Positions 1-26,542 of a stretch of 26,542 nt of DNA are shown here, in pieces; within the stretch, counting starts at the first letter, position 1, and each line of letters begins with the position of its first letter. A program made the position numbers and the translations under genes. The DNA is from Silvanigrellaceae bacterium. GTDB taxonomy: Bacteria; Bdellovibrionota_B; Oligoflexia; Silvanigrellales; Silvanigrellaceae. The DNA lies in the NCBI GenBank assembly GCA_049423385.1, contig JBMSQQ010000049.1:1-26542 (forward strand). The letters are read 5' to 3'. The notes below the pieces were generated by a model. That model was not told the DNA's origin. It worked only from the letters and a program-made list of their open reading frames with translations, and made no database searches.

Positions 1-75
1 CCGACACCCACACCTCGGCCAACACCATCGCCGACACCATCACCGACGCCCACGCCTCGGCCAACACCATCGCCG
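1..75 (+). repeat. Imperfect coding tandem repeat (PTPTPRPTPS units)
   Basis: ccgacacccacacctcggccaacaccatcg at 1-30 recurs as ccgacgcccacgcctcggccaacaccatcg at 43-72, with only third-position differences. Confidence 0.8.
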
Positions 76-1188
76 GTTCCCACGGTTGTTCCTGCTCCGG
101 TGAGCACGCCTGCGGTTGTTCCAACACATACGCCAGTGATTCGGGGACCAGTTCCAACAGTTCCTACGGGCAGACCAGTTGGAGTGCCGCAAATTCCCGA
201 TTCCGACAGTCCTCTGCCAACAAAATCCTCATCACAATCCGACTCAGTGAGGCCCCCCGTGGCGCAGATTTCAGCTCCCCCACCCATCCCTCCACAGCCA
301 GCCGCAGTGGTTCGAGCAACAGCGCAGGAATCAAAGAGCATTCCTGCAAGGAAGCCTCCTGCTCAAATTCCTGCTCCTGCACCGCTTCCTCCACCCGAAG
401 CACCGCAAATTCCCATCGACGTTCCGGTCTCGGGCACGCCTGCGGCGCGATCGGATTCTTTCTTGCGGACGCGGGACCACACCAAGGCTGTCGATCTGGT
501 GATGGATGTTTCCGGACTGCCAGTTTCACAGGCTGATCAGAACACGTATTCAAATGTCCTGACGTATGCGTTCGACGCAAAATTGTGGAGCTATGATTCA
601 ACCCGTATCGGATTGCGTGCTTCGCGCGCTCGACACCTCTATTCTCTGAAGTTCACACCCGATGCAGCGATCGTCACCGACACCGACGGCGATACTCAGG
701 CGGCTCAAAAAACAGCACAGGCCACGCGATACGAAAATGCAATTGGAATCTCCCTCATGCAGGGACTCGTTGTCGAACAACGCCGTTTCCTATTGGAACT
801 TCATGCGGGTGAGATTTCCTATACCTCTGCGTGGAATTACGATCGCAGTGCCACGAGTAAAATCTTTCCCGCGCTGAACGGTGCTGCGTACAATTATGGA
901 GTGCGGCTGAAGTGGGCACCCTGGGTCGAGAACTCGGGAGATGTGTTTGGTTTGGAAGCGGAAGGCTTGAAAGGTACAGAGATCAGCGGACGAGTGCTTG
1001 GATTGTATCTCGGTTGGCGCGTCTCGTGGCATGATGATGGCATTGCGACCAACAATCCTGATTTCCTCCTCGATTTCTACGGCAAGGTTCAGGTGGGAAC
1101 GTACAAGGCCCCCAACGCTTTGAGTGGCGTCAAGGAAGATATCAAGACCAACACTGTTCTGCTTGGCACAACACTGAGTTTGATGTGA
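1..1188 (+). CDS. 5'-truncated protein: long Pro/Thr-rich linker followed by a C-terminal outer-membrane beta-barrel-like domain
   Basis: Frame is open from base 1 (PTPTPRPTPSPTPS...) and continuous with ORF 100..1188. The C-terminal ~240 aa has alternating amphipathic strands (YNYGVRLKWAP, VLGLYLGWRVSW, LLDFYGKVQVG, VLLGTTLSLM). Confidence 0.7.
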   Translation, partial: PTPTPRPTPSPTPSPTPTPRPTPSPVPTVVPAPVSTPAVVPTHTPVIRGPVPTVPTGRPVGVPQIPDSDSPLPTKSSSQSDSVRPPVAQISAPPPIPPQPAAVVRATAQESKSIPARKPPAQIPAPAPLPPPEAPQIPIDVPVSGTPAARSDSFLRTRDHTKAVDLVMDVSGLPVSQADQNTYSNVLTYAFDAKLWSYDSTRIGLRASRARHLYSLKFTPDAAIVTDTDGDTQAAQKTAQATRYENAIGISLMQGLVVEQRRFLLELHAGEISYTSAWNYDRSATSKIFPALNGAAYNYGVRLKWAPWVENSGDVFGLEAEGLKGTEISGRVLGLYLGWRVSWHDDGIATNNPDFLLDFYGKVQVGTYKAPNALSGVKEDIKTNTVLLGTTLSLM

Positions 1189-1210
1189 ACCGCAACAGGA
1201 GGCTGAGCGG

Positions 1211-1804
1211 TTATTTCCCTGTCTCCAGTTTGGTGAACAGGTCTCCAGCGATAATCAGCAAATCGCCCTGACGCGGCATGGCAGTGACTGGCAGACCTTG
1301 CACTCGTGCGTAGAAGCGAATTTCACGATTGCCAAAGTTCTGCAATTGGACACCTGCAACGTATTTGAAATATTCGGTCTTGACGATTTGCAGGAAATCC
1401 CCAAGGTCGCGGGTGGACATGCCTTTGGGTGGGAGTGCCGAAAGTTTCTCCTTCTTTGGAATTGCATGCAGGGTGATTCCAAAGTCGCGACTTTCCATCA
1501 AATCAAACATGGTCTGTGCAAATTGTTTTATCTTGTCATTCGAATTCAGAGGGATCGAAAATTTACTCAAAAATTCGATTTCAAATCTGCCGTCGTCCTC
1601 AAATTTCTTGGAAGCAGCGCGGTCGAGATAGAAATCACGTACGATTTCGTAAAACTCCTGAAGATCCAACGTCGTGAAATTGGTAATCTGATCTGATGGA
1701 TCGGATTGCTTGGTTGTGCCGGTGCCGCTCGTGGTTGCCGGTGTGCTCACTTTGCAGCCCGCAAGAATAAACATCAGGCCCAGTGTTTTGATTGTTGTTT
1801 TCAT
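1211..1804 (-). CDS. Hypothetical lipoprotein with an internal two-fold repeat
   Basis: ATG at 1804 with GGAGG SD; MKTTIKTLGLMFILAGC lipobox; Ser/Thr linker, then two similar segments. Confidence 0.8.
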   Translation of the reverse strand: MKTTIKTLGLMFILAGCKVSTPATTSGTGTTKQSDPSDQITNFTTLDLQEFYEIVRDFYLDRAASKKFEDDGRFEIEFLSKFSIPLNSNDKIKQFAQTMFDLMESRDFGITLHAIPKKEKLSALPPKGMSTRDLGDFLQIVKTEYFKYVAGVQLQNFGNREIRFYARVQGLPVTAMPRQGDLLIIAGDLFTKLETGK

Positions 1805-1823
1805 GGAAACGCCTCCGAGCGCC

Positions 1824-2186
1824 TTATCGGCAAACCAGGTCTTCTTTTTCACTTGCACTGTCGCTGAATTTGGCAGTCAGCATGTTGAGCCAGCCCCCAA
1901 AGTAGAGCGTGAACTCGGTTTGTCTGCTGTCCATGCAGTGGGCCACGGGGAAGAGTGTTGATGTCTCGTCGTCTGCTTCAAGGTTCAAAGCCCGACAAAG
2001 ACCATCGCTCACCTTGAAAAAGCCGTCTTCCAGGACGGGCCGTTCAAGGATTTCGAACTTCACCGGATAGTTCTCGGATGAACAGACAACACCCGGCTGC
2101 AAACTTTCGTGAAAGCTCGCGGCAATGCCGGTGCCTGAAAGCAAACCAAGAGTGAGGACCAAAACCGATCTCGCGCGCACATCCAT
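1824..2186 (-). CDS. Small secreted hypothetical protein (4 Cys)
   Basis: ATG at 2186 preceded by GGAGGT; signal peptide MDVRARSVLVLTLGLLSGTGIAA; stop is 19 nt before the next start, suggesting a two-gene operon. Confidence 0.7.
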   Translation of the reverse strand: MDVRARSVLVLTLGLLSGTGIAASFHESLQPGVVCSSENYPVKFEILERPVLEDGFFKVSDGLCRALNLEADDETSTLFPVAHCMDSRQTEFTLYFGGWLNMLTAKFSDSASEKEDLVCR

Positions 2187-2328
2187 GTGCACCTCCCTCG
2201 TTGAAAGCGCTTCGGTCCTGGCGAAACCGTGCATGAGCCGGAGTGCGTTGGAATTTTGACAACCTTTGTGCGCGTTAAAAAAAGCTGTGAAATTTGAGGT
2301 CGGTGCAGAGGGTAGGGGAAAAATTGCC

Positions 2329-3201
2329 GTGACATCGAACGTTTCAATAATTTCTCGATTCCTGCTGCTGTCATCCGTTGTCCTCGGTTTTTCGAGGCCC
2401 GCGCTCGCCGTGCCTCCCGATTCGGGTCGATACAGGTCGTTGATTGCCGAAGTCTTCAATGAATTTTCCGCAGAAACGCAGCAACACGGCGCAAGTGTGC
2501 AAATTGAATTTCATGAAAACAGCTCGGGAACCGGCGCATTCACCTGGCGAAAGGACGGCGGTCGGGTTTGGGAATTTCACTTTTATGATGGAATTCTGAA
2601 AACCACCAAAATCAATGAAGATGTTCTTTCCCTCATCGTTTGCCATGAACTGGGACACCATTTGGCAGGGTATCCTTTCAAGGACGATTCAACATGGTCT
2701 GCCGCGGAAGGTCAGGCCGATTTTTTCTCAACGCACGCGTGTGCACCTCGAATCTGGCAAGACGATGGCGAATTGAACGCGTCCTATGCGACAAGAATTC
2801 CCGTAGCTCTTCGTCTGAAATGCAATGATTCCTTTGCCTCACAATCGCGCCGGGATCTTTGTTACAGAACCGTTGCGGCCGTGGATGTGATGAGGCACTA
2901 CGAGGGGCGTCATCAAAAAGTCTTGCCTGCTCTCGAACGAATGGATCCTGCAGTTGTCGCGCAAACTTTCACGGGACATCCTGCTGCCCAATGCAGAATA
3001 AATACCCAGCTCTTTGGAACATTTTGCTCTCGAGATTTCGATTTTGGCCGGGTGCCTGGACATCTGGGTGTCGGACGCAACACTCTTGATGCTGAGCGCG
3101 ATGCATCATCCTCGCATTGCGAGACCTCAGATTTTCCACAATGGATGCATCGTCCGCGTTGTTGGTTTGCATCTTTGCAGAGCGCAACAAGCGGCGAGTG
3201 A
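2329..3201 (+). CDS. Secreted zinc metallopeptidase (HExxH, M48-like)
   Basis: CHELGHH followed by EGQADFF (third ligand); signal peptide ending ALA; start uncertain (GTG 2329 chosen, ORF opens at 2266). Confidence 0.8.
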   Translation: MTSNVSIISRFLLLSSVVLGFSRPALAVPPDSGRYRSLIAEVFNEFSAETQQHGASVQIEFHENSSGTGAFTWRKDGGRVWEFHFYDGILKTTKINEDVLSLIVCHELGHHLAGYPFKDDSTWSAAEGQADFFSTHACAPRIWQDDGELNASYATRIPVALRLKCNDSFASQSRRDLCYRTVAAVDVMRHYEGRHQKVLPALERMDPAVVAQTFTGHPAAQCRINTQLFGTFCSRDFDFGRVPGHLGVGRNTLDAERDASSSHCETSDFPQWMHRPRCWFASLQSATSGE

Positions 3202-3302
3202 TGTGACAATTGTTCGACATCTGCGTTGATCGTCTGACACCCTCGGGCACACTTCTAGATTGGCATCAAAGTTTACAGCCAGCCGAATATTGGAGTCCTG
3301 TC

Positions 3303-4241
3303 ATGCGATTCTCTTTTGTGCTGTTTTCATTGTTCGTGTGCGCAATCTGCGGTTCCTTTCAGGCAACTGCGAATCCCCCCAAGCCCTCTCATTCGGGTGA
3401 GTCGCCTTGGTCGACTCCCTTGGCTGAAGACCGGACCCTCGAATTTCAGAAGTCATTGGCTGGTGGTGATGAGGTTGTCGTCGACAAGACGTTCGGTTGG
3501 ATGTGGCAGACGAATCCTTCCCAACCAATGGATTGGTACAGTGCTTACTATTATTGTGAAGATTCCCGGGTGGGTGGCTTTTCCGATTGGCAGTTGCCCA
3601 GCTACTATCAGCTGACATCTATTCTCGATTACGACCGTCCGGGCCTTTATGTGAGCCCTGTTTTCAACAGGATTCAGACAGGCGATATTCTTTGGAGCCG
3701 GGACGACTCTGTTGCCATCGATCAACCCGATTTTGATGATCGCTGGACCCTGCATGTGAAGCTGGGATTGGTGACCTTTGAAAAGCGCAATGAGCCTTTC
3801 AATGCTCTATGCGTTCGTGGTGGAACTCCCAAGCGGATGGGTCCTGCCGGCAAAGAGCGCTTTGTAGAGATTCAGCCGGATATCATTCTCGACAAATTGA
3901 CCAACTTGAAATGGACCGCTCCGCGAAACGAAAAAACAAGCAAATTTTGGCTTTGGACCTTTCCCGGAACATTCTCGCAGGCAAATGGCTGGTGCTACAA
4001 CAGCAAGGCCGGCGGGCTCACAAATTGGCGACTTCCAACAATTCAGGAACTGGGGATGATCCTCGACTTGAATCGGCGATCACCTTCGAGCTGGATGCCC
4101 AAGCTTCCAAGTTCGATGTATTCCATCTGGTCGAGCACCCGAAAGCCGGAATACGATTCTTACTTTGCCATGTTCACCATGGGGCAAATGGCATCTTCAA
4201 TCGAAACCGAGAAGCAGGTTTTCGGCTGCGTTCATGAATAA
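3303..4241 (+). CDS. Secreted protein with two DUF1566 (Lcl, C-type-lectin-like fold) domains
   Basis: Two copies of the signature: VVDKTFGWMWQ..W..A..YC..GGFSDWQLPS..WS and ILDKLTNLKWT..A..WC..GGLTNWRLPTIQEL..WSST; signal peptide from ATG 3303. Confidence 0.85.
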   Translation: MRFSFVLFSLFVCAICGSFQATANPPKPSHSGESPWSTPLAEDRTLEFQKSLAGGDEVVVDKTFGWMWQTNPSQPMDWYSAYYYCEDSRVGGFSDWQLPSYYQLTSILDYDRPGLYVSPVFNRIQTGDILWSRDDSVAIDQPDFDDRWTLHVKLGLVTFEKRNEPFNALCVRGGTPKRMGPAGKERFVEIQPDIILDKLTNLKWTAPRNEKTSKFWLWTFPGTFSQANGWCYNSKAGGLTNWRLPTIQELGMILDLNRRSPSSWMPKLPSSMYSIWSSTRKPEYDSYFAMFTMGQMASSIETEKQVFGCVHE

Positions 4242-4256
4242 AAAAGGAAGACAATC

Positions 4257-5798
4257 ATGAAAAAAACAATTGCCATTGCTCTTGCCTTTTTCAGTGCGCA
4301 TGCCTCCGCAGACATGGTCATCACCATGAAACAAGGCGTGTCGCAAATTCCGCCAGCCATTGCCCGTTCGTTGGTTGGCCTGGATTACACAATCAAGGCA
4401 GCGTGGAATGAGCCACGCCTGACGCTTCAAAGCCTGCCCAAGGATGTTTGGCAGCGTGCTTCCCGACAACCTGCCATGGCTATCCTCGTTCGTGGAGAAT
4501 TGGCGCTTGAAGCAAAGCTGCCTGAAGGAGTGGAACGCATCGAGGAAAATACATCGCTGGTTCAAATGGAAACACTCGATCGCTACAAGTTTGATCCGGT
4601 GAAATGCGATGGCCTGATTTATGGATTTGGTCACTACACCACTGCTGGCCAGGATTTGACCGAAGCAATGCCGTGCGACAATTTCGCCCTCCGTCCCAGG
4701 GGTGATCTCCGTTATCGTGTGTTGGTTGAGTCGCAAACTCCCAAGACCATCGAGGTCTATGAACATGGCGATCTGATTGCCAGCGGCGAACGCCAGCTGG
4801 AAGTCGACTTCACCTTCGGATACCGGCAAAAGTACCTCATCGTGAAGGGCGCTCCCGGCGCGTATCGAATTTCTGTTTATCCAGTACTGGCAGACATCAA
4901 GAAGCAGAAGCCATTGTCTTTGGTTCTTTCGAGCAGTTTTTCAAATGCCTATGGATTCGGGATTCCCAACGTTGCAAAACTGGCGTCCCTCGATGCTCCA
5001 AAGTCCGAATGGATCGGTGCAAACATGATGTCGGCAGAAAAATTCTGGCAAAAGGGAATCACCGGCAAGGGAATCAAGGTTGCCGTTGTTGATACGGGAA
5101 TTGACGTGAATCATCCCTTTTTGAAGGGACACATTGCAGGTGGTTTTACACCGTTCAACAGGGGTACCACGCCTGATGATTATCAGGACCACCAGGGGCA
5201 CGGAACCCATGTGGCTGGTATCGTTCGCCAGGTTGCTCCCGATGCCGAACTCCTTGCAGTTCGGGTCTTTCCAAACGACGACGGAAAGGGAGAAGCAGCG
5301 ACGCTGGATGTTGTGGCTGCAGGAATTCGGTGGGCTATCGACAACGGAGCGAAGGTCATCAACTTGAGTCTTGGTGGTGGAAGTGCGCCAGCATCATTCA
5401 GAAAAGTTTTTGAGTATGGCGCAAGCAAGGGCGTTGTTTTTGCCATGGCATCGGGCAACGAGAGATCCTTTGATCCGCTGATTCCCGCCGCCTATGCCGG
5501 TGCGGTGCCGGGCTTGGGCTTTTCGGTGGGTGCGACCGACAAATATGGCAACATGGCTGTCTTTTCGAACTACACAGGCGACAATCCAAACATGAAACAG
5601 GTGTCATCGCATGGCTCGGGTGTGTTGTCGGCAGCTCTGGATGAAACCGGTTTTGTGAGCATGTCTGGAACATCGATGGCATCGCCCCAAATCGCCGGAC
5701 TTCTTGCTCTCTACAAGCAGGCGTATCCAGACATGAGCAACGTGGAACTGATGAAGTTGATTTCCGCAAATGTGTTGCGTGCCTCTGTCAATGATTGA
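4257..5798 (+). CDS. Secreted S8 (subtilisin-like) serine peptidase
   Basis: Catalytic motifs VAVVDTG, HGTHVAG, GTSMASP; oxyanion ASGN; signal peptide MKKTIAIALAFFSAHASA; AAGGAAG SD. Confidence 0.95.
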   Translation: MKKTIAIALAFFSAHASADMVITMKQGVSQIPPAIARSLVGLDYTIKAAWNEPRLTLQSLPKDVWQRASRQPAMAILVRGELALEAKLPEGVERIEENTSLVQMETLDRYKFDPVKCDGLIYGFGHYTTAGQDLTEAMPCDNFALRPRGDLRYRVLVESQTPKTIEVYEHGDLIASGERQLEVDFTFGYRQKYLIVKGAPGAYRISVYPVLADIKKQKPLSLVLSSSFSNAYGFGIPNVAKLASLDAPKSEWIGANMMSAEKFWQKGITGKGIKVAVVDTGIDVNHPFLKGHIAGGFTPFNRGTTPDDYQDHQGHGTHVAGIVRQVAPDAELLAVRVFPNDDGKGEAATLDVVAAGIRWAIDNGAKVINLSLGGGSAPASFRKVFEYGASKGVVFAMASGNERSFDPLIPAAYAGAVPGLGFSVGATDKYGNMAVFSNYTGDNPNMKQVSSHGSGVLSAALDETGFVSMSGTSMASPQIAGLLALYKQAYPDMSNVELMKLISANVLRASVND

Positions 5799-6876
5799 GC
5801 TGTTGCTGCTTTCAACTGCTGTCGCCCAGACAGCCGAGGTCAAGGACACGCCGCCCGGAACAAGAATTGAAAAATTGATGTCCGGGTTTGATGTCATCTG
5901 GGGACTTGACCTTTTTTCGGAAGATGAGGCGCTCATCACCCTGAAGAGCGGCAAGCTGCTGCGCGTGGATTTTCGAAAAAATATTCGGCAGGAGATTGCC
6001 GGTACTCCAGAGGTGAGCACAGCGGGGCAGGGCGGTCTGCTCGATGTCAGATTGTCGCCCGAATATGCGAAAGACAACCTGATCTACCTGACGTACTCGA
6101 AGAATCAGAAAAACGGTGCAACAACGGCTCTGGCAAGTGCATTGCTCAAGCCCGGCGAGAATAAAATCACCTCACTGAGGGATTTGTTTGTTGGGCAAAC
6201 AGACGTCAGCGGCGGTGTGCATTTTGGTTCGCGGATCGCGTTCGACACGGGAGGTCACGTTTTTTTTGGCGTGGGTGATCGTGGCGAGCGGGACAAGGCT
6301 CAAGATCTTTCGCGGCACAATGGCAAAATCATTCGCCTCAAGCGCGATGGCAGCATACCCCGAGACAATCCATTCGTGGGTCGAAAGGATGCCCTGCCTG
6401 AGACTTATTCGTTCGGACATCGCAATCCACAGGGGTTGTACTTCTCGAAGCGCGACAATGCCCTCTACAACTCGGAGCATGGTCCGCGCGGTGGAGATGA
6501 AATCAATCGCGTGCAAAAAGGACTCAATTACGGTTGGCCCGTCATCACATACGGCCGCGAGTACTATGGCCCCAAGATTGGCGACGGAACGGCCAAGCCC
6601 GGCATGGAACAACCGATAAAGTTTTTTGTCCCGTCGATTGGGCCCGGCTCACTCATCAAATACGAGTCGGGAAAGATCGCATCATTTTCAAATTCATTTC
6701 TTCTGGGAGCATTGGCGCTTGAGCATCTCAATGTTGTTTCGGCGGATGGAAAACAAGAGACACGATTCCTGTCTTCCATGGCCAAGCGCTTTCGCCAGGT
6801 GAAGGAAAGTCCTGCCGGGAATGTCCTGCTGACCACAGACTCGGGCGAAATCTATCGGATTTCACCTGCAAAATAA
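5791..6876 (+). CDS. PQQ-dependent sugar dehydrogenase (GSDH/YliI family)
   Basis: GQGGLLD, HFGSRI, GHRNPQGL, EHGPRGGDEIN and NYGWP motifs; ATG 5791 overlaps the upstream stop. Confidence 0.93.
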   Translation: MIELLLLSTAVAQTAEVKDTPPGTRIEKLMSGFDVIWGLDLFSEDEALITLKSGKLLRVDFRKNIRQEIAGTPEVSTAGQGGLLDVRLSPEYAKDNLIYLTYSKNQKNGATTALASALLKPGENKITSLRDLFVGQTDVSGGVHFGSRIAFDTGGHVFFGVGDRGERDKAQDLSRHNGKIIRLKRDGSIPRDNPFVGRKDALPETYSFGHRNPQGLYFSKRDNALYNSEHGPRGGDEINRVQKGLNYGWPVITYGREYYGPKIGDGTAKPGMEQPIKFFVPSIGPGSLIKYESGKIASFSNSFLLGALALEHLNVVSADGKQETRFLSSMAKRFRQVKESPAGNVLLTTDSGEIYRISPAK

Positions 6877-6953
6877 TTGAATCCTGTGCAATTCATGGAC
6901 AACAGCAAGTCCTGCTTGAAAGAATAAACGACTGAATTTATTTGATTTTTTTA

Positions 6954-6969
6954 TGGCCGGAAGCTTGCT
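6954..6969 (+). promoter_or_regulatory. Putative sigma54 (-24/-12) promoter
   Basis: TGGC-CGGAAGC-TTGCT has the exact GG-N10-GC spacing, follows an AT-rich tract, and lies 54 nt upstream of ATG 7024. Confidence 0.5.
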
Positions 6970-7023
6970 GACGCAAAGCATGTCAGCTGCTGCCCCGTTT
7001 TTGGGGCTCCCGGGAGGACAGCC

Positions 7024-7974
7024 ATGTCATTCACCCGCACGAAACATTTTGTCACCAACGTTACCCTTGTCGAAGGAAAAACGCTTGCGGTTGCAATGGC
7101 ATTGTTTTTCGCAGTGGCGGGTGGCTTGTCCGCATGTGGTCTGTCGAACCGGGAAGCCCCTACGGCCTCCACTCAAGGTATGCAGGATGTGGTGGAGTCG
7201 GCCGCGCAGGTGGTGGACTCAATCAAATGTCTGGTGCCCGCTCCCCAGTGGTACAAATCACTGTGGCTCGATATCAACTCTTCTGAAAATGCACTCGGTC
7301 GGTCGCTGATGACCCACTACATGGGCTGCAGTGGGTCGACGTTTCAACTCCGTGGCCAGGAATTCGAGAAATTGCCTTTGCAATTGGTGGCGGATGATTT
7401 CTCCTCGCCCTGGTTTTCAAAGAACTTTGTCGACGACCCACAGCCGTTTGAAGGAGATTCCGAGGGCGACGTGATTGACACGGTCAACGAGCCAGTTCTT
7501 TTTTCCACCCATTACGGCAACACGCTGGGAAATTTCCAATTGGATTTGAACGGGGTGTTGAAGTGGAAAAAACATTTTTCGGGAAAATTGATCCCCCGAT
7601 TCGAAGGCAAGGCCCGGGTCAGGGATCGTTACGACTTCAATCCCAGTGAATCAGCCGCAAAGGATTCCTGGCGTGGACGCGACACCGAGCTCCGTGTGCG
7701 GATTGCGCATGTGGGGATGCCCGGCAAGGCATTTGATATCGTTTCAGACTGGGTGGAGTTCAGCTTCGACTTTCCGCGGTATCCTGGGGATTTGATACAA
7801 GAAGGAATCAATTCCGAGAAATCCGGCTATTCAGACTATGGGGAGCAACTGCAACTCATTCTCATGACGGAGCTCCGCTCTGAAAAATGGAATTCGGCCT
7901 CAGCCCGTGAAAAGCTCGATATTCTCGTGAAAACCATGCGGCGCTTGCATGCTGCCGCAAAGAAGCGCAACTGA
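7024..7974 (+). CDS. Lipoprotein with a colicin M-like (lipid II-degrading bacteriocin) catalytic-domain motif set
   Basis: GGAGG SD; lipobox GLSAC (C38); ordered motifs HYMGCSG, LGNFQLDLNG, FEG..DRYDFN, WR..E, PGKAFDI parallel the ColM C-domain (HYLWGNG, LGNITL, YNG..DKYDFN, HR..E, GKEYQI). Confidence 0.65.
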   Translation: MSFTRTKHFVTNVTLVEGKTLAVAMALFFAVAGGLSACGLSNREAPTASTQGMQDVVESAAQVVDSIKCLVPAPQWYKSLWLDINSSENALGRSLMTHYMGCSGSTFQLRGQEFEKLPLQLVADDFSSPWFSKNFVDDPQPFEGDSEGDVIDTVNEPVLFSTHYGNTLGNFQLDLNGVLKWKKHFSGKLIPRFEGKARVRDRYDFNPSESAAKDSWRGRDTELRVRIAHVGMPGKAFDIVSDWVEFSFDFPRYPGDLIQEGINSEKSGYSDYGEQLQLILMTELRSEKWNSASAREKLDILVKTMRRLHAAAKKRN

Positions 7975-8094
7975 ATTTACAACTCACCATCCAGAAGTGA
8001 TATTCTCCGCCGGGTTTGCTTGCCGACGACATATTTTGTTGAATATGGGCAGTTGGTTTTCAAGGTGCTCTCTAGACTGAAGCCCGGGGGGAAA

Positions 8095-9123
8095 ATGAGT
8101 CGAAGTTTTACAAAGGCAGTGGCGGGTGCGTCTGCGGCTGTTCTTCTGATCGTTGCGCTTTTGCTCTCGAAGAATTTTCAATCGAACACCTCCAATCCTG
8201 CTTCCGAATCCGGCAAGGAAAAGATTGTGTTCAACTTGAACTGGTATGCCCAAGCCGAATTGGGTGGTTTCCTTCAGGCAGCCGAAGAAGGTTATTTCAA
8301 GGAAGCAGGATTGGATGTTGAGATTCGCCAGGGCAATGCGCAAATCAACGGTCCTGCGCTCCTCGTGAGCGGCGGTGCAGATTTTTACGTTGGCAGTGGA
8401 TTTGAAGCCGTCAAGGCTGTTGAACAAGGCATTCCGGTGGTCACGGTTGCGGCACTGTTTCAAAAAGATCCGCAGGTTCTCATTTCCCATCCGGGAGTGG
8501 GAAACGACAAACTTGAAGATCTCAAGGACAAGCCCATCATGGTTTCGGCCACCGCCACGACGTCGTATTGGCCTTTCCTCGCCGGAAAATTTGGTTTCAG
8601 CGAAAATCAGAAGCGTCCTTATGCCTTCAACGTCGCGCCTTTTTTGGCCGACCCCAAGGCAATTCAACAAGGCTACGGAACTTCCGAGCCATTCACGATC
8701 GAAAAGGCACTCGGCAAAAAACCAAACGTGTTTTACCTCGCAGACCATGGATATCTTCCCTATGCCAACACAATCGAGACAACGGTTGAGAATGCAGAGA
8801 AAAGACCCGAGATGGTTCGCAAGTTTGTTGCTGCAGTCGTGAAGGGATGGGCAAGTTACCTTCAAAATCCAACACCTGGATTTGCTGCAATCAAGCGTCT
8901 GAATCCCGAAATGAATGACGACCTCATGAATTATGGTTTGCAACAGATGAAAGACATGGGTCTGGTGGATTCCGGGGATGCAAAGACTCTCGGGATTGGA
9001 GCCATGACTCACGAGCGGTGGAAAGCGTTTCATGCGAGCCTGGTTGAAGGAAAGCTTTTCGCACAAGACCTGCAAATCGAAAAAGCCTATCGCCTTGATT
9101 TTTTGCCAAAGAAGGTCAACTGA
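8095..9123 (+). CDS. ABC transporter substrate-binding protein, NMT1/THI5 family
   Basis: LNWYAQAELGGF, GYFKEAGLDVEI, FQKDPQVLI, GAMTHERW motifs; N-terminal membrane anchor. Confidence 0.9.
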   Translation: MSRSFTKAVAGASAAVLLIVALLLSKNFQSNTSNPASESGKEKIVFNLNWYAQAELGGFLQAAEEGYFKEAGLDVEIRQGNAQINGPALLVSGGADFYVGSGFEAVKAVEQGIPVVTVAALFQKDPQVLISHPGVGNDKLEDLKDKPIMVSATATTSYWPFLAGKFGFSENQKRPYAFNVAPFLADPKAIQQGYGTSEPFTIEKALGKKPNVFYLADHGYLPYANTIETTVENAEKRPEMVRKFVAAVVKGWASYLQNPTPGFAAIKRLNPEMNDDLMNYGLQQMKDMGLVDSGDAKTLGIGAMTHERWKAFHASLVEGKLFAQDLQIEKAYRLDFLPKKVN

Positions 9124-9138
9124 ACAGGAGACTGCCGA

Positions 9139-9621
9139 GTGTCGTTGCAGGTTGAAATAAATTCAGACAGCAAAGCAGAGATTTACAAATCCATAGCATC
9201 TGCGATTGAAGCCATGATCGCGGCAGAGAAGGATGTGATTGCGAACCTGGCCAATGCCTCTGCGCTCATCTTTGCGAGCTTGCCGCAAATCAATTGGGCT
9301 GGATTCTATTTGTTCAAGACTGGCGAACTGGTTCTTGGGCCCTTTCAGGGAAAGCTGGCTTGCACTCGCATCCGGATGGGTCGCGGGGTTTGCGGTACCG
9401 CAGCGCAAAAGCAACAAACCTTGGTTGTTCAAGATGTCGATGCATTTCCTGGGCACATTGCATGTGATTCGGCGAGTCGATCGGAGATCGTGGTTCCGAT
9501 TGTTGTTCGCGGTGAGCTCTTTGGCGTTTTGGATGTCGACAGTCCGTTTTTGGGTCGATTCGATTCCGAAGACCAGATCGGTCTCGAGGCCGTGGTCAAC
9601 GTCCTTTCCAAGGCACTCTGA
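9139..9621 (+). CDS. msrC: GAF-fold free methionine-(R)-sulfoxide reductase
   Basis: NWAGFYL, LGPFQGKLAC, GRGVCG, FPGHIACD, SEIVVP, LDVDS; AGGAG SD before GTG. Confidence 0.92.
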   Translation: MSLQVEINSDSKAEIYKSIASAIEAMIAAEKDVIANLANASALIFASLPQINWAGFYLFKTGELVLGPFQGKLACTRIRMGRGVCGTAAQKQQTLVVQDVDAFPGHIACDSASRSEIVVPIVVRGELFGVLDVDSPFLGRFDSEDQIGLEAVVNVLSKAL

Positions 9622-9644
9622 TTTTTTTGGAAATTAAAAAAATC
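9620..9644. repeat. Perfect 9-bp AT-rich inverted repeat
   Basis: GATTTTTTT-ggaaatt-AAAAAAATC directly at the msrC stop. Confidence 0.55.
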
Positions 9645-9757
9645 GAGTTCGATTCACTTGTTTTTTTCGGATTCTGCGTATTTAAACCCTCAATTCGCTT
9701 CAATTATTTTCTTCAGGGAAAAATTTTCCTGCCGATGCCTCCAGACGGGGGTTGGCA

Positions 9758-10399
9758 ATGAGCAAGGAAGCTTCGCCACAACAAAAACTGAAACTGCATC
9801 AACTTGAGGAGCAAGTTGTCGGGCTCTACAGCCACAGCCTGTTCCTCAGGGAGGATGAAGAAAAGACGTTGCAACAGGCCGCCCGGGACCTCGACAGGCA
9901 TGCGGCGTTTCTTTTTCTGTTTGACTCGGATGAAACCCCAACTGGACATCCTTTGGGGCGACGTATCATCAAGTTGTTGATCGAAAAATTGCGGATTCGC
10001 AAATCGGGGCGTCCTTCAGATGCCGAGCGTTTGATAAAGATGCGCGAAGAGGCCATGGCATATCGGCGTGCCCAGATCAAAAAGGGATTCCTGGAGCGAT
10101 GTCTTTCTTCCTTCTCATTTTCACCGCTTCGCAAGCGCAGCGAAAGCATGAAGGCAACAGATTTGAAAGTCGAGGTTGCCAGTGCAGAGGCTCGGCAAAA
10201 TGCGGCATATCAATTGCTTTCGTTGATGTTTGCCGACAGGTTCTCGCGCCCGGAAAACAACAGTGAACAAGATCAGGTTCAGTCCATGGTGCGAGCCATT
10301 CGTCATCTTCAGGAATTGCGCAAGAAAAACAGAATGTACAGGAAAATTTATTCCGAGGTCCGAAGAAACTCGATCCCGGACGCACGAGGGTTGCGATGA
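9758..10399 (+). CDS. Hypothetical basic, helical cytoplasmic protein
   Basis: 213-codon ORF; ATGA overlap with the next gene; no recognisable motif. Confidence 0.7.
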   Translation: MSKEASPQQKLKLHQLEEQVVGLYSHSLFLREDEEKTLQQAARDLDRHAAFLFLFDSDETPTGHPLGRRIIKLLIEKLRIRKSGRPSDAERLIKMREEAMAYRRAQIKKGFLERCLSSFSFSPLRKRSESMKATDLKVEVASAEARQNAAYQLLSLMFADRFSRPENNSEQDQVQSMVRAIRHLQELRKKNRMYRKIYSEVRRNSIPDARGLR

Positions 10400-11151
10400 C
10401 CGACGTTAAAAAACTGATGACTGAGATTCAGAAATTTGTCGATTCCTCGTCGAAGGAATTGTTGAATTCGGTTGTGAGTGCTTTCACGGGTTCAGAGTTT
10501 TCAACCAATATCGAATTGAAAAAAAACAAGGAAACCGCGAAATATCTCAGTGAAAATTCGAAGCGCGAAAAAAGTCTGAAGGAACTGAACGACTTTATTG
10601 TCCTTTGGCTCGAGGTTGTTGAAAAGAAGATGATGCACCAGCAGTTGCTGGATTTCTCGGGCGCGGCCGAGGATGTCTTGAAGCAACTTGCTGACTCTGA
10701 TCCAAATCTGGACATCATCCTGCGTGATTTCCAGTCGCTCATTTCAAGACCGACGGAGTTTGTTGATGACTACATGGCTTTGCGAAACGAAACAGATGAA
10801 CTCGAGGGCAGGTTGACACAGTTGGTGTCTCTTCCTGTTCTCGAGGACGTTGATTCCGCTCAATGGATTGAGCCTTTCAAACTGATGCCTGCATTTCCGA
10901 ATCAACCCACCCGCTCAGCGCTGAAGATTCTCACGAGCACTTCAGTCGAGTCGAATGAATCAAAGGCCCCAATGACCGTCGTGGCGCCATCGAATGTTCC
11001 ATCACCGTCGCCCAGGCCAGAAAATTACCGACCGCTGCCGGCAAATATTTCCGATGAGTTCGAATATCCCGAAAGTCTATTGGTCATCACGAAACCTCCG
11101 GTAAAAAAAGCGAATACTTCTGCTACTCGAACCGTGAAGCTCAGGGGTTGA
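10396..11151 (+). CDS. Hypothetical acidic coiled-coil protein with Pro-rich tail
   Basis: 251 aa ORF translationally coupled to the upstream gene; helical N-terminal 150 aa, low-complexity C-terminus. Confidence 0.72.
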   Translation: MTDVKKLMTEIQKFVDSSSKELLNSVVSAFTGSEFSTNIELKKNKETAKYLSENSKREKSLKELNDFIVLWLEVVEKKMMHQQLLDFSGAAEDVLKQLADSDPNLDIILRDFQSLISRPTEFVDDYMALRNETDELEGRLTQLVSLPVLEDVDSAQWIEPFKLMPAFPNQPTRSALKILTSTSVESNESKAPMTVVAPSNVPSPSPRPENYRPLPANISDEFEYPESLLVITKPPVKKANTSATRTVKLRG

Positions 11152-11259
11152 GGCGTCGCCTGTTTTTCGAAGTTCGAGTTCTGACTCTGCGGTAAAAATT
11201 TGCTCATATTTTAGTCATCTATCTGGAATACCATCACACCATGGAGGTGTGAAACAGGT

Positions 11260-12066
11260 ATGAACCTGCTTTCAGTGTTTTCCCTCATATTGGCCGTGGC
11301 GGTTCTTGGATTCGCAATCCTCACCGCCTCAAACAACCCGCGCAGTTTTCTCGATTGGCACGGCATTTTGGTTGTCATGGGTGGAACTTTCGCGGCCGCT
11401 GCAGTTTCCATCCAGCTCGACAAAGTCTTTTTGCTCATCAAAATCTACATTGACCGCACCATCCGTGGTCGCAAAATCGATTATCAGCAAGTCACAAGGC
11501 AGTTGATGATCATTGCCGATCAAATCCGCAAGGAAGATTCCGAGCTTCCGAACACGATAAAGGATTTGAATGACCCCTTCATGAGGGAAGCACTTGGACT
11601 GGTCCTGGATGACAGTCTTGAGAAAGCTGCGATTGTGAAGGTCTTGTACCAGAGGTCCAACACCCTGTTCGAGAGGTATCATCTCGATGCCTCCCGATTC
11701 AAAGGGCTGGGAAAATATCCTCCGGCAATGGGTCTTCTCGGAGCCGTGACGGGTATGATCGCGCTCCTGGGGGGGCTTGGAAAACCAGGCGCCGAAAAAA
11801 CGATGGGCCCTGCGATGTCCATCGCACTTGTCGCGACGCTGTACGGAATTGCCCTCGCGAACTTTTTCGTCATACCGATTGGTGAAAGCCTGATGGATTC
11901 GGCGAAGGAAATGAAGCGCAAAAATGAAATCATCATTCATGGCATCAAGCTCATTCTCGATGACACGAACCCTGTTCTGATGGAAGAAGAATTGAATTCA
12001 TTCCTGCTTCCTTCTGAACGCATTGACAGGAAAAAGATTGGCAATTCGAAACAGGCAGCGGCATGA
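11260..12066 (+). CDS. motA: Flagellar-type stator A subunit (MotA/PomA family)
   Basis: Four TM pattern; VVMGGT, R90 (IRKE), DPFM, PAMGLLG (P155), MSIALVATLYG, NFFVIP (P206), NP..EEELNSFL. Confidence 0.95.
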   Translation: MNLLSVFSLILAVAVLGFAILTASNNPRSFLDWHGILVVMGGTFAAAAVSIQLDKVFLLIKIYIDRTIRGRKIDYQQVTRQLMIIADQIRKEDSELPNTIKDLNDPFMREALGLVLDDSLEKAAIVKVLYQRSNTLFERYHLDASRFKGLGKYPPAMGLLGAVTGMIALLGGLGKPGAEKTMGPAMSIALVATLYGIALANFFVIPIGESLMDSAKEMKRKNEIIIHGIKLILDDTNPVLMEEELNSFLLPSERIDRKKIGNSKQAAA

Positions 12067-12932
12067 GCAATTACGGCGAACATCCCGATAACCATTCGAG
12101 CACCTTGCATGAAGAAGTCGAGGAAGGGGAACCTTGGCTCGTGTCCTATGCCGACATGATGACCTTGCTCTTCGGATTTTTCGTGTTGATGTACACGTTT
12201 GCGGTTTCGCGACTGGACGACGAGGGCGACAACTGGGTGCGGGTTCGCAAGGAACTGGCGGCGTTTTTCGGCGGTGAAAAAGGCGCGGACTCGGACAACA
12301 AGCAAAACGGAAACAGCAAAGACTTGTTCAGTCCAAACGTGGGTATCGAGAGCTCCAGCAACACCGGCTCAAAAAAGCAGTCGAGCGGCATTTTTGAAGA
12401 TGCCAAAACAGACGCCGAGCTCAAGGAAATCGACGACGAGGAAGCGTTCAAGAATGGCTTTGCAGCCGGTACGTACGTCAGTTCCGGAAAAGATCTCAGC
12501 AAGACCGACATTGGCGGCGCGCTGAAATTGCGAAAGATTGCCGATTCCGAGGATTCGCTCGAGCTTATCATTTCAGACAACGTCCTGTTTGGTGGCAAGA
12601 ATTCGAGTTTTCTACCGGAAGGGGAAGCTGCTCTTGCCAAGGTTTGCCAACGCATCTCCGGCATCAAGTTTCCTTTCTTTCTGGGAGTTTCATCGTTTTC
12701 CCAAAATTCAGCCGGCACCCAGGGAAAGCCTGCATCCTACCATTTCCCGACCAGCGAAAGTTTTCAGCGGGCCAACCAGGTTTTGCAAAAGTTGAGCCAG
12801 TGCCCGGCGGCACAGGCCCAGGGTTCACGTTTGTCAGCCATGGCCGTTGGGCATATCCCCATGTCGCAAACGATGAAGGGTGTGCTTGAAAGCGGAGTGA
12901 TCATCCGCATCCATGTGGCGATGGATTTCTGA
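12063..12932 (+). CDS. motB: Stator B subunit (MotB family) with a degenerate OmpA-like domain
   Basis: WLVSYADMMTLLFGFFVLMY TM with the essential Asp (D31), plug helix WVRVRKELAAFFGG, ATGA overlap with motA; C-domain follows the OmpA-like layout but lacks GHTD and NRRV. Confidence 0.9.
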   Translation: MSNYGEHPDNHSSTLHEEVEEGEPWLVSYADMMTLLFGFFVLMYTFAVSRLDDEGDNWVRVRKELAAFFGGEKGADSDNKQNGNSKDLFSPNVGIESSSNTGSKKQSSGIFEDAKTDAELKEIDDEEAFKNGFAAGTYVSSGKDLSKTDIGGALKLRKIADSEDSLELIISDNVLFGGKNSSFLPEGEAALAKVCQRISGIKFPFFLGVSSFSQNSAGTQGKPASYHFPTSESFQRANQVLQKLSQCPAAQAQGSRLSAMAVGHIPMSQTMKGVLESGVIIRIHVAMDF

Positions 12933-12933
12933 T

Positions 12934-13896
12934 ATGATTCAGTTTTCCAACAGACCGCCCGTCCGGCAGCCCAGGAACGGAATTCTCGTTTTTCCAAATC
13001 AAAAAAAATACGATTTCTTGAAATTTCCACTGATGATGACTGCAGCGGCTTGCATGATGTCTGTTGCTTCAATGATCTCGTATAAGATGCTTTTTGGAAA
13101 AACGATGTCATTTCCAAAAGCGAAAGAGGGTGTGGCTCGCGTCCTTGAATTCAAGGGGAGAGTTCTTTACCGCAACCATGGCGAATTTGTGTTTCGCGAG
13201 ATTACGAAGGGTCAAATACTTTCACGTTTCACAACATTGTTCAGCGACAGCAATGGTGATGTCCTGCTCGAATATGCAGGAAAAAAAGCTGCGGCAGTTG
13301 CGGTGCCCAAAGACTCGATATACCGGCTTGAGCAAAACCTGCCTTTGTCGATGCTCATGCGCAGGGGGTTCACCCGTTCGCGGGCAGACTTCCTTGAAGA
13401 GGCCATCACTGGCGACGTTCTCGACAAGGAAAGTCAAATCCTTGCTGCGGGTGTTCAGGACACGGGCGAGTTTGTCGAAGTCCTCGACAGTCGGGAAGCA
13501 AAACTCAAAGCAGTGCGTTTTGGAATTCGTGTGGTGATGGACATGAAACGAATTCCCGTGACTTTCCCCTTCAGCAACCTATTTGTTTGGCGAAATCCTG
13601 ACCTGGGATTTGCCAAGGCACCCATTTCGTTTGGGGGCTCATTGAACGAACCGCTTCAGGGTTATTTGTGGCAGGTCAAACCCAAAATGAAAATCGTCTG
13701 GAGTGGTCTCGTTTCCAAGGAGACGCGTCGGCTTGTCCTGACGCTCAGTGAGTCCGGTACCTATGTTTTCCAGGGATTTGGAAAAGGCGGTATGAGTCGA
13801 ACCCGCAGCGTGAAGATCGTCGTCAACGAAAAGACCGAGAATTTCAATTTCTTTCCCAACGGTATCACCCGCGGCGATTCGGTCATTTTCAACTGA
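12934..13896 (+). CDS. Membrane-anchored FecR-like domain protein with a C-terminal beta-sandwich
   Basis: ATG 1 nt after the motB stop; one hydrophobic segment, then VARVLEFKGRV..F..ITKGQIL..TLFS..VLLEY..VAVPKDSIYRL (FecR-like pattern); C-terminal SGTYVFQ suggests Ig/FN3. Confidence 0.6.
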   Translation: MIQFSNRPPVRQPRNGILVFPNQKKYDFLKFPLMMTAAACMMSVASMISYKMLFGKTMSFPKAKEGVARVLEFKGRVLYRNHGEFVFREITKGQILSRFTTLFSDSNGDVLLEYAGKKAAAVAVPKDSIYRLEQNLPLSMLMRRGFTRSRADFLEEAITGDVLDKESQILAAGVQDTGEFVEVLDSREAKLKAVRFGIRVVMDMKRIPVTFPFSNLFVWRNPDLGFAKAPISFGGSLNEPLQGYLWQVKPKMKIVWSGLVSKETRRLVLTLSESGTYVFQGFGKGGMSRTRSVKIVVNEKTENFNFFPNGITRGDSVIFN

Positions 13897-13935
13897 CAGG
13901 ATGGCGCTGATGCACAAAAGCCTTGGCCTCGTGAG

Positions 13936-16170
13936 TCAAGCTGCCCGCTTCACCATCAGTAAGCTGATGTCATCCTCGAGCGGATGTTGCCCGCGAAACT
14001 CATCAATTCTCGAATATATATTCGACATGGCCTGATCCAGCCGCTCGGCACCTCGGATAGCCTCATGAATAATCTGACGAGCCTTCTTTCGTCCGAGGAA
14101 TTCGCCAGCCTGGTTTCGGCATTCCAGAAAGCCATCGGTAAACAAACAGATCACGTCACCGGGAACGAGGATGGTTTCCACGGGCAAGGGTGGCACTGAT
14201 GAATTGATGATTCCGAAGCCAAGAGAGTCGTAAACTCCTGCAGAGTTGGCTTTTCTTTGGCCCGTTCTGTCTGAACTCGAAAGCAATTTGAGATCATCAT
14301 CGCCCTGAATGAAAACAAGTGGGGCCGGATGTCCAAAATTCAAAAACCTCACTTTTCCATCGTCAATTGAAATGGACATCATGAACATTGTCATTACAAG
14401 CTTTCCAGCGGAAACTTCTGCAATCAGGCTGTCCAGAACCAGAGCACACTCACTCAGGAATGATGACATTTGCTCTGTAGGCCTGTCACGGTGAAGCAGG
14501 TGCATCGATTCCACCGCACCGCGAACGGAGGACACGAGGAGAGTGGCATTCAATCCGTGGCCTGTGACGTCTGTCATGTAGCAATAAAGAGTGCGCGATG
14601 GCGCATGGTAAAACGAGCTGTGCCAGTCGCCGCCCACCGTTTCTGCTGTTTGTCCCTTTGCGGAAATCTGGATATTGGCGGGAATGTTTGCGCTGATGGA
14701 CAGGTTTTCCTGAATGGCCGCAGCGGCCTCGAATGCCAATTGCATTCGTCCCTGCTCAACGGCAACATTCTTGAGCTCAATGTTGAGCAAAGTACTGCGC
14801 AAGGTGGATGAAAAAGCACCCAAAAATCTCAACGAGGCAACATCGAGGTCTTGAACTGTGAGAGGACCCAGGACAATCCAGCCGCGGTGCTTCTTGAGGC
14901 TCGGATTCCGATGCAGATTGCAAAAAAGCAACTTCTTTTCGTGGTGCAGATATACGTCCTCTTCCACCTCGTCGACCACATAGTTTGCACCATTGACTTC
15001 TTCGAGCAGCGCAAGAATGGATGTTTCGCTGAAGTGTCCGGAAAGTCCAAGAACGACGCCACCGGTTCGGCTGACCTCAATTTGATATCCGTTGTTGAAA
15101 TGAGCAGCGAAAAGTTCATTTGGAAAAACCCGAGGATCGACGAGAGCCTGTAGGGCACGCTTGAGCGCAGAGCCTGCGTCCGACTCCTTGGCTGTGGCCC
15201 TGACGAGTTCCAGAACCTGGCTCAGATAATCGGTCGTCCTGGTCAATGCGGAGTCACGGATCCGCAAGAGCGTTCTCATATTTTCGATGCGCTGGAACGT
15301 CTCGGAAATTTCGTCCTTGAAATAGTAACTTAATTTATAGTTGAAATTTCCACCCGCAATTTGTGATGCAGCTTCATTGATGTCGGACAATGGAGAAAGA
15401 GACCGCTGAACGAAGAAGATTGTTGCAGTGATTGAAACCATGACCAGGGCAAACAGGATGGTGAAGATGACAATTGTCAGTGCGGTGATTTGTCGCATTG
15501 ATTCTTCGATGAAGGCATCCGTGACGATGATGGCGTTGGAATTGGGCGCTTGCGAGAAGGCAAATGCCCGTGTTTTGCCATCCAATTCGAAGCTGTGAAC
15601 ACCCTTTTTTACGCCCGATGAAATGAATTCCTTGACGTATCTGCGCACCAGTTCGACAGGTCGGCCGGCCGTCTCGATAATGTCGCCAGTGGTGGTCACC
15701 AGAATTGAGGAATTGGGAATATTTTTCTTCATGGTGCTGATGATTTCAGTTGCGTCCGAAAAGACCAGGTTTTCATCGTTGTCGCGTGTGTAGGCAAAGA
15801 CTGTTTCGTTTTGCAGAGTGAAAAACAATTCTCCCTTTGAAGGCCATGCAACAAGGTTGTTGCTGTTGGCGTTCATTGTGCCCGTCCAGGGAATGAAACT
15901 GAGTTCCTCTCGTTTTCTCAAGGTCTCAAGAATCACCTGAGTGACAGACATGGAGACGGATTCACTTTCCGCAAAAGCTGCGTCGAACGCGTAGGATTTC
16001 TTGTCTTTTGCCAGGTAATAGTAAAGTGCGAATGAAAACAGGCTGATGAGACCCAGCAGGATGCCTGCAGCGAGAATCGCAATGCGGTTCCTGAGTTTTG
16101 TCGTCTTCCACAGGCCGACGAGATCAATGTAGCCAAACACATCCGCCAGCGTGAGCTTCAGGAATTTCAT
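13936..16170 (-). CDS. Membrane sensor PP2C (SpoIIE/RsbU-type) phosphatase: TM-periplasmic sensor-TM-HAMP-GAF-like-PP2C
   Basis: HAMP PLSDINEAASQIAGGNF..DEISE; PP2C motifs VGGDW, DVTGHG, NFGHP, FTDG, DDIS are all intact. Confidence 0.92.
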   Translation of the reverse strand: MKFLKLTLADVFGYIDLVGLWKTTKLRNRIAILAAGILLGLISLFSFALYYYLAKDKKSYAFDAAFAESESVSMSVTQVILETLRKREELSFIPWTGTMNANSNNLVAWPSKGELFFTLQNETVFAYTRDNDENLVFSDATEIISTMKKNIPNSSILVTTTGDIIETAGRPVELVRRYVKEFISSGVKKGVHSFELDGKTRAFAFSQAPNSNAIIVTDAFIEESMRQITALTIVIFTILFALVMVSITATIFFVQRSLSPLSDINEAASQIAGGNFNYKLSYYFKDEISETFQRIENMRTLLRIRDSALTRTTDYLSQVLELVRATAKESDAGSALKRALQALVDPRVFPNELFAAHFNNGYQIEVSRTGGVVLGLSGHFSETSILALLEEVNGANYVVDEVEEDVYLHHEKKLLFCNLHRNPSLKKHRGWIVLGPLTVQDLDVASLRFLGAFSSTLRSTLLNIELKNVAVEQGRMQLAFEAAAAIQENLSISANIPANIQISAKGQTAETVGGDWHSSFYHAPSRTLYCYMTDVTGHGLNATLLVSSVRGAVESMHLLHRDRPTEQMSSFLSECALVLDSLIAEVSAGKLVMTMFMMSISIDDGKVRFLNFGHPAPLVFIQGDDDLKLLSSSDRTGQRKANSAGVYDSLGFGIINSSVPPLPVETILVPGDVICLFTDGFLECRNQAGEFLGRKKARQIIHEAIRGAERLDQAMSNIYSRIDEFRGQHPLEDDISLLMVKRAA

Positions 16171-18395
16171 GCGACGCTTTCCTTGAACTCAGCTGCAGTC
16201 TTTGCAAGTTCATCTGGCAGCGGAGCACCCATCGAATTGGCAATCTTTTCGATCAAGTTGATGCGCAATCCAAGATCCGCCCTGAGCATTTCAAGCATTC
16301 TGTTGCAAACCAGCGAGAAAACCTCTGCCTTGTCGTTGCCGGCGGCGTTTTTGCGCTTCTGTGAAGTGTTGATGTTCTCAAGTTCTTCCAGGAGTGCTTC
16401 AAGAGCCTTTGTTTCCTTTGGATAGAGATCCAGAATCTTTTGGCGCAGGACGGGATCCGTGAAGAACAGGAAGTTGGCCTTGCGGGCGATGGGAAGTTTG
16501 TCGATGACCCCGCGGATGATGTTTGGCTCCATCAATTCAAGGTCTCGGGTAAAGAATCTTTCCTGGAGAAGCTCAAAGCGCAGGCTGAGATCATCTGCGC
16601 CGAGAAAGTCCAGAATCTTGGCCTCTGACGTTTGTGTGCTGCCCTTGAGCATGGCTCTGAGGAGTCGTTCCTTGTCGATGTTCTTCTGCTCGCCCAGTGA
16701 CTCTTTTCTGCCGTCGATTTTGTCAATGAATGCCGGTGCCGGTGCCTTGCTGGAGTCGACCTGGCCCAGGCCTTCCATAATTTCCTTGAGCCTCTCAGCA
16801 GCCAATTGATTTGAAAGTTCCAGCGCTACACCCTGAGGCAGCAGGCGCATGACAATGCTCGATTCCTCCGTGGAAATCTCATTGAAGAGTTCCTTCAGTC
16901 CAGAGACGTCGAGTTTGAGCAGTGCCTTGCGGATGGGTTTTGTGTCGTAACTGAATCTCAAAAGAGCCGTCTGGCGGGGAATCATTCCGGCAAGCATCAG
17001 TTGTGCAGCCTCGAGGCCTGGCAACATTTCCGAGCCCTCCTTCCAGGAGGCATTCAGGCTTTCGTCGAGTTTTCGAATCAGTTTGTTTGGCAGCAGTTCG
17101 AGTGCCGGCTTGAGATTATCGTAACCAGAATAGAGAAGAAGGCTGTTGAGCGAGTTCATCCCGTTGTCGCCACTGGCGATGTCGACCAACACTTCTCCCA
17201 CTGTAACGGGGTCTTTCGAGCACCACTGTGCGACGTTTTCGGAAAGCTGAATGCGTGTCTGGGCCAGCAGATCCGCTTCCTTGTCGAGGCTGAATTTCGA
17301 TTTGGTGCTCAGTGAAGACTTCAATTCCTGCTGCAGTGGCCCACCGACATCGGCCGTGTTGGTTGCAGGCCCGGCATCCTGAGATTCGCTGTCAGGTTTT
17401 GCCGTGGCAGCCTGTGCTGCCTTGGCCACGTTGCCGATGGCCTGGGCGACGCTTCGGCCTGTAAAAAACACTGCAAAGCCCACGAGGACGAATCCAATCA
17501 GTGCGGCGAGGCTCATGAACAGCCCGCTGAGCGATTGATTCTTTGGATTGAGCAGATCACCGACCCAAGAGGTTTGACCTTCCTTTTTTTCTGCTTCGTC
17601 GGTTTTGATCTCGGCGAGGTTGTTGAACTTGATCCTGTCATTGGCATTGTTTTCATTGAGGGCAGAGGTACCCAAAAGTTTCACGATGGCCTTGCGCAAC
17701 TCGGTTCGCGACTCCTCCTTGAATTCTGTCGGAACGTGAAGTGTCATGCTGAGTTCGACGAGATAATCATACAAAGAGTATGAAAAAGGCGTGGGCTGAT
17801 AGGAGGACATGGGCGAAGAGAAGTTGATGCTCGGTGCGATGGCCTGCTTCTGTGTTGTGGGCAGTTCTGTTTTTTTTGCTGAAGTTGGGGCGATGTTTCC
17901 GGTATTGAGAATGCCAAATCGGGCGCCCGGTTGTGCGAGGTCGGGGTTTGAGTCGGACTTGGGCTGAAGGGGAGTCTCCGGATTTTGCAGTGCATTTGCA
18001 GCTTTCAAAAAGCTGAGAAACTGCGATGTGCTTTCGCTCCACTGTTGGCGAGTCTGTTGCTGCTCTTTCGTCCTTTCCTGCTGCTGATGCTTTTGAAAGT
18101 CCTGATTGAGCTTGTTTCTGTCGACGTTCAATTCAATGCTCACGACAGGTTTTCTTTTGTCTTTGAGTTCAGCAACAACAAGCGACTTCTCTGCCAGGTC
18201 TGTCACGTGCTTTTGAATCTCGTCGCGCATGCGGATGCGTTCGATTTCAGGCAAATTGAAGGTTTGTTGCACTGCGGTCTGTGCAAATGCGATGGGCGTG
18301 AGAGCAGAATGACAAAGGCAAAGCAAGGCCGTGGCAAGCACCGCCGCTGAAATCAGTCGCAATCCGATATTTCCGATCCGGTCATACCAGTGCAT
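16167..18395 (-). CDS. Single-chain FliF(RBM3)-TM-FliG-like protein
   Basis: ATG 18395 with AAGGAAG SD; signal peptide ending AFA-Q; split RBM-like domain; one TM; DPVTVGEVL (FliF C-tail-like); FliG N/M/C-like ARM segments including EAKILDFL..RFFTRDLELME..LRQKILDLYPKETKALEALLEEL. Confidence 0.72.
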   Translation of the reverse strand: MHWYDRIGNIGLRLISAAVLATALLCLCHSALTPIAFAQTAVQQTFNLPEIERIRMRDEIQKHVTDLAEKSLVVAELKDKRKPVVSIELNVDRNKLNQDFQKHQQQERTKEQQQTRQQWSESTSQFLSFLKAANALQNPETPLQPKSDSNPDLAQPGARFGILNTGNIAPTSAKKTELPTTQKQAIAPSINFSSPMSSYQPTPFSYSLYDYLVELSMTLHVPTEFKEESRTELRKAIVKLLGTSALNENNANDRIKFNNLAEIKTDEAEKKEGQTSWVGDLLNPKNQSLSGLFMSLAALIGFVLVGFAVFFTGRSVAQAIGNVAKAAQAATAKPDSESQDAGPATNTADVGGPLQQELKSSLSTKSKFSLDKEADLLAQTRIQLSENVAQWCSKDPVTVGEVLVDIASGDNGMNSLNSLLLYSGYDNLKPALELLPNKLIRKLDESLNASWKEGSEMLPGLEAAQLMLAGMIPRQTALLRFSYDTKPIRKALLKLDVSGLKELFNEISTEESSIVMRLLPQGVALELSNQLAAERLKEIMEGLGQVDSSKAPAPAFIDKIDGRKESLGEQKNIDKERLLRAMLKGSTQTSEAKILDFLGADDLSLRFELLQERFFTRDLELMEPNIIRGVIDKLPIARKANFLFFTDPVLRQKILDLYPKETKALEALLEELENINTSQKRKNAAGNDKAEVFSLVCNRMLEMLRADLGLRINLIEKIANSMGAPLPDELAKTAAEFKESVA

Positions 18396-18557
18396 GAATC
18401 TTCCTTTGTTCCTCTTCAAATATCGGGCAGATTTGTCCAATGAGTTTGGGCCTTGGATGCCGCACGTCAAATTACTTTCAGGATTCGAGTCAATTCAAGG
18501 CACGGATATTGCCGGCTTGCGCGAATCATCCCGGCAATAATTTCCCACGGGATGAGA

Positions 18558-19211
18558 TTAAAAACCGAGGACGGCTCCAACAGAAAGTCCGATTTTTTGC
18601 CCGGTGTAGGCAATTGTGCTGGTTCCCACGTTGATTTGGTATTGCAGGGAGCTTGAAATTGCGAGTCCCGAACTGATTGCGTACTGGCTGCCAATTCCCA
18701 GACCCAGTCCAAGATAATCCGAAGATGCATCGAAGTTTTGAAGCACCGTGCGCAAAAGAGCTCTTCCAAAAGCAACGTTCAAAGAAGCGAAGTGACGAAA
18801 TTTCTCCGTTTCACTCAATTGCATGCCTTCAAAACTCACTGAAGAATCGCTTGAAAGTGAAATGGGGTACCACTGCACGATCACGCCGAGATTTTGATCA
18901 TAATTTCGTCCAATCGGCGGATTGGGGTCATGACCCAGAAAGCTTGTCAGGCCCACCCAGACGTCGGGGTGAATGCGCTGCGTCAAGCTCAGATTCAAAT
19001 TCATGAATGAAATTCCGCTGCGCTCGGTAAAACCTGAGACAGAAAAGCTATTGAACTCGCCTCCAATTCCAAGCGCAGTTCGCTTGGCCGCGTCGCCAGC
19101 CTTCGCCGGCATGGGCAGCGAGACAATGGCTGCAGGCAGAATTGCAAAAAGCAACGCCTTGCTGAGCAGGTCAGTTCGGCTTCTGTTGGGTGCCTTTTTT
19201 GATTTGTTCAA
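18558..19211 (-). CDS. Small outer-membrane beta-barrel protein (about 8 strands)
   Basis: Signal peptide ending AKA; amphipathic strands (LGVIVQWYP, LGLGIGSQY, ISSSLQYQ); terminal IGLSVGAVLGF with C-terminal Phe (BAM signal). TTG start uncertain. Confidence 0.82.
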   Translation of the reverse strand: MNKSKKAPNRSRTDLLSKALLFAILPAAIVSLPMPAKAGDAAKRTALGIGGEFNSFSVSGFTERSGISFMNLNLSLTQRIHPDVWVGLTSFLGHDPNPPIGRNYDQNLGVIVQWYPISLSSDSSVSFEGMQLSETEKFRHFASLNVAFGRALLRTVLQNFDASSDYLGLGLGIGSQYAISSGLAISSSLQYQINVGTSTIAYTGQKIGLSVGAVLGF

Positions 19212-19821
19212 TGAAGTTCCTCGTGACTGTGTCGTCGGGGTCGAGTTCCGTTCCTCGGGTCAAGCTTGCAACGGCAGCCTGGAGTTCACCTTTCTGGAAC
19301 TGAATTGAGCCTTCCAGAAAATAACTGATGGCCAGGTTCGGATACTTCTCGCGTATTTTCACCGTCAATCTCTGCGCATCATCGTAGCGTTTCTCGATGA
19401 TTCCGCGCTCGGCGTCGAGAATGTCGCGCACCAGGGCATTCAGGTCCGAGGGTTTCTGTTGCTCACTGCTTTTGGGATCAACAATCTTCTTGAGACTCAG
19501 TGAGGCCTTGAGTTCACCCCTGAGCGATGTTGGCAACAACAGTGTGGCCGTTTCGTGGCCCTCAAGCGTTGCTCTGATGAGTGCTGGTCCTTGTCGAACA
19601 AGCTCGCCCAATTTGTCTGAGTTCAGCGAAACGGGAGATTTTCCAAGAGTCGCAGGTGCTCCTCCCGATGCTGAAATAGCCGTGAGTTCAGCCCCTGCCG
19701 GTTCCGTGGTGATTTGGAGGCTGGCGCAAGCTGCGAGCAAAATTGTTTGCACAATCGAGCAAGCCAGCAGTCGCCGAAATCCTTGAGCGCTGAGTATTGG
19801 TTTGTTGTCTTTCACTCGCAC
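19171..19821 (-). CDS. Lipoprotein with PEGA-like domain and TPR repeats
   Basis: Lipobox LAAC; LQITTEPAGAEL..LGKSP..ATLEGHE (PEGA); YPNLAISYFLEGSIQFQKGELQAAVASLTRGTELDPDD (TPR); AAGGA SD before GTG. Confidence 0.85.
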   Translation of the reverse strand: MRVKDNKPILSAQGFRRLLACSIVQTILLAACASLQITTEPAGAELTAISASGGAPATLGKSPVSLNSDKLGELVRQGPALIRATLEGHETATLLLPTSLRGELKASLSLKKIVDPKSSEQQKPSDLNALVRDILDAERGIIEKRYDDAQRLTVKIREKYPNLAISYFLEGSIQFQKGELQAAVASLTRGTELDPDDTVTRNFIEQIKKGTQQKPN

Positions 19822-20013
19822 CGTCCTTGGTGTGGGCAGATTTTTCCACCGATCCGAATCATACCAAATGTTGGATCACTCCAGTTTACTTTTCAATGTC
19901 AATGCGACTCAAGCGAACCAATCTGCCTTGCTGCAGGCTGATTTGTGAAAACCTTGGCGCTCACGTAAGCTGAAGACATCCTTGTGTCATTCGGCGAACT
20001 GAAGGGGAATCCA

Positions 20014-21588
20014 ATGGTGAACAGTTGGCTCGGGCATGCGTATTGGCGTTTGGCAATTGTCCTGATTCTGGGGTTCGCAAGCGGTTTGCCGTTGGCACTC
20101 ACTTCAGCCACCTTGCAGGCCTGGTTGGCGACCGACAACGTCGACATTGCAACCATTGGTTTCTTTTCGTTGGTTGGGCTTCCGTATACGTTCAAGTTTC
20201 TTTGGGCGCCGCTCATGGATCGCTTCGAGCCACCCTTTTTGCGACGACGACAAGGTTGGCTTGTTCTCACCCAATTGGGCACTGCCGGAGCACTTTTGTT
20301 GCTCTCGACACTTCGGCCTTCACAGAGCACTGAGGTTTTCTCTTTGATTGCAGTGACCATCGCGGTGTTCTCTGCCTCGCAGGACATCGTGGTTGATGCC
20401 TATCGAACAGACGTTGTTGAACATCACGAACGAGGCTTTTCATCTGCAATTTATGTTTTTGGTTATCGACTTGCGATGATTCTTTCGGGCGGAATTGCGA
20501 TGATTTGGGCCGACCCCGTGAAAGGCAACGGTTGGACCTGGCCGGACATCTACAGGATTATGGCCATGATCATGGTCGCCGTCGCAGCAATCTCGTTCTT
20601 TCTGCTCCCGTCTGTGAAATACGTGGATCAAGGCAAAAAGTCGGACGCGAAGTCCGACCTTCTCGGTTTCTTTGCTGTCGTGGTTGCAGTGGTGATTGGT
20701 TATCAATTCACCACCCGCATCGCCAACCCACTTTCGGCTCAAATGCTCTCGGGTGTGTTTCCGCCCGAGGGCGACAAGCCAAATCCAAACCTCAAGGCAT
20801 GGGCAGATCTTCTCGGACTGTTCATTGGCCTGGCTGTTACGCTGCCGCTCGCATGGTTTGCGTCGGTGAGGGCAAAATATGAGACGCTCAATGTTGCTCT
20901 CAAGAACTATTTTTCCCTCAAGAGTTCGGTGAGCATTCTTGTTTTCATCATTCTCTACAAGTTGGGTGATGCGTTCGCCAGCGCGTTGCTCACACCCTTC
21001 CTGCTCAAGGGCGTTGGCTTTGCCCAAGCGGAAATCGGCGTGGTGAACAAGATCATCGGAATCTGGTTGACCATCCTGGGAGCCCTTGCCGGCGGTGCCC
21101 TGATGGTCAAGATTGGACTTTACCGGTCGCTGCTTTCATTCGGTATCCTTCAATTGCTCTCGAACCTCGGTTTCTGGCTCGTCGCAACGCTTGGCAAGGG
21201 TTCCTGGGGAAGTTTCGAGCTCCCGGCATTCAACCTCATCCTTGTTTCACTCAAGGAAGCGACACAGGTGGATTCACTCCTGGTTTTCGCGGTCGGCATT
21301 GAAAACATCACGGGTGGAATGGGAACTGCAGCCTTTGTTGCTCTGTTGATGTCGCTCTGCAATCAAAAATTCACTGCCACACAGTATGCGCTGCTTTCGG
21401 CGTTTTCCGCAGTGGGTCGTGTGTGGGTGGGGCCATTGGCAGGAGCAGCTGCGACCTCCATCGGCTGGCCAACATTCTTCATCATTTCGACCATCATGGC
21501 AGTGCCGGGAATCGTGATGCTGATAAGGCTGAGGCCGATTGTGTTTGAACTGGAAGCGCCCAAGGGAGTCGCGCTGGCCGACGACTGA
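20014..21588 (+). CDS. ampG: AmpG-family muropeptide MFS permease
   Basis: GFASGLP, KFLWAPLMDR, RRQGW, SASQDIVVDAYR, GYRLAM, LYKLGDA, ATQYALLS; start is ATG 20014 or GTG 19984. Confidence 0.93.
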   Translation: MVNSWLGHAYWRLAIVLILGFASGLPLALTSATLQAWLATDNVDIATIGFFSLVGLPYTFKFLWAPLMDRFEPPFLRRRQGWLVLTQLGTAGALLLLSTLRPSQSTEVFSLIAVTIAVFSASQDIVVDAYRTDVVEHHERGFSSAIYVFGYRLAMILSGGIAMIWADPVKGNGWTWPDIYRIMAMIMVAVAAISFFLLPSVKYVDQGKKSDAKSDLLGFFAVVVAVVIGYQFTTRIANPLSAQMLSGVFPPEGDKPNPNLKAWADLLGLFIGLAVTLPLAWFASVRAKYETLNVALKNYFSLKSSVSILVFIILYKLGDAFASALLTPFLLKGVGFAQAEIGVVNKIIGIWLTILGALAGGALMVKIGLYRSLLSFGILQLLSNLGFWLVATLGKGSWGSFELPAFNLILVSLKEATQVDSLLVFAVGIENITGGMGTAAFVALLMSLCNQKFTATQYALLSAFSAVGRVWVGPLAGAAATSIGWPTFFIISTIMAVPGIVMLIRLRPIVFELEAPKGVALADD

Positions 21589-21617
21589 AAACGGAAGAGA
21601 GAAGTCAGAAACTGAAT

Positions 21618-22343
21618 TCAGAGCTGACCTTGCATTTGCTCCACAAAAGCGTTCCATTCTTCGAGGACGACCGCAAAGGCGTCCTCTTTTGAATAAACAC
21701 CTCTGCCGCACATCAGTTCCACCAGGTTGAATCCCTCGCGCAACAAAAAGTCGGCATGTCCAAATCCCTTCAAATAGACACGCTGGAGAGAGTTTGGAGC
21801 AATGTGCTTGTAAAAGCGTTCAGGTCCCATTTTTTCCGGAACACACGAATGACCAAGTCTTTTAAATCCAGGTCCCAATTCACTCTCCAGCACAACAGTT
21901 GGTATCGCCAGTGTGGGAAATTTTTCATCGAGAAAAATTGGAAATCGCTTCGGTGACGAAAAGGGCGGCGTTCCATCCACCGGATCCATCAAAAACAAGC
22001 CTTTGACGTTTGAGTCAACCGAGGCCAATTTGGCGGCGAATTTTCCGGTTTCGCTATAGGCAAGAATCACGACACCTCGCGGCGCACGACTGGAGACATC
22101 CTTGACCAGTGCAATCATTTTTTCCAGATCGCGGCTTTGGTTGGCCGTGATCGGATTGTAGTCGATATTGCCAAACGAGAATTCACCCTGGCGGATGCAA
22201 TCGTTGTCGATGAACGGAGTGTATGTTTTTTCATCAACGGCTGAACTTCGCAGGACCACAAATCCTATTCCTGCGCAGTCGGCAAAAGATTTCAATGGAA
22301 ACAGAACTGCGAGCAGCACAAAAAAAAGCCGTACACGTGCCAT
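21618..22343 (-). CDS. Secreted alpha/beta hydrolase, chlorophyllase-like
   Basis: Signal peptide from ATG 22343; LAYSETG elbow, LMDPVDG, SCVPE, FGHADFL mirror chlorophyllase GHSxGG / DPVDG / CAP / GHxD. Confidence 0.72.
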   Translation of the reverse strand: MARVRLFFVLLAVLFPLKSFADCAGIGFVVLRSSAVDEKTYTPFIDNDCIRQGEFSFGNIDYNPITANQSRDLEKMIALVKDVSSRAPRGVVILAYSETGKFAAKLASVDSNVKGLFLMDPVDGTPPFSSPKRFPIFLDEKFPTLAIPTVVLESELGPGFKRLGHSCVPEKMGPERFYKHIAPNSLQRVYLKGFGHADFLLREGFNLVELMCGRGVYSKEDAFAVVLEEWNAFVEQMQGQL

Positions 22344-22431
22344 CACCCGACTCCACAACGTTCGATGTTCCTGCAAAAGTATGAATTTTTACTTTCGCGA
22401 AACTATCACGTCGCAAGTTCGGGTTCAAACC

Positions 22432-23970
22432 TCAGTCGCGGAGGCCTTCAAGCAGAATCCATTCCATGGCCTGAGTGGGCGGAAGCAGCTTGCAGTAGTG
22501 CATTCCTGCAAGTGGAGCGGGAGCGTTCAGGCCACTGCGCAAGGCGGTCGAAGTCACTTTCAGCTCGCGAGAATCAGGGTTTTCTTCAATGTTCAGCTTG
22601 CTGGGGAGCCACTGAATTCCTGAGGCAAATTCACGGTCATCCCCAAACACCATCGTGCGACCACGACGCATGAAGCGCTCACGGGCCGTTGGGCTGATTT
22701 CGTTCAGCGCCCAGTTGAAAATCTTCCTGTTGAGGTCGGCACAGTTCAACAACGGAGCGTTGGCAATTCCAGCCGCTGCATGAATCGCTTCCCGGCTCTT
22801 TGTTTTGCAGCTGAGGGCTCGAGCACTCTCTGGAATATTCGAGATGTCCAGGAAATTGTGCGGATAGACAAGATGATACGAAATGTTGATTTCCATCTCT
22901 TCGCTGCCCTGCAGTTGAATTTTTGGTTTGCTTGCAGCAAACGGAGCGAGTCCCAAGACTCGCTCGGATCTCGTTTTGAGCTTGAAACCCGGCGGCAGCA
23001 GTTTGGCTTCTTCGGCTTGGGCCTCGCCGCAAGCGAGTTCGTCTTTTTCCTGAGCTTCCCAGTAGGGCTCGACGATCTCCCTTGTTTTCTGAACTGCAAG
23101 AGTCATCCGGTCGAAAGCCTTGACTCGTTCATCTGAAAGAGTGTCGGGCGATGCGTTCATCACGATGAAGTCGGATACAACTTCGGCAATTCTGGATTGC
23201 GCCGCTTTCAAATCCAGTTCCGGTTCGAGGTCGGAATCAAGCTGCTTGCCGTCTGCGAATTGAGCATGATTGACGCCCGGCAAAACAACCACAGGCTTTT
23301 CCGCCAATGGTTTTTGGACATCGGGATTGAGGCTTGCGATTTCAAAAAAGCTTTTCGCGTCGAGTGCAATGCGCGTCACACGCGTTTGACCATCAAGTTC
23401 TCCTGTGAGCGTCAGCACAGGCACCTGCATCTCGGGCAAAGTACTGCGTCCATCATTTCGAACCAGATAAGAAGAAAGAAGAACAAGTCCAGCGAAGTCT
23501 TTTTTCTTGATGTAGTTCTGGGCAATGATTCCGCCAACGGAATGTCCCGCAAGGGTGGTCTGCTTTCGCTCCACGGATGTGAAGCCAAGGTCCCGCACTG
23601 TTGCAAAGACCCTCTCGATGGCTGCATCGTCCTGAACCGGATTTACGATGTCGCCCGTGAAGGCAAGAATGCCAATCCAAAGGCTGAAGGCCGAACTTTC
23701 CTGAATCTCCCGCGCCAGTGAAAGGTACTCCTCGGGTGATCTGTTCATTCCAGGGAACAAAATCAGGAGTCTTTCGGGTGCTCCCGATTTGAGCGGGCGC
23801 ATGACGATGGGAGCTGCCGCCTCTTCCGTTCGCTGGTTTCTTTGTTGTGTAATTTCAGCTGCTTTTTGGATTGAAAAATCGTCGCGAATAGGAGATACGA
23901 AGCAGGCCGATAAGAGAATCAAGGGGACGAGTGTTCCAGTCAGGACGCCAAGCGGTTTTGTCCGGGTCAT
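22432..23970 (-). CDS. Lipoprotein alpha/beta hydrolase with an extra C-terminal Cys-containing domain
   Basis: Lipobox LSAC; FPG oxyanion, GHSVGG, GELDG, GVNHAQF catalytic triad. Confidence 0.88.
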   Translation of the reverse strand: MTRTKPLGVLTGTLVPLILLSACFVSPIRDDFSIQKAAEITQQRNQRTEEAAAPIVMRPLKSGAPERLLILFPGMNRSPEEYLSLAREIQESSAFSLWIGILAFTGDIVNPVQDDAAIERVFATVRDLGFTSVERKQTTLAGHSVGGIIAQNYIKKKDFAGLVLLSSYLVRNDGRSTLPEMQVPVLTLTGELDGQTRVTRIALDAKSFFEIASLNPDVQKPLAEKPVVVLPGVNHAQFADGKQLDSDLEPELDLKAAQSRIAEVVSDFIVMNASPDTLSDERVKAFDRMTLAVQKTREIVEPYWEAQEKDELACGEAQAEEAKLLPPGFKLKTRSERVLGLAPFAASKPKIQLQGSEEMEINISYHLVYPHNFLDISNIPESARALSCKTKSREAIHAAAGIANAPLLNCADLNRKIFNWALNEISPTARERFMRRGRTMVFGDDREFASGIQWLPSKLNIEENPDSRELKVTSTALRSGLNAPAPLAGMHYCKLLPPTQAMEWILLEGLRD

Positions 23971-24112
23971 GGGTACCTCTGCACTTTCAACAATCGGTTC
24001 AGACGACCGTTTTTGTTCACACTTTTTTTGTCATGCCTGTTATGCTTGCGGCACGATACTTTAATTGTGGCAAACGGCAATGATGCATGGGCTTCAATTT
24101 GGAGAAATAAGA

Positions 24113-24742
24113 ATGGCGAGTTGTTGCCAAAGCAAAGCCTGCGATCTTGCGAAACTCAAAAAAGAGCAGGCCAACGTTTTGTGGATTGCACTTTTCATCA
24201 ATGCTTCGATGTTTTTTGTCGAGGCTGCAGGCGGTATTTATGCCCGCTCACTCGCACTGAGTGGCGACTCACTCGACATGCTCGGAGATGCCATTGCCTA
24301 CGGTAGTAGTCTTTATGTCATCAACAAGGGCCGAAAGGCAAAGGCTCTGTCTGCCTCGCTCAAGGGTGGTATCATGTTGGCCTCTGCCGCAGCTGTATTT
24401 GTGCAGGCAATCTGGAAGCTGATCCACAGCACCACACCCGAAGTGGGGCTCATGGGAGGTGTGACCCTGCTCGCGCTCATTGCCAACGTCGCCTGCCTCG
24501 TCTTGCTCACGCGTCATCGCAACGATGACATCAACATGTCGTCTGTTTGGACTTGCTCGCGCAACGACCTGATTGCCAACGTGTCTATGCTTGCTGCCAC
24601 CGGACTCGTGGCCTGGACGCATTCTCCCTGGCCCGACATTGTTGTTGGGTTGGCCATCACTGTGTTGTTTTTCAAGTCAGGAATGGGTGTTTTGAATGAA
24701 GCGCGTCGAGAGTTGAACATGAGTCAAACCATTCGGGTCTGA
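24113..24742 (+). CDS. Cation diffusion facilitator (CDF) transporter lacking the C-terminal domain
   Basis: LWIALFIN..MFFVE, SLALSGDSLDMLGD, NMSSVWTCSRND, WPD; N-terminal CCxxxxC; GGAG SD. Confidence 0.9.
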   Translation: MASCCQSKACDLAKLKKEQANVLWIALFINASMFFVEAAGGIYARSLALSGDSLDMLGDAIAYGSSLYVINKGRKAKALSASLKGGIMLASAAAVFVQAIWKLIHSTTPEVGLMGGVTLLALIANVACLVLLTRHRNDDINMSSVWTCSRNDLIANVSMLAATGLVAWTHSPWPDIVVGLAITVLFFKSGMGVLNEARRELNMSQTIRV

Positions 24743-24761
24743 CCGCAGAGTTATCCTTTTT

Positions 24762-25706
24762 TCAAGCTGCTTTTTTCTCGCCAATCAAAAACTCAACATC
24801 TTCAGGTGGCAATCTTTCGCGAATTTTTTCGAGGAGCGCGCGGCGTTCCTCTTCGCTGTAGTTCAAAAGTTCAATCACCGGCTTGATGGCGCGAACCACC
24901 GGATAAATGTCAATCGAAGTCTGCAGACACCGTTTTCCGGTTGCAATATCTCCCTGAACGGCAGCAATTCTTGCAACAGACGCAAGTCGACTCGGATTGC
25001 CGGCTGCGAGGGTCTCTGCTGCGAGGATGCAGCGAGCGGCATCCAGAAGGCGTCCAGCAATCAAGTGCGCATCTCCGGCAAGAGTCATTGCACGCACGTT
25101 TTTGGGGTTTTTATCCAACAGGCGTGAAGCAAGATTCAGCGCCTTGTCGACATCGTTGTTCAACACCATGGAAGCCCGGGCTGATGCAATCACCAGCGGC
25201 TCCTGGTTGGGATATTCGCGCGCAAGTTTCTGCCAGACATCAAGATCGGTGGGAGACACGCAGCAGTCGCCCGAGGCAGCCAGATGCAAAAATTTGCGAA
25301 GTTCCTGGTCCAGGTTCAGGAATGTCTGAAGGGCAAGCGCCACCGAATAGCCCAATGTGGAGTGGGCGGTCTCGCCCTGAAATTCCTTGATCATTCCGAG
25401 ATCCTGCGCAAAGCAAATCGCCCGTTCGTTGTTGCCTCGATAAACAATGAACCGCGCAATGTGCCGGGTGCTGGGGGTTCTCACAAGCCTGTGGTGAAAC
25501 AGTCCCACTTCCTGGCGTTCGAACCCCTCCAGAACATGGATGAGCACTTCCGCTCCACAAGCTTCAAACGCCGCGGGAATTTCTGCGATGTCTTCGACGG
25601 CCAGTGGACGCAAAGATGCAGCTTTCAGCGCGCGAACGTACTGGTCCCGAAGGGGAGTCTTTTTGGCCAACAATATGACCGGCACTTGAGAGTTCAATGT
25701 CATCAT
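24762..25706 (-). CDS. Pseudo-receiver domain plus TPR protein
   Basis: AAGGAG SD; N-terminal beta/alpha REC-like pattern without acidic residues (ILLAKK, VLIHV); TPR-like KNPKNVRAMTLAGDAHLIAGRLLDA..NPSRLASVA. Confidence 0.6.
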   Translation of the reverse strand: MMTLNSQVPVILLAKKTPLRDQYVRALKAASLRPLAVEDIAEIPAAFEACGAEVLIHVLEGFERQEVGLFHHRLVRTPSTRHIARFIVYRGNNERAICFAQDLGMIKEFQGETAHSTLGYSVALALQTFLNLDQELRKFLHLAASGDCCVSPTDLDVWQKLAREYPNQEPLVIASARASMVLNNDVDKALNLASRLLDKNPKNVRAMTLAGDAHLIAGRLLDAARCILAAETLAAGNPSRLASVARIAAVQGDIATGKRCLQTSIDIYPVVRAIKPVIELLNYSEEERRALLEKIRERLPPEDVEFLIGEKKAA

Positions 25707-25891
25707 AAGCTCCTTCAAGCTCCAGACATATCGAGACTATCGGCATAAAGTTTAGGATAAAATAAATCAGGATTTCTTTTGGCTATAAATCCGTAATTAT
25801 TGGGGAAAATTTAAAAGACAGGATTTCAGGAATTTTTGGGGTCGATTGCCGAAATTAATCAAAGTCCGTCCAGGTTCCTCAGGGCATGCCA

Positions 25892-26542
25892 TCAAATCTT
25901 CAGCTGTCCCCACTCCACCGGCTGCTTATCCACAATTTTATCCACAATTCCTTTGAGCTCGTGTTGTGAAAATTCTCCATTGGAGGCGAGCAAGATGCGG
26001 CCGGTGAAGCCGAGGCGACGCAGTTCCGAAGCCAGCTCAATTCCAGTCATGCGGGCGTCGGCTGCAAAATAGTGGTCGGTGATGATGGTGTGGATTTTGT
26101 CGAGGGAAATTTGCGGTGATTGATTTGTTGGTTCGCTTCTCAAGGTCTGAAAGAAAGAATCGGGACCATCAAAGCAATTGATGTTCACCTGTGTTTTGAG
26201 CTTGGCTTCCCACACCCAGCGGACAAGGGGTGAATCGTCGAGAAACACGACCTGGGGCTTTTCCTGTGTGGCTGAAGCTGTGGGTTCTTCATTTTTCGAA
26301 TCCTCACTGCCTGAAACTGCGAGAGGTTCTTCTGCAGTAGTCATCAATTGAAAATCGGCCTGTTCCTCAACAGGTGACGCGGATTTGAGAGTCAGTTTGA
26401 ATTCAACTTTGCCGAGCGGAAACGAATCGCTCTTTTCGCTTGCGCAAACAACGCTGCCACCATGCTGGGTGACAATCTTCTTCACAATCGCCAAACCCAA
26501 TCCCGTTCCGCCAGTCTTGCCGCTGGTAAAGAACAGGTCGAA
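25892..26542 (-). CDS. Hybrid sensor histidine kinase/response regulator, C-terminal part (5'-truncated by window)
   Basis: Frame open to the window end: FDLFFTSGKTGGTGLGLAIVKKIVTQHGG (HATPase F/G2 boxes), then REC VFLDDS, IITDHYF, MTGIELA, LASN, KQP. Confidence 0.92.
   Translation of the reverse strand, partial: FDLFFTSGKTGGTGLGLAIVKKIVTQHGGSVVCASEKSDSFPLGKVEFKLTLKSASPVEEQADFQLMTTAEEPLAVSGSEDSKNEEPTASATQEKPQVVFLDDSPLVRWVWEAKLKTQVNINCFDGPDSFFQTLRSEPTNQSPQISLDKIHTIITDHYFAADARMTGIELASELRRLGFTGRILLASNGEFSQHELKGIVDKIVDKQPVEWGQLKI
25926..25946 (+). other. Two tandem perfect DnaA-box 9-mers inside the kinase CDS
   Basis: TTATCCACA at 25926-25934 and 25938-25946; antisense of the IVDK-IVDK codons. 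Function unproven. Confidence 0.3.

Follow-up and report, generated by a model that had tools for sequence, protein, structure and literature searches.

A half-FliF–FliG fusion encoded with its own MotA/MotB stator: a candidate one-piece rotor in a Silvanigrellaceae bacterium

Computational analysis of a 26,542-bp contig of a Silvanigrellaceae bacterium (the window) shows a protein that joins, in one chain, a probable signal peptide, an RBM3-like domain of FliF, a single transmembrane (TM) helix, and the N, M, and C domains of FliG. It is a half-FliF fusion, holding the C-terminal half of FliF (RBM3 plus TM2) only. Computation also shows that its gene belongs to a module encoded independently of the flagellar genes. 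Since the module has its own MotA and MotB as well as outer-membrane partners, and also occurs in bacteria in which no flagellar genes were found, it looks like a small motor, made of flagellar parts, for a non-swimming job. We consider it moderately probable that this chain serves as the single-piece rotor of a self-contained envelope motor derived from the flagellum.

Domain architecture of the rotor-like protein

The first-pass annotation had proposed a natural FliF-FliG fusion at 16167..18395, and the gene is real. The listed open reading frame (ORF; 16167-18470, minus strand) counts 767 aa from a TTG; ATG 18395 is the likelier start, because AAGGAAG lies just upstream and an 84%-identical homolog (P0001) begins at the same place. 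Residue numbers below follow the 742-aa chain; those of the first-pass annotation are 25 higher. The stop codon overlaps the ATG of the downstream HAMP-PP2C gene (ATGA). The homolog set comprises 49 representatives at E ≤ 0.001, mostly of 670–825 aa and aligned across much of their length, and a hydrophobic peak at about 240–385 is present, at one common cut-off, in 44 of 45 aligned members (P0040 is marginal); the architecture is thus beyond chance, with identity between subfamilies of 16–26% (about 20%).

In the AlphaFold model of the 742-aa protein (mean pLDDT, 78.5), helix 50–74 and strand 84–91 are separated by an insert (93–207) from strand 212–221, helix 227–241, and strand 255–259, which are followed by a TM helix (287–311), a disordered linker (331–366), and helical domains (370–741). 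Every motif listed in the first-pass annotation sits where it was placed; the two RBM-like halves (76–117 and 236–285) agree with model elements at 50–91 and 212–259, and the TM segment (314–337 in 767-aa numbering) with the modeled helix and a hydropathy peak at 292–310. The claimed fusion holds for RBM3, TM2, and FliG N-M-C but not for TM1, RBM1, and RBM2, which were not found: PF01514 (YscJ_FliF) matches only the canonical fliF in the genome, and the model contains a single RBM between residue 50 and the TM. In their place, as read from the sequence, stands what is probably a signal peptide that would be cleaved.

Table 1. Positions of the rotor-like gene, its domains, and its neighbors in the window
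Feature	Coordinates	Strand	Remarks
motA-type stator subunit, 268 aa	11260..12066	+	Full-length match to flagellar MotA/PomA/MotP models, below cut-offs
motB-type subunit, 289 aa	12063..12932	+	WLVSYAD ion-binding Asp kept; peptidoglycan-binding motifs degenerate
Membrane-anchored 327-aa protein, FecR-domain-like (lead only)	12913..13896	+	Atlas features; homolog position in several modules
HAMP + SpoIIE/PP2C membrane phosphatase	13936..16170	-	Translationally coupled to rotor gene
Rotor-like fusion gene	16167..18395	-	742 aa from ATG 18395; 767 aa from TTG 18470
FliG C-like region, 573-711, MFxF-like RFF-x-x-DL	16263..16679	-	1qc7: Z 7.9, rmsd 2.5 over 89 residues
FliG M-like domain, 486-566, without EHPQ	16698..16940	-	4fq0: Z 9.8, rmsd 2.2 over 78 residues
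FliG N-like domain, 411-478	16962..17165	-	Profile aligns from FliG residue 7; 8vib_G 5-324 aligns 411-714
FliF C-tail-like helices, 370-407 (weak match)	17175..17288	-	E 0.12-0.31 profile-profile; 2/30 FliF, E 0.008 and 0.048
Single TM helix, about 289-311, FliF TM2 position	17463..17531	-	Model, hydropathy, profile
RBM3-like periplasmic domain, 50-259, alpha-beta-[insert]-beta-alpha-beta	17619..18248	-	Model, fold search, profiles
Insert, 93-207, FliF beta-collar position	17775..18119	-	Long helix + disordered loop
Probable Sec signal peptide, 1-38 (AFA|Q at 38/39)	18282..18395	-	Read from sequence; hydropathy peak 10-28
Small outer-membrane beta-barrel protein	18558..19211	-	Pfam OMP_b-brl E 8e-4, below cut-off
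TPR lipoprotein	19171..19821	-	Lipobox LLAAC read from sequence

Segment-by-segment profile comparison, a check of the kind proposed in the first-pass annotation, aligned the periplasmic part with FliF RBM3 plus TM2 and the cytoplasmic part with FliG. The periplasmic profile aligns with FliF 367–447 (hhalign E = 2.5e-5; the signal appears only with wider sets of 62–64 members, FliF being nonsignificant with the narrow 45-member alignment at E = 0.12–0.41, profile-profile), collinearly through helix 1, strand 1, the insert, strand 2, helix 2, strand 3, and TM2. Outside the family, its top match in a set of 15,735 ORFs is FliF of this genome (residues 233–460, E = 0.076), the canonical FliF RBM3 is matched genome-wide at E = 4.8e-5 and 8.5e-4, and three of five PDB matches at E ≤ 10 are SpoIIIAG and FliF RBM3, with SpoIIIAG the best (E = 0.088). 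Pfam YscJ_FliF_C was matched by none of 38 periplasmic segments and, in another scan, below its cut-off by two of 15 family proteins (E = 0.0015 and 0.0017); as a lead only, Atlas features gave YscJ_FliF_C clusters at 0.85–0.86.

The AlphaFold monomer bears out one RBM and the TM, but in the model the RBM is inseparable by fold alone from other alpha-beta-beta-alpha-beta domains: OsmC-like, GMP-synthase, and CzrB structures (Z, 8.1–8.9) rank above EscJ (7.9), SpoIIIAG (7.2), and the FliF S-ring (7.1). The insert carries a conserved R-F/L-G-x-L-N motif, with G161 invariant in 45/45 members; it is modeled as helix 93–137 plus a low-confidence loop, the FliF beta-collar is not seen, and beta strands of the insert might arise only in a ring. 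A complex prediction for three copies of residues 44–266 scored 0.41 against a mark of 0.42 and was counted neither way, and a single-sequence fold of the periplasmic part reached a pLDDT of just 46.

As had been claimed, the cytoplasmic part carries all three FliG domains, and the domain order follows the fliF-fliG gene order, with a periplasmic FliF-related domain and TM preceding FliG N, M, and C. The 64-member cytoplasmic profile aligns with residues 7–293 of the genome's FliG (E = 7e-16 among 15,735 ORFs), a 45-member profile has FliG M+C as its first PDB match (E = 5e-5), and the top 12 Foldseek rows are all flagellar FliG or C-ring entries, none reaching E = 0.001. Structural support for the FliG N-like domain comes only through the whole-chain alignment. 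The FliF C-tail claimed ahead of it has the right position and a weak match (E = 0.31, profile-profile; 2/30 FliF at E < 0.05); along FliF, the cytoplasmic profile finds its best local matches in the last 50 residues, directly ahead of FliG-N. FliF-C/FliG-N complex structures are absent from the fold-search matches listed, which does not by itself exclude that fold.

Pfam FliG_N, FliG_M, FliG_C, and TIGR00207 gave no above-cut-off match in the query, and homologs (the C59 paralog and L191) pass FliG_C and FliG_M. The query alone has just a weak MgtE_N match (E = 0.006), and at E ≤ 0.05 across 45 members MgtE_N is matched 16 times versus 8 for FliG_C. An MgtE-type protein was rejected: the match spans 45–65 residues within the FliG-M region, lies below cut-off in the query, and is accompanied by neither CBS nor MgtE TM segments.

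EHPQ, the FliM-binding motif of FliG, is missing (HPQ in 0/64 rotor members), and the columns of the FliG Gly-Gly linker mostly hold P and F. The torque helix, where a role is reported for charged R281 and D288/D289 of FliG (PMC12505986), has K663 and E671 in this rotor; across 64 members, the R281 column is K/R in 51 and the E289 column E/D in 61, while the 288 column is variable.

A module encoded apart from the flagellum

Gene context, which the first-pass annotation did not use, points to a distinct module that has a stator of its own, and not to the cell's flagellar rotor. The conserved module comprises the rotor gene with motA, motB, a TPR lipoprotein, an outer-membrane barrel, and HAMP-PP2C. 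A rotor ORF is present at 62 of 80 motA-anchored loci and absent within 8 kb at the other 18; among 18 further loci examined, five have the rotor gene without motA in 18–19 kb. Partners at 57 rotor loci are the TPR lipoprotein (39), the barrel (23), HAMP-PP2C (16), and a FecR-like protein (6). Rotor and MotA identities correlate (rho = 0.71 over 47 loci, the pairs not being independent).

The stator shows full-length MotA homology, with the MotB plug and TM Asp present, at scores below equivalog cut-offs. The MotA R89 column is R/K in 46/57, and the second charge, at the E97 column, is not conserved. The MotB Asp motif is present in 54/54, and a GHTD-like peptidoglycan-binding motif in 48/54 module MotBs, the MotB of the window being without it.

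The canonical fliF, fliG, fliM, flhA, and flagellin genes are located elsewhere in the same genome. None of the 24 window ORFs encodes export apparatus, rod, hook, filament, or switch components, and a FliF profile, FliF being the flagellar gene scanned there, found no match across the 80 motA loci. No TonB-like gene was recognized among the module's genes, and promoter and terminator scans stayed at chance level. Two genomes, G016 (93% complete) and G009 (84%), in which no FliF, flagellin, FliM, or FlhA was found, nonetheless carry rotor, motA, and motB. A giant ORF lies near 13 of 39 rotor loci versus 16 of 122 own-genome windows, a hint only, as near-duplicate loci are among the 13. A quick IQ-TREE tree of MotA (86 rows) joins long branches at the canonical stator, so that no order of events is drawn from it.

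The proposed motor and its relatives

Ring formation, rotation, and output of the module are inferred as follows. RBM3 domains exported by Sec would oligomerize as a periplasmic ring, the tethered FliG domains would form a ring beneath the membrane, and ions passing through MotA5B2 would push the conserved FliG-C torque helix. More speculatively, the insert, TPR lipoprotein, and barrel may pass motion to the outer membrane, where surface proteins might be moved or deployed, and HAMP-PP2C and FecR-like proteins could regulate the motor or report on it. The absence of RBM1/RBM2 would leave no housing for an export gate and hence no rod, hook, or filament; the absence of EHPQ, with no fliM or fliN in the module, would leave no CheY switch.

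The flagellar motor core (FliF/FliG/MotA5B2/PomA5B2), whose FliF ring has about 34 subunits, shares with the module the RBM3-like domain, TM, and FliG N/M/C in the same order, the torque-helix charges, and a MotA and a MotB of flagellar type, the ion-binding Asp included. In contrast, the rotor here is one chain, with a signal peptide for TM1/RBM1/RBM2, a helical insert for the beta-collar, neither EHPQ nor Gly-Gly linker, and about 30 extra C-terminal residues; its partners are an outer-membrane barrel, a TPR lipoprotein, and PP2C instead of export, rod, hook, filament, and switch genes, and it also occurs where flagellar genes were not found. Non-flagellar 5:2 motors (ExbBD-TonB, TolQR-TolA, AglRQS-Glt, and ZorAB) are similar as ion motors with periplasmic and outer-membrane partners, but they work via TonB/TolA/GltG-like arms or cytoplasmic tails and not via a FliG ring, whereas the MotA here matches flagellar MotA/PomA models over its full length.

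Engineered FliF-FliG fusions, among them Vibrio FliFG (PMC10941966) and fusions in Salmonella, likewise tether FliG covalently beneath the FliF ring; they are reported to form rings and, in Salmonella, to support motility. These constructs keep the full FliF and act in the flagellum with FliM/FliN, whereas the rotor here is natural, truncated, and ancient. Salmonella RBM3 reportedly makes rings on its own (PMC8786727). SpoIIIAG of the Bacillus sporulation channel, described as a 30-mer ring of a single membrane-anchored RBM whose strands 1 and 2 are set apart by a large insert (PMC8092281), is comparable in those features of the RBM but has no FliG or stator and a beta-barrel insert, and the TM of the rotor comes after the RBM.

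Whether the module puts the 5:2 ion motor family to a fourth use, in which MotA/MotB turns a self-assembling one-protein RBM3-TM-FliG ring without secretion system, rod, or filament and works at the outer membrane, is evenly balanced. If so, the module would supply the first example of a FliG rotor outside the flagellum (to our knowledge, FliG rotors are known from flagella alone), would reassign MotAB2 of Bdellovibrio bacteriovorus away from the flagellum, and would provide a natural model of a motor existing without a type III export module. A natural two-part motor, made of a stator and one ring protein, would be the simplest system for reconstituting torque generation. It also speaks to whether motor and export apparatus of the flagellum existed at one time as separate modules or the motor was re-used later. 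Neither a natural FliF-FliG fusion nor such a module is described in the literature searched, which included few subscription papers.

Bdellovibrio motAB2 and alternative explanations

The termini of B. bacteriovorus bd3020 (motB2), translated from published primers, match the MotB type of this module, and the matched MotB lies five genes away from a 577-aa rotor homolog. This ties the module's MotB to bd3020/motB2 as its apparent ortholog and makes the module testable in a model organism. The literature searched makes no mention of a rotor gene beside motAB2 (bd3014-bd3018); in print, MotAB2 (bd3021/bd3020) is one of three flagellar stators. Transcripts of bd3021/bd3020 are given as up about 290- to 640-fold in axenic fliL mutants, against 4- to 16-fold for other mot genes (PMC11323537, Table S6); with such induction in a harmless, genetically tractable predator, the motAB2 link can be tested now.

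An unlikely alternative, the strongest of those considered, is a stator-coupled sensor or envelope scaffold, in which MotAB would act on the tethered FliG and information on load or envelope state would pass to HAMP-PP2C and FecR-like proteins, or short Tol/Ton-like strokes would be made, with no free-running rotor. Translational coupling of HAMP-PP2C here, its recurrence and that of FecR-like proteins at other loci, the missing cell-wall anchor motifs of the window's MotB, the lost MotA charge, and the induction of bd3021/bd3020 would all suit it; however, a sensor would require less than a complete FliG that retains its torque-helix charges together with an RBM3 of the ring type, no PP2C was found at 41/57 loci, and most module MotBs keep the GHTD-like motif.

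Less probable still is an ordinary flagellar accessory, namely an extra stator set whose fusion protein mixes into or docks at the MS/C ring. Most carriers in the phylum are flagellated (FliF in 100/116 genomes), and the title of Morehouse et al. 2011 credits all three B. bacteriovorus motAB pairs, including that of the MotB ortholog, with contributing to flagellar motility. Against this reading, G016 and G009 retain the module, the rotor is without RBM1/2 and EHPQ, FliL Bd1076 is given as binding MotB3 and not MotA2 or MotB2 (PMC11323537), and motAB3 is reported from every Pseudobdellovibrionaceae strain of a comparison in which motAB2 is patchy (10.1101/2025.02.19.638989).

It is quite improbable that a FliG-like protein acquired an RBM/KH-like domain of non-FliF origin, SpoIIIAG-like or unrelated, which would make "FliF-FliG fusion" a misnomer and a ring perhaps absent. 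The fold search, the SpoIIIAG match at the top of the PDB comparison, the helical insert, and the weak C-tail match lean that way, but the collinear FliF alignment through TM2, the significant genome-wide FliF matches, and the position of the best cytoplasmic matches at the end of FliF argue for FliF descent. Finally, a decaying remnant of a duplicated fliF-fliG-motAB cluster, suggested by patchy distribution (54/116, 40/121, and 20/121 genomes) and low subfamily identity, is very improbable given intact rotor ORFs of 550–870 aa in several Bdellovibrionota classes, with architecture, charges, and neighbors conserved, and up to three rotor paralogs in this genome.

The rotor gene and its FliG-like cytoplasmic part

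The open reading frame described in the first-pass annotation as a natural single-polypeptide FliF-FliG fusion proved to be real (see table). Because a Shine-Dalgarno-like AAGGAAG lies upstream of ATG 18395 and an 84%-identical homolog (P0001) begins at the corresponding residue, the fusion protein (rotor) is most likely 742 aa long; residue numbers in the annotation are those used here plus 25. The computed architecture, an AlphaFold model built from a 45-row alignment (mean pLDDT 78.5, pTM 0.48), begins with a hydrophobic helix, followed by a domain of alpha-beta-(insert)-beta-alpha-beta order at residues 50-259 and a TM helix at 287-311; beyond the latter, a disordered linker leads into domains that are helical as far as the C-terminus. 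Every segment and motif listed in the annotation maps onto an element of this model. When 1.84 billion representatives were searched with phmmer, 49 matched at E ≤ 0.001, mostly proteins of 670-825 aa.

MgtE-N and FliG-M are related domains. The rotor queried by itself gave MgtE_N as its sole domain match (E 0.006), and across 45 rotor members at E ≤ 0.05, MgtE_N was matched in 16 and FliG_C in 8. Profiles, however, placed FliG above MgtE: with the 45-member profile, four FliG structures headed the PDB matches (E 5e-5 to 9e-4, ~175 positions across M and C), with MgtE behind them (E 0.001, ~60 positions), while a 64-member cytoplasmic profile matched residues 7-293 of the genome's own FliG (E 7e-16 among 15,735 ORFs). 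As sequence comparisons, these profiles settle the question in favor of FliG. Foldseek yielded no match at E ≤ 0.001, and its best 12 rows were FliG/C-ring entries. By VIA-align, the rotor was superimposed on FliG-M (Z 9.8, rmsd 2.2, 78 residues aligned) and FliG-C (Z 7.9, rmsd 2.5, 89 residues), and rotor 411-714 on FliG 5-324 (Z 8.6, rmsd 9.4). The claim of a FliG-like part is thus borne out by profile and structural matches alike. In the 64-sequence rotor alignment, the FliG R281 column holds K/R in 51 and the E289 column E/D in 61, the GG linker is lost, and HPQ occurs in none. The EHPQ motif of FliG binds FliM; having no EHPQ, the rotor is not a canonical FliG.

Module linkage, spread, and proposed machine

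In the window, genes for the TPR lipoprotein, OM barrel, rotor, and HAMP/PP2C protein form a minus-strand run, to which motA, motB, and a FecR-like gene are convergent. The same genome (90.6% complete) encodes canonical fliF, fliG, fliM, flhA, and motAB, together with eight flagellin matches, elsewhere.

Coordinates of the rotor gene and of associated features in the window and in the rest of the genome (G000)
Feature	Contig	Coordinates	Observation
Rotor gene	window	16167-18470 (-)	742 aa from ATG 18395; 767 aa from TTG 18470
Insert motif	window	17895-17920	residues 159-164
MotB	window	12063-12932	ion-binding Asp kept; GHTD, LSxxRA, and NRRV-like motifs lost, kept by most module MotBs
Two unannotated ORFs	window	9752-11151	lie upstream of motA (215 and 251 aa) and are also conserved in L091 and L092, the closest two relatives; may be accessories of the module
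Pro/Thr-repeat ORF	window	1-1188	runs off contig start; no Pfam match; C-terminal part reads like a beta-barrel
Second complete module (L006)	C59	12841-21579	773-aa rotor with periplasmic coiled coil; motA, motB, FecR-like, HAMP-PP2C, TPR, barrel
Ig-like ORF	C59		after the module; at least 2137 aa in relative L058
Third, partial rotor	C178	1-2583	behind motB; cut by contig end; periplasmic segment apparently repeated
FliG-C-like end	C117	7984-8553	may belong to the C178 rotor gene
Divergent FliG paralog	C96	6210-7172	320 aa, stand-alone, outside flagellar cluster; similar FliG-like ORFs (344-352 aa) near modules in L049 and L050
MotA-like gene	C13	52-870	at contig end; no motB seen
MotA-like gene	C20	2547-3248	

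A search anchored on MotA alone gave 357 relatives, of which the best 80 loci, mostly from Bdellovibrionota MAGs, were taken. A rotor ORF was present in 62 of these 80 and full-length in 57; these 57 are accompanied by motB (54), TPR (39), barrel (23), PP2C (16), and FecR-like (6) genes, phmmer counts that are lower bounds. Among the 18 rotor-negative loci, several lie on short contigs, and seven group into a single MotA clade whose neighboring genes are different. At E ≤ 0.001, the periplasmic profile matched 54/116 genomes of the phylum, a count in which some weak rows are unchecked and at least one is a FliF; at E ≤ 1e-6, it matched 40/121 and 20/121 genomes of two other orders. Giant surface-type ORFs are loosely associated with the rotor (13/39 rotor loci versus 16/122 own-genome windows), which is no more than a hint as to the output.

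No rotor lies within 8 kb of the related motAB pairs that make up the rotor-less clade (L147, L148, L156, L161, L163, L168, L170); in the four inspected loci, these pairs adjoin a conserved gene pair (480-500 aa and 1000-1350 aa). Conversely, in five loci the rotor gene has no motA within 18-19 kb; of these, L186, L195, and L198 retain the TPR partner and L187 and L188 have the rotor gene alone.

Two genomes, G016 (93% complete) and G009 (84%), carry rotor, motA, and motB together despite having no match to FliF, flagellin, FliM, or FlhA; by this computation the module is independent of flagella and not a member of the flagellar system. A third candidate, G017, likewise misses FliF, but its other markers show it to be flagellated. 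Literature searches for a natural fusion or a description of the module turned up only engineered fusions (available text of PMC10941966), and in the available text of a MotAB phylogeny paper (PMC12505986), FliG comes up a single time and a module of this kind is not described.

A Bdellovibrionales-level search gave six loci on large contigs, each combining a 576-585-aa rotor with motA, motB, TPR, and one or more barrels; PP2C accompanies them in five. This shorter rotor can be aligned with the window rotor family across 440 columns (hhalign probability 97.9, E 4e-13), and Pfam FliG_M and FliG_C both match it above cut-off. Published cloning primers for bd3020 (motB2 of Bdellovibrio bacteriovorus) encode MGERNKR and PAATQ-stop (PMC11323537 supplement); three of the six MotBs start with MGERNKR and one ends in PAATQ, and all three of the former are 319 aa, fitting the 1020-bp amplicon minus adapters. 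Given these matching termini and length, B. bacteriovorus motAB2 would be the stator of such a module. In axenic fliL mutants, bd3021/bd3020 (motA2/motB2) are up ~290-640-fold versus 4-16-fold for other mot genes (PMC11323537 Table S6). FliL interacts with MotB3 and does not bind MotA2/MotB2 (available text of PMC11323537), and motAB2 is missing in epibiotic relatives, motAB3 being universal (available text of 10.1101/2025.02.19.638989).

The most likely reading is that the rotor is part of a stand-alone, unswitched motor working like the flagellar motor core: its RBM3 would form a ring outside the membrane and its FliG part a ring inside, which its own MotAB would turn without switching, while the TPR lipoprotein and barrel would carry the output to the outer membrane. 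Homology, architecture, genetic linkage, and independence from flagella come out of the computations themselves; that the protein builds rings, touches the stator, and rotates we infer, and the outer-membrane output is speculative. A stator-coupled sensor or scaffold is doubtful. By its title, a 2011 paper assigns all three B. bacteriovorus motAB pairs to flagellar motility, which for now counts against a stand-alone motor; set beside the flagellum-independent occurrence of the module, a flagellar accessory is unlikely.

The periplasmic RBM3-like part

The periplasmic domain has RBM topology, and fold searches are not specific for it: OsmC-like, GMP synthase, and CzrB domains scored Z 8.1-8.9, EscJ 7.9, SpoIIIAG 7.2, and the Vibrio FliF S-ring (255-452) 7.1. 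Sequence profiles point to RBM3. A narrow alignment gave no significant profile match; for a 64-member periplasmic profile, the genome's FliF was the best non-family match (E 0.076 among 15,735 ORFs), aligned collinearly over residues 233-460, i.e., RBM3 and TM2, and, with the database size kept equal, 5/28 FliF proteins reached E < 0.01. The hhalign comparison with FliF 367-447 gave E 2.5e-5. A 62-row alignment (A4) matched canonical FliF RBM3 genome-wide in two of five genomes (E 4.8e-5 and 8.5e-4), and three of its five PDB matches at E ≤ 10 were SpoIIIAG and two FliFs, none of which was significant by itself. Counting against RBM3, Pfam YscJ_FliF_C matched 0/38 rotor periplasmic segments and, under the cut-off, 2/15 family proteins. 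An RBM of non-FliF origin is very unlikely.

Because PF01514 matched canonical fliF alone in the genome, with no match in the rotor, whose sequence starts with what reads like a signal peptide, the rotor lacks TM1, RBM1, and RBM2; without these and the beta-collar, it is not a member of FliF. Of the claimed fusion, RBM3, TM2, and the FliG part hold and the rest of FliF does not, while the FliF C-tail lies in the right place with a weak match; the observation is confirmed, and its interpretation only in part. Export-gate assembly needs a loop carried by RBM2 (available text of PMC8092281) and Salmonella RBM3 by itself builds rings (available text of PMC8786727), so what the rotor keeps of FliF is its ring-setting half, and what it has lost is the export housing. 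That the rotor is a mere remnant is scarcely credible.

Within the insert, which is disordered elsewhere, the motif R-F/L-G-x-L-N (G in 45/45, N in 43/45) is the most conserved feature of the periplasmic part and a candidate partner-binding site.
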